Shown here in pieces: positions 1-64,000 of a stretch of DNA of 64,000 nt. This DNA is from Trichosphaerium sp. ATCC 40318. Its lineage: Eukaryota > Protista > Tubulinea. Within the stretch, counting starts at the first letter, position 1. Every line of letters starts with the position of its first letter. The translations under genes and the position numbers were made by a program. Below the pieces are notes generated by a model, which did not search any database, was not told the origin of the DNA, and saw nothing but the letters and a program-made list of their open reading frames with translations. The stretch spans positions 1 through 64,000 of the forward strand of contig JALMLS010000627.1 of the NCBI GenBank assembly GCA_038496445.1, read 5' to 3'.

Positions 1-191
1 GTTGCAAAGATTGGAGTGTTGGTTTACCTCCACCACCTGTTTCTCCTCCTTTACCTTCTATAAACCCCAAAAATACTTATATTAATAACCAGTTTAGTTC
101 ACTAACTCCACCACCCATATGTAGGTCCAATAGGCAAAGACACAACTATTATTCAGATAATGAAAGCTCAGATGAATGGGGTGAAAATCTA

Positions 192-306
192 CAGTGGTGG
201 AATCAGACAAAATACATGTGCCTCAAATGTGCCATATGTGTGGAAAATAAACATGTCCAAAATGTGCCCAAAACTGTGATTCACATGCTGGCTGATTCCG
301 CCACTG
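192..306. mobile_element. 115-bp MITE, Tc1/mariner-like, copy 1
   Basis: TIRs CAGTGGTGGAATC...GATTCCGCCACTG; flanked by TA on both sides (190-191, 307-308); homologous to 529-644 and 679-778. Confidence 0.75.
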
Positions 307-528
307 TATTTCAAACTATGAAAATCATAATGTAAAAATATACACAACCAAAATCTCAATTCCAGTATTGTTGGTCAGTGGCAAATGTGGTGAATGCTAT
401 CAGTGAGATGAACAAGGACAATTGGTATGTGTTAGTTGTGTTGTTTGTTTGAATATCTGCTAATCTTTTTGTAAATGTTAAACAAGAGTTCAATATGTGT
501 TTTGGTAGTGTTTTACTAAAAACTGCAA

Positions 529-778
529 CAGTGGTGGAATTGGACAAAATACACGTGCCTAAAATGTGCCATTTGCGTGGAAAATAAACGTGCCCAAAAC
601 GTGCCCAAAACGTGCAATTCGCGTTCTGACCGATTCCACCACTGAAAAGGGTAATAGTAGTAAAATCGGAAGTACGTGCAGTGGTGGAATCGGTCAGAAC
701 GCGAATTGCACATTTTGGGCACGTTTTGGGCACATTTATTTTCCATGCAAATGGCACATTTTAGGCACGTGTATTTTA
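529..778. mobile_element. Two further MITE copies in inverted orientation (529-644 and 679-778), forming a ~250-bp palindrome
   Basis: 529-644 repeats the 192-306 unit; 679-778 is its near-perfect reverse complement lacking the distal TIR; 34-bp spacer. Confidence 0.75.
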
Positions 779-848
779 TATTTTGATCATTTCAACAGAA
801 ATATAAATGTTTCTTTTTTAAACACTGTCCACAGTACTGGAATTGGGA

Positions 849-1045
849 TTTTGACCCGTACTAAACCCGTACAGAACCTGTACTTTTGTCCCGTACTTAA
901 CCCATACGGGTTCCGTACTTTTGACCCATACTAAACCCGTACAGAACCCGTACTTTTGACCTGTACTTAACCTGTACGGGTTCCGTATTGTTGACCCGTA
1001 CTCTACCTGTACGGGTTACGTACAGGATCCGTATGGGTAGAGTAC
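849..1045. repeat. 35-bp minisatellite (5 units, two alternating variants) ending in an inverted-repeat hairpin
   Basis: Unit TTTTGACCCGTACTAAACCCGTACAGAACCTGTAC or ...GGGTTCCGTAC; GTACTCTACC...GGTAGAGTAC hairpin at ~997-1045. Confidence 0.85.
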
Positions 1046-1712
1046 AATTAAATAATATGAAAAATTGGATACAGAATATACTCCTCTTTTTCCATACAAT
1101 GTATGTGTACACATATATCACATGTGTGCCAAAACCACAACCATCAGTATACACTTGCAATCAAAAAAAAATTTGGCCATCAAATTTTGTTTGGATTTGG
1201 CAATCAAAAAATCCAAAAAAAAATTACTGCAATTAAATGGCAGCTTGTAATCGTAAAGTACAAAAACATGTATTATTAATAGATGAGGGTGTTTTAAGGT
1301 TATTAGGGCATTTACTTAAAAAGTAGAGGAGAAAACTTAATAAAGTGCAAAATGTAGCTTTTTGCTGAATTTTGTTGTTTTATTGAATAACTTTGGTCTG
1401 ACTGTACGAACTGCTCAGAAATGTAGCATTAGGTATATTTAGGTACAATGCATGGTTTCATGATGGTTTGGGGATCAACTCACCATTTTTAGGCAAAAAC
1501 GACAGAAAATATGTATTTGGAATAGTTTAAGGATATTATGGCCTAATAGCTCTATTAAACCACTTTTTAAAGGCGATTATGGGTTTCAAGCATTTTTCTG
1601 AAGTAGTCGTTAAGTTGTGGATATTAAGTTGGGTTTTAGGACAATTAAGGCATGATGTCTAAAATATCTCCTCAAACAGGTCAAAAACATGGTCATTTAG
1701 TGGTAATGGGGT

Positions 1713-1765
1713 TGTAATGTAATGTAATGTATTGTAATGTGTTGTAATGTAAATGTACTTGTAAT
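1713..1765. repeat. (TGTAA)n imperfect microsatellite
   Basis: tgtaatgtaatgtaatgtattgtaatgtgttgtaatgtaaatgt read directly. Confidence 0.85.
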
Positions 1766-1837
1766 AGTTAAGAAAACAATAAACCAATCCATCGTTTTTA
1801 CTATTTTGTGTACACAATTATAACTGCCGACACATAT

Positions 1838-2047
1838 TTTGACCTGTACCTAACCCGTACGGGTTCCGTACTTTTGACCCGTACAAAACCCGTACGGAAC
1901 CTGTACTTTTGACCCGTACTCAACCCGTACAGGTTCTGTACTTTTGACCCGGATTAAACCCATACGTAACCCGTACTTTCGACCCATACAAAACCCGTAT
2001 GGAATCTGTACTTTTTGACCCGTACTCTACCCGTTCATTATCTGTAC
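1838..2047. repeat. Second array of the same 35-bp minisatellite (6 units)
   Basis: Same TTTTGACCCGTAC-initiated units and same orientation as the first array. Confidence 0.85.
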
Positions 2048-2084
2048 TCCAATTTTAATTACTGCAATTAATACAACAATGGAC

Positions 2085-4508
2085 AACAATATTGTTTGCA
2101 ACATTGTACACTTGCTTTGGTGGATCACGACCTGTTTTGAACAAGATACTTCAATACTGCACTTTGCTGGTACGCCAACGCTTTTTGAGAAGCTGAAAAA
2201 CCTCCACCACTGGTAATCTGTGTTGCATAAGTTAGAAAAAATTACTTATGATTAAGAACGCGTACCTTGGCTTGTGTTTGAATAGAACACACAATTTCTT
2301 GTGGGTTTGGCTTGTATGGGTAATCGAGGAGAGGCAACTAGAACACAATCGTTATTATTACAATAATGATAACCACCAGTGTGCACGTACTTGTGTAGCA
2401 CCAACAGAGGTAACGTATGGACTGTCACCGGGCCAACTGGCTGAGAAAATGTTTTCGTTGTATTGTGGAGGTAGCGCTTCCATTGTGAATCCCTTGATGG
2501 AACATGCTCCAACAGATAATGTAGGAACAGCAGCACAAGAGCAGTTCTAGAACAACCATCAACTTTTAACCAACAACACAAGACGCACAGTTCCAAAGGC
2601 ATTGACACCAGCTTCAGTAGGTTTATAATAACCGCTGCAATTGCCAGCGTTTGATCCTACATTCCACATACCTTGAAATTGTGTCAAGGCACGCCCACAG
2701 TCCGTATTGTAGGTCATCCACTGACTTGCGCAAGCTACGGACTCTGTCAGACAAAAACAAAGGGGGGTAACAGAAGTGGTGCATTATTCGTACATGTAGG
2801 CTCAGCACTGAGCGCACAATCGCAAGCTTGTTGATTTGCAGGGTCGTTACAATAGCCTGAAACACCACTGAACAAATCGAATGCAGCAATCTTATCAAAG
2901 ACATTCAAATCTACGTTAGGAAGAACAAACGCAGCAGTTGCTAGGACAAAAAGAATGAGACAACAAAATAGCATTATTGGCTTTACGACAGAAAGCAAAA
3001 GGACGTACCATCAGAAACAATAAAGGAAGCACAATCACAAGAATCAAGTTCACACTCGTATCCAACGCCAGCCGAATCGGTAGGGCAATATCCATTGAGT
3101 TGGTTGGCAGCGCCTTGATCACCTAGTAGTTTTCCCCGTTGTTAGCAAAATCAAACATGTGCGACAAAGTAAGTACCTGACGATACCATGATACTGATGC
3201 CATTTACAGCTGCCATTTGCATGTACTTATCAGCACGAGCAATGTATTCCGATCCAGACTCACCGCTGGAGCACTGTCCAATCCTTAAAATGTCGTAAGC
3301 ACCGCAGACAAAAAAAAAACCACTTTGTTCTCTTTCAAAAACGAGGTTGTGATGTGACGCACAAGCACTGGTAGGCTTCTGGGAAACCGTATGAAACTGA
3401 AAAGACACGTGGTGCATCAGTGAGAGAGGAGGTCAATGACAATAGCCACTGCAATACCCACTTTTCAGGTGTTTCCCAAAACTCAGTTGTGAGGCCGTGC
3501 CCAGTTGAGGTAATGTACTAAATGTGCAGAGATTAGCCAAAAATTGATGATTGTGCAATAACAAAAGTACAAAATGTACCTGCGCGTCCAAGTCAGATTC
3601 GAGTTCGTCAGTTGGAGTGGTTACATTGATGCCATTGCCAACGTAGGCAAGAAACTGGTTGGGCTCTTCAAACAAAGATTTAAAAGCATACATGCCAGAT
3701 TCAGAATACAAATCGCCAAATGCAGCAATCCCTTGTTTAGCTTTGCCGACTGGAATCTCATACAACGCGTCTGGGATGTTGTACATACTTCTGAGTTTGT
3801 CAGGTGTAATAGGCACATCTACTGGCTGTCTGTAGCCGTTCTTTTGATCTCCAGTTCCTTTATATGCGGTCTTTGGGCCAAAACTTCTAGCCTTGAATTT
3901 GGTCTTGGCAACGTACTCGGATAAACCGTGAACGAGCGCAACTGACTCAGCGATGGCTGCTGGCACAGAAAGTGCTCCCTGTGAACAAAAAAACCGTTAA
4001 TTACAAATGCTACAAATTTTAGACGTTGGGATATGTGGTGGCGTACCTGATGGCGGATGACTACTTTTGATGTCGCCCAGCTGTTGTGGCGAACAGAAAA
4101 CAGTTTAGCTTCGAAAGCGGCTTCAACGTGAGCTACTGGCGCGTTGCACTCAAAGCCATCGAACCGTTGACTGCAAAACTCGTGTAGCGCCACATGCTCC
4201 ATCCATGTACCGACTCTTTCAAAGTGGGCAGTCGCTGGCGCAACCATTGCGTGAATTTGCTCCTGGGTAAGGAATTTTCTGTACTGAGGTGAGGATGGGT
4301 CTGACACTTTTTCGAAGGTTGCATCGAGTACGTCAGCGTTATTAAAGGGCAATAACACAGAAAAGGAAACACGAGAGCTAGGAGGAGCCCGACTAACCGC
4401 TTGCCAGCCAGCTGGTAGCGAGACATCGTTTAACTTACTCCGTGGCATCGCTAAGGTAGCGGCAATTGCAAAACAGACAGCCAACGTAAAAGTAAGCTGT
4501 AGTTTCAT
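2085..4508 (-). pseudogene. Tripeptidyl-peptidase 1/sedolisin (S53) precursor, multi-exon, apparently frameshifted and truncated at the 3' end
   Basis: Signal peptide; prodomain VSDPSSPQYRKFLT; ESDLDAQ (catalytic Glu/Asp); SVSYG; SSGD; WPGDSPYVTSVGATQ; ITSGGGFS. No RxxPD or GTS (catalytic Ser) is seen before the repeat array. Confidence 0.75.
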
Positions 4509-4613
4509 TGTTGAATCGTCGCCTGCGTTGTTTCTAAGGAATTTTGTTGTGATTTTTCGTTTTTAATTAAGTAGGTCCAACTGCAGTTTAAGCGAATAAT
4601 CGTTACATCAGCC

Positions 4614-5375
4614 ATGGGGGACAAAGAAGCCAACGAATTTTACATCCGATACTAGTATCCACAAATACAACCACTGGCCGTGGCCAAAGCAATGCCGATT
4701 TTTTTTTTGTTTTATAACTGTGCTGAAGCACTATATAACCATGGTGATATTTCCTTAACATCCAAGCGTTGGTCACAAGGGTAAATTCGGCCACGAGTTT
4801 CTAGAGTTTGAATTCAGGCCAAATGGCAAGCTGCGCTACGCCAATAACTCTCATTACAAAAATGAAACGATGATCAGAAAAGAGGGTATGTAGTACTCTA
4901 CTACACTTGCGCTTACTAAACCCTGTCTAGTTTTCGTAAACGACGCTGTTTTAGACGAATTGAAGAAAATTATTAGCGACAGCGAAGTGATGAAGTAAAA
5001 ACCCTTTGTCTGTGCGTAATTTCGCTAATATACGCATTTAGAGAGGACGACAGTCAATGGCCAGAGCCAGATTTTGTTGGAAAGCAAGAGCTGGAGATTG
5101 TACTGAACAATGAGCACATCTCCTTTATGGTATATTATACCCCAAATCAATCACTCACTAACTCGACTGTAGACATCAAAAATCGGATCCTTATTGGACG
5201 TTACAGAATCTAAAGATCCAGAAGGACTCAGGACCTTTTACTACCTAGTGCAAGATTTGAAATGTCTTGTATTCGCTCTCATCGGCCTTCATTTCAAGGT
5301 ATGCACTTGTACACGCTGCATCAGAATTAGTCTAACGTTATTAATTAGATCAAACCAGTCCCAATTTTGAGCTAA
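4614..5375 (+). CDS. MAGO: Mago nashi (exon junction complex core), 6 exons
   Basis: Spliced translation [53 protein letters not shown]...[27 protein letters not shown]; absent from the ORF track. Confidence 0.97.
4655..4766 (+). other. Putative U12-type (minor spliceosome) GT-AG intron in Mago
   Basis: Donor GTATCC; TTTCCTTAAC ending 7 nt before the intron end; no polypyrimidine tract; phase 2. Confidence 0.55.
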
Positions 5376-5480
5376 ACGTTTATCACAATAAAGTTAGTTT
5401 TGGGCCCAACCAAAGAAAATACTAATTCGCGTCTCATTGATTGAATTCCATTGTTTATTTATTTTACAAAAGGTGGTAAG

Positions 5481-6722
5481 TTACAGCGTGCAGTGTTTTA
5501 CTATCCAAGGGTGCTCTTTAATCTGGGAGAGCTTCATACGCTTTCCTGGTTCTTTGACAAGAAGCTGAAGAACATGTCAGTCTTTGACACAAGTAGACAT
5601 AAACAATAAAAAACCGACTTGTAAAAAAACCGGTGCGTACCATAGCAATTAGGTCTTGGGCTTCCGCGGACACGTGATCAGGAAAGTGCAAATCGACTTC
5701 CGTGATGCGTTTGTATGTTTCTTGATGGCCTGTGGCTTCGAAAGGAGGCGTGCCTGTTAAAAATTCGTAGCAAAGGACACCAAGCGACCAAATGTCAACG
5801 TGATGATCGTGCGGATTAGCCTACATTACAATCAGAATTTAGGTTTGAATAAAAAGTAGACGAGACATGAGTTAAAAAAAAAATTGCGCACCTCAATCAT
5901 TTCTGGCGGAAGGTAGTCCAGGGTGCCGCAAAGTGTTTCTCTGCGATTGTTAGGAGCGTGTACAGACCACCCAAAATCAGCTAACTTTACTTGGTCGTCT
6001 ATAGACAGTAATAGATTCTCAGGCTACACAAAAACCAAAAGTGTCAATAATGAGAAAGTTGAATTATTAGTTTTTGTAAATGGGTACCTTGATATCCCTG
6101 TGTATCACATGCTTTTTGTGCAAGTAATCTAGCGCGTCAGCTATGCTTAGTATATACTAAAGAGGTTGAGCGTGTAATTACGGCAATTGCGTGCTGTATT
6201 GGCGGGAAATGAACGCTTTAAACACTTCGACTCGTACCTTGGCTGCCTTGGCCTCTGGGAAGCGTTCATTGGCGATTTTTTTAGACACTTGTACAATTCG
6301 CCATTGGCTGCATACTCCAGGATCAAATAAACGCGTTTTTCATCATAAAAGTACCCATACAGCCTCAAGATGTTAGGGTGGCGCAAATGGCTTTGTATCT
6401 CTATTTCACGGCGAAGTTGGTGCTCCACGTCTGACTGTTCAAGCTGACGTTTAAACAGCACTTTAAGAGCCAAAACAAACTTGGAATTCTTCTCTCTGGC
6501 CAAGTAAACGTTACCAAACTTTCCCCTTCCTAACGGCTTGCCAATATCAAAGTCACTTATACACCACCTCTTTTTGTTCCTGCGTCTCTTCACAGGCTAT
6601 AAGGACCATGTTGGGAAAATAATTTAGCGTACTTGAGCTGGTACTTGCTTAGCGCCCTTCCCCATTGACAACGCAGCCACGTTGTTGGTTACGTTCTTTA
6701 ATTCTTGCAGAGGTTTGGACAT
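5481..6722 (-). CDS. AURK: Aurora kinase (multi-exon; one apparent 1-nt indel near 6270-6282)
   Basis: [75 protein letters not shown]. Confidence 0.96.
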
Positions 6723-6733
6723 CGTTACAAAAA

Positions 6734-6750
6734 TTTAAATAATGGCGGGC
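6734..6750 (-). promoter_or_regulatory. Candidate E2F(CDE)-CHR composite element upstream of Aurora
   Basis: Minus strand reads CCCGCC-ATTA-TTTAAA (4-nt spacer), ending 11 nt before the ATG. Confidence 0.35.
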
Positions 6751-6840
6751 TTAAAATTAAGTGCCAGGGTTGGAGACTTAAAAAGACATTTTATTAAGTT
6801 AGCTCATTATCACCGACACTGTCTACAATCAAAAGTAGGT

Positions 6841-7624
6841 TTACAATGCAGCAAGCACTTTTTCAGCTGCTGAGATATCAAGAGCGCCTGGGCTTTCCTC
6901 TTTGAAAAACTTGGAAACCTTACCATCTTCAATCAAAGCTGCAAACCTACCAAACCACATTATTACCACAACGGTAGTACAAAAGTGTTCTTTACCTGGT
7001 GCCTCTGGTGCCAAGGCCAGCCGCTGCTAGGTCAACGTCTTCGCTGATCTTAGCTGTGAACGAGGCGTCAAAGTCGGATAGTAGAGTAACCTGCAAAAAA
7101 AAAAACCGTTGTGAGAAAATTTGTTGCGCTCCTAGATCAGTACCGCTTCATTGGATTTGAGATGCTCTCCAAACGCTTTCATGGTAAAAGGGTCATTGAC
7201 AGCGCTGTAACAGTCAAAGCAAAATAAACGCAAAAATTCAACGGAAAAACTTTTGGATACAGACAATAAATATCAGAGATGCCCTTTGCCTTGAACGACG
7301 CGCTGTGGGTTACATAGCCTGGAATGTGATTTGCGGTACAAACTGGTGTAAAAGCACCTATTTCGCTATTAATTCGCTAATTGCACGATCGACGCATGCC
7401 TGGGATAGATACGAGGACAACTTTCTTTCCAGCAAATAGTTCTTTGCCAGTAACGGTGTTGTTATCAGTGGTACGCAAAACGGCATCCTCTGGAATGGAG
7501 TCGCCAACACTAACGGCAAAGTTGGACATAACGATGTTGGTAATGAGACGCACCTCATGCAACGTGCGCTCGTTTTTGCGTGTACTCGCGCTGAAGCTCG
7601 GGAGAAAGTTCTTGCTAGAAACAT
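6841..7624 (-). CDS. PRDX5: Type II peroxiredoxin (Prx5-like) with mitochondrial-type presequence
   Basis: [54 protein letters not shown]; needs a GC-AG intron at 7358-7399. Confidence 0.93.
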
Positions 7625-7752
7625 GGTCGTGGGAGATGGAAATAAATGGAAAGAATTTAAAGAAAAAAAGACGCCCAAAAAAAAAAACCTCCAGTATTGG
7701 TGGGTCAAACAGGCAACAAACGCGCTACAACCAGTTATATCTGTGAGTTCTC

Positions 7753-8588
7753 ATGCTACGACTACACAGTGTGGCTCTACGCCAACAGAGTGTTAGGGTT
7801 AAAACGCCGCCTGTATCTGCAGCGAAATACCACACTAGCTCACTACGACGCGACACTCCTACCTCGATTTTTCAGCAAGTGTTGAAGGAAACTGATGAAG
7901 AGGGACCTGTACAGGAAACAGACGCCGTAGAAATACCAAAAAACCCTCACCACGTACATGAAATACGAAAATAATAGGTTTTGAGCTAAGTGCGTTTAAG
8001 ATGCCGTATGCAACAGCTAAAAGGAGAGGCTTGCGTGGCAGGACAAAAAAAATGATGTTATTGGCCAGACTCATTAGAAAAATGCCTGTAGATCAAGCCC
8101 TTTTGCAATTAGACGCCAGCCCGCTACGCTTGTCTGTTCCTTTAATGACAGCGGTTAAACAAGCAAAGAACAATGCCATTGCAAATCACAACATGGACCC
8201 AAAGAAATTAATCATCCGTGCGTATTGAGATTTGTTATCATCGTTTGACATTTTGTCGGTGCAGGAGGCGTTTTGTCATTAAAAGGAGAATTGTCTCCAA
8301 GACCAGGTAATCAACCACACTTTGCGTAAATCCTGTTTAACTTAAATTCATGTAGTGTTCTGTGCAAAGGGTAGAACGGGCATGCGACACGTTGAGACAT
8401 ACCACCTTGAAGTTCAAGTGCGCGAGGTACTGCTTTTGGAACAAAATTGTTGCGCAATTGATATGAAATAACAGTGGTTTGTTTAGAGACACCCTTCAGA
8501 AGAAAAAGATAAAAAACATACAAAACATTATATGATGCCACCATACATGTACAGAAGCGAAGCGCCAAGCATACCCGCTGCCAACTAG
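7753..8588 (+). CDS. MRPL22: Mitochondrial ribosomal protein uL22m
   Basis: Arg/Ser-rich presequence; KKMMLLARLIRKMPVDQALLQL, VKQAKNNA, AKGRTG...HLEVQVRE. Confidence 0.85.
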
Positions 8589-8662
8589 TAAACTCAGCCC
8601 TTTGTACAATTCCGACCTCATTTTTATTCGGACAACCACACACGTGGTTTCTTTTCTTTTTT

Positions 8663-11600
8663 TTATTTTACATCGGGGCGGAAGGCGCGCAACGCAGCGA
8701 GGCAACACTGTGCAACGCCAGGCTGGCTAAAATTCATAATGGTGCGCCGAGAAGAGGCGGTGTCTGTTGATACTCTACTGATCTGTATCGACATTTCTGA
8801 AATCTTGGAGAACGTCAACTGCATAGGATTGGTCACTCTGTAAATAACAGTGTCGCTCTCTACAAGCACAACGCCAACTGAGGGATTGACGAGCAATACG
8901 CTCGGCGGGCTAGGGAAAACTTGCCAGTTGCTATCGCCGTTCGCAATCTTGTCTTGATATTTTAGCAGAGCATAAACCGCTGGCCTTCGCAAACGTCGTG
9001 GTCGCTTCCTGGTTGGTATAAACCCCTCAACTGCGAGTACTGCCTTACTCGTGTTTGAGACAAGATCCAATGCGCCCTCTACGATAAAATAATGAGATAT
9101 AGCCAATTGGTTTTAAAATCATGAGTTGCCGTGCCTAGCGGTCGTGTAACAACCCCTGTCAATCCTCGCATTAGGCCCCAAGCGAATCCTGTCAGACCAT
9201 TTTGTGCCGTGCCAATTACAGGCTCTGTTGGGTTATTTGTGAGTGCATGGTAAAAATCAAATCATTACTATCGAACCTTCAACTAAACCAACAACTGCAT
9301 CGCCAATAGCATAAACAAATTGTGTAACGCCGCCCGTCACCAGGCCACTAAAGGTCGGTATTTCATTAGTGGAGCTTGACCGCCTAAAGATTACTGTAAG
9401 ACACGTGACACGTGTTGTAGACAAGTTGTTTGTGCCTGCGCCGAGGTGATGCCTGTTTAAGCAGCCTTGAAGCACCTACAAGTAAAAAAGTGAGCTAATG
9501 AGATACATGCTTTGTTCTGTACTCTCTGAGAATCCACCCACGGATGAAAAAATGCCGGCGGACGCATTCCTACACTAACATTACAATGCGAAGCACTCAT
9601 AAATATTTGTACCGCAAAAGGGACTCAGTGCCATAGTAAGTGCCTTGCATAAACCCTGTGATACCATTCCGCATTCCCCTAGACAAACTGCGTCAGTCTT
9701 GCGCATTGAGGTACAAGCACGGTACTGGATAGGCATTATGCAAAAGTCTGAGAGGCCTGTGGATATGCGACGCAAAATCAAAACTGGATTGCCTAGCAGC
9801 TCGAGAGAACCAAGAAGTGCTGGTGATTTGGAAGCGAGATCGTGAAAGTACTTGTCAACAAAGTGTTGCAGTAAAAAAGGCACGTCTGTGGTGTTGTCAA
9901 GTATTGACACTGCATCAAAGGCGATCCACGTGTCACGCAATGAGAGCGTGCGCCATGTTACCGTGAGATATATTTCTATTCTTGAAACGTGCAATTCTGA
10001 TATCTGCAACACAAATTTGTTGTACCAACGCTCTGGACCAACGATTGCCTGGTATTGTGGTCGCGGTCGACGTCTGTTCTCTGTTGTTTCCTCGTTTCGT
10101 GACATGCGTAAAGGCAAGTGCTGTATCCATGACATGACCATGGCGTCTGTAATATACACTGAAAATTCGCCAATGAGAACGTCAAAAGATTTTACACGCA
10201 AAATTCTTGCTTCCGTGTATGGGTGCAACGACGACTGTGCTATACATGATACAGAAACCCCTTGCTGTTGGGTATCATCACGATGAGACGCCTGCCGTGT
10301 ACACATCACCACAGGGAAGTGCTGTTGCTGGTCGTGTTGCTGTAGGGCGGGTTGTCCATCATCAATTGAGTAGTTATCGACCTGCACCGCACTCATTCGA
10401 ACTGATGTCCCATACTCCGTCACACTGTGCCCACTTTCTGTTGCTGTGATTGTGCGTTTGGTGTCTAGGTCAATGTGTCAGTTGACCATTACTAATGCAC
10501 GTGCCAATACGGTAAAAAATAAATAGTAAACTTGGTGTTGCGTACGTGCAGCCAGAGCTGTCAGAACAATATTTAAAAACTCTTGTTGGTCGTGCAGCAA
10601 GGAAACAGAAAGCGATCCAATACTCGCTCTAAACGAGTATTCCCAACCAATGTTGGATGTTGCAGGCACTGTTTCGAGTTCCTTTTTCGTGTCTTTGACA
10701 TCACCGTGCCTGATTACGACTACATTCAGCGTCCCCATCATCTTAGAAGAAAAAGGGTAAGGATAGGGCACCAATAGTATTACGTTACTCACCATGGACT
10801 TGTGTTCTGCATAAAATGGAGCCTCTAGCACCACGTCCTGTTGTCGGCCAATCTTGAGTGTGCCAAGAGGCTCCATCGACGACAACTGTACGGATATGGA
10901 GCACGTGTTGCCTTCTTGAACAATCCAAGACTTCCATTGACCCGCTCTCAGTGGAGCCGTGAGTGCAGTAGACATCAAAAAGAGGTCGTAAGGAGAGCGG
11001 TTGTCAACAATAAAAGTAGGCACATTTTTTTCAGACAGATATGTAGTCATTATACGGCTGTGCTCCACGCTGTTGCAGGATATCAATGCAGACCCTGAAT
11101 GTATTGGTAGAGTAGTGTCAAGTGATGCACTTAAATCAAGCGTCGCGGTTTGATTAGGCACATCTACAGCCGCCACTGAGAGCTAGGGGAGGTACAAATG
11201 TGAGTACAGGATTTACATGCCAATTCAGTTTAGCGTACTGCGGTGTTAAGTGCGTGAAGACGCTTAGGTACCCATCCTGATGGAAAGATAGACTTTCCAG
11301 GTTCAACTAAGAAATTGATGGGTTAGCTAGCTGACTGAGGTAAACAACAATTGCCTAACCTTGCCAACTCCTATTTGTGCCAACAGACGTCAATACCAGC
11401 TTCTTGTTGGTTGCATTGATGACAGCGTATCTATGGCGGATATACACGTCAATCGAGAATCCGTCACCTGGCTTTGATACAGCTACACGCAGGACGTATT
11501 GATGATAGTCACCAGATTGGTTACTTCTCAAGGTTAATATCTTGTCGTCGATACTGTGCTGCACGTTGATGGGATTGGACCAATAGTCTGATGGTGTTGT

Positions 11601-14600
11601 ACGCACACCGGCGTAGTGTCTAGCGAGGGATATTGTGTTTCCTTTCCAGTCGGCAGGTGACTCCCGTTCAGCAGCAACTTGTATCTGTTCTCCACTCTCA
11701 GTTTTTATCCAAAAGTTATGCTGTGTCATGTTGAATATGCAATATCTAACTGACAAGTAAATGTCGGTGTAGTCTACCCTCACGCTCAATGCCACTATGT
11801 TATGATTGATTGAAAGCGTGGTTTGGTGTATTGATTGCTTTTTGGCTACCAGATATGGGATGGATAAGCGTTCGGTCCATGAATCTGACGAATCTTCACC
11901 AGGCATGCCAATGAAGAAGGAAAAATTGTGTTGATCGAGGTGGGCCAACGGCTCTGAAATCTCGGTGACGTTGAAGTGCGACTGTGCAGGCAGCTGTACT
12001 GTATTCTTTGGCTCTACAACCATGTGTCAACCGAAGAAAGAGATGGTAGGTATTTGATTGGTTGGTAGGTACCTTTGTGATACTTGAGGAACATGGGCAA
12101 TGAACATAGATTATGAATGCAAAAAAGCGGCGAAAAACTAACCAAGTGGTGCCCATGAATGTTCTTTACCAGCGATACTCTGAACATAACCTAGAAACTA
12201 TGTGGGCATGACTGATTTTTTCAGGAACAACGTACTTGTTTATGAGTGTCTTTATCGGGCACGTGGACAGCAACATTGGAACACCTTCTATCCAGCGATA
12301 TTGGTGCTGACCAGTCCGCGTGGACGCCTGTCTTGTGCGCAAATCCTGTAAATTTGGCAATGTTCGGCAGTATAACCCCAGCAGATGAACCTGCGTTAAT
12401 ACACATTGACAAGAAGGTTGAGTTAGGCTGTTGTATATCGATTTCGCTCTAATACTTATGGTGAATAAAGAAACGACCACTCATTGTGCTGCACAAAAGC
12501 GTACGAGTAAGCAAACACTAATGTCTGTGTTAGTGTCATTGGAGAACACGACGGTTCCACGAATGTACACGTGCACACAATCCCCATCATCAACCTGACA
12601 TAAATTGATTAGAGTTTAAAGGACATGCTGTGTACCTGTGTGAATACTCTGACAGGTACCCTCTCGTCATTGCATCGCATGTCTATGTTCATTTTTTGTG
12701 TCTGTGCTGATAATGACACGCCACTCTCTGGTAGAACACTTCCAGGGAGCCACAATCCTAGCTCCTAAGAAAATCTAGTTAGCACATAAAAACAAACAAA
12801 CTAAAAAATTTTGGAAGTGGATTTTGTGTTCTAATGCTTGTAAACCAGGCATCATTGAATTGCGTGCGTTTTGTGTCTGATCAGTGCTTCTTGAGCGCCA
12901 CATATAACGTGTGGACGTGTGTGCATCGATTGATAAGCGTTCATCTGTATTGATTTGTCCATAGCACACTTTGGATGTTGTCTGATTGTGAATGACGTAT
13001 CTCTGGATGGCAAAGGTTTCCGTTTGATGAAGGTCAGCAAGCTGTTTGACGAGCAATCTACCAGTGGCTATAATGGCTTTGTCTATCTCAAATTCGAATT
13101 GATCAGTCTCTATTGCGCCTCTAAACAATCGTTTCTATATGATGTTAATAGTGTATCAATCCAAGAAGCAGTACCAATGGCGATACACTTGTTGAGAATT
13201 TAAAAGTGAGCGGATGGCCTTGAAGGACGGGTTCGTATGTCAAATCGCTAAAATTGACCACTTGCACATCTACAGACGTGGTGACTTTCCCTGTATTCTC
13301 TATGCGCTGTTGTAAGTGGTAGTGTTTTCAATATTGCAAAAAAACCTGAAGGATAAGGCGTTCATCTATGGAACAATGCTTCAACACCGTAAATGATGTT
13401 TGGTTCGCTCTGATGACCAGAATTTCTTCTGACGTGGCGCTTCCTACTCGAATGGATGCCATTGGTAGATCCAAAACGGCGTGTTTGTATGAGTCGTTAG
13501 GAAGGTGACATGATTCGATACAAAATTTATCGACAAGATACTCAGGTTTACAATCGCTAAAATCGTATTTAGGATAAATTACGAATTGATAATGCCTCCA
13601 CGCACATGTCTGTTTTTGCCACAATGAGTTGCCACTTGTAGCTCATCTTACTGGCAGGTCTCCAAGTTTGCGTGTCGCCGCTAAGTATAAATTAAACTGC
13701 AACAAGCGCTACAATGAAGGACCGCACGTTTGTCGATCGAAGGGTGTATCTACGTCTTCCCAGGCATCATTAATGATATCCCAACAACGTAATTTGATGG
13801 ACATTGGATTGCGTGTCTGTACTTTGTCATGGAGTAATGTGATCTTCGAAATCCCGCGGATGCACGAATATCGCCATGCGAACCAGCGTTGATCGCCTTC
13901 AGACGAAAACGAAATATGCCTAGCGCGTGGCGGTACACCAATTTGCCTCATGAACGTAAAATTGAGTTGTTTTAATGTTTCCAATACTATTTCCTGTTGG
14001 GCATAACTCTTCACACGTCTCTCTTCGTCAATTTTAAGACCTGATAGCACGTTATAGTATGATTCAAGAGCATCCTTCATTTCAATGGCCAGAAATAGGT
14101 TTATAGGCGCCGGTGATGACACGTGAACCCTCAAATTAGTAGGAAGGAGATCGTGTGATTCTGTGTGTAGATTTATATCTAGACTCATTGGACTTTCAAC
14201 TATTTGCCAGATCTTACTTCTCCAGTGCAACGCTATTACGACATGAGTGCAAGGCGTGCACATATGCAGGAAATAAAAGAGGTTACGTACCTGTGGTGAC
14301 AGTTGATAAGTTGAATTGGTACTCTTGTGCACGTCCTTACAATTAATTAGTCCAATTTGTATGGTAATAGCTGACTGAGTACCCGTATCACGCGCGCCAC
14401 CAGTAGGCACAGACGTCATAAAGCCTGAAGCAACTCGTGTTTCTATTACTGTGTCGGTACCCACACTCAAATTTGCGCCAATTTTATCAAACACGAGTTT
14501 GTACGATACAAGCACCTCTGATCTATTCTGGCGTTTACCCTTTGGTATCTTGCCTCTCTAAAAGTGTGTTACGATAGGTAAGTGAAAAGCACAACGCACT

Positions 14601-17600
14601 TTAATATGTTTTGTAAATGCAACAAGAGGAGCGATATACTCCATTGGTACATTTATTAAAAATCCACCAACTACCAAAGTGACGGATGTGAGATCAGTAG
14701 CTCTTGTGCCTGTAACTTCAATTGAAACCGCTGTATCAAAGAACATAAGTGGAATACTATATCATATGTACCCGCTTACCTTGGCCATCAAAGTTGAGTA
14801 TTGTCTCGCCAGCACCTTGTTTATTCAGCTACTTACGTGAAAACTGGGATGCGTACCATTTGATATGACTATGTTTGGTAAGCTTATAACGCTTTTTGTG
14901 GCCGTTGAAAGTACAGTCGCATTAATTGAAATAGCTTTCATTTTAGCCATTAATACTAGTGTATCGTCCACCACAGTATCCACGTTAAACGCTGCTATCG
15001 AGCAGGTAGCTTCCAGTCGCACGTTCGATAGTACTTTATCTTTCCGTAACTGCTGTTGACTTGGCTGCGATAGAGTTGATCTACCACTACTAGAGTGCTA
15101 CAGTTATGTCTTTATAGCAAAAAAAGCTAGAATATACCTGGAGGAAGGCAGGCATGATAGGATGCCAAGTAAAGTATCGGCATTGACGTCAAGTGTGATG
15201 GCATCAACTTGAGTATCGGCCACCATAAACAAAGGAGCACCGCCATCTGTTGCCCTTGCAATTGTACCGTGAGCATGGCCTCTAACGCCTACCGGCTTTC
15301 GCAAGAAACTATTTCTAGTCATTCCTCTTTTGGTACTATTTAATAACACGAGTTAACGCACGTGTTTGTTTGGCCATCAGAAGTCACATCTACTTTGCTA
15401 ACATTTGCGTTCAGCTTGAGCTCTAATTCAGCTTCGTTCTTTGCAACAACGTGTTTACTATGACACGCCAGGGACCCTTTAGTCGTTGATATAACGAGAC
15501 TATTGTTTCCTTGGCGCAGATGAAGGTGAACTGCAAAAATAAAACCGTGAGATGTAGAACAAGACATAACTATTTAAAATACCTCCATTTGTTGACGCTT
15601 CCACGTCGACTAGAGTTGCACCGAATACTTGCTGCAATATACGCAGAGAGGATTTAGATGGTGGCTTCTTTTTTTGTTTTGAGAGCGCAAGGCCAGGTAT
15701 TTTAATGACTTGCGAAAGATCAATAGCCAATTCAGGAATTGCCACAACCACACTACAACTTGCTATGCTAGAGTGATCGTGTGCAAACGTGACATCACAA
15801 GTAATAGCTCCACTTTGGGACTGTGAAGGTATCCACGCAATTGGCGTAGACCCACTCTTTGCAGCCGTTTTGTCTTTGTTTGGGAATTCCACAAAAAGGG
15901 ATGGATGCACCAACGCAAACACATACTTCATTGTACGCAATGTGTCTGATTCCAAGGCGATGTGGAGTGACACCCAACTGGCAATGACCACGCCTTAACA
16001 AAAATCGTTAGGACAGTTGCTAAATATTGGATCATGTACCGTCAGGTAGGTCCAGTCTACAGGCCATCCGTGGCACCTGCAACTTGAAAGTAAATCCGGC
16101 GGATGCTTGTTTAAATCCAACTGGAATCACGTTGGCACTGACTTGATCACTGGCATTTGGTAGGTATTTGACAATGTCGCGGACAACGTCTATCAAAGAT
16201 GGGGAAATGGTCATGTCAATGGGCGTTAAGGCTACGTCCGTAGCTACAAGTTTGCCTGTCTTGTGTATAGATGCATCTAAAGTCAATTCTTTCAAAAAAT
16301 TGAATGGCGGTCGTTTCCTGGTTTGCTGTGATGCTCCTGAGTAGCCAACAAGACCTACAATGCCCATTGTAATCGACAAAGAATCTTGCGACAGTGCAAA
16401 CGCTTTTGCCATTTCAATACGAACTCCACGGGTGGCAAAGCAAACTTGAAGTGAGCCTACACCTATAGTGATGTGATTGGACGCTACCATGTGCATCTAG
16501 AAATTTGAGTTAACCCTGATATGATTTTAAGCAAAGAGCACACTGAGTACCATCTTAAAAACTCGGTTTATAGATCCAACTAACACTTCTAGAATCAGTT
16601 GCTTGCTGCGCTTGCGTGTGAATGATACAGATGACATTATGACATCCAAGAGCGGTAATGGAGATAGTATAGTGTTTCCAACAGATGCAACGGTCCTGCT
16701 TGGATTCAAGCGATCCCCTGTGTATTCTATAGATAAGTAATGAGAGCTTCCAACCGCTGACCTAGAGGTGCCATTACATTAATACAATAAATCTAAAAGT
16801 GAGTAGCATACCCAATCAAAACTTGTTCAGTATTGCTTGTAACAGAGACATCTTCAATAGAAATTCTGAGTGTTGTAAGTGCCCCGTTTTTGTCAATTTT
16901 GAGTTCGAAGCTGAGGCCTGACACCGATGACTGCAGCACTTGATCATTCAAATCATCGTTTAACATAACAGGCTTTCCTCTTAGGTGTTGTATAAGACCC
17001 TTTAAAACCGTATCAGCGTATACAGGGATTTTAGTGCCCACTTGATAGGAAAACATACCACCAATACTGCTACAATACGCCCTGATACTTGCACTTTGGT
17101 TAACGTTGTGCGCAGCGTGTATGATTTACTATATGCCCTTTCCTTGTTTGCTTCGCCAATGTACTTGGTCCACTCGAAATCCAGGTCTAGATCGGGTATC
17201 ACCTGGAATCTGGTAGGTGACTGACATGGCATTAGTTGGATTGGATTGCGATCACTGGTTGTTTGCGTACATTAGGAATGCCAATGAGTCCACCATTTAC
17301 ATGTGTTGTTGTTATGTGGTAGGTTCGGTACTTGGACTTGCTCCCCATCTCAAATTTAAAACTCCCAACGTTGCCATAGATAGTGTATTTTGCTATACGC
17401 GTTTCTAATTTACTGTTGAGCAATACAACACGTGATAATAGTCAAGGATGATAAAACAAAAAACTAGTAAAATGTTCTCAAAAGGATATTTACTGCCAGA
17501 GGGCTACTAGGTACAACCGGTGACGAAGAATATTCCAGTACATCGGAGGGAGGGATAAAAAACGAAATAAGAGCTAATAATATGGCGTGGATGTAGTGAA

Positions 17601-19408
17601 CGGCGATGTTTTCAACGCGAACATCCAATTTCTTCTGCTTTTTCCTAAGAATGCAGCATTGGTACGACGGATACTGACGCAATTATTCGTACCCTGCCTC
17701 CATAAACGAACAGTATGCCACTTGAAAAGCTGCTTCGGGTGCGCTACCATCGCTTTATAGCGTTAGATGATATAAAAAGAGCAAACGCACAGGCAATCTA
17801 CTATCAACTCGTCCGAATTTAAAGTTCCACTTTGCAACGATGCGGTGACATTCATTGCTCCTTGTCCTACTAACGCATAATAAGAAAAAATAAGAAGAGT
17901 GGAGTAGGATACCCAAGTCTATTGCCAAGGCGAATTCTGATCCTTTGAGGACCAATGGAGGTTGATACGCTTTTCCTAGGTCAATGACTAATTCCACATC
18001 TTTAATTTGGATGCTTATTATCTTTCCAGTTGGGCCAGTGTAGCTTCAAAACAGTTGGTGGTGTGCTTTACCATTAAACAAATACTGTTAATTCACGCAC
18101 GCGTTTGATTCGGGATTCTGCACCCACGACCAGGCCCACGACGACCACGATGCATCAGCAACGTCGACAGCTGTTGAGACCAGCTCTTTGTTAATTGTAG
18201 CAGTATCACTTACGGCGGGATTAGAGGATGTAGTGGATATGTTAATGAGAGACACTATGAACATGTAGAGAGAATCAATCATTGTTTTGTCAATCCGCGC
18301 AGCCAGCTTGGCAATTATAACTTCGACCACTAATTTGTATGGTTTGCCTTGGTATAATAATGCCTGTGGTGGCTCGTCACTATCTGTTTCCTGTTTTGCT
18401 ATCCCCTTTTGAAAGGCAAGGTTCACTTGTACTTGCAATTGCGTTACAGCAGGCCCTTTGGGTTTGTAAGTGACTTGAACGAGGTACACTAGGGTGGTAC
18501 CACTAGGATTGGAGAGACTGCTAGATACAGACAACCCGGATAAGGCGATGGATTTGCGCCAGATATTGGACGGTCCAGGATCCTACTGGCAACTTAACTG
18601 AGAGCCTCATGAGCTAATGCGTACGCAAAACTTGCAATTCCATTGCTCATCTGTTGATCTCACGGTAAGTGCATCTATTGTGTACGTCATTACGCCCATT
18701 CCTTGTTCTGACATGTCATACTTCAAAATCAAATTCTTGACATCGACAGTTACCTCAAGTAATTTAATAAGCACGGGATCACAATGGTTTGATACTTACA
18801 TTAGACGCAATCTGATTCAACCATGATTTGACCCAAGTAGGGAATGCCCAAATAGAGGCATCGACTTCTACCTTGTGTTAACTATACCTTTCCAATTAGA
18901 AGAGCTTTACCTTGTTGTATTGTTTCCTTGCTAACTGTCTCGTTGTTATTTGTGGGCCTCACTATAAACTCTAGCGTGTTCAGTACAACCTACGGAATTG
19001 TGTTAAGATGAATGACACGCGATTATACAATGATGGAAATGTCACCTTCACCGGGTTTGACTGCAGCGACGCCCAGGGTACAACTAGCTCCAAGTGTTTT
19101 ATTTTACCTGACACGAACTCCAATCCATTTACAATTTCATTCAGAGCTACAGGTGTTAGCACGCCTGTAGTTTTTATGACCCCTTGTACGCACTCTCAAC
19201 TTTAACTTCTAACGAGTTAAGGCTTACGTGACCGCCTACGCTTTAATTACGCGACAAAACACTTGATTTAGAAAAAACGTTACCCCATAACGACACATTG
19301 TAATCTGGTAAATGCTACATACGTATTAAACGCGTTCACGGGCGACAACGGTACCTTGATGTATTTGTCGACGTATTGTAATATTAACGGCGCTAAATAG
19401 CTCTCCAT
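8663..19408 (-). CDS. VPS13B: VPS13B-like bridge lipid transfer protein (many exons; not every junction traced)
   Basis: Chorein-N MESYLAPLILQYVDKYIK...SLWG...SGKIKHLELVVPWASLQSNPVKV; WSSWAWSWV motif; VAB-like repeats; C-terminal LGSLELLGNP...GLSDF and Gly-rich ATG_C-like segments. Confidence 0.85.
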
Positions 19409-19542
19409 TTCACCAGAAGCGCATTTTTCGATACAAACCTCGTTGTAGCGTGGAGCGTGATGACACGGAGAAAGAATGACTTAAAATCGTCGCTTTTTTT
19501 TTTGAAAAGCAACAATAAGCGCTTAAACTAACGAAACTCGCA

Positions 19543-21032
19543 ATGAGTCGCCAAGGTTTACAAGTATGCACAGGCTCATTAACAGGAATGGTAAAATTTA
19601 CAGATTTACAAACGTATGGTCAAAGAGGGCAATATGGGCGGGCGAATAAAGCCAAGGAGGTCATAGGTACTATTTTACAACATCAACTAAGCTGAGAAAT
19701 TTGTTACAAGGTATTTGTAAGGTAAAGCTCTTAATTACGCGTAATTTACAATATAACATTGGTGCAGCACGCTCCAGAGTCACTTTTGGTGTCATTCAAA
19801 GACACAACCGTTATCAAGATAAATACAAGAACACTGGAAGCGCAAAAGGTACCTCTGCAACTTGACAGCAGCGTGCGCACACTTTGTAAAACGCACCCTC
19901 TGGGCGACAGCAGCACAGCAGTAGAGTACGCACAATTTTCACGTGCAATGTTTCGTAGCATACTAAATTTTCGTTTTGCTGTACAGCCGCATACTCACTC
20001 TCAGTGGTGAAAAAACGTGCCATTGTTCCGTTTTGTCTACGACTACAGGTGAACCGATTGTGCAGTGGAACGTTAAAAAAAAGTATCCAATCAGCTGTTC
20101 CGCTGTAACATACGACCACAGATCCCTATTCATTGGTGGAAGGGATCAGACTGGTGGTGTTGTAGACATAGAAACGCAAGAGCTTTTGCTAAGCTGTAGA
20201 AATGTGGCGAAAACTAATCTTGGCAACCCTGTAAAAATATGGGACAGAGACGCTGAGTGGCTGCCTGACAGCTCATCTATATTTCGAACATGTACAGGCT
20301 TCGTACCAGAGGTTAGGACCTATGACTTAAGAGTAAAAAGGCCACCGGTGTATCGCTATAGGCTAGATATAGACGAGGTCGACAACTTAACATTGCTCCG
20401 ACACAGTCCAGATGTACGTTATATTACACGTTTAAGCTGAGGGGAGGCTGCTTCCCTTGGCGAACCAAGGTGGCACATTCTCACAATCTACGAAGGGTAA
20501 CACAATGGCTGTATCATGTAACAAAGGCAGAATGTATCTCCTTGGTACGCTATTTATTACTGAGTGTAGTAGCAATACAAGAGCGCTAATCGAAACCAAC
20601 GCTATCTAGATGCTAGAAAACCTGAGGCTTTTAAGATAGCTGGTAGGCTACAACAACCACTTGGAAGTCTACGTGATGGTATATTCAGCCCAAAGGCAGA
20701 CATATTTGTGGCGGTTGGGCTTGATAGGTTCTTGTATATTTTTGACACTAAAAAGCACCGCCTCATAAAGAAGATGTACATGAAGCAAATGTTGTCCAGA
20801 GTTTGCTGGATAGATTCACCTGACGATGACAGCAGCGATGAAGAGGATGACGACAGTACAAAAACATGATTATACGTTAACGGGTAATACTAACGGCTTT
20901 GCAGGTGAGGTAGACGAAGAGGAGCGCGATGAACTATGGGACGACTTACCAAAAGTTGGATATAAACGATCAAGAAGTGGTGACACGCCAACCAGAAACA
21001 AAAAACAAAAGAAAGAACGCATACAAAAGTAA
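19543..21032 (+). CDS. WDR74: WD40 60S ribosome biogenesis factor NSA1/WDR74
   Basis: IGGRDQ...RNVAKTNLGNPVKIWDRD...TCTG..VRTYD..KRPPV; GSLR; VGLDRFLYIFD; KKMYMKQML; acidic/basic tail. Confidence 0.88.
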
Positions 21033-21133
21033 TCAAAATAGCAGAAAGCCCAAAATTCCTACTTGTAATAATATAAAATCCAACAACCAAGAAAAAAAAA
21101 GTCTTACAAATTCATAACTCGTTTGTGACAACA

Positions 21134-21911
21134 ATGCTACGTGTGGCTCTCAGACAACGAATTCCGGCAGGAACACAGTGTACATTTAACTCTGATACAA
21201 CTGCTGTGGCGTACACGCCCTCTGCTGACAAAGCCGAATCAAAACGCAAAGTAGCAGGATTATACCGCAAGGTACTAATAAAGCAACCTGGGTGATAATT
21301 AAAGGTTTTAATAGATATTGAAAGAAGGTCCAGGCCTATTAATGAAATACCAAGTTAGAACTTCATTAGCATACTTTAGACGCCGTGTGCGAGCAGATTT
21401 TTTCAAGCACAGAAATGTAGCCAGGTACGCAACAAATTGGTAAACTAGCTCATTACAAGGTAGTACACACATTGTCGATAGATTGGTTCACCAAGGTAGG
21501 ACTAAACACTTAAATTGATTCTGACAGCGTTAAAAACACCAAACCAAGTCAAGAGTTGCAACAACGCTGAAAAAAGAAGCTGTAACACCTTTTTTTCGTG
21601 ACGCTTTTTTTTTATTGAAATGATCTTCAACTTCCATGTACTGATCCACCACAGCAACTTGCGAACTTCTAGAAGCCCAAGAACTACTTTGGAGTACTGC
21701 TCATGTGTTGAGGTAAGACACAATGTTGAAGTATGCTATGACATTAACACGTCATTTGTTAAAAGGTACCTATACCCAGAAGAGTACGATAAGGGCGCCA
21801 AACCAGATGAAATGATGAGAAACTTTATTGCAACCATGCAGGTATGTCATGTGACCAATTATCAGGTCATACTTTGATTGTCGTTAACGCTTCTTTAAGG
21901 AAAATGCGTAA
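21134..21911 (+). CDS. NDUFA6: Complex I LYR-motif subunit NDUFA6 (B14)
   Basis: Spliced: ESKRKVAGLYRKILKE...RVRADFFKHRNV...IVDRLV...ELLEAQELLWSTAHVLRYL. Confidence 0.82.
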
Positions 21912-22132
21912 TTACACTAAAATCAACGCCCTGTGTCGCTAACTTTGTACAAAAATTTTATATAACTCGCACCTGCTATTCATATCAAGTAATAAAGAAT
22001 GACAAGTGTCAGCATTCTGTGCATGTCGCTATTAGAGGAAAATTCGCAAATAAAAAATAAATTCATAGCAAATACTGACTTAACATAAAATATTTGACGT
22101 AGAAATACTAGCCAGAAACCACATTAAACAAC

Positions 22133-24686
22133 ATGCCAGTTGTCTCTGTATTGAAAAAGGACTTGTTCGCTTCTTTAGGCCTAGACGAGAAGACGTACAG
22201 TGCGTAATAAAATATTCGTACCAACAAAACATTAATTGAGACCGCGTAGCGAATGAGGACTTCGACCATCTGTGTTTCCAGTTCGGCATTGAGTTAGATG
22301 ATGTGGTACGTATAAATTGTTTTTATGCGCAGTGTTATCAGCCACTGGCGTGTCGTGAGTGTATACGAGAGTAATTTGGAGTTATTAGACTTCTGAAAGG
22401 AAAGAATGGCTCAAACAAAACAAAGTATTGCGGAAAGACCTTCCAGACGACACTATCTTCAAAATTGAAGTGCCAGCGAACAGGTACGTATTTCTATGCA
22501 TAATTTTACTTACGCGGCTCTAGATACGATTTGTTGTGTTTGGAGGGCTTATCGCGTGCGCTACAATGTTATAGGGAGGTCAGCGGGTACCCAATTAACA
22601 AAGTTGTGACACCAGCGAAACCTTTGGAGATAAAGGTCGATAAGAGTGTAGCTGACATTAGGCCTTTTGTTGTTTGCGGCGTTTTACGTAACATCGAATT
22701 CACACCATTGTCATACAAAGTACTGTACTCCCTCATCTACCACCTGACTCACCAACTGGCTAGAACTTCATTGAACTTCAAGACAAATTACACCAAAACG
22801 TGTGTCGCGAGAGGACTTTGGTTTCTGTTGGAACCCACGATCTGGACACTGTTCAGCCCCCTTTCTTGTATACTGCCAGAAAACCCGCAGACATTAAATT
22901 CGTAGCTTTGAAAAGAACTAAAGCTCTTACAGCTGTGGAACTATTCGCTGATATTGACGTACGGTTTCACTAATACAGACTTTTTTAAATATGAGAAATT
23001 TTTAAGAAAAGCTTGTAGGAAAATGATCCTTTCCTAAAAAAATACTTGGGCATCATCCGCGATTTGCCATTGTATCCTGTAGTAGAAGACAGCAACGGTG
23101 TAGTGATGTCTTTGCCTCCTATCATCAATGGGCGTCATTCACAAATTACGCTTGAGACCAAGAACGTCTTCATCGAGGTCACTGCAACTGATAAAACTAA
23201 AGCAGGCATCGTTTTAGACACCATTGCAACAATGTTCTCAGAGTACTGCACTGGTGACTGCCAATGGACGTACGTATTTTGTTCTGGACTATTTCGAATT
23301 CTGACTTTTTCTACAATCATTTATCTATCTATTGGTTTATCCACAAAATTTTAACCCTTGTTCGACTTTAATTAATTACTATAGTGTCGAGTCTGTACGC
23401 GTAGTATCCTCCAGCGGTGGTACGAATTCGCAATTCTTGGGCGAAACTAATGATGGGAGCGCTTCCGTCACGCCATTTCAAAAAAGCCAAATCATCCTTT
23501 TTATTCTTTCCCTGTTTTCTGTCATCTGACATTTTAGTAGATTTGATCACAGTACAGCCAGATTTCACACCAAGATACGTGACAGCGGATTTGTCATACG
23601 TAAATGCTGCAATCGGCGTGGAGATTGAGCCAAAAACAGTACCCAAACTATTGTCCAGGATGGGTTTGGTTTCAGAGCTCGTTAAAAACAACACGCAAGT
23701 TAAAGTTACTGTGCCACCTACTCGATCAGGTACGCTCAAGCTAGATGTATCCAAATTAAGTGACCCCCCTATCTAGATTTGCTTCACGCCTGCGACATTA
23801 TGGAGGATGTGGCCATAGGCTATGGCTTCAACGACCTTCCTCGCACTATCCCAAAAACCCTTACTGTCGGCAAACCATACCCTTTGAATAAATTATCCGA
23901 CAAATTGCGACAGGAATGTGCGCTAGCAGGTTACACAGAAGTACTCAATTTATCACTGGTACGCACACTTATTGAAGCCGTTACCGGTGACACGAGCCTA
24001 ATTTTTTGTTGTAGTTATCTAAGAAGGATAATTTCGAGAGTTTGCTCGTAAAGGACGATGGCAATGTAGCCGTCGAACTTTCTGGCTCCAAAACCAAAGA
24101 ATACCAGGTACGCCCACTTGACTAGTTTTTCAACAACTGCCGGTTTTAACTAATTGGTAGGTTGTACGAACCAACTTGCTAGCTGGTATCTTAAAAACAG
24201 TTGCCTTCAACAAGCACATACGCCGACCATTGAAAGTCTTTGAATTGTCAGACGTGGTCGTCTTGAACGATGCCACCGAGGTAGGTGCCGAGAACAAACG
24301 TATACTGTGTGCCGTATACTCCAACAAAACTGCTGGATTTGAAGTTGTCCATGGATTGCTTGACAACATCATGGTTGCTGCCGATGTACCATTCAAAGGC
24401 GCAAAAAAAGCAAAAAAAGTAAAGAAAGGTGAAGAAGAGGACAAAACTGAGCAAGTAAACAAAACTGAATACAGACTCGAGAAAACCGAAAACCCAACGT
24501 ACCTACCAGGCCGTTGTGCAACAGTATACTATGGGGATCAAGTCATTGGTGAGCTTGGTATTATTCACCCTGAGGTAAGGCAGTTGGGTAGTAGCGACAC
24601 TAACGACGTTCACACAGGTTCTCAAAAATTTTGGCATCACCTTCCCATGCTCTGCACTATCCCTTAATGTCAACCTTCTCTTGTAA
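22133..24686 (+). CDS. FARSB: Cytosolic phenylalanyl-tRNA synthetase beta subunit (apparent indel at end of exon 1)
   Basis: [85 protein letters not shown]. Confidence 0.96.
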
Positions 24687-24864
24687 ACCAAAATTTGTTT
24701 TCTTTGACACATTATTAAAAAATTTGTGCGCTTCTCCCTCTCTCAACACTGTAGCACCAATCGCATTTTGGTGCGCAACCAACATCGGAAATGAGCAAAG
24801 CTTGGATTGCAATGTAACTGTACAATATTTATTTCTAGTGCCGTAGTCTTCTACAAGCCAGATT

Positions 24865-25724
24865 TTAGCCTTTGTCGTAACGTGGTTTGCCAACGTTAAA
24901 GGGAAGATACTTCCACCGCAACATGTGTCTAGTTGTCAAACGGGTCAGCCAATAATTTTGAAATATGTAGAAAACACTCAAATGACAAAAATTACTCGTT
25001 TTTTGGACGAAACAAAGATAATGGTACTTTGCCACAAGATCACGTACTGTATTTGTTTTTTCATTGTGACCAGGAAGAGCACTATAAAGTACACGAGAAG
25101 AATAGGCCAAAATGCAGGAATGTTCAACACACTAAAAAACGTGCATATAAGCGCGATCACACACGCTCTGCACATGGCATACCTACAGTGAAAGCCATGA
25201 GTGGGGTGATGCAGGTCAAACAATAACAAGACGTACCAAAATTTGAACTCGGATAGTTTCCGAACAAATGGCTTGTAATCATCCGCAGCTTTGGTTGGAA
25301 GTGCGTCTTCTTCCAGCTCAGGGTCTACTAGAGGCGTAACAAAACTTATGAACAAGTTCAGTATGTAGATTGCAAGCGCGTAGGAGATGATATACCTAGG
25401 TTCCAAGTGAGAAAATATCGCTTGTGGTGTTTTATGTTGTGACAGCCACGAAAAATTAGCGTATGAGCTTTGTAGGCAACAGCGCATATTTTGGGGAGCT
25501 TTAAAAACGTTAAAATGATTTTCTGCCCTGGCGTACCATCCACTCAAGAACCACACCCGCACACTGTATACAAGCAATAACAGTATGGCAAATACCCATC
25601 TGCCAGCCTTATACGGTACAGAGTCATCAATTAACTTTTGCCATCGTTGTTGGCCGGTCAAATACAGACTATATACAGCTGAGGGCTTTGATGATAATGT
25701 GCCATCGGTACTATCACTTTCCAT
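24865..25724 (-). CDS. RER1: Rer1 ER retrieval receptor
   Basis: GWYIISYALAIYILNLF, YKPFVRKLSEFKFW, FWPILLVYF, TMKKQIQHM..KYLPFNVGKPRY. Confidence 0.95.
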
Positions 25725-25889
25725 GTTTACTACGTTGCAAAAAAGTGTAGTAAACCCAAATACGCAGACTTAATTAACCATTAAAAAAAAAGTTACAAGT
25801 GGAGTCCAACGCGCATAGCGCTGCCAACTACATGTTTATTTTCGAAATGTACATGTTGTCAAACGTCAAACAAGTTGAGAAATGAGTGC

Positions 25890-26357
25890 TTAAAACAATA
25901 ACGCCTTATTCAATCGCCCTTTCTTTTTCTCGTACTGCTCAGCAGTCCACGTCTACAAATGAACAGTGTCAAAATTATTAAGGCGATAGTTTGTCATACC
26001 TTCATTGTGATGGCGTGTATTTGTTTCTGGTACTCCTTTATACTTTCATATACCTGCATTGACGTTATTTAGGTATATTACACCGGTTTGTACCTTTTTT
26101 TGACGGTCAACCAAACTCATGTCGTTAAATGCCTCAGCGACCACAACGGTGGCAAATTTAGAGCCACAGCCATCTGATTCATCAATGACTTTCTACAATT
26201 AAGGTTTTTTAACGTTACGATTTGTCCACTCGCACTAACTACGCACCACACGTTCAGCAGGGATGCCAACTTTTATTGCTTGCGCCAATACCTCTAAACG
26301 GCAATAATAAATACGTATTCTAGTTTTACATGAATGCAAACCTGGTTTAAGTGCCAT
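25890..26357 (-). CDS. BOLA2: BolA2-type Fe-S trafficking protein, 5 exons
   Basis: Spliced: MALKPE...VIDESDGCGSKFATVVVAEAFNDMSLVDRQKKVYESIKEYQKQIHAITMKTWTAEQY. Confidence 0.85.
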
Positions 26358-26447
26358 AGCGAATGCGTTGAATAGTGTTTGAAAAGAGGATTTGCTTGAC
26401 CCAGTTTTTCTCATCAATTTCTTTTTTGTACAGCTATTTCAACAACA

Positions 26448-27989
26448 ATGTCATCAAAAGAAAGCCAGTCATCGACTGTAGACGATGTGGGTCATGTTTC
26501 AATAGAATTATTGGTACAGTTCGAACGACCTTATCCACGCCCTTATATCGCGTAGGCTGTACTAAAAATTGTAAATCACTGTAAAGCATCACTACCGGAG
26601 CTCGTTACAGGTACTAAACGCTTTAATCGAATAATTTAGGCTGGTTTGTAACATTATCAAAAAGGTCATCTCTTGGGTATCGATATAGGCTCTACCGTTG
26701 AAGTCACGGATTGTTTTCCTTTCCTCACCGGTGAAGATAAAGACGACGAAGAATCGAACGATGGAGGCAATTTTCAGTTATCTATGCTACGGTGCTTGCG
26801 TGAGGTTAACGTAGATTGTAATACTGTACGTACTGGGCCAAAATATTTTAACCACCGACCCTCAACAGGTTCTTGCTAGCTAGCATTGCTATCAAAGAAA
26901 GTATAGGCGTCGAAAATTTATTAATCGCATTATTTGTTGCATTTCTTTGCTTGTTTGCTTTTAAATGACACTCACGCGCTTAGGTTGGTTGGTACCAATC
27001 CTCATACGTTGGCTCTGGTACTACACTTAGCAAGGCAATGATTGACTATCAATACGCCTATCAGGTACGGTTTTTGCAGCAGTGTCAAAGTTTTGTCCAT
27101 GCTGTTTTTTCGATGTAATTACGGACTGTTGGATTGATTTGCAATGGTAGAGTTCTTTGAGCAAGAGCGTCGTCTTGGTGTACGATCCACTCCGCTCCAA
27201 AAAGGGCGCTCTCAATCTTCAAGCATACAGATTGACGCCTAAATTCATGGGATTGCTCAAGAAACAAGCTGAACGCGAAAAGGAAGGCAACAAAGAAAAT
27301 CCTTTTGGCCGCTCTAGGTAATTTTTGTGCTCTCTTATCTTTGCTCTTGACACTTACCAATTGTTTCTTTCAACAGCTTGTTGGATGCTGGCGTTGCTTT
27401 TACCGATGTGTTTCAAGAAGTACCTGTCCACGTCCGCATTGGACCTGCTGGGAAAGCGCTCATTTACCGTCTGCAAGCAACACGTGGCCTCCGCTCCAAT
27501 TTCAATTTCTTGTCTTTCGATGGCAACAAATACTTGCAACGCAACCTCGAGTACCTCTTGGAATGCTTGGTTGATCTCCAACAAGAACAATACAAAATCT
27601 CCGTGTACAACCGCGCAATCCAACGTCGCAAAGATGACATTGAAAAAAACCTTGACAAACGCGTACGTAATAACACATGCGACACGTTTGGAATTAGAAC
27701 CTTGCCATTGTCTTTTTGTGGTTCTTGTTTCTTGCATACTTACGTGGACATTTAGCGCAAAGAAAACGCTGAGAGAGAACTTCAAGGCAAACCAAAATTA
27801 CCAGATAGCCGCAGTGTCATAGAAGCCGAGCTTGCTTCTAATTTTAAGTTGCCTGTTGAGCCTTCTCGTCTCGATGCGATGATCATCACTAACCAACTCG
27901 ATCACTACTGCCAGCACGTACAACAATACGCTGGTTCCTCCTTCACAAAGCTCTACCTTGGAAAGAGCGGTAAAGGACAAGACAGCTGA
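26448..27989 (+). CDS. EIF3H: Translation initiation factor 3 subunit H (MPN domain)
   Basis: VLKIVNHC, GHLLG..VEVTDCFPF, MLRCLREVNVDCNTVGWYQS, VYDP, AYRLTP, EPSRLD, TKLYL. Confidence 0.93.
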
Positions 27990-28166
27990 GTATTTACAGA
28001 AAAAAACGAAATGCTCCTTTTTTTTGTAATGTAAAATACTGGTAAACAAAACTAAAATACTCATTACTGTCTCTGTGGTTCCTTGACACTAAACATTAGC
28101 GTTGGCCGTTTGTTGTTGGCTATTTTTTTAATTTACAAATACAAGAAGATACGATTGTTGGCTGGT

Positions 28167-30846
28167 TTATGCTTTGTTCGTTTCCGTTGACACAAAGTCA
28201 ATGGCTTCCTCCCAAACTTCTTGGTTACCTTTGTAGCTCTCCTCCAAATCACGTATTATGTCAATGAGTTCGCTACAGGTTGGTCTCTAAGCATGTGTGT
28301 TAATAGTGAGGTAGTATTGTCTAGAGCTGAGTACCACTTCAGGATCAGCGTCCCATAGTCTAGTGATCAATGCCCTAATTTCAGGAGGAGCTGTCGGTGG
28401 AATAGTAGGTCTCAAGCCCTTCTTGGATGTCTGTATGATGACTTGGAAATCGAAATGTATCTAAATAACACAAAAAGTCACCATCACGTGTAAAAAATCA
28501 CATGGAGTGTGACAACGCACGTGTGTGTATTCAGCGTAAGGTTGAGAATATACGCCATAAATACATCGATAGACAAGTTCCCAAAGGATAACGCCCATAC
28601 TAAACACGTCGGACTAAAGGATTGTGAGTACTGCAAAACATTAAGTGAGTGGCATACCAATGGCGTATATTCCTTGGTAAAGTATACTTCTGGTGCCCTA
28701 CAGTGCTGTTGGTGCGAGAATAATTACTTGTGGCGTACACATAGGCATATGTTCCTCGTAGCTTCCTGAGTGTGTCCTCTTGATTTTCGGGTACTACAAA
28801 GCGACTCAGCCCAAAATCACCGACCTTGACTTGATTGTATTCGTCAATCTACAACAGAGTGTAAGAGAAAATAAGTAAAAAAAAATGGCATGCTCATTAC
28901 CATAAGATTAAGCGTCTTTAAATCCCTGTGTACTATTGGCGGTTTCCAGCAATGCAGTGCGTTCAATCCGCGTGCAGTTTCCTTGTACCACCGGAAGACG
29001 AGATCCCACCCTATTTCAGCGTGGCTATCTTGTAGTTGATCGAACATACTGCCTTTGTGACAGAGTTCTAATATCATACAGAGCCTGGGTTCAATGACTG
29101 CTCCAAAGAAGAACATCAAGTTAGGTGAACGTAATTTGCTAAGGGAACAAGTAAGATGACTACCCTCTTTCATATATTACATAAAAGCATTCAGTACATA
29201 CCTCATGATTGTGAACTCATCCTTTAAATCCGCAATTAACTTTTCTTGAGGTCGTTTGTCTGTTGGTGATAGGTTGATAACTTTAATCGCCACTTCGTGG
29301 TATTGAAATAAACCCTGCAATGAAAAACAACAACGTCAGTGTACGGTGACACGGTTACACGTTAAACGTGAATAAGTTTTCGGGTTTTTGTGTTGCAATT
29401 GCAATTATTGCGAACGTGGTACCTTGTACACGGTTGCAGATGCGCCTGTACCCAGTTTGCGTAGGAAAGTCAGTTGATCTGCTTCCACCAACCAATCTGA
29501 CTTTGAGGCTTCGACATCCGCAAATATTGGAGAGTAGTCCTCAGGTTCAATTTCAGTCGATAGCTTTTTCGGCCATTCTTGATCAGGTTCGACAGGTACA
29601 ATCACCTTAAACATGTTCTCGTCCATCACGGCCACTTCCACCAGCTCTATACCCATATCACCTAGCTCGTCAATTGTTCCCAACTTTTCGTGATTAACGG
29701 GGAAGTGACCACTAATAAAGTAAATTTTCCCAGCCACGTGTAATATTTCACGCCAGGTTTTGCACGTGATTAAAAAGAGAAAAAAGAAAGAAGAATGTTG
29801 ATGATAGCCGCCGTCCAGCAAACAGCAAATGTGCAATCGTACCAGTTACAAAGACCGCTTCCATTGTCATCATAATACTTGCAATTACAATGGTCGATAG
29901 TGCACTCGCCACGAATGAAGCCAAAAGCAATACCAAAAGGAACATTGTTTAAATCCTTTACTTTGTCTTCGTTGTCTGTGTTTGTTGTTTCCAGTTCCCT
30001 CACACCCATTACTTGTAGCGCCTTCGGTTTGTTCCTGCGTTCTACTTCAAGGTAACCACTGCGCTAATTATTTGTTCAGTTTAAACTATATAATAGAAAA
30101 ACCACGCCAATTATTGGCACGATATATAAACACATGCAAAAAAGGTCGTAAAATAAACTAAGCAACGTACTGAGAGGTATTTGTCCATTATCAACTTTTG
30201 ATGCTTGTAGGCCGTTTGCTCAACATACAAGGCAACGTCTTTGTGTTTATTGAGAACGGCAGCTTCGAGAGGTGATCGCCCCCATCTATCACGAACATGT
30301 ATTGAGGCACCTGCTGTTATCAGAAATTCTACAGTTGACATGTGGCCATTTGCGCATGCTAGATGCAGTGGACATCGGCCATCATAGTTTTCTACAAGAA
30401 AGGGATTATTAGAGCATCGAAATAAACGCAAGAGGCTGCACGTAAATTAAAAATAAATAAAAGGCTTGGTCGTACTTGATTTAATGTATGTGGCACCCTT
30501 TTCTAAGGACGTCCGAAGAACGTAGTTATCCCCAACTGCAGCGGCTACGCGTTTGTTAATTCAAGCATGCGCATCATATTTTTGCACAATACTCACCAGC
30601 ACATGCTGCTAACACTTGAACATCCTTTGTTTCTGCACGACCGGTCGTTTTAGTGCGCATTTGTCTAATATTGGCATTTTCCTTCTGCGCGGCCTTTAAC
30701 CGGAATTTCAGCACCCTCAACTTGGCTTCTAGCTCTGTAATTCGTGTTTGTACAGCCGCTGTTCCTTGTTCAGCCTCGCTCAACTGTAAGTCCAGAGATT
30801 CTTGTTCTTCGCGCAGCTCTTTCTTTTTTTTCTTCGCTTTGGGCAT
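28167..30846 (-). CDS. TKL-group protein kinase with N-terminal coiled coil, ankyrin repeats and a small Cys/His module (start uncertain; alternative ATG at 30955)
   Basis: YDGRCPLHLA, DRWGRSPL ankyrins; GECTIDHCNCKYY..GLCNCGHFPVNH; LGTGASATVYKG, HRDLKTLN, DFGLSR, GTYAYVAPE, DVFSMGVILWE. Confidence 0.88.
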
Positions 30847-31434
30847 GTCGCCGCTTCTCACACAAATTTAGCGCTGTACAAACCTCAAAGTGTACGTTGT
30901 AAGTTGTAGCGACGTACGTCTTCTGATTCTCGCCCTTACGCACTGCCGTAACCATCTTTAGCGCCTAGTTTGAATAAACAAATGCTAACACAAACTGACG
31001 CACTTTGGAAGACACCTGAGGCATTTGGTGGCCCACCTTATCACTTTTCTTTTTACTACTCATTGATCGAGCCTGTACACGTAAAGTGATAACGGCTGCA
31101 GTTAATTACATTAGGAAGGCAGTTGACTTTAACGACATATCAGGCTAACGGACTTATCTGACGTTAACATTTAATTTAAAAGTTGTCACCAGACGTAAAA
31201 ACTGCGAACACACGAACCGACGCTGCAGAACTAAAAATCTGTAGCTGCAGAAAACAGAATTAATCGTTTAGTACTACGTTTTACGAACCAAAACACCGCC
31301 CATACCATTCTCACGTATGAAACTAGCTACTACAAGGGTTTGTAGGTTTTGAAACGTGCATTATCTTGGACAGTTTAATAGTATAACAGGCTTTACGTTC
31401 ACAATACACCAAACAAGGTAGCGTGTTGCGCATG

Positions 31435-33395
31435 CTACTTTTTACTGAATAGTTTGTATGCACGCAAAGCACATTCTCCGTCATTGTCCCATTGTTGCAC
31501 CTACATAAAGCATTACACAGTGACTTACAAAATGTCAAAAGTCCACTTACCAACTCAATCCATTTGGTAGGGATTTCTGATACGCCATAAATCGACCCAG
31601 CAATCTGCGCTGCTACAGAACCCACAGAATCTGCGTCACCTCTTGATGCGTGTCAAACAAGGGAGTGATAACAAACATGTACAATAGAACACTTAGCAAC
31701 GTACCTCATATTAACACATTTGAGTACAGCCTCTGTGAATGATGACGTCGTGTATACACAGTGAAGTGCCATCGACAGTGCTACATGTGAAAAGTAAGTT
31801 GCAGAACTATCAAGCACTCTACGCACCATCCATCGCGTATGAACCAATATAACCTGGCTGTTTCATAGATCTACCTGGAGCGTACTTGAAGTCTGGTGTA
31901 ATCATTTTACGTGAGTACTACACAAAACAAACAAATAAACGTACCAGCGTCCATCCAATCCCAATTTCTGTCTTGGAGGTCGAGTTTGGCGTTACATTCG
32001 CGTTTCTCCTCCTGTGTACTAGCTGCCAAACATTGCATAGAGTACTCCTTTGAAGTGAATATAGAAGGCAAGTCATCAAGGAAGGACTTGTCACCCTTTG
32101 GTGAATTGATTGCTGTCATTATGATCAACGACATTAACTACAACCCACATTAATGAGGCTCATTGCGACTTTAAATATCATACCCTGCAACATTCAGCTG
32201 CTTCCTCTCCTTGGTGTGTTGTCTTACTTTGTTTGTATGCGACATCCATACCCTTTTCCTTGTTCTAAGATAGATAATGAGTGGTGTTCTGTTGTTATTA
32301 GGCGTTAAGAACATACATCCCAAAAAAATACAGGAACAGCGGCAAGACGCATCACAGATCCATTTCCTGAAGTGTAAAAATCACCTGCTGAAGTATACTC
32401 GGTTCTCTTCTCAACAAACTCACTCATTGATTGGCTAATATTACCGCCTAGACCGACCTATCATCTGAGTATTAGGAACTCGAAAATGGTAAGATTCATT
32501 TCCTCACCGAACCGCCACGTTCTGGATCACAACTAGTAGACAGTCAGTATAGATGTATGTGATATGGTCGTGGCGCACCCGAATGCATTGCAGTAGCCAA
32601 ATTGCCACCAATTCAAAAATCTGAGACGCAAATCGGTTGGAGAAAATTCAGGATGAACTAACAGCGATTCTGCTATGCATTGACCCATTGAAGCATCATC
32701 TATACTCGATTTAATACCGTAGCAGCAGCTTGCAGTACCTGTCCACTGTCCTGGCTTCAAACCAAAGCGATTGTAGCCCTTGTGTAGGAAATAAGTTGCA
32801 ATTTGAAGATCTCATTTCAGAACGTACAGGCGCTGTCCATATCTGAACGTGGTCCATGCCCTGGTTGTGGTTAGCAATTGTATACCCAACTAGACATAAC
32901 ACGTGCTCATTGAGAGCCCTCTATGCTATCAGACCGTACCTTGAGCTCGTCTACTCCATACCGCACTGCGCTGAACTCCAAGGGCGCCCTGTACCGAAAA
33001 CGTCAGCGCACAGGAAAATAGTACATAAAAAAACTCATTACCCTAACGCATCACCAACAACCATACCCATATAAGCACCTAGCGCTTTGTCCTCTTTCAA
33101 CGAAAATCCGTTGGCTTTTAGCTTTTCTTGAACCATCTTCTTCTGTGGATCGTCTGGTTCCAATACCGTGTATTTGCACAACGAACCAGGATTGTACTTG
33201 TTACGAAGCACCTACAAAGCTTAGTTTTCGCCAAGAAGATGCAGCACATACGCCTCTTTGCTTGGGATCGACGCCATTGGGAAACGTAAACGCAATTGAA
33301 GCATCCTCAGCAGTCATAACTGGTGCAGGTCCTGGTTTGCCGTTATTACCTTCTGAATATTCATCTTGCGGACCTTGGCTTTGAGCGACACCCAT
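31435..33395 (-). CDS. ADP-ribosylglycohydrolase (DraG/ARH family), possibly N-myristoylated
   Basis: MGVAQS start; VGDALGAPLEF, GQWTDDASM, GNGSVMRLA, GDADSVGSVAAQIAG motifs intact. Confidence 0.9.
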
Positions 33396-33482
33396 CCTTT
33401 TGTTGTTTAAACAGCTTTGTTTGCTGTTTTGTTGGAGTTTCAAAGAAAGTGATCAAGGTAAGGGCGCTTAACTTTTTTTCAA

Positions 33483-33511
33483 TTTCCCTCCAAATTTCGT
33501 AACGGCAGTTA
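33483..33511 (+). promoter_or_regulatory. Candidate E2F-like plus paired Myb/MSA sites upstream of CDK1
   Basis: TTTCCCTCCAAA followed by TAACGG and CAGTTA (TAACTG on minus). Confidence 0.3.
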
Positions 33512-33536
33512 CATTTAATTTACTTTACTACACACG

Positions 33537-34916
33537 ATGGACACCGTCCCTGACAGCCTCGAGAGATACGAAAAGATAGAGAAGATAGGCGAGGGCACCT
33601 ATGGCGTGGTGTACAAAGCAGTTGACAAGGAGAGCAACCGATTCATTGCCTTGAAGAAGATTCGCTTAGAACACGAAGATGAAGGCGTTCCTTCTACTGC
33701 CATACGCGAGATTTCAATACTTAAGGAGTTGGAACACCCAAATATTGTGAGGTAAGCTGATCAGCACGAGATCTCTGTTTAGTAATTTTTTACAGTTTGC
33801 TTGACGTTGTACACTACGAACAAAAACTGTACTTGGTGTTTGAGTATCTTGACAAAGATTTAAAGAAATATATGGATTCTGTCCCTAAAATGGACCCTCT
33901 GCTCGTCAAGGTACACTACTCAGTCCTCGTTGCAACCATTTTGTGCGGTCATAAACAATTAATCCCGCCACTATTTCTGTGCTCTTTTAACACCCGCGCT
34001 TGCACTCAACGTTTACGCTAGCCCATTTTCCCGCTACTTTTATTTAACGTGTGAATATTTATTTGTTTTTCACTAGAGTTATTTGTTTCAATTGGTGCAA
34101 GGTATTCAGTTTTGCCACTCACACCGCATTCTCCACCGCGATCTAAAACCGCAAAATTTGTTGGTACGGCTTTTTTTGGTTATTGTGCGAAATACGCAAG
34201 CCACTCACCGCTACGCACTAGATCGACCGCAATGGCGTCCTCAAATTGGCTGATTTCGGCCTGGCCAGAGCATTTTGCATTCCAATACGGTCTTACACGC
34301 ACGAAGTACGTAAATTAACTCCGTTCTCCTCTTTTGTATCGGTTTTTGGACGTCGTGAAAATGTTTTTATTTTTCTGAAAGCTTTCGCGTTGTTTTTTTC
34401 AGTGGCTCTACGCGCCGAGTCAAGACTCAATATTAACGTCGTCTGCTTAGGTGATTACCCTATGGTACCGTGCGCCTGAAATCCTATTGGGAAGTAAGCA
34501 ATACGCCTGCCCTGTAGACATTTGGTCCATTGGTTGCATCTTTGCTGAGATGGTAACCAAGCGACCACTATTCCCTGGCGACTCTGAGATCGATCAAATC
34601 TTCAGAATCTTCAGGTACGTTGTCGCCCGTCCGTCTAATTTGCATCCGTGCGCGCACTCTACTCACCGTCATATTTAGAACGTTGGGTACACCAAACGAA
34701 GAGAACTGGCCTGGCGTTACAAAATTGTCAGACTTCAAGTCTACGTTCCCAAAATGGCCTACTCAAAGCTTGTCAAGCGTCATTCCTCAAATGGATCCTA
34801 CTGCTATTGACTTGCTCAATCAAATGTTGGTTTTCCGACCATGTGACAGGATATCTGCCAAAGTTGCACTGACTCACCCATACTTCGATGAGCTTCGCGA
34901 ACGCAACATTTTCTAA
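33537..34916 (+). CDS. CDK1: Cyclin-dependent kinase 1 (PSTAIRE), 6 exons
   Basis: [58 protein letters not shown]. Confidence 0.96.
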
Positions 34917-35167
34917 CTAGATATACGACTGCTAGTATCTCGCTATTTCTCGCTCTTGTAACATACGCCTTTGTACAATTAAAAACAACCTATTCTCAGG
35001 GTCATCGATGTTGTTCTGTCATCACCTTGTGCAACTTCTACCAAAAAACAACGAAACTTGGGCGTTAAATTATTTAAATCAACAAAGTATTGGTGCTGGG
35101 TTAATAAGGCAACCGAGGGTTTACAGATTTATTTTGACATGTTGTGGGTAATAATATTGGTGTTGTC

Positions 35168-36479
35168 TCACTTTTTGAGACCGAGAAGTTCAAAAGCGGT
35201 GGCCTTCTCTTCAGCCAATTCTTTCTCTGTCGCTTCGAGTTTTGTGCGTGCGAAGTCAGATACAGCAAGTCCTAATCGAAGGTTAGTTGCGGTTAACCAT
35301 ACCGAAAAAGGCTGACGTACCTTTAACAACCGAAATTTTACCGTCTTTGATTGTGACAGGATGAGAGTACATGAGTCCCTCTTGCACGCCGTAGGATCCA
35401 TCTGAGTAGATGCCCATGCTGACCATTTCGCCCTCAGCAGTGCCTTTTGGGAAAAGAGTTAGCTACTAATGTTAAAAAAAGGGATATTGTGTCGTACCAA
35501 AGTGCCAATAGTGCACGTGGTCTACAATGGCTTTGGCAGCAGAAGCAGCAGAGCTCAATTTTCTCGCAGCGATAATAGCGGCACCACGTTGTTGTACAGT
35601 GCTTATAAATTCGCCATTGAGCCACTCTGCGTCACACAATTCAGTGGCTTTTTTATCTCCAATGACAGCGTTCGAAGCGTCTGGGTATTGTGTCTACAAA
35701 GAATATTAGAAGGTAACGCTTATAATTGATTCAACAACTGACCTTGGAGTGATTGCCCCAAATTGTGACGTTTTTAACGGTTGACACAGCGACACCTGCT
35801 TTTTTAGCGAGTTGTGCGCGCGCTCTAACAAATTTAGTTAGCGTGGAAATGGTTCTTTCGTGATTTTGCGGCTTGGAGGTACCTGTTGTGGTCGAGCATT
35901 GTAAGAGCTGTAAATTGACTGTTTGGGATTGATTCAGCGCATGTGGCGGCAATTAGAGCGTTGGTATTGGCAGGGTTACCTACTACCAAAACACGAACTG
36001 ATTTCTTGGCGTTGTCGCTGATTGCTTTGCCCTGTCCTTTGAAAATAGGCACATTTTTAGCTAACAGGTCCTTTCTGAGCATGCCCTCCCTACGAGGAAA
36101 AGCTCCTACGAGAATAGCGTAGTCGCAATCTTTGAACGCAACATTTGCGTCGGTTGTGCCAACAACATCTATTAGACAGTCAGAGAGGGAACAATAGGGA
36201 GTTAAAGACCTTGAACGAGTGGAAATGCGCAATCGGCTATTTCCATTACGACGCCTTGCATCACTTTCTCGCAGTACGGAATGTCAAGCAATTGAAGAAT
36301 TACTGGTTGGTCTTTGCCAAAAGCCTCTCCTCTAGCGACCAAAAAAATTAACGAATAGCAGATTTGGCCAGCGGCGCCACTGATGCACACTCTTATTGGT
36401 TCTTTAGTAGCCTAACACGACAAAACTGTTAAAAAAAACCTTTGTATGTTTTAAGTAAGCGCCAACGGAAGCGTACCAT
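35168..36479 (-). CDS. MDH1: Cytosolic malate dehydrogenase
   Basis: [51 protein letters not shown]; intron immediately after the ATG. Confidence 0.95.
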
Positions 36480-36810
36480 GTTGTGTTGTTGTTGTTCTTA
36501 GAGTTTATACGAAGTTATGTATCCAGTCAAATTACAGTCAGTTTTCCTACTTGTTCCCTTTTTTTTCACGTGTTACTTTACAGGAAACTGGCTACGGAAA
36601 GCGCCGTAAGAAAGTGCGTGTACAAAAGAAAGCGTCCTAGTGTTGTGATTTATGGCCGAATTTTTTTTTAAGTGTATTGCACTTCAACGGCATTGTTATG
36701 CCGTTCATAGAGCGTGAGTACCAGTGGTTACCGCCAAATGTACGTGGTAAAAAAGTTTTATTACTTGTCTGTTTTTGCACACAATGTACGTTTGTTTTGT
36801 ACGTTTCTTG

Positions 36811-38107
36811 TTATTCAAAGGCTTGTGGAGGTGGATCCCACATGACACCAAAGAATAATTTCATTTCTAGCATTACAAAAGTTGTTGGCGAGTCACTTGA
36901 ATTTGTAAACGAAATTTCTGTTGTATACTCTACGCGGCAACCGTCTCCACTACTCAAAATCTTGACAGATTGTTAATTCTTGGCACAAAAAACCGAAAAA
37001 AAAAATCCGTACAGTATCATTGACTTCCAAGTCTGGGCTACCAACACTCAAGTGGACGTATGCAGCGTATCCTGGAGCCATTTTATGTGTTATACTCTTA
37101 CCTTCACCTATTAATGTATGTCAACTACGCGACAATTCATGCACGTGTTATAACTCACCGAGTGTGCATACGTAAATGCGAGCACGTTGATTTATATGAA
37201 TAGCATCCGCATTCACTGCGTTGCCCTTTCCTACACCATCGACAACGCACAACAGATTGTCAATCATATCTTCTGGTTTAAATTGCGCTGTCTTTAGCAC
37301 AGGAGGATTCAGTCGTATGTCAAACGATGGCCATAGCACAGCTTGTATTGTGTGTAAAACGCCATCAGCAGGATTGATATCTTCACTGGTGTTTAGCTTA
37401 GAATCACCTTTTTTTCGTTGAACCTGTTAGATGTTTACATAAGTAAGATTGGTGCGTACTCCAATTGCCAGCTGACTTGTAGTGGACACCGGCAGGGCCT
37501 AGCACTTCGGAGTCAGGATCTTTAGATAGCTTCATTTGTCCCGATAGTACAATCGTGAGGTTTTCAAAGCCATCCAATGGAATGTGTTGGGGTGCTTGAC
37601 AGCTGCCATCTCGCTCAACAAAAACATCTGGGGTTAGTTCAGGGCGCTTGGTCAGAGCACCAGCACTGGACCCTGTTATCCGTGCAACTGCTGTACTTGT
37701 CTCTATTTCAGGCTTCTCGAAGACGTCTTCGTTCAACAGGCGCACCGAGTGGAAACCGTCGTGTCCAGGTGCATAAAATGCTCCAAAATTAAAGGAGCAA
37801 TACCGCTTTGAAACACTCGTTTCTTGATAGCCCCTGTCATTCTATGCTTAATTCATGTATGTGAGCACCGTAAGCGCACCTATCTCCGGATTGCATGCGA
37901 GAAATAGTGACATTATTTGGGGCTACGCCACAATGCCTCAATACCATTCGCACAGCGCGTTGGGATGCTCTCGGCGCCTATATTGATCGTATAAACACCC
38001 AATTTCATGTATTATTGAAAGAGAGACTTGTACGAGCTTCTTAAACGTACGTTGTGCTGTACGCGACAAAACAGAGCGCGAGTACGCCCAAGCACATTAA
38101 GGGCCAT
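36811..38107 (-). CDS. Pirin-like bicupin (YhhW/YhaK type) with degenerate metal site and probable mitochondrial presequence (start uncertain)
   Basis: DRGY..SFNFGAFY..GFHSVRLLNED, FENLTIVLSG, SAG, IHINQRARIY, AYVHL, GDG. Confidence 0.78.
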
Positions 38108-38247
38108 CCACGTGTTTACAAGAAGAGGAGCGAACGTGAATGAATGCAATATTCGGCTGTTAGGTGCAGATCTAAGCGAGAGAATTATCGGTGCTGGTAA
38201 ATGAAATTCAACTTTAAATTCAGCTGTAGGCACTAGTGGTGTCACAA

Positions 38248-41200
38248 ATGTCGAAACAAAAGGGCGTTTCGCTGTTAATACGCAATTTAACGTCACACAC
38301 CCTTAAACTAGCAGAAAAGAAAATAGATCATGGACAATGGGGTAAAGGTGGTTCTTTACAACCCCCATCGACTATGAAACCAAAGGGTTCCGTTTCTATA
38401 TCAGCAGAGCCACGCTCGTGCGTTTTTAGTATTTTGATGCTTATGTACTAAATAAGTTACAGGAGCGTACTTGGTAGTGGCCGTTGCGAAGGTAGTGTAA
38501 TTTATTCATGCTCAACGTCTTCGCCTGCTGTAAAATTCATATTCAAGTGGAAACGCTCGCGCTCTGCAAAAGCCAAGTACGTTATTACCTCTTTGGCATT
38601 CAATTAACTTTGGTATTTAAGCTTTTCGTATTCTGTTGATCCTCCAAACCAAGCGGAGACGTGGTTGTTTTCTCAAACGTCCGATAATGGTCACTCGACG
38701 GTTTACGAAATAAAACAAAAAAAGAAACCTGTAACAGGTACATCTCTTTTTCCATTTTGTGTCTGTACAGTTTATTAAGCGTCGCATTAGATATTACCAA
38801 TCCAGAGGAAGCCGAAAAAGCATTAAAACAGATTGGCGTTGAAATTAAAGAAGCGACAAAGGCACGTACCACTTCCTCTTATAAATCCTTGATTAAATGG
38901 CTCTTTAATATTAATGGATTATTCAGGCAAAAGCAGGTCTTGATAAGATGCTTGAAACCTATGTTAGGACAAACACTCAACCGCCTGATCATGTACGCAA
39001 TCAAATGGCGGAATTGGAGACGAGGTTGGAATCCTTGGCTCAAGACAAAGAGTACTTGACGCGTCTCATACAAGGTGACAGCTCGGCACCAACTACAATA
39101 GCATCAGTTGGTGATGGTGGAGCTCCAATGCGGGCTACAGTGTTGTACGACTATGATGGAAATGGCAAATCAGAGCTCGTTCTAAAGTAAGTCTTGGCAG
39201 TCACGTCTATTTTTTCCTGGTCCTAAGACTCACAACCTGTGTATAGGCAAGGTGAAGTTATCGAAGTTCTAGAGCAACACGATGACGGTTGGTGGTTAGG
39301 ATCAGCTAATGGCAAAAAGGGCTACTTCCCAGGATCATACGTGGAGATTGAGGAGGATCAAGGCGCTGCAACTATTAAGCGTGCAACTGTACTTCACGAC
39401 TACCAAGCAGACGGAGAGGTATAATTATTTTAGCACAAGGTGGATATCAACCAATAAATTAGGGCGAATTGACAATCACACAAGGAACAATTATAGAATT
39501 GTATGAATGGGATGAAAACGAGGATTGGTGGCAAGGCTCTTACGAAGGGGTTACTGGATTCTTTCCACGGACGTATGTGCAAATCGTTGAGGATGACGCC
39601 TCCGAATCCACGCCAGAAGCAGAAAGCGAACCTGCCAGCGATCAAGTATCGACAACGTCTTCGCAACCGTCTGTGTCTCATGGCAAGGACAAAGACAAAA
39701 AAGAAAAGAAGTCGAAAAGAAAGAAGGACAAGAAACACAAAAAGTCGAAACAAAAGAAATCCGAAGAGAAAAGCAGTGAGGCACCAAAGGTTGAGGAAGA
39801 ACCTCCTGCTGAGCCGCCTGCCCCTGAGCCAGTTCAAGCCAAAGTTGAGTCAGATGGCAGAGCACGTGGTGAAGTACGTCACTAGTGATGTTGTTTATGT
39901 CTAGCTTATATCTCTCTTTTATTATAGGTGCTGTATGATTACGAAAAGGATGGTGAAGGCGAATTAACTGTCCGCACTGGACAAATCATTTATTTGATAG
40001 ATTATCCTGACACCGAAGATTGGTGGGAAGTCGAGGTTGATGGCGAAGCTGGATTCATTCCTAAAACGTTTTGTAAAATTTTGGAAGATGATGCGCCAGC
40101 TGCGGCTACAGAGCATGTTGAAGCAGCAAGTGAATCCATTGAAGCTACGAACGAACCTGCAGATGTTGCCAATGAGCCTGCAGAGGAGAAATCCGAAGTC
40201 GTGGATGAAGCTGAAGTGAGCCAAGCCAGTGAACCTCCTGCAGAAGCCAGCGCTGAACCTGTTGAAGAATCAAGCGAACCTGATACTACCGACAAGACTA
40301 CAAAAGAAAACCAGCCAGAGACCAAGGCACCTGCTAAGAATCCACGTACAGCATTGGTTATCTGTGACTATACAGCAGAAGGGTCTGATGAAATTCCTCT
40401 TAAACAAGGTCATTACAGTTTGTCAGTAATGATAATTGCTTACGTAAAGTAGGCGCTAAGGTTATTGTTTACAATTGGGAAGGCGATGATTGGTGGGAAG
40501 GCGAGTCAGAGGGCCAGCATGGCTACTTTCCATGCTCGTATGTTCAACTGTCGAGCCGTGCTAAGGTACTTACTGGAACTCTGCTAACCGCACCAACACT
40601 AATTTATGTAGGTTCTGTTTGATTACAACAAAGAAGGCGAAAACGAAGTTACAGTGAAGGAAGGTGACATTGTATTGTTGAGAGAGAACGATCCTAACGA
40701 GGAATGGTGGGAAGCTGAGTTGGAAGATGGTCAAATTGGCTTTATTCCACGTACCTATTGCGAAATACTGCCTGAAGAGGATGATGTCACTCCTCCCGAT
40801 TCACAAAAAGCTCCTGTTGCTCAATCTGAAGACCCAGAACCAGAACAACAAGCACAGGAAGAGGATGTTGAGGCTCCAACTGAAGAACCAGTACGCCTTG
40901 CGTATTGTACTAGCTATTTGTCTAATTTTTCACAAGCCACAACTACCACAACATGCGGCTCCCGAGGAACCTCCACAGGCCGAACCGGAACCAAAACAAG
41001 AACTTGAAGACTCTACCAAATCAGAGCCAGAACCTGAACCTGAACCTGAACCTGAAGCTAAGGAACCTGAAGAATCTACCAAATCAGAGCCAGAAATTAA
41101 ACCTGAAGAATCTGCCGAGTCTGAGCCAGAGCAAGCAGATGAATCTACAGAAGAAACCTCCGAACCTGAACCAGAACCAAAAGAACCTGAAAAAGAAAGT

Positions 41201-42205
41201 TCAGAGGAAGAAGCACCGAAGCAAGCAGAAAAAGATGATGCAAATACAGTGTCGGCAGAGGAATTGGAGCGCGCTTCAGAGAAGATAGCAAAGCTAGAAA
41301 TGGAAATAAAAGAGCGAGAGCTCAGTGTCGAAGAGCACCGTGTTCAAATTGCGGCTTTGAAAAAGAAAATGTCGCAACAAGAGGCTGCTATCGAAGAGAA
41401 TGAAGGCAAGGTGCAAAATTTGGTAGCGACAGTCGAAGCCAAAAAACAAACAGCCAAGGAATTGCAAGATGCCAAGGAAAAACTTGAAGAACAAATAGAA
41501 GAGTTCAAGGCACAAATCGAGGAGTTACAAAAACAAAACGCAAGCGCTCAGGACAAAGAACAAGTTGAAGAGATACAACAACAATACAAAGAGAAACTCG
41601 CTCAATTAGAAAAGGAGCTCACTACCAAACTCGAACAAGAGAAAAAGGATACCGCTGCAAAAGCGGAGGAAGCAGCACGCCTGAGCAGCAAGATTGCACA
41701 GCTTGAAAAAGAAAGCGCCACAGCCTTACAAACGAAAGACGAGCAAATTAACAACTTGAAACAACAGATTGCAGATGCTGAAAAACGCAATGCTGAATTA
41801 GCTGCCAAAGAAAAAGAAATTAATGATTTGAAGGCTGCCGTTGCCAAAAAAGAAGCAGAACTGAAACAAGCCAAAACGCGCAGGTTCGGTCTCAAGAAAA
41901 TGTCACCTCGCAAAAAAGCACCACGCAGAGGGCCACTCCCAAAGAGGCCAGTGCCTAAACGACCAAAGATTCCTAACCGAGGGCTTCCAAAGAGGCCAGT
42001 ACCAAAGATGACGCGAAAGAAGAGTATTGCCCCTGAGAAAAATGCTCCACCTGTTCCTGGAGGCAGACCGGCAGCGCAACCCAAACGCTGGTCAGTAAAG
42101 AATGTGAACAATATTATACCAAAGCAAGACCGTGTGGTAAGCATGCCAGTCTCTAGCGATTTTAAAAAGCGAAGACAGTACTTTGAAACAATTGGCAAGA
42201 AGTAG
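38248..42205 (+). CDS. Aegerolysin-like beta-sandwich + HR1-like coiled coil + five SH3 domains + acidic PE linker + long coiled coil + Pro/Arg tail
   Basis: IRNLTSHTLKL..IDHGQW..PP..I.AE..GRCEGSVIY; AKAGLDKMLETY..VRNQMAE; five SH3s with xLYDY/WW/GxFPxxY motifs (39127-40770). One apparent indel near 38717 and a GC-AG intron at 38862-38926. Confidence 0.8.
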
Positions 42206-42359
42206 AATTCATTCTCAAATGTAACAAGGTTGTGCTGTAATATAAAAAAGAAAGGTTTTGTAAAACAAAAAGCATGCAAGTTAGTTATTTGGCGAAGCAC
42301 GTGCATATTTTCATATTTTGATATCTATTTTTAGAATACGCTAGTAGCGATAAGTGTTT

Positions 42360-42740
42360 TTTAACTAAAATGTTACAAAGTTCTTGGATAAGAACAAGGA
42401 CGCCTTAAAAGATAGTCTCGTTGATATGATTCGTAAGAGTAAGGACCCTATGATCCAAAATCTACTTCAGAAAGCGAAAGTATTCCGTGGTAAACCTGTG
42501 ACAGTCGGTACACAATTCAGGGTATGATATTAGAAAAATTCTGAAGAACGCTTAAAGTTAACATATCTTTAGATGCAACTCACCAATTTGATGGAACGTA
42601 TCACATGACTGATCCACACTGGATTAGGTAGGTTTTTAACTTTGGTTTGATGGGGTATTAATATAACCTTAGGTGTATCAAACCTAACCTGTTGAGACGG
42701 CCTAATGTCTTCAACGGAGGTCAAGTACTTCAACAACTAA
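42360..42740 (+). pseudogene. Myosin motor-domain fragment retaining two introns
   Basis: FLDKNKD...TVGTQFR|MQLTNLMERI..TDPHWIR|CIKPN...FNGGQVLQQL; frameshift, upstream stop, no flanking myosin sequence. Confidence 0.88.
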
Positions 42741-45330
42741 ATTGTTCGAGCACCGTATATACACACAACATTTTCAAATAAGGCACGAGCCACAGTTTTA
42801 GACTTTTATCTGGTAGGCATACAGCTATGGTATAGTGTGTATAATAGTCAGTGCTGGAAAGAATTGAGAATTTTGAGGGTGTGAAATAGGAGTGAAATTG
42901 CGTAAAACCCACAGGGTGTACTATGCCATTGATATTGACGTAATTTACAGCAACAGGACGTATGGGATGTCTTGATAGAGCATCTGAGTCAGATTTTAAA
43001 TACGATGAATAATAGAAAGGTAAATAGACCAACGGTTCATTTTTGAATCCGGATTTTAATAGTAACTAATGCGATCTGTAGTACTCAACTTCGTGTAAAA
43101 AGAAAGAACATTTTTTTGGTTTTAGTTTACTTTTGTGTTGCCGTACACGTTCAAGAACTAATTTCAAGCTATAAATATGTTCCTCGAAAGTTTTGAAAAG
43201 ACGATAATGTAGTCAATGTATACAAGGCAATGTTGCCATTTTAAACCAGAAATAACTAGGTTTACGTACCTTTGCCAAGTTGCAAGTGCATTGGATACAC
43301 CCATAATGGGCGTTACAACCCATTCGTAGAGTCCAGATTTGTCGATAAAGGCTGTTTTCTCAACGGAGTTTCTTGCTATCTTTAGCTGATGAAACCCACT
43401 GGTAGATCCATTATTGAGAAATAGACTGAGCCTATGAGAGCTTCTAGTGCATCATCTACCCTTGGGAGTGGGTATACATCACGCTTTGTCACTGAGTTCA
43501 AAGACCTATAATCTATACAAAGTTGTAAAGTACCATCTTTCTTTTTACTAATTACAATAGGTGCTGCCCAAGGATAGTAGCTTAGCGTACCCTTTTTATA
43601 AATCGTCTGTAGTAACCAGTTTTTCGTAGACATGAAGAAGTCTTCTCTTTATCTTCATCTGCCATAGTGATTTGCCAATAACCGGATGTCTAGTTGACTG
43701 AGATAAATAACTTAGCGTCTCCAATACAATCCAAGGTGTCATCTAAGCGGTGGAATGGGATAGTTATCCCTTTTGTTATTTTGTTTAATCTACGAACCTT
43801 TTCCATCTTTCTTTGGTGCAGCCATTCGGGTTGGAATATGAAATAACATTATAGTTCGACATGTCGTTAATATGCTTTTTTTATTCTCATTAGAAGCTTT
43901 ACAGCTCTTTCTGTAGAGCTGACAAGAGCGTTAGTACCTGTCAATACGATGGCGAATTCTAGTATTGACAGTGTTGGAAGTGCCAGGTGTACTAAACAAA
44001 TGTTGATTTGATTAAATGAGCTTCAACAACTGCGCTCTTTGATCAATACTAATATGGACCAATAACATTGTGTCCTTTTGAGAAACAAGACGAGGATAAG
44101 ACAAAAGTTTTTTATTTATTTTTGGGTTTTGTTGTGCTTAAGCCTGAGCAGATAGTGTCTTCAAAGGCCTCCGTTGTTTATATGGCCAAGGTAATCATTA
44201 AATATGAGAGGCGTCAGTTACATAAGCTATTTGAGGGCACGTACTTAAGGCAGGTTTGGTTTTGTGAAGCCATTGTGAATCTGAAACTTACCCACAACAG
44301 TATAAGCACAGGAGCTGTATCAACTTGAAGAGTTGTTGGCGTAGAAGTTAGGCATAATAGTATTCCAATAAGGCCTAGACACGCTTGCCAAGGCAACAGT
44401 AATGACAGTTTGTAGTGCCAGTGAGTCGTCGTTAATAGGAGTGAAGCTGTTCTCTACCTAGTGAAGCATGGCGCTGAGATCTGTTGACATCAGCACAACA
44501 TTCAAAGAGATGACGCATTGTCGCAACAATATTACTGTACATGTTCATGCTCGTGGGAGGCAAAGTGAAGGAGCTTGTGATTAATCCAGAAGTCTGGTTA
44601 GGAAGGAACGGCATAGGTGCGTCCGAGCCAACAGGAGAAGAGACTTTGGGAAATGGTTGTAGCTCTGCATCCAACCAAGCTTGCTAGAGCTTCCATTTGG
44701 ACGTTTTCGCCATTAGGGTCAGTGTCCATGTCATCATTGACAACGTTTGGACATGGCTCAGGTACAGCGTCACCATCCTAAATGCCACCAGTACTAGGAG
44801 AAGAGTTAGAATATGAGGCCGGTGCAGTAGTGTCAAAACATTTGACGCTAGAAAAAAGTGTATTTTTGTTTGAATGAACATTATTTTGTTTGTTGTAACA
44901 AGAAAATCGAGAAGAGCTGCTGTGGCGTTGATCACTACACGTAAAGTTTTTATTTAATTTTGGTAAAACGGTGTTGATTAAAGTTCTTGCACCGAAAATT
45001 ATTGTCAAAGTTGCAGTTTTGATTGTCATGCCGTTGATAGCGTCTATTAGGCGCTATCGGCTGGTTTGTTGGCTAGGAGTTGCCAATATTTTGCATCCAG
45101 AACGTCATGAGAGAGTTGTTGATATTAGACGTCACTATGACAACGAGAATGACAGTTTGAACAACTGATTTTTACCGTTCCTCTCTATCTTCCGGTGAGG
45201 CTTCAACCGATCAAATCGTAGAATGCTACGATCAAGCAGTGTTCGAAATACTACGATCATCACAATAAAGCACAAAAATGAAGGACAGACACATATTGAG
45301 ACGTAAACTGAAAACCAGCGATGCAATTAC
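42741..45330 (-). mobile_element. Decayed Ty3/Gypsy retrotransposon remnants (two RT segments, RNase H end, integrase piece, putative gag region; upstream limit approximate)
   Basis: PWAAPIVISKKKDGTLQLCIDYRSLN..YPLPRVDD, KTAF, CLVYIDYIIVFSKTFEEH; second RT piece RLDDTLD..SGYWQI..DKEKT; DALSRHP; TDYYT..LPDK..VARALFENVVCIYG. Many stops and frameshifts. Confidence 0.85.
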
Positions 45331-46086
45331 CAAAGTTTACTTTTCCGTTTGCGTTACACATTGCAGCATGAGCGATATGCTGTAAGCGTTTTTCCCGGTT
45401 CTAATGAGAGGGCCTGTAACAATTTGACTTGTGCATAGTGAAAAGTGATACGGAATGCAACATGCAGCTTTCTTGTAAATATTACAGAGTTTTTTGGCGA
45501 ACATAGCTTGTGTAAGGGTGAATACGCTTTGAACAACTATTTATGGTTCCAATTACGCTCAATGCAACCTCAGTACTGTGTATGTGTACACCTTGAGCGT
45601 TGCAACCTCAAAACAAAATAGCTCACAAAACAAACAAGGGTTTGAGCGAGAGCCTTAAAAGAAGGATCACTCGGTGCTTTGTCTAGATACTACACTACCG
45701 AAAAAACATCAGAAAAGAAGTTGCACAAGAAATTAAATTAAGGGTACCTTATGTTGTATCGACGCCAGGTAGAGTATTGAGAGTTGGGCGATGGAAAAAA
45801 GACAAAAAACCACAACGGAGCTGCACAAGGTAACAGTAAACCCTTATCACCTACGAATGGGATACCTCTACAATAAAAGCCAAACAAAGTTCAAGCTAAT
45901 ACTCCTGTGTTGTTGCAGCGTTAAGTCTTCCTCCACAAGAAGCAAAGTCATGCCTTTTCTTTAGTGGTAGTTTTTTTTTTTGGGTTGACTTTCTTTCATC
46001 TGCCATGAAATTCACGGATGTACATATAATGGCGAACTACACTTAACTATAAACCACAAAATAAAAGGTGGAGGCACCAACCAAGA

Positions 46087-46220
46087 TGAGCATGGCACGT
46101 TCAAATCGTTGGTGAGGTGTTAACATACGTAAATGATTAAAACGAAAATTACAAAGCTTGGCGATCTTCTTAGATGAGCACAAACCACATATCTTTTCGT
46201 TACTCAACCTGGATTATTTG
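46087..46220 (+). mobile_element. Degenerate LINE APE-endonuclease N-terminal fragment
   Basis: VNIRK*LKRKLQSLAIFLDEHKPHIFSL resembles the NIRxLxxK..L....PDI..LxET start of non-LTR ORF2. Confidence 0.45.
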
Positions 46221-47642
46221 AACAACCAAAAAGGACAAAGTTAAACATTACAATAGAATGATACAATATGAATTCCATTTATTCGGCTATTCAGATGCTG
46301 AACTAACAAGCTCATCTGAAAATAAAAAAATTGCAAATGCATGTTGTTTATCATGCCATTACATTTTGTACTTCATCATTATTTTATGGAGCCTCTCGTG
46401 GCCCTCAATAGGGGTTTTGAATTAACAGCAAAGCAGCTATGCAATCTAGTTATTAACAACAGTACAGTTATTGAAAAGAAAAAAAAAAACGTTTGGCAAA
46501 CCGTTTTATGACTTGTTTAGGCAATGACACGCTAGAAAAACTAGGTGGAGCCAAGAAACTAGCTGAGCTCTTGAAAGCTGATCCATTGGACGGTTTACAT
46601 AACAGTGAAGGTCCTAATTACGACGAAAGGCTTAAAATGCATCTTGTTATTTGAAAAAAAAACATGTTTCCGTAAAGAGTTTCTCTAACTCCACTAGATA
46701 CGGTGATAACGTTCCAAAAACGCCTCCAATGCCTTCTTTTGTTTCGTGTATTTGTGCAGCGCATGTTGACGTGTGTTTGGTGCGTTGTAGGGTCATTGAC
46801 GGCCTGTTTCATTGTGTGTAGATAATTCTTGCTCTGGTTTGTGCCACTTCAAGTGTACGTTATCGGCATTTTTGATCATTATCTGATACTCTAACAGGTT
46901 GTTGCGTTTGTACTAGGCGAAAATAACCGCACAGATTGGATGGAAAGTGCAGTAATTTTATTTGTTGGCAACTATGAAATATATTCTTTGTTTCGCGCAA
47001 TGATTGACGGTGACAGTATCAACCATTCCGTTGTATTCATTCCAAAACGTACGGCTGATTCTCCAACCTACCAAGATTCAAGCACAGCATGACAACTATT
47101 CTTTTTATATCGACATGCAGGTGTTTTGGCAGTTAACTCATCCTGATTGTTATCTTGGCTTACTCTCAAGCGTTGCTGTGTAACGCGCTGCAAATTATTA
47201 GTTTTAAATCCTAAAATAGTTTTGATTACACTGACACGTGATATATTTAGATTGAATAAATCGGTTGATTACACATGCTCGTTTACGTTTCTAGTCTGAT
47301 GTTAAGATTCGCGTAATGTATTCACGATGTTTCTCGTGAGATTTCATATAAAACTTAATGATAGAGGGCTTATTGTCACGTTTCTGCTTTAAGAATGACC
47401 GTGATCAACCCTAAAAGCGGTAGTATAGACTATAAACTATACCATACCATTAAATAGGTTGATAAAGCTCCAATACATAGTATTAGCACTCGCTAACACT
47501 AGGTATCGCGAAAGAAGTGCTCGTGCAGCAAAGAGTTTATCGAGGAAACCAAATAAAAATTGTGGTTGTCACGTCATTCTTGTTCACTGACTTGAAAAAA
47601 AATCAAAATCAATAACAACCAACACAAACAACAACAAGCTAA

Positions 47643-48547
47643 ATGTCAAACAAACAAACATCAACCAACAACAAGACAAAGAAACCTGTCACTCAAAAGA
47701 AGAAACCATCAAAGGCACCAGTGTACGTTAATTTATCGTCAAGTGAAATCCAATGATTACTGACACTCTTCATGATAGTACAAAGAAACCCACAGTTAAC
47801 CCTGCAACTGTTGGAGGAGGTGTCGGAGGCACATTCATGAAGTCATTGCGTATGTTCTAAAGCCTGTGATGTATTCTAACAGTTTATGATAGCAAAACCT
47901 TGTGGTGTTGCTGGTTTGGGACCTTGTATCGGAATCATCAGCCCAAATCCAAATGGCACATGTTATTGTGCTCATATCAGCGACTCTTGCTCAATGAGAA
48001 CATGGTGGACACCATACGATAAGATTCAAAAAGCAGTTCGTACTGCTTGGATTGAAGAAAAAATCAAATCTGGTTTAGGTATGTAATTGTTTGCTTTGTT
48101 ACTTTTGTGATCGTGATGTATGACTCACCCTATGGTCTAGGAAATCAACCAATTAGTAAAAGAGCATTTTACGTGATGACAGGAATGCCAAAAGCAAATG
48201 CAACATTTGCGGCTGTACTTGAGGTATTGAAGGGTGCTCGCAAAGTGATCAACAAAACAGGATGTAGAAGGTTTAAAAGTGGATTCTACTTGAATTCCAA
48301 GGGTGTTATTCGTCCACTTGTTGAACCTGATGCACTTTGGGCATGTGGTTGGGTTAAAGGAACAACACTATCACAACGTTATAAGAAGATGCCAAATAAC
48401 AAGGTCAATGGAGATGGCGTATTTGACGTACCTGATATGAAAAAGTTTGATACAGTCGTTTCACAAGTTCGTAAAGTAAAGAAGGGTTTGGTCAGTAAAG
48501 ATGACCCAGCACTCAAAAAATTCAGGCATGTATTGGCGAAGGTATGA
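47643..48547 (+). CDS. Orphan 4-exon protein with a CheD/CNF1/YfiH-like Cys-His motif (putative deamidase)
   Basis: Clean GT-AG splicing gives a Lys-rich N-terminus then GVAGLGPCIGIISPNPNGTCYCAHISD; frame stays open to TGA at 48547. Confidence 0.6.
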
Positions 48548-48971
48548 TCACGTGCGAACTTTCGTATCATTGGAAGATACGCCTTGTATATACTATAAAT
48601 AAACAAACCCTTTAACAATACTTGTTTTATTTTATTCAGCTGAGGTAAGTCACCGACAATATAGGGCTTAGAGTAGCAGTATTTCTAATTTCTAGATTCT
48701 AGAATTTATCTGTAAAGTTAATTAGATGGGCATCTCTCAGAGCTACATGTGGAATCTGTTTTCAAACACCCAAGTATCGACCATCGATTGCAGATAGAAA
48801 GACAGAATAAAATAAAGTCTTCACAACTTGTACCTATTGACCCATCAATGCCGTAATTCAATAACACGATCAAACTTGCTCACAACTACAAAAAAACAAG
48901 ACGGCTTTTTTTTGAAATTTTAAAAACGTTGTTATTACAAGCAATTAAACAAAGGGGTTTGAGTTTTAAAT

Positions 48972-49387
48972 TTATTCGTCATAGTATTCACCTTCTTCTT
49001 CATAATCATCCACAGTATCAGAAGCAACCTCTTCGTAATACTTCTCCAAAGCACCCAAATCTTCACGAGCTTCGCTAAAGTCGCCTTCCTCCATGCCTTC
49101 TCCGACATAGCAATGGACCTGAAAGAGAGAACGAAAGTAACTTGGAACAAAGAGCGAAAAAAAATCCAAAAGTTTCTGAGAAACTGAACGTACAAAAGCG
49201 CTTGGCGAACATCAAATCGAATTTACGGTTGATGTGTGAAAATGTTTCAGCAATTGCTGTAGTGTTAGCAAGCATAAGAACAGCTCGGTAAACCTTTGCT
49301 AGGTTGCAACCAGGTACAACTGTAGGTGGACGGTTGTTGATACCGCACTTGAAACCAGTTGGACTCCAGTCTACAAATTGAACGTTT
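48972..49387 (-). pseudogene. Alpha-tubulin C-terminal fragment retaining an intron
   Basis: [31 protein letters not shown]|[21 protein letters not shown]; 2-nt deletion at KRAF, conserved W>C and D>Y changes, no upstream tubulin exons. Confidence 0.9.
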
Positions 49388-49599
49388 CTAGAGGAAAAAA
49401 GTCAACACCGAGTCACTTTGCGTAAGTGGCCTGGTAATCGTTTTTTCATTTTCTAGTTTTTGACTGGTCCAATGTAATAGAAGTTACTTCCTAAATTAAT
49501 GCTTGAAATTGCCTTTTTTAGCTTGTTAGCAAAGATGGTTTATTTGTGAGTGCCCCTAAGAACCTTGAAGAAACGTTCCAACTAGGTAGGTATGACTCA

Positions 49600-51200
49600 A
49601 GGCAAATGATTGTCTATTACCACGGAATGTTTGTGAATGTTTTGGATAACGAATAGTAAGCTCTCTATTGTTGAGAATTACAACGTGGTTGTCGGGCAGA
49701 ACGTATTACTACGCTATTCTTCAACTAAGTCCCGTCTCTCTGACATATTCTCATCTTTCGTGAGTCTATACCGTTATACATAGTGTTTAGAAATCACCCT
49801 CAATACCACAAAAAAGATAATAGTACACTAATGACTTGTTTTACTCGCTTGCAACTAATGAATTCAATTTTTCTAAAAACATCTTATCTTCAGCTGCCCA
49901 ACCGCAGTACCACTCGGGATCATAACTATCGCGACATGCATATTAGCAAGATTAAATGTCCTTAGTACAAGTAAGGTTGACGTACCCTCCAACTCGTTCA
50001 AAGACCGAACTCTTTACTATAACTGATCCTCCCATTGCTGGGTTTTTAACCATATGCCCTCACTAGAGTACTCACCATTCACTTCTTGATTCTTGATCAT
50101 TTTGTTTGTTTCTTTAGAACTCATAAACACAGCAAACGTCATGCCTTGGTAATATTCTTTTTCGGGCTACTAATAATAAAAACCTTTTTTATAAATATCT
50201 AATGACACTTACGTGCTCGTTTACTTCGACCCAGGCCTCTGATAAGAATGGTGTTGGTACGACTATATCAGCGTCATGAAAGATTGTATACTCTGTTTTT
50301 GGTACTAAAAGGAACATGGAGTTGTATAATAAAGCCTTTGGATACATATGACAACCCCAGTAAGCTGCCATATCCTCTAGAAAATTTTGAGAAAGTGAAA
50401 AAATCACGCGCTGCCAACAACGTACTTGGAAAGTGGGTGTAGTCAAGCTTACTGTTCAATGCAATTATCCTGAATAGCTTGTTCTTTGTACCGAAATCCA
50501 TAAGTACAATACGAACAGTCTTGTTATGGTGTTGACGAAAGTGCCTGCAAATCGTAAAACGTGTAAGTTTCTTCTAACGTTTCACAACATTCCAAAGTTT
50601 TGCTTACTCAGATGATATCACGAGAGACTTAACTACGTGTATAACGTTTCTGAAACGAGAACTAGATGTTGGTACGAACTACAAACGGTTTTCTTTTCCA
50701 AGCGATACAGCAGGCCAAAAGCCACTCAATCGCATCGTTTATATCGCAGCTTGATGTAATGCCGAATCTGAAATATTTGTACTGGCGTTGTATTTGTGAA
50801 GTTGATGTCCGAATAACCTTACACGGCTTGAAGTACCGTCAAAAGATTTTACAATGTCTTGTACCACGTTCTGAGCGTTGAATAAAGGCAAGACAACGGA
50901 GAGGAGAGATAGAAAGCTGTCCTTGTGCTGATGCATCAGGATCAAAATTTTGAAATGTCGGAGGAGGTTTCGAAAGAGAAATTCTAGCGGGCTTGTATGT
51001 TGATGGCGGTATTGTACTGCCAGTACTTTGTTTATTTGGCGGTGGCGGCGTTTTATCAGATGTTGGAGTTGTTGTAGGAAGTGATAGTCTCGTCTTTGGT
51101 ATTGTCTAAAGTTCTGTCGTTGTAAGGTCTAGGCATTGCTGTCGTTTGGGTAGTTGAGACAGGTACGTAGCTGTAATGGAGGGTAATATCCAGATCAAAC
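49600..51200 (-). pseudogene. GT-A fold glycosyltransferase (GT7C/GT2-like), frameshifted; ends approximate
   Basis: Pro/Thr stem, NFSRG, TIFHDADIVV (DxD), GGSVIVKSSVFERVGG|YDPEWYCGWAAEDKMF. Confidence 0.7.
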
Positions 51201-51317
51201 ATAAATTATTTGAGCCAAGTACAAGTGCCGAGGAACTAACATGTGTTAATAAGTCGGCAATTGTATATTGCGAAGATTTTTTGATTTAGAAAAACACATT
51301 ATGAAAACCAGAGTGGA

Positions 51318-51749
51318 AAAATTATTTTTATTGTCGGATTCTATGCACTCATACATGTTGCATTAGTGTGCAAAGAATCAGGGTCAAAATTGGTCTGGTA
51401 AGCCAGAAATTTTGACTTTTTTGTCGATTTTTTGCTTCAAAAACGAAGAACTTTTTGAAAAAAAAATTGAAAATACGCGTTTCACATGTTTTAGTGTGTA
51501 AAAAATCATGGCTGAAGTTGACCGTGGTAACATAAATGTTACCTTTCTTATTTTTTTCTGGAAATTTTTGCGTAAAAACATGTCAAATGCGTATTTTCAA
51601 TTTTTTTTTCAAAAAGTTCTTCGTTTTTGAAGCAAAAAATCGACAAAAAAGTCAAAATTTCTGGCTTACCAGACCAATTTTGACCCTGATTCTTTGCACA
51701 CTAATGCAACATGTATGAGTGCATAGAATCCGACAATAAAAATAATTTT
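51318..51749. mobile_element. Foldback/MITE-like element: ~175-bp inverted arms with ~83-bp spacer
   Basis: 51318-51478 matches the reverse complement of ~51589-51749, extending ~14 bp further with 2 mismatches; the spacer holds the hairpin GGTAACATAAATGTTACC. Confidence 0.85.
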
Positions 51750-53236
51750 CTTGCGTTTTTCGAGTACTAAAACTACACATTGAACTTATTAGTTCATCTA
51801 GGGTTTAGACTCCAATTTAGATTTGCTTGCTACAACGAATGTGTTTCAATAAAATTCGACAAGCATTCTATACCAGCATTGACGCGAAAGCAAGGCGACA
51901 GCTAATATAACCAAGGCATGACGGAGAATTTTCCAGTCAGAATATAGACGTCCCTTATGTTGGTCTCTGATGATACTGTAGTACTTTGCAGTGTCAATAA
52001 AAATAAAAACGTACAAATACAAGCTTTCACATGTCCCAAAGCGTTTATTTCCATGTGTAACCATATTGACATTGAGAATCTAACCGTAGTTTTTTAGCCA
52101 CGAAAAAAACACAATTAAGAAGTGTGATAGATGTCTTGTGAATGAGCAGCGTTACCTCTGTTTCTTGCAATTTCTGACACCTCCAATGAAACATGACAGA
52201 TCTCCCAGAACTAGTAAGTTGAGATATCTATAATCTAGATTTTAGGACAAAGAAAAGTAAAACACAATGTAAAGGGTGAGTTATCGCTCAGTTGAGCCGT
52301 ATCAGCGCATTTGACGTTTGATGTTTGTTACTACTTGTTGTAAAGGTGAAATAGGGTGATAATGGTGGCCACAATGCCTGGGGTTTGTGGAGTGACAGAT
52401 GCCTGTTGGTGAAGTTGCAGTCTAGTTCAAAAGGTAAATGAACATGACATAGTAGACTTGTTTGGCAGAAGTACCCTTGTTTAGTAGGCGATATCAGCAA
52501 TGATCAATCAACTTACACTTAAAGGACTTGGCAGTTAATACCAGAACAAATATCCAACAACTACTCTTGACTACCTTACCCTCTTAAATTGTCATTGAAC
52601 AGTGTGAAGCGGTGCTTTTAAGCTCCCAGATAAGACTTACTGTCACGTGATTGTCCTTAGGAAAATAATCCTCATTTCTTCTATAAACAGCTAAATGACA
52701 TGTACACAGCATCTAATACGCATAGAAGTTCTATAGCCGCCTGTTTAGAGGGTTTTACCCTAACAAGTTACAACTAATTGCTTTAGTATGTTTGTTACCG
52801 TTTAATAAACGCTTTGCTGAGCTTAAAAGCTGTTTTAACAAAGTTTAAAGCTTCAATGAACAAAGAAGCTGCCAAACTGCTTTAAAACATGTTATCGACT
52901 ATATCAACGCGTATAAAGACCTATTAACCATCTTTAACAATTATTTGCTTTCTTGGCTGTCCACTTGTAGACTTTGATCCACCTACTAATGTACCGTGTT
53001 AGATGTTTGTTTGTAGCATGTTCCAGCTTTTTGTTTAACGTACAACGACTAAATTGCTTCTCGAAATGGCACAAGTAGTAATTGAAGGTTCCTAGCTCTT
53101 TAAAAATAAGATAATGTACTGTGCACTATACAGCTTAACTTTCAGCAGTAGTTAACGAATTATAGCAGCATAGTTTCAAAGAAACTACTTAAAGCACGAT
53201 TTTGACAGCCAAATGAGATTTACTTATTATTAGCAA

Positions 53237-54077
53237 AACAACTACGAAGCAGTAAACGACTAGTACTACGCACATATTAACGGTACGTAGTATTTTCTTC
53301 CACAAGAATTGAGAGCTGAGACGATACTTTTTCTTTTGTAGACCGTTGCAAAATCATCTACTCTCAACCTTGCCGTGAGGTTTACGCTCTTTTGCAATAC
53401 TTGCCAGTGAACCATAGCTAAATTCTTTAGACATAAATTATCAAACAACTACGAAGTAGTAAACGACTAACGCTACGCACACATTAACGGTACGTAGTAT
53501 TTTCTTTCTCACAAGAATTGAGCGCCGAGACGATACTTTTCTTTTGTAGACTGTTGCAAAATCATCTACTCTCGACCTTGCCGTGAGGTTTACGCTCTTT
53601 TGCAATACTTGCCAGTGAACCATAGCTAAATTCTTTAGACATAAATTATCAAACAACTACGAAGCAGTAAACGACTAACACTACGCACATTAACGGTACG
53701 TAGTATTTTCTTTCTCACAAGAATCAGAGCCGAGATACTTTTTCTTTTTGTAAACCGTTTGGAAAATTGTCTACTCTCAACCTGCGCTGAGTTTGACGCT
53801 CTTTTTGCTTCTTATTTCCCAACATCTCCGATCTTTGATGTTTTCTATTTTTTGGAACAACTGATGTTGTCTAAAAACCATAGTCTACGTAGAAAACTTC
53901 GTTTGCGGTTTTAAAAGTTAGCGTTGTTCTCTACTACGCGCTAAAAATGTCGTCAACAACTTTTTCTTTTGTAAACCGTTTGGAAAATTGTCTACTCTCC
54001 ACCTACGCTGAGTTTGACGCTCTGTTTGCTTCTTATTTCCCAACATCTCCGATCTCTAATGTTTTCTTTTTTTTTCC
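53237..54077. repeat. ~207-bp tandem repeat x3 (starts ~53237, 53444, 53652) whose third unit grades into a ~115-bp segment duplicated at ~53960-54077
   Basis: AACAACTACGAAG(C/T)AGTAAACGACTA recurs three times; TTTGTAAACCGTTTGGAAAATTGTCTACTCTC recurs twice. Confidence 0.9.
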
Positions 54078-54160
54078 TGAACGGTTTTCTAAACTTTTGC
54101 AACTCCCATACAACGCCATTCATACTAATTCATTTATTCTAGATATCTTTACTAGACAAT

Positions 54161-56433
54161 ATGACAGCGCCTACATCTATTTTAGACTTTCCTATTACAA
54201 ATGAAATACTAGCATACATAACTACTTTCGACTCAGAAGTATTTTCAAAATTTTGCATTCTTTCGAAACGTGCTGCTGTTGGTACACGGTACAACACCAA
54301 GTTGCAAAAACATGGCATATGGATGTACTGGCACAACAATGGAGTAATGAGGAGGCGATGTAACATGGTCAACGGCAAATGGCACGGCGAATTGAAGGAG
54401 TGGTATCGCGGTGGAAAACCCAGACTGCAATGTGATACGGTCAAGGGAAAAAAAAGCGGCACTTTGAAGGAGTGGTTTAAATGTGGACAACGCAAGGCAG
54501 AGCGCGTTATGGTAAACAAAGAACGCGGCAAATACAAAGAGTGGTATAAAACCGGACAACTTCGATCACAATGTGTTATGGTCAAGGGAAAACGCCATGG
54601 TACATGGAATGAATGGTATAAATGTGGACAACTCAAGTCAACATGCGATATGCTCAATGGAAAACGCAATGGCGAATGGAAACAATGGCACAAAAATGGC
54701 CAACCCAAGGTAATATGTAGTACAGCCAATGGCGAATGTGGTCACTGCTATCGGTGGGATGAACATGGACAACTGGTATGTGCTTTTTATGTTCTCTGGT
54801 TTCATACCTGCTAACCCTTTTGTAGATGTCAGACAAGATTTTGGTATCTGCTCTGAGGTCTAACGAGAGTTCTGTATGTGGTCTAAAGTGGTGTTTTACT
54901 AACAACTGCCAAGGGTAATCAAAAAAGAAAGAGAACATGCTATGATGCCGAGCGCCCAAAAAAGAAACAGCGTGTAAAAACATCAAGAAAAGAGCCAGCA
55001 GAAAAGCAGGAAACAAAGCACTTGGTATCAAAAAAAAAACAACCAGCAGAAAAGAAGAAGCAAGTGGTGTCAAAGCCAAAGAAGCAGGTGGTGTCAAAAC
55101 GGAAGCAGGTGGCGTCAAAGAAGAAGCAGGTGGTGTCAAAGCCAAAAAAGCAGGTGGTGTCAAAACTAAAGCAGGTGGCCTCAAAGAAGAATCAGGTGGT
55201 GTCAAAATTGAAGCAGGCGGTGTTAAAGAAGAAGCAAGCGGTGTCAAAACCAAAGCAGGTGGCATCAAAAAAGAAGCGTCCTGTGGAAATACCAAACATT
55301 AAAGTACCTGGGAGGTGAGTAAAAAAACCCACAAAAATTCTTATTCTGACAATAACTATAATAGACATGCAAAAAGACATCTATCTGCACCTGCCAAGCC
55401 ACGACAACGAACTAATACAAAACCACCAAACCTAGGATCTACATGGTGGGACCTAACATATAAAAAAAGACCTATACCACTTACTGCAAACCAGTTACGT
55501 TCGTACTTTGATCATTACAACAGAGAGAGGTACTGTTCTTTTGTAAAATGGGTTATTGTTAAGTGTCTTTTTTTTTAGATCTGTCCAATTAATGCATGAC
55601 CGGGCAGCAGTACTTCTGTTTGCAACAATTGATAACTTGTTTGCAGAGTTTGAACAAGAGAACTTGAAAGAAAAATATGATTTTACGTTTGATGAGTGGG
55701 TAGCAGAATTTGGTGAATCTTGGGAAGAGTACCAACCATGCTTTCAAGGTAAACATGAAGACGTGAGTGAAGCAATGGTCACACTGTACCTTCATGATAA
55801 GCAGGGAGAGGCAATAACAGTTATTATTGAAGCATATTTGGACCTAGAGGCTATCCTCATTCCCCTAGGATACAATGCTAAGCCTGAAACACCAAGTATG
55901 CCGTTTTAAGCAACGTTTTTATTTTATTTTTAATTATTTACAATAGAGTATGTTGCAGTGCTGGACTCAAAGTACAAATATATTTGTTTTTGTTTTGTCG
56001 GACCTTACGCTAATGTCTATTTGTTAGAAAAAATCTTCTCCAGCATAATGTAGATGATCTTTACAATGGAGCATTCCAAGGCTTGGCTGACATAACAAAT
56101 TTGAAAGTATTGTTCAAAGAAGTGGCAAAAACACTTGGTAGAATATGCTTGATGTACAAACATCTCTTACCTGATGGTCTACCACAACTAATTACAATGG
56201 ACATCACTTGTTGGAATACATTCTTGTATGGAGACAAGAAGCTAATAACATTCGTAGTCAGGCATGGACGAGCTTTACACAGAACTTGCCGACGACTAAA
56301 GCGTCAAATACGAAATCGCTTCTTCAAAATTAAACAGTATCGAAATGATTGTGCAGCACAGAAATACTTTGATGTAAAAGCTGCATGTCTAGAATGTCAT
56401 AAATTTTTGACGTTTTTTAATCCTGTTGAATAA
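54161..56433 (+). CDS. F-box-like N-terminus + MORN-variant (YwqK-type) repeats + Lys-rich H1-like repeats + unknown C-terminal domain; spliced, one apparent frameshift near 55300
   Basis: ILDFPITNEILAYI; ~6 repeats NGKxHGxWKEWYxxGQ; intron 54776-54825 (GTATGT..CTAAC..TAG) joins in frame to MSDKIL; further GT-AG introns to TAA at 56433. Confidence 0.65.
55053..55275 (+). repeat. Coding minisatellite (21/24-nt units) encoding (K)KQV(V/A)SK(P)
   Basis: AAGCAGGTGGTGTCAAA repeated about 10 times. Confidence 0.85.
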
Positions 56434-57371
56434 TAAACAAATATGCAACTGTAGTAACTACCATTTATTTTGCAACATATCATCCTTGTTTACAAGAACT
56501 CACTTTGCAATACCAGCGGCAAACTGACTGTTGAAATTCTTCTCCAGCCCAAATTCACAAGTTGGTACATGAGTTAAAATAAGTATGTCCTAGTGGAATT
56601 AATAAGTAGGCGCTTTAGGTTTAGAATTGCACATTGCTTTGCCACTGTATTTTCTTTTTTTTTAAATTCCAGGACTTTGTTAACCTTATTGCATGTACTA
56701 ATGCTGTTCGTTCGCTATTAGAATTCTCATTCTAAGCTGGTGTTTGGTTGACACCTTTCCTACCATCTTAGATACTACCTTATTGTTCTAATTATGACAG
56801 AGAACGAGGTTGTACAGTATTCAACCTAACGTTTCTTCCTTTAGTAACTTACCATTAGTAGTAGTGTACCATTAAGGAATTTCGACTCGTAAAAAGTTGA
56901 GCGTAAAAATAATTTGTTTCGAGAGATTTGACCTTTTTTGGGTGTTTTTTTACGCTCAAAACTTTTCATGGCTGTACACGTGTTTTACTCCGTTACAGAC
57001 GTTTGGGTAAACTTGAGTTGACTTCATATAAATCAACAACAACAACAACCGACAAAGCTTTAACAACATGGCGAGCAGCAATCACCCACATCCCACCCAA
57101 AAATTTCCTTTTCAATTTGTTTTAAACTGTAAAACTTTTCTTTTATTTTCCAGTGTTCTTGTATAATATAGCAAATGCTTGGCGCTGCGCTAGAGCCACA
57201 AGACATTTTGTCTTCCTCCCAACATCGTCTTAGTTAGTGTTCCTTGGTTAGTTGATAGAAGAAAGTCAACTGAGAGTGTTAGAACTCTAACTCGTAAATC
57301 GTAATTTTTGAACAATTTTTTTATTGAATAACAAAAGAGGTTTCAAGTAATTAGCTTACAAATACAAAAGC

Positions 57372-58270
57372 TTACAAATAACGCAGTTGGCGAACATAGT
57401 GGAGACACATTATTTTGCAGTGTGTAAGCTGCCACGAAACAATCATTTCCATGGCATGAAGTTCAAGGGACTGTCCGCGGTATCTCCCAGATGCTGCTTT
57501 AAAAAACCCGTTTCGAGCATTGTTGATCTCAATAGGTGAGCGAGCAGCATGTCGTCTGCAAAAGTCTTTGCTAAGCCAATCATTTGGGCAAAGAAGATTT
57601 GGGTCATTATCATTGAATCCCAAATCTGCAAGAGCTATGATTTCGTGCTCTACAAGCTCTTCTCTGGGGCAGTAGACATATTAAAAGCCACCCTATCATT
57701 GTTGTGGCCTACAGTGTGTTAGAAATAACAACAAATGGATACTCAAGAAACAACCCACATAAATCAAGTTTCCACGAGAATCTGCCACTGTGAGTGTGTT
57801 TAAAAAGTGAGCATGCTTATCTCCTCTGTATAGAAGGTGTTGTCCTGGGTGCACCCGATTTCTGAGAGCCTTAGTGTAACAGTTAAAAAAAGTAGTGTAC
57901 CTGTAGTGTGAGGTACAATCTAACATTGCTTTACAGCCATCAAATCTTCCAGGGATATGCTCCCAACTTGCAGGCCATTTTATGTACTTTAAAGTGCTGT
58001 ACAGCGCAGGAATTATATGATAAACCTCACGTGTCACTGTACTTGTACTCACTTGAAACATTCTAGCCAACTTACTTGTACAATAGTTGTGTCGTAGCTT
58101 TTGTAAGCACAAGTGTCAGTCTTAGCCGTGGATTCAACTTTGTTGAGGGTTTTTTTTGCTCTTTTTCGTTTAAAATGCGGTTTGAAAATGTATCTGTCGA
58201 TGTTCTTCCACTCTAGTGTATTAGTTCCTAAGCTTACAAACGTTGCCAACAACTGTTGAGCTTGACGCAT
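57372..58270 (-). mobile_element. PIF/Harbinger-superfamily (DDE_Tnp_4 type) transposase, intron-containing, probably defective
   Basis: HTH LARMFQVSTSTVTREV; MLDCTSH (D1); YRGDKH; GHNND; LADLGF (D2); RSPIE (E). 5' frameshift; no TIRs found. Confidence 0.8.
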
Positions 58271-58273
58271 TCG

Positions 58274-59199
58274 TCACGTGCCCAACGTTCTGGTATTCGC
58301 ATGATTTGCGTTGAGATGCACGTAATTTGGCCTCACTGAAAACATTGGCATTGAGCCAAGGAGCCAATTGAACGAAAAGAATGGGAACAATGGATCAGTT
58401 TCACTGTCTTGAGAAAAAATCATTTAGGCAATCAACTCCCTTGCAAAAGAAAACAATGTACTCCACTTTGATCTCCAGTCTTTTATCATCTCAGGAAAAG
58501 CGCAAGCATAGTAATCCTAAAACAAGTTAATATATGAAAGACAGGTACAGGTTGGTAACTGTTTGTTTCTCCTTGATACCAAAGAGTACCTTTTATTGTC
58601 ATCTAAAAAAACAATCAGTTTGAGTAATACGTCCGAAAGCAAGAAGGTTCGTACATCTAGTATTGGTCTATCATTGCGTTCCACAAAACATGAATATCAT
58701 GTGGACCACCAACACTGTTCGTTCCATTGCATACTTTTGTTGCATCCGGAGAGCTCCAAGCCTAAATAGTACAACGTCAATACAATATAGCCACGCGTAC
58801 TTTACCGCACCTGTACTGGTGTACCACCCCAGTTATCACTCAACTAAATAAAAAAAATGTAAGATAAAAAGCCTGATGTCATGTGTAAACGGTTTACGTA
58901 CAAGTCCAATAGGCACCTTACCATCAAGGTGATTGTATAAGTCTCTTCCAAAAAACCAACGCATAGCACTAAATTCGCCCCAGTTTCCAACGCCAATGGA
59001 TTGACTACTTGCAGGAATCCACGGCTGTGCAATCTTTTTAAACTCTTGTAAAGGCTAGAACAGTTTTTGTCAACTAACACCTTCTAAGCTGGTACGCAAT
59101 AACATACAGTTACAGAAGTTGTAGACTCGCCTACTGTCATTACACGTATATTCGGACAATCACTGGCAGCTGCCACTTCTTTTGTATTGTTGAAAGCTT
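58274..59199 (-). pseudogene. Sialate O-acetylesterase (SASA) internal fragment, copy A
   Basis: [32 protein letters not shown]|AWSSPDA, WNAMI; paralogous to ~60520-61470; truncated at both ends. Confidence 0.8.
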
Positions 59200-59934
59200 A
59201 CTAGGCCAAGTGTTAAAAGGCGACAAGTTTTTCCGCTATCACGTGCCTTTGCCCTCCACAAACATAAACGTCACCAAATAGAACATCCTTTTAACTTGTA
59301 AGTTACTTTTGCAGTTATTAAAACAACGCACAGATAGTATTTGACTTCCAACGCTTGAGGAAGCTTCAATCCTGAGGAAAAATATGAGAAAAACTCTCAC
59401 GTACAATGTCGTACGTGTATGGACCACCAGCAGGTGTAGGATCAAGGTAGAGTTACCAAACTCCCTTAAAAACTGTTAAAATTAATCACGTGCGCAAAAA
59501 GAGGAAAGCGTACAATTGACCAGAAGATGCCTGATATTTTTTGTTGTTGAAAGTGACTGTAATCTTTGCGTAACGGCATTAGTTGTGTTTAGTGATGAAT
59601 AAATGACTTACTATGTCGCCAGGATGAGAGAAACCCATACACTTGCTCTTTGAGGAGCTCTCTGTTATACCATGTGATCGCCAAGAGCGTTTAAAAACAG
59701 CGCTTCAAAAACCATTAGAAAGTCTCTGTTTAAGTATTCGTACCGCATAGGCGAAAGTTGTAAGCGTCAGAAGCGTTAACAGCAAGACAGTATTCGTTTG
59801 GGTATGATATGGAAAAGCAATTACCAACAAGTCATTCAAAATCCACTGGATTTGAAAGGATGCTTGACCAGCGAATGAAATAGATGAAACAACCTAAACC
59901 TTACAATCAACTTAAGAAACATGTATGTGATAAT

Positions 59935-61482
59935 TTATTCAGTTGATGGTCTGTTTACAGGATAAGGGTTTGGAAAAAAGAAAGGCGTTACAGGTACATC
60001 TAGATTTGCAATCACTTCAACATCAGTGCCTACAATTGTAGCTGTTGCTTGAAACCTATCATAAACAATTAACAATTTTTGCGTTTCTTTAGCTTCGGTA
60101 TAATTGTAACAAACAGTCTTAATTGAAGGCATACCATTTACCACTCTTTGATTGAAGTTTGAAACCTGAATATTCTTTGGCAGGTACTTTGTCAAGACAC
60201 GTTTTAGCCTCGAAAGTAAGTCACTTCCAATTGAATCAGAATAGAATGATGTACGTGCTGTAGCACTTTTTGGTCCAGCCTTGTTGAATACATTAATTTG
60301 CCGCGTTATGCAATAGTGATAAGAGGGACCAGCGTACTGAAACAGTTTCAATCTTTTGCCCATGGTCCCAAGTATTGAACATCTTTTTCACCATAAGCGA
60401 ATGCTTGAGCGTTTTTCAAGAGTCTTTGACCACAGGTTGTTTATCTCTTGGATGAATGGAACCGAAAGGAGAAGTTGGATCTCCCCTACATAAACAATTA
60501 GTTTGAAAAGCCAGCAGTACTATCACATACCCGACGTTTTGGTTTTCGCATGCTTCAAGTTGAGATGCGCGCAATTCAGGTTCATTTACAACATTTGCGT
60601 CAAGCCAAGGAGGCAGTTGAACGAAAAAGAATGGGAACAATGGATCAGTTTCACTGTCTTGAGAAAAAATCATTTAGGCAACCAACCCTTGCAAAAGAAA
60701 GCGACGACTCCACTTTGATCTCCAGTCTTTTATCATCTCAGGAAAAGCGCAAGCATAGTAATCCTAAAACGATGTAAGTTAATACTTAGATTATCAATAA
60801 AGACGGTACAGGTTGGTAACTGTTTGTTTCTCCTTGATACCAAAAGCACCTTTTATTGTCATCTAAAAAAACAATCAGTTTGAGTAATACGTCCGAAAGC
60901 AAGAAGGTTCGTACATCTAGTATTGGTACTATCATTGCGTTCCATAGTACATTAGGATCATTTTGATTACCAGCACATGCTGTTAAAGTGAGATTGCATA
61001 CTTTCGATGCATCCGGAGAGCTCCAAGCCTAAATAGTACAACGTCAATATAATATAGCAACACGTACTTTACCGCACCTGTACTGGCGTACCACCCCAGT
61101 TATCACTCAACTAAAATAAACAAAACAATGTAAGATATAGTATCATTCTGTATTCACGTACAAGTCCAATAGGCACTTTACCATCAAGGTGATTGTATAA
61201 GTCTCTTCCAAAGAACCAACACACAGCACTAAATGAAGACCAGTTTCCAACGCCAATGGATTGACTACTTGCAGGAATCCATGGATGATCAACTTTTTTG
61301 AACTCTTGTACAGGCTACAGTTGTTGAAGTTAGAATAGAGCGGCAACACAAACATCAGCGGCGTATCTTAACTTACAATTTTAGAGTATGTAGATTGTCC
61401 TACTGTCATTACACGTATATCTGGGAAATCATTCGCAGGCGCAACTTCTTTTGTATTGTTGAAAGCTTGGTTGACAGTGAAT
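59935..61482 (-). pseudogene. Sialate O-acetylesterase fragment, copy B (5'-truncated, frameshifted)
   Basis: [63 protein letters not shown]; the GQSN catalytic-Ser exon was not found upstream. Confidence 0.82.
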
Positions 61483-61615
61483 CTATCAAGTAGAATTAAT
61501 GCTACAGTATCATCAGTTGCCATAGTGTAGTTCTATTAGCAAAACAACGCTAAAAGAAGTTTGATTGAAATAGTGTTCCTTTGAGCGAAATTTCATTACA
61601 TCAAACAACGTTAAC

Positions 61616-62005
61616 ATGTCCTCTCAACAACCAACAAACAGCCAGAGTTTATTTCAGCCAATAACAGTTGATCCTTACACCTACCTTAGTCAAAGGCCAA
61701 TAGGTGCAAAGCCAACGCAGTAAAGCATGTGCTACATGCTCCTACACCAGGTTATCAACCACCAACTGTGGCTGGAGTTAAAAAACGTAAACCAACCTGA
61801 GTCCTCCTTCAATCGCAGAATGGACACTAAACGCACGGAAAAGGACAATTCAGTTCTAGCAGAAAATGAAGCGAAGTTTCGGGAGGTGCTTTCAACAGCT
61901 ATAGTTACATTGACAAGTCTGCTTGAGTGTGGACAAGCGCATGATGAGCACATGATGGCAATGCTGGAAAAAATATACGCTAGAACACCAAGCAGCAAAG
62001 CCTAA
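61616..62005 (+). CDS. Short hypothetical or degenerate ORF (helical C-terminus)
   Basis: ATG after CAACGTTAAC; broken frames; AATAAA after the stop; no recognisable motif. Confidence 0.25.
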
Positions 62006-63482
62006 GATGTGTAATATTACATTAATAAATAAATTGTTTATTTTCAAACTGTTTACAAATTACGTTTTACGAGCCCGAAGGTATTAATAGAAAGACCATA
62101 ACACCTGTTTAGGCATACAGTTTGAACAAGATTCGTACCCGTACAAAGTTTCAACGCTATCATCTCAGGCTTCAAATACGTAAGCGCACAATGGTATAAT
62201 TCTGTCCAAATAACAATACTAATCGATATTTAACATAAATTCACAATAATCTTTACCTTTTATTTTGATACTTTGGGCATATTAGCGACGTTATGGTTGT
62301 ATTTTTCGTTGATACTTTACCTGTACTAGCAAAAAGACAATCTTGTCGTTTTAAGACGGCTCCCGGGTGCAATGTGGGTGCCCTCAGCGTCCAGTGTTAA
62401 CGAACGGTGCTGGAATGTATCTCCTGGCCGTACCGGGGTTGTCGTGCTCAAGAGCCCGATAGGATGGAGAGCTACGGTACCTACAAGCCATGGTTCTTGC
62501 ACAAACCGGGTGCTTGGATACGCTCTCCACGTTAACAGTTGTCGATTCCTTCGCCGATATACAAGGAAAATTGAAATACTTATGTACCATTCATTTGTGG
62601 ATAAAAATAAAAAGTGGTATTGAGAAATGTTGATAATATACGATTTCAATCGCCCCACCATATTACATTGGTATTTATGAGCATGTTGTATCTTCGTTTT
62701 ATTGACCAAAGGTAAATTCGAGGACAATTTCATCTAATTCACTGAAATATCCAGTCTAATACTCCAAATATGGATAATGCACATTTCAAAACTCTCAAAA
62801 AGCCCTTGTACTACATATTTTCATGCGTATGAACGTATTAACGGTATCGATGATGTTTTGGTTCGCGAAACATGGCTAAACTATTAATTCTTTTTTCTGT
62901 GTATATTTTAGGTGACTTCATTTGATTACTCCAACACAGTACGTTGATGCCAAAGGCTGTTTTACGCTATGTTCGCAATATATAAAGCGAATTCGGTGAA
63001 ATAGTACGCATATGGTAATGACGGTTAGTATGGTTCTAGTCATTGCATACATTGGTAGCGCTGAAAACATGTGGTTTCTCAGACATGCCAAACGCGAAAT
63101 AAGCTGTATTGTCTACGACGGAGAAATATCAACAAAGAAATTCTGAGCATGATGCTATGACAATTTATTTACATGCGAATTAGCGCTTTGCTTAAAACTA
63201 GCGGAAAATAATAAAATATGACCTCCACGCTTCCCCAAGAGCACTTGAGCGTTACTCCAATCCGAGCTGCCTGTTTCACGACATGTAACCACTTCTCACC
63301 TGGCGAAGACTACAATGAGATGGTTTGGGCAGTATCCGCTACTGAGGCGATTTCCTTTACGCTTGAAAATGTTGTCTTTTGTTCGTTTTATCAAGTAGAC
63401 AACACTTAACTGCAAAATAAACAGCTTCGGCAATTGTACAAACGTTCACTTGGAGTGATTCTGTCATTGTTGAACGCCTACA

Positions 63483-64000
63483 ATGAGCACAAAGAAATCA
63501 GCAAAAGCAAAGCACATCAAGCCCGCTAGTGACTCTTCTACGTCCAAGCGAAAGAAATCAAACCCTCCAAAGCCTTCAATGGATGTTACTAGCAAAACGA
63601 AAGAAGACAAGCTCGCTGCTACGCTCAATACGGTAAATCCAGCACTGGAAGCGTACGCAGATAAGTTTTCGAATGAAACAGAGCAATCAAAACCAAAACA
63701 GCACCGTAACTCGAATAAACCAGCAAGACTACAAAATCAAATGTTTCAGACCGTTTGGGACGCTTTAGACGAAGATGATGGTAAGTTACAGCTTTTAAGC
63801 GATTAGCGCGTTTTCTCGCCACTCAATGTCGTTTTGTGCGTTTTTGAGCAATAGCCATGTTTGTAGTTATTAAAAGGGCAAACTAAAAAACGGCAGTAGC
63901 ACACCTCTCTTATTTGGTGAAACGCGCTTTGCTAATTTTACCTCACTTTGTCTGTAATACTTATTTCGCTTATAGAGCGCATCGCTGTTGAGATGAGTAA
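63483..64000 (+). CDS. 5' part of an unknown spliced gene running off the window
   Basis: 99-codon Lys/Ser-rich exon ending at a GTAAGT donor (63781); candidate acceptor TATAG near 63975. Confidence 0.55.

Follow-up and report, generated by a model that had tools for sequence, protein, structure and literature searches.

Which kind of domain heads the five-SH3 protein encoded at positions 38248–42205 of the 64,000-nt window (the whole stretch of DNA analysed) from the amoeba Trichosphaerium sp. ATCC 40318, and is that head truly part of the same polypeptide? The initial annotation had placed an aegerolysin-like domain where an F-BAR would sit in an adaptor with an HR1 segment and several SH3 domains. 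We found a single 11-exon gene on the + strand, with a coding length of 3,456 nt, a frame open throughout, introns of 44–65 nt and a product of 1,151 residues. This is a real, expressed gene, and the peptides that the annotation quoted were found where it had put them; 5′ of the gene, the + strand holds only short open reading frames that look non-coding by eye. The exons are as follows.

38248-38417, + strand: exon 1, start codon and residues 1-57; RNA joint 38417>38463
38463-38576, + strand: exon 2, residues 57-95; RNA joints 38417>38463 and 38576>38622
38622-38737, + strand: exon 3, residues 95-134; RNA joints 38576>38622 and 38737>38791
38791-38861, + strand: exon 4
38927-39186, + strand: exon 5; RNA joint to exon 6, 39186>39247
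39247-39418, + strand: exon 6
39463-39873, + strand: exon 7
39928-40408, + strand: exon 8
40453-40565, + strand: exon 9; RNA joint 40565>40612 in runs X1 and X2
40612-40890, + strand: exon 10
40937-42205, + strand: exon 11; stop codon TAG at 42203-42205

The product runs from a β-rich head through a helical segment of around 70 residues to five SH3 domains with charged linkers, an acidic Pro/Glu-rich region, a coiled coil and a basic tail. All five SH3 domains called earlier were confirmed by Pfam (PF00018, PF07653 and PF14604) with E values of 8e-7 to 7e-14, above the gathering score, and they are canonical, with the ALYDY, WW and G-[FY]-[FI]-P motifs present in every one; introns interrupt three of the five. 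A PDB sequence search gave Grb2, spectrin, intersectin and CIN85 as the nearest solved SH3 chains. Apart from SH3, the Pfam search of each exon peptide returned only low-complexity matches, together with weak matches to coiled-coil families, and exons 1–4 had none. No FCH/F-BAR or PX match was seen in any exon peptide in this search, and the head is β-rich rather than helical. Downstream of the head, the features are the following.

38791-39076, + strand: helical hairpin region, possible HR1; exon 4 and the first 50 codons of exon 5 (residues ~134-207), including intron 4
39131-39352, + strand: first SH3 domain, interrupted by intron 5 (39187-39246); exon 6 part matches SH3_2/SH3_9, E 8e-11; RNA joint 39186>39247
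39377-39588, + strand: second SH3 domain, interrupted by intron 6 (39419-39462); exon 7 part matches SH3_2, E 9e-9
39589-39873, + strand: disordered linker, acidic, Lys-rich and Pro/Glu-rich in that order; low-complexity matches only
39928-40083, + strand: third SH3 domain, whole in exon 8; SH3_1, E 7e-14
40348-40550, + strand: fourth SH3 domain, split by intron 8 (40409-40452); second SH3_1 stretch in exon 8, SH3_9, E 8e-7 on exon 9
40612-40770, + strand: fifth SH3 domain, whole in exon 10; SH3_1, E 3e-12; RNA joint 40565>40612
40771-41236, + strand: acidic Pro/Glu-rich region, including intron 10 (40891-40936); first 100 residues of exon 11 with a net charge of -29
41237-41902, + strand: probable coiled coil, ~215 residues, proline-free and heptad-rich by a crude heptad score of our own
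41903-42205, + strand: basic Pro-rich tail and stop codon; net charge +29, 19 prolines in 107 residues

The coiled coil proposed earlier corresponds to the 215-residue heptad-rich stretch, which is free of proline and matched coiled-coil families only weakly. The tail, which had been described as rich in PxxPxR, is indeed Pro-rich and carries SH3-ligand motifs, but that description is only loosely right because three of these (RPVPKRP, RGLPKRP and KNAPPVP) are class I ([RK]xxPxxP) and a single one (PKIPNR) is of the class II form PxxPxR.

The head comprises 133 residues encoded by exons 1–3. Four predicted β-strands, the first in the head, follow the start codon in exon 1, while exon 2 supplies the β-rich middle (GSGRCEGSVIYS...VKFIFKW) and exon 3 the β-rich terminus followed by a Lys-rich linker; by eye, the alternating hydrophobic pattern suggests around nine strands in all. 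Direct reading of the N terminus revealed no hydrophobic segment resembling a signal peptide, as had been noted before. The aegerolysin fold is an actinoporin-like β-sandwich of about 13–20 kDa.

Relatives of this head were sought widely. An exhaustive phmmer search of the exon 1 peptide against 1.84 billion protein representatives (E ≤ 1e-3) gave zero matches, the gene's own product included, with the proviso that a query of 56 residues can reveal only fairly close relatives, and a word-index search among proteins of 31–98 residues gave zero candidates. In the amoeba's own genome, neither exon 1 nor exon 3 has a paralogue and only the gene itself was recovered; one further match, at E 0.24, looked like chance. 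The gene product is absent from the public protein collections searched, and the scaffold is apparently lineage-specific. Its architecture had been called unrecognised, and the lack of any relative of exon 1 among those representatives, or of a paralogue in the genome, agrees with this. Because no relatives were found, no conservation backs any assignment of the head.

Likeness to aegerolysins emerged from several comparisons of exon 1. Among 177,635 PDB sequences searched at E ≤ 10, its sole match was Cry34Ab1 (4jox; E 1.1), with residues 7–33 aligned to Cry34Ab1 residues 6–33, so that the N-terminal registers agree. We also built a hidden Markov model from nine genuine aegerolysins, which recognises RahU, AfIP-1A, PlyA, OlyA6 and bryoporin; it does not recognise Cry34Ab1 and therefore serves as a second, separate yardstick. 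It placed exon 1 residues 2–33 on its positions 4–35 with 5.2 bits (p ~0.001 for a single comparison). In an ESM feature search with exon 1, the Anemone_cytotox (0.82) and Aegerolysin (0.80) clusters were within the top four sets, scores that, being below 0.9, the tool rates as leads only. Smith–Waterman alignment put exon 1 in the N-terminal columns for eight of the nine aegerolysin members (p 0.025 against shuffles) and exon 2 in the middle columns, again for eight of nine (p 0.1), and these two placements are collinear. With hhalign, exon 1 fell in the matching register of the nine-member alignment at a probability of 0.5%, which is not significant, and exons 2 and 3 gave nothing.

All measurable aegerolysin/Cry34 likeness is thus confined to residues 2–33. 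Exons 2 and 3 showed no significant aegerolysin likeness in the PDB search, hhalign or the pairwise alignments, nor did exon 2 with our own model; against PDB sequences they matched only chance Ig/FN3 strands, and an ESM Atlas feature search with exon 2 found only uninformative clusters of short fragments. The Pfam profile Aegerolysin (PF06355; gathering score 22 bits, not reached by the head) matched none of the peptides of exons 1, 2 and 3 when these were searched exon by exon at E ≤ 10, a failure that is weak evidence because two introns cut the domain and the search was per exon. One of these introns falls within the most conserved block of the family. The same profile found nothing in a six-frame translation of the 70-Mb genome, a search in which the controls were likewise silent. 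The invariant columns of the reference alignment (A1) are GR, SGTxG and W..P (W.xPW); by eye, R, S, SG, EG and a single W survive in the segments ...AEPRS/SVLGSGRCEG... and ...FIFKWKRS, where the other motif residues are lost. The aegerolysin/Cry34 head proposed by the initial annotation is weakly supported: the likeness is genuine and specifically placed but statistically weak, it spans residues 2–33 only, no score is at family level, and exons 2 and 3 are silent. The positive signals are not independent of that hypothesis because all of them come from the 32 residues that had first drawn attention. We consider the head possibly aegerolysin-like, with the case for and against in balance.

The strongest competing explanation keeps the same scaffold and gives it a lineage-specific β domain with no kinship to aegerolysins, such as a small sandwich (Ig-like or otherwise) making protein–protein contacts, with the resemblance to Cry34 being a chance β-hairpin match and the helical segment a short coiled coil or linker; we give this reading slightly less than even weight. 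It is favoured by the E value of only 1.1 for Cry34Ab1, by the lack of a Pfam match and the restriction of exons 2 and 3 to chance Ig/FN3 strands, and by an HR1 score that lies inside coiled-coil noise. Against it, the best chance match among all those PDB sequences would improbably have landed on one of about nine aegerolysin-family sequences, and in the N-terminal register, and both the separate aegerolysin model and the language-model search agree with an aegerolysin.

The helical segment had been assigned to HR1, and this claim fared worst. The PF25610 profile (HR1_TOCA) matched exon 5 alone with 13.5 bits (E 0.095), aligning residues 2–42 with profile positions 36–77 of 90, a half-domain in the correct register, with the first helix of the possible HR1 encoded in exon 4, outside this query. 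The cut-offs are 27 bits for PF25610 and 33.1 bits for the HR1 profile PF02185, and neither was reached; PF02185 had no match in the exon peptides and none in the six-frame genome. Ordinary coiled coils of the same genome score 18.4 and 16.1 bits with PF25610, more than exon 5 does, and the HR1_TOCA matches elsewhere in the genome were set aside as plain coiled coils. Searching exon 4 and the helical part of exon 5 separately against PDB sequences gave only designed helical repeats, DivIVA and SNAP-25, with no HR1 structure. HR1 is thus poorly supported, its match lying within coiled-coil noise. The segment may form a hairpin that resembles HR1 and binds a GTPase, and this is the weakest link of our explanation.

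A gene model artefact would make exons 1–3 a separate small gene for a free aegerolysin-like protein, with the SH3 scaffold starting downstream. Such a split could appeal to the fact that linkage comes from overlapping contigs of 150–300 nt, with no single read covering the full transcript. However, in public RNA-derived contigs (runs X1 and X2), six of the ten introns (1, 2, 3, 4, 5 and 9) are removed precisely at the model borders, and because introns 1–5 are skipped at these borders, exons 1 and 2, 2 and 3, 3 to 5, and 5 and 6 are linked in transcripts, with exons 3, 4 and 5 all on one contig. All four joints connecting exons 1–3 to the helical and SH3 exons were therefore observed, the frame is open over every joint and no stop follows exon 3, leaving the split gene very improbable. 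Contigs start at 38231/38233, 15–17 nt 5′ of the ATG, and another contig, at 41982–42199, lies in the tail; runs X3 and X10 contained no contig of the gene. Over 38717–38930, splicing follows the initial annotation, with a GC–AG intron 4 (38862–38926), the 65 nt of which are skipped in the RNA contig, yielding the peptide ...EIKEATK/AKAGLDKMLETY... that it had given. An alternative intron 4 with a GT donor at 38866, four bases downstream, and an exon start at 38934 or 38937 was rejected because the 65-nt skip fits only the GC–AG intron.

Equally improbable is a toxin role, in which the head would be a secreted or pore-forming component like the classical two-component aegerolysins instead of an intracellular anchor: aegerolysins, which bind specific lipids, do occur outside cells despite having no signal peptide (PMC9505663), but this head shares one covalent chain with SH3-ligand motifs, a coiled coil and five SH3 domains, the hallmarks of cytosolic scaffolds.

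Our preferred explanation is an expressed amoeba gene for a cytosolic scaffold with a very divergent aegerolysin/Cry34-type head, for which, judged from sequence, the scales stand level. In this explanation, the head would be a β-sandwich that anchors the protein to a membrane through a particular lipid, in the role of the PX domain of Tks5 or the F-BAR domain of CIP4/TOCA proteins, and the SH3 domains would recruit proline-rich regulators of actin or endocytosis to the docking site. The helical segment may provide an HR1-like hairpin binding a GTPase, two chains would associate as a dimer through the coiled coil, and the basic class I PxxP tail might cause autoinhibition by folding onto the acidic stretch or the SH3 domains of its own protein, or bind acidic lipids. 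A toxin fold as membrane anchor is plausible; Rho-GTPase coupling and membrane targeting are what we purely infer. The fullest version, in which a toxin-type lipid-sensing sandwich was recruited as the membrane-targeting head of an HR1-like, five-SH3, coiled-coil scaffold and functionally replaces PX or F-BAR, is tentative and distinctly less probable than its divergent head taken by itself.

Multi-SH3 scaffolds reach membranes through a handful of modules (PX, F-BAR and PH). If the head is an aegerolysin-type lipid sensor, it would be a new membrane-reading module for such scaffolds and the first case of an aegerolysin-type domain with a place in actin or endocytic signalling, with the fold of a pore-forming-toxin partner at work inside the cell. 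The isolated head might then be a new lipid probe, a use to which OlyA6 and EryA are already put (PMC9505663). Should the head be merely an orphan domain, this would be a lineage-specific scaffold of interest chiefly for amoeboid cell biology.

Among known scaffolds, Tks5/FISH (SH3PXD2A), Tks4 and p47phox carry a lipid-binding PX domain at the N terminus, with two to five SH3 domains and Pro-rich stretches after it. The amoeba protein resembles them in its small, putatively membrane-binding N-terminal domain, its SH3 domains on long disordered linkers and its internal SH3-ligand motifs, which could permit autoinhibition; it has no PX domain, its helical hairpin, long coiled coil and basic tail are additions, and it shares no sequence kinship beyond generic SH3, so the analogy is one of layout only. 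The TOCA family (CIP4, FBP17, TOCA-1 and yeast Bzz1) is built as F-BAR, HR1 and SH3, and here too the order of (putative) membrane module, helical hairpin and SH3 recurs, with the weak HR1_TOCA half-domain match, whereas the amoeba protein lacks F-BAR/FCH, has five SH3 domains where the family has one or two, and gives an HR1 score far under the cut-off. CIN85/CD2AP proteins consist of three SH3 domains, a Pro-rich region and a C-terminal coiled coil; they share several SH3 domains, Pro-rich motifs and the C-terminal coiled coil with the amoeba protein, and SH3 domains of CIN85 were among its PDB matches, but they have no N-terminal head and differ in SH3 number and in how the Pro-rich region and the coiled coil are ordered.

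With the aegerolysins (PF06355: OlyA6, PlyA, RahU, AfIP-1A and Cry34Ab1), the head shares its size of around 130 residues, a β-rich pattern and an N-terminal hairpin similar in sequence and register, and like them it has no signal peptide. It differs in that the family motifs appear mostly not conserved and that it sits on a 1,151-residue scaffold; known aegerolysins are free-standing proteins of 13–20 kDa, often with a MACPF or Cry35 partner (PMC9505663). Some apicomplexan proteins combine aegerolysin domains with domains of other kinds (PMC3710099). Those of the aegerolysin–HEPN type (MAL13P1.321) have HEPN partner domains and two aegerolysin copies, and their proposed action is on host cells rather than in cytoskeletal scaffolding, but they offer a precedent for an N-terminal aegerolysin in a larger multidomain eukaryotic protein (PMC3710099).

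The five-SH3 scaffold lies on the forward strand at 38248-42205 as a single eukaryotic gene with ten introns of 44-65 nt, their borders read from the sequence. When joined, its eleven exons form an uninterrupted reading frame, 1,151 codons long and closed by a TAG stop at 42203-42205. This joined translation was used for frame, length, composition and motif positions, and database searches were performed exon by exon.

Exons of the five-SH3 scaffold gene
38248-38417, + strand, exon 1 (E1), head domain
38463-38576, + strand, exon 2 (E2), head domain
38622-38737, + strand, exon 3 (E3), head domain
38791-38861, + strand, exon 4 (E4), helical segment
38927-39186, + strand, exon 5 (E5), its start completing the helical segment
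39247-39418, + strand, exon 6 (E6)
39463-39873, + strand, exon 7 (E7)
39928-40408, + strand, exon 8 (E8)
40453-40565, + strand, exon 9 (E9)
40612-40890, + strand, exon 10 (E10)
40937-42205, + strand, exon 11 (E11)

The gene is real and expressed. Introns 1, 2, 3, 4, 5 and 9 are absent, exactly at the predicted borders, from contigs of two public sequencing runs (X1 and X2) that carry the same organism label, indicating that these contigs derive from RNA. The initial annotation would have been refuted had exons 1-3 not been spliced to the helical and SH3 exons, and these joints are present: E1-E2 in X2, E2-E3 and E5-E6 in X1, and E3-E4-E5 in a single X1 contig, with linkage provided by overlapping contigs of 150-300 nt rather than by one long read. 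Intron 4 is of the GC-AG type (38862-38926, GCACGT...TTCAG), with 65 nt missing from the RNA contig, whereas the other nine are all GT-AG and 44-60 nt long; GC-AG splicing produces the peptide quoted earlier, EIKEATK followed across the joint by AKAGLDKMLETY. A GT donor four bases downstream was ruled out because the 65-nt skip fits only 38862-38926. Contigs in both runs start at 38231/38233, 15-17 nt 5' of the ATG, upstream of which the plus strand holds only short ORFs without a coding look (by eye) and the larger ORFs are on the minus strand, which makes a hidden 5' F-BAR exon unlikely. The assembly contains one copy each of exons 1 and 3. In the coiled-coil part (41181-41674), X1 and X2 contain near-identical RNA contigs alongside divergent ones, which differ at 16-17 positions and have two 3-nt gaps over 185-300 nt; the divergent contigs could come from a second allele, from another strain or from a paralogue of the coiled-coil gene.

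All five proposed SH3 domains were recovered by Pfam (E 8e-7 to 7e-14), each with ALYDY-like, WW and G-[FY]-[FI]-P motifs in the translation; three are interrupted by introns. Among solved structures they come closest to SH3 domains of ordinary adaptor type (Grb2, spectrin, intersectin and CIN85), and the linkers between the five are charged and of low complexity. Exon 11 opens with an acidic stretch rich in Pro and Glu, whose net charge is -29 over 100 aa, followed by 215 proline-free, heptad-rich residues that agree with the annotated coiled coil and probably form one, as judged by our own crude heptad score; Pfam matches to coiled-coil families were no more than weak. The final part is a tail of basic character, with a net charge of +29 and 19 prolines in 107 aa. 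Its description as PxxPxR-rich is loosely right: class I motifs ([RK]xxPxxP) occur three times and a class II motif once. As stated initially, the N terminus lacks a hydrophobic, signal-like stretch.

The head domain (residues 1-133) has no detectable relatives. Pfam matched none of its exon peptides searched separately, the organism's 70-Mb genome contains no paralogue, and a word-index protein search with exon 1, a method that sees only proteins of 31-98 aa, returned no candidate. Exon 1 matched none of 1.84 billion protein representatives and did not even retrieve its own gene product, indicating that the public sets searched do not contain the scaffold protein.

What likeness there is points to aegerolysins. 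When exon 1 was compared by phmmer with all 177,635 distinct PDB sequences (E<=10), the sole match was Cry34Ab1 (4jox, '13.6 kDa insecticidal crystal protein'; E 1.1), residues 6-33 of which align to exon 1 residues 7-33 in identical N-terminal register. As a reference we aligned nine genuine aegerolysins, drawn from gammaproteobacterial genomes with the Pfam model and from database relatives, two of them fungal. In the PDB this profile finds RahU, AfIP-1A, pleurotolysin A, ostreolysin A6 and even bryoporin but misses Cry34Ab1, making it a second, largely separate yardstick. Its positions 4-35 matched exon 1 residues 2-33 with a score of 5.2 bits (p about 0.001, taken as a single comparison), and hhalign gave the same register without significance. 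In Smith-Waterman alignments controlled by shuffled sequences, exon 1 fell in the N-terminal columns for eight of nine members (p 0.025) and exon 2 in the middle columns for eight of nine (p 0.1); exon 3 (p 0.7) and the helical control exon 4 gave nothing. In an ESM Atlas feature search with exon 1, the four top named sets included one cluster of actinoporins (0.82) and one of aegerolysins (0.80), scores that the tool rates as leads only.

Against this, no exon-by-exon search of the head scored over threshold for aegerolysins, the invariant residues are mostly lost, exons 2 and 3 alone gave only chance Ig/FN3 strands, and the positive signals all come from one 32-residue stretch already flagged initially. 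Intron 1 splits the most conserved aegerolysin block (GRS and ..SGTEG on its two sides), so searching by exon was handicapped exactly there. On these sequence comparisons the proposed aegerolysin-like head is plausible but unproven, and we put a divergent aegerolysin/actinoporin-type sandwich at about even odds.

The helical segment (residues about 134-207) had been read as HR1. Exon 5 alone matched the predicted family, PF25610 HR1_TOCA, in the right register, but at 13.5 bits (E 0.095) against a cut-off of 27. The match spans profile positions 36-77 of 90, and the missing first helix would thus be in exon 4. Ordinary coiled-coil ORFs elsewhere in the genome scored higher with the same model (18.4 and 16.1 bits), the classical HR1 model matched neither the exon peptides nor the genome, and sequence searches with the helical-segment exons found no HR1 structure. 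The HR1 reading is accordingly weak, and we consider it somewhat doubtful.

At 42384-42527 (+), 180 nt past the scaffold stop, an isolated 47-aa ORF resembles the mid myosin motor domain (...KDALKDSLVDMIRKSKDPMIQNLLQKAKVFRGKPVTVGTQF...); with no obvious motor exons upstream, it is either a fragment or a piece of a gene with further exons. Broken ORFs at 43164-43633 (-) with a Ty3/gypsy-kind reverse-transcriptase motif (YRSLNSVTKRDVYPLPRVDDALEAL) look by eye like retrotransposon debris just 3' of the scaffold gene. At 35837-36232 (-) lies a malate dehydrogenase exon of the cytosolic type, which over about 100 aa shares 56-68% identity with the corresponding genes of many bacteria, proteobacteria and actinobacteria among them. 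Of two overlapping ORFs at 3433-4508 (-), judged by eye, one shows a signal-peptide-like start and a pro-kumamolisin/sedolisin-like activation region, and the other the subsequent peptidase-like part.

Aegerolysins bind lipids, are small and free-standing and lack signal peptides; they are widespread among fungi and bacteria, whereas few are known from protozoa (PMC9505663). They are rare in the gammaproteobacterial order searched, where 190 genomes of one family and 401 sampled from its order yielded three with a gene over the Pfam cut-off (L086, G130:C219; L087, G194:C5; L088, G450:C40), one annotated as Neptunomonas. In apicomplexan HEPN proteins, aegerolysin domains have been described at the N terminus, in fusion with other domains (PMC3710099); full-text searches found aegerolysin together with SH3 only in that paper and nothing relevant on aegerolysin and amoeba.

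The scaffold is a cytosolic, multivalent SH3 protein with a probable dimerizing coiled coil and built-in SH3-ligand motifs. We propose that its head would dock on a membrane, through lipid binding if aegerolysin-like, while the five SH3 domains would gather proline-rich regulators of actin or endocytosis at that site. The tail, basic and with PxxP motifs, may latch onto the protein's own SH3 domains or the acidic stretch in autoinhibition, or may add electrostatic membrane affinity, and the helical hairpin may take a Rho-family GTPase signal. The architecture, initially reported as unrecognized, is indeed unrecorded in the collections searched. Its nearest layout analogue is Tks5/FISH rather than CIP4/FBP17: Tks5/FISH combines a PX domain with five SH3 domains, and the scaffold has the five SH3 domains without PX (Pfam). 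With CIN85/CD2AP it shares SH3 domains, a proline-rich region and a coiled coil, and with TOCA proteins possibly HR1 but not F-BAR (Pfam). Lacking both PX and F-BAR, the scaffold belongs to none of the three families.
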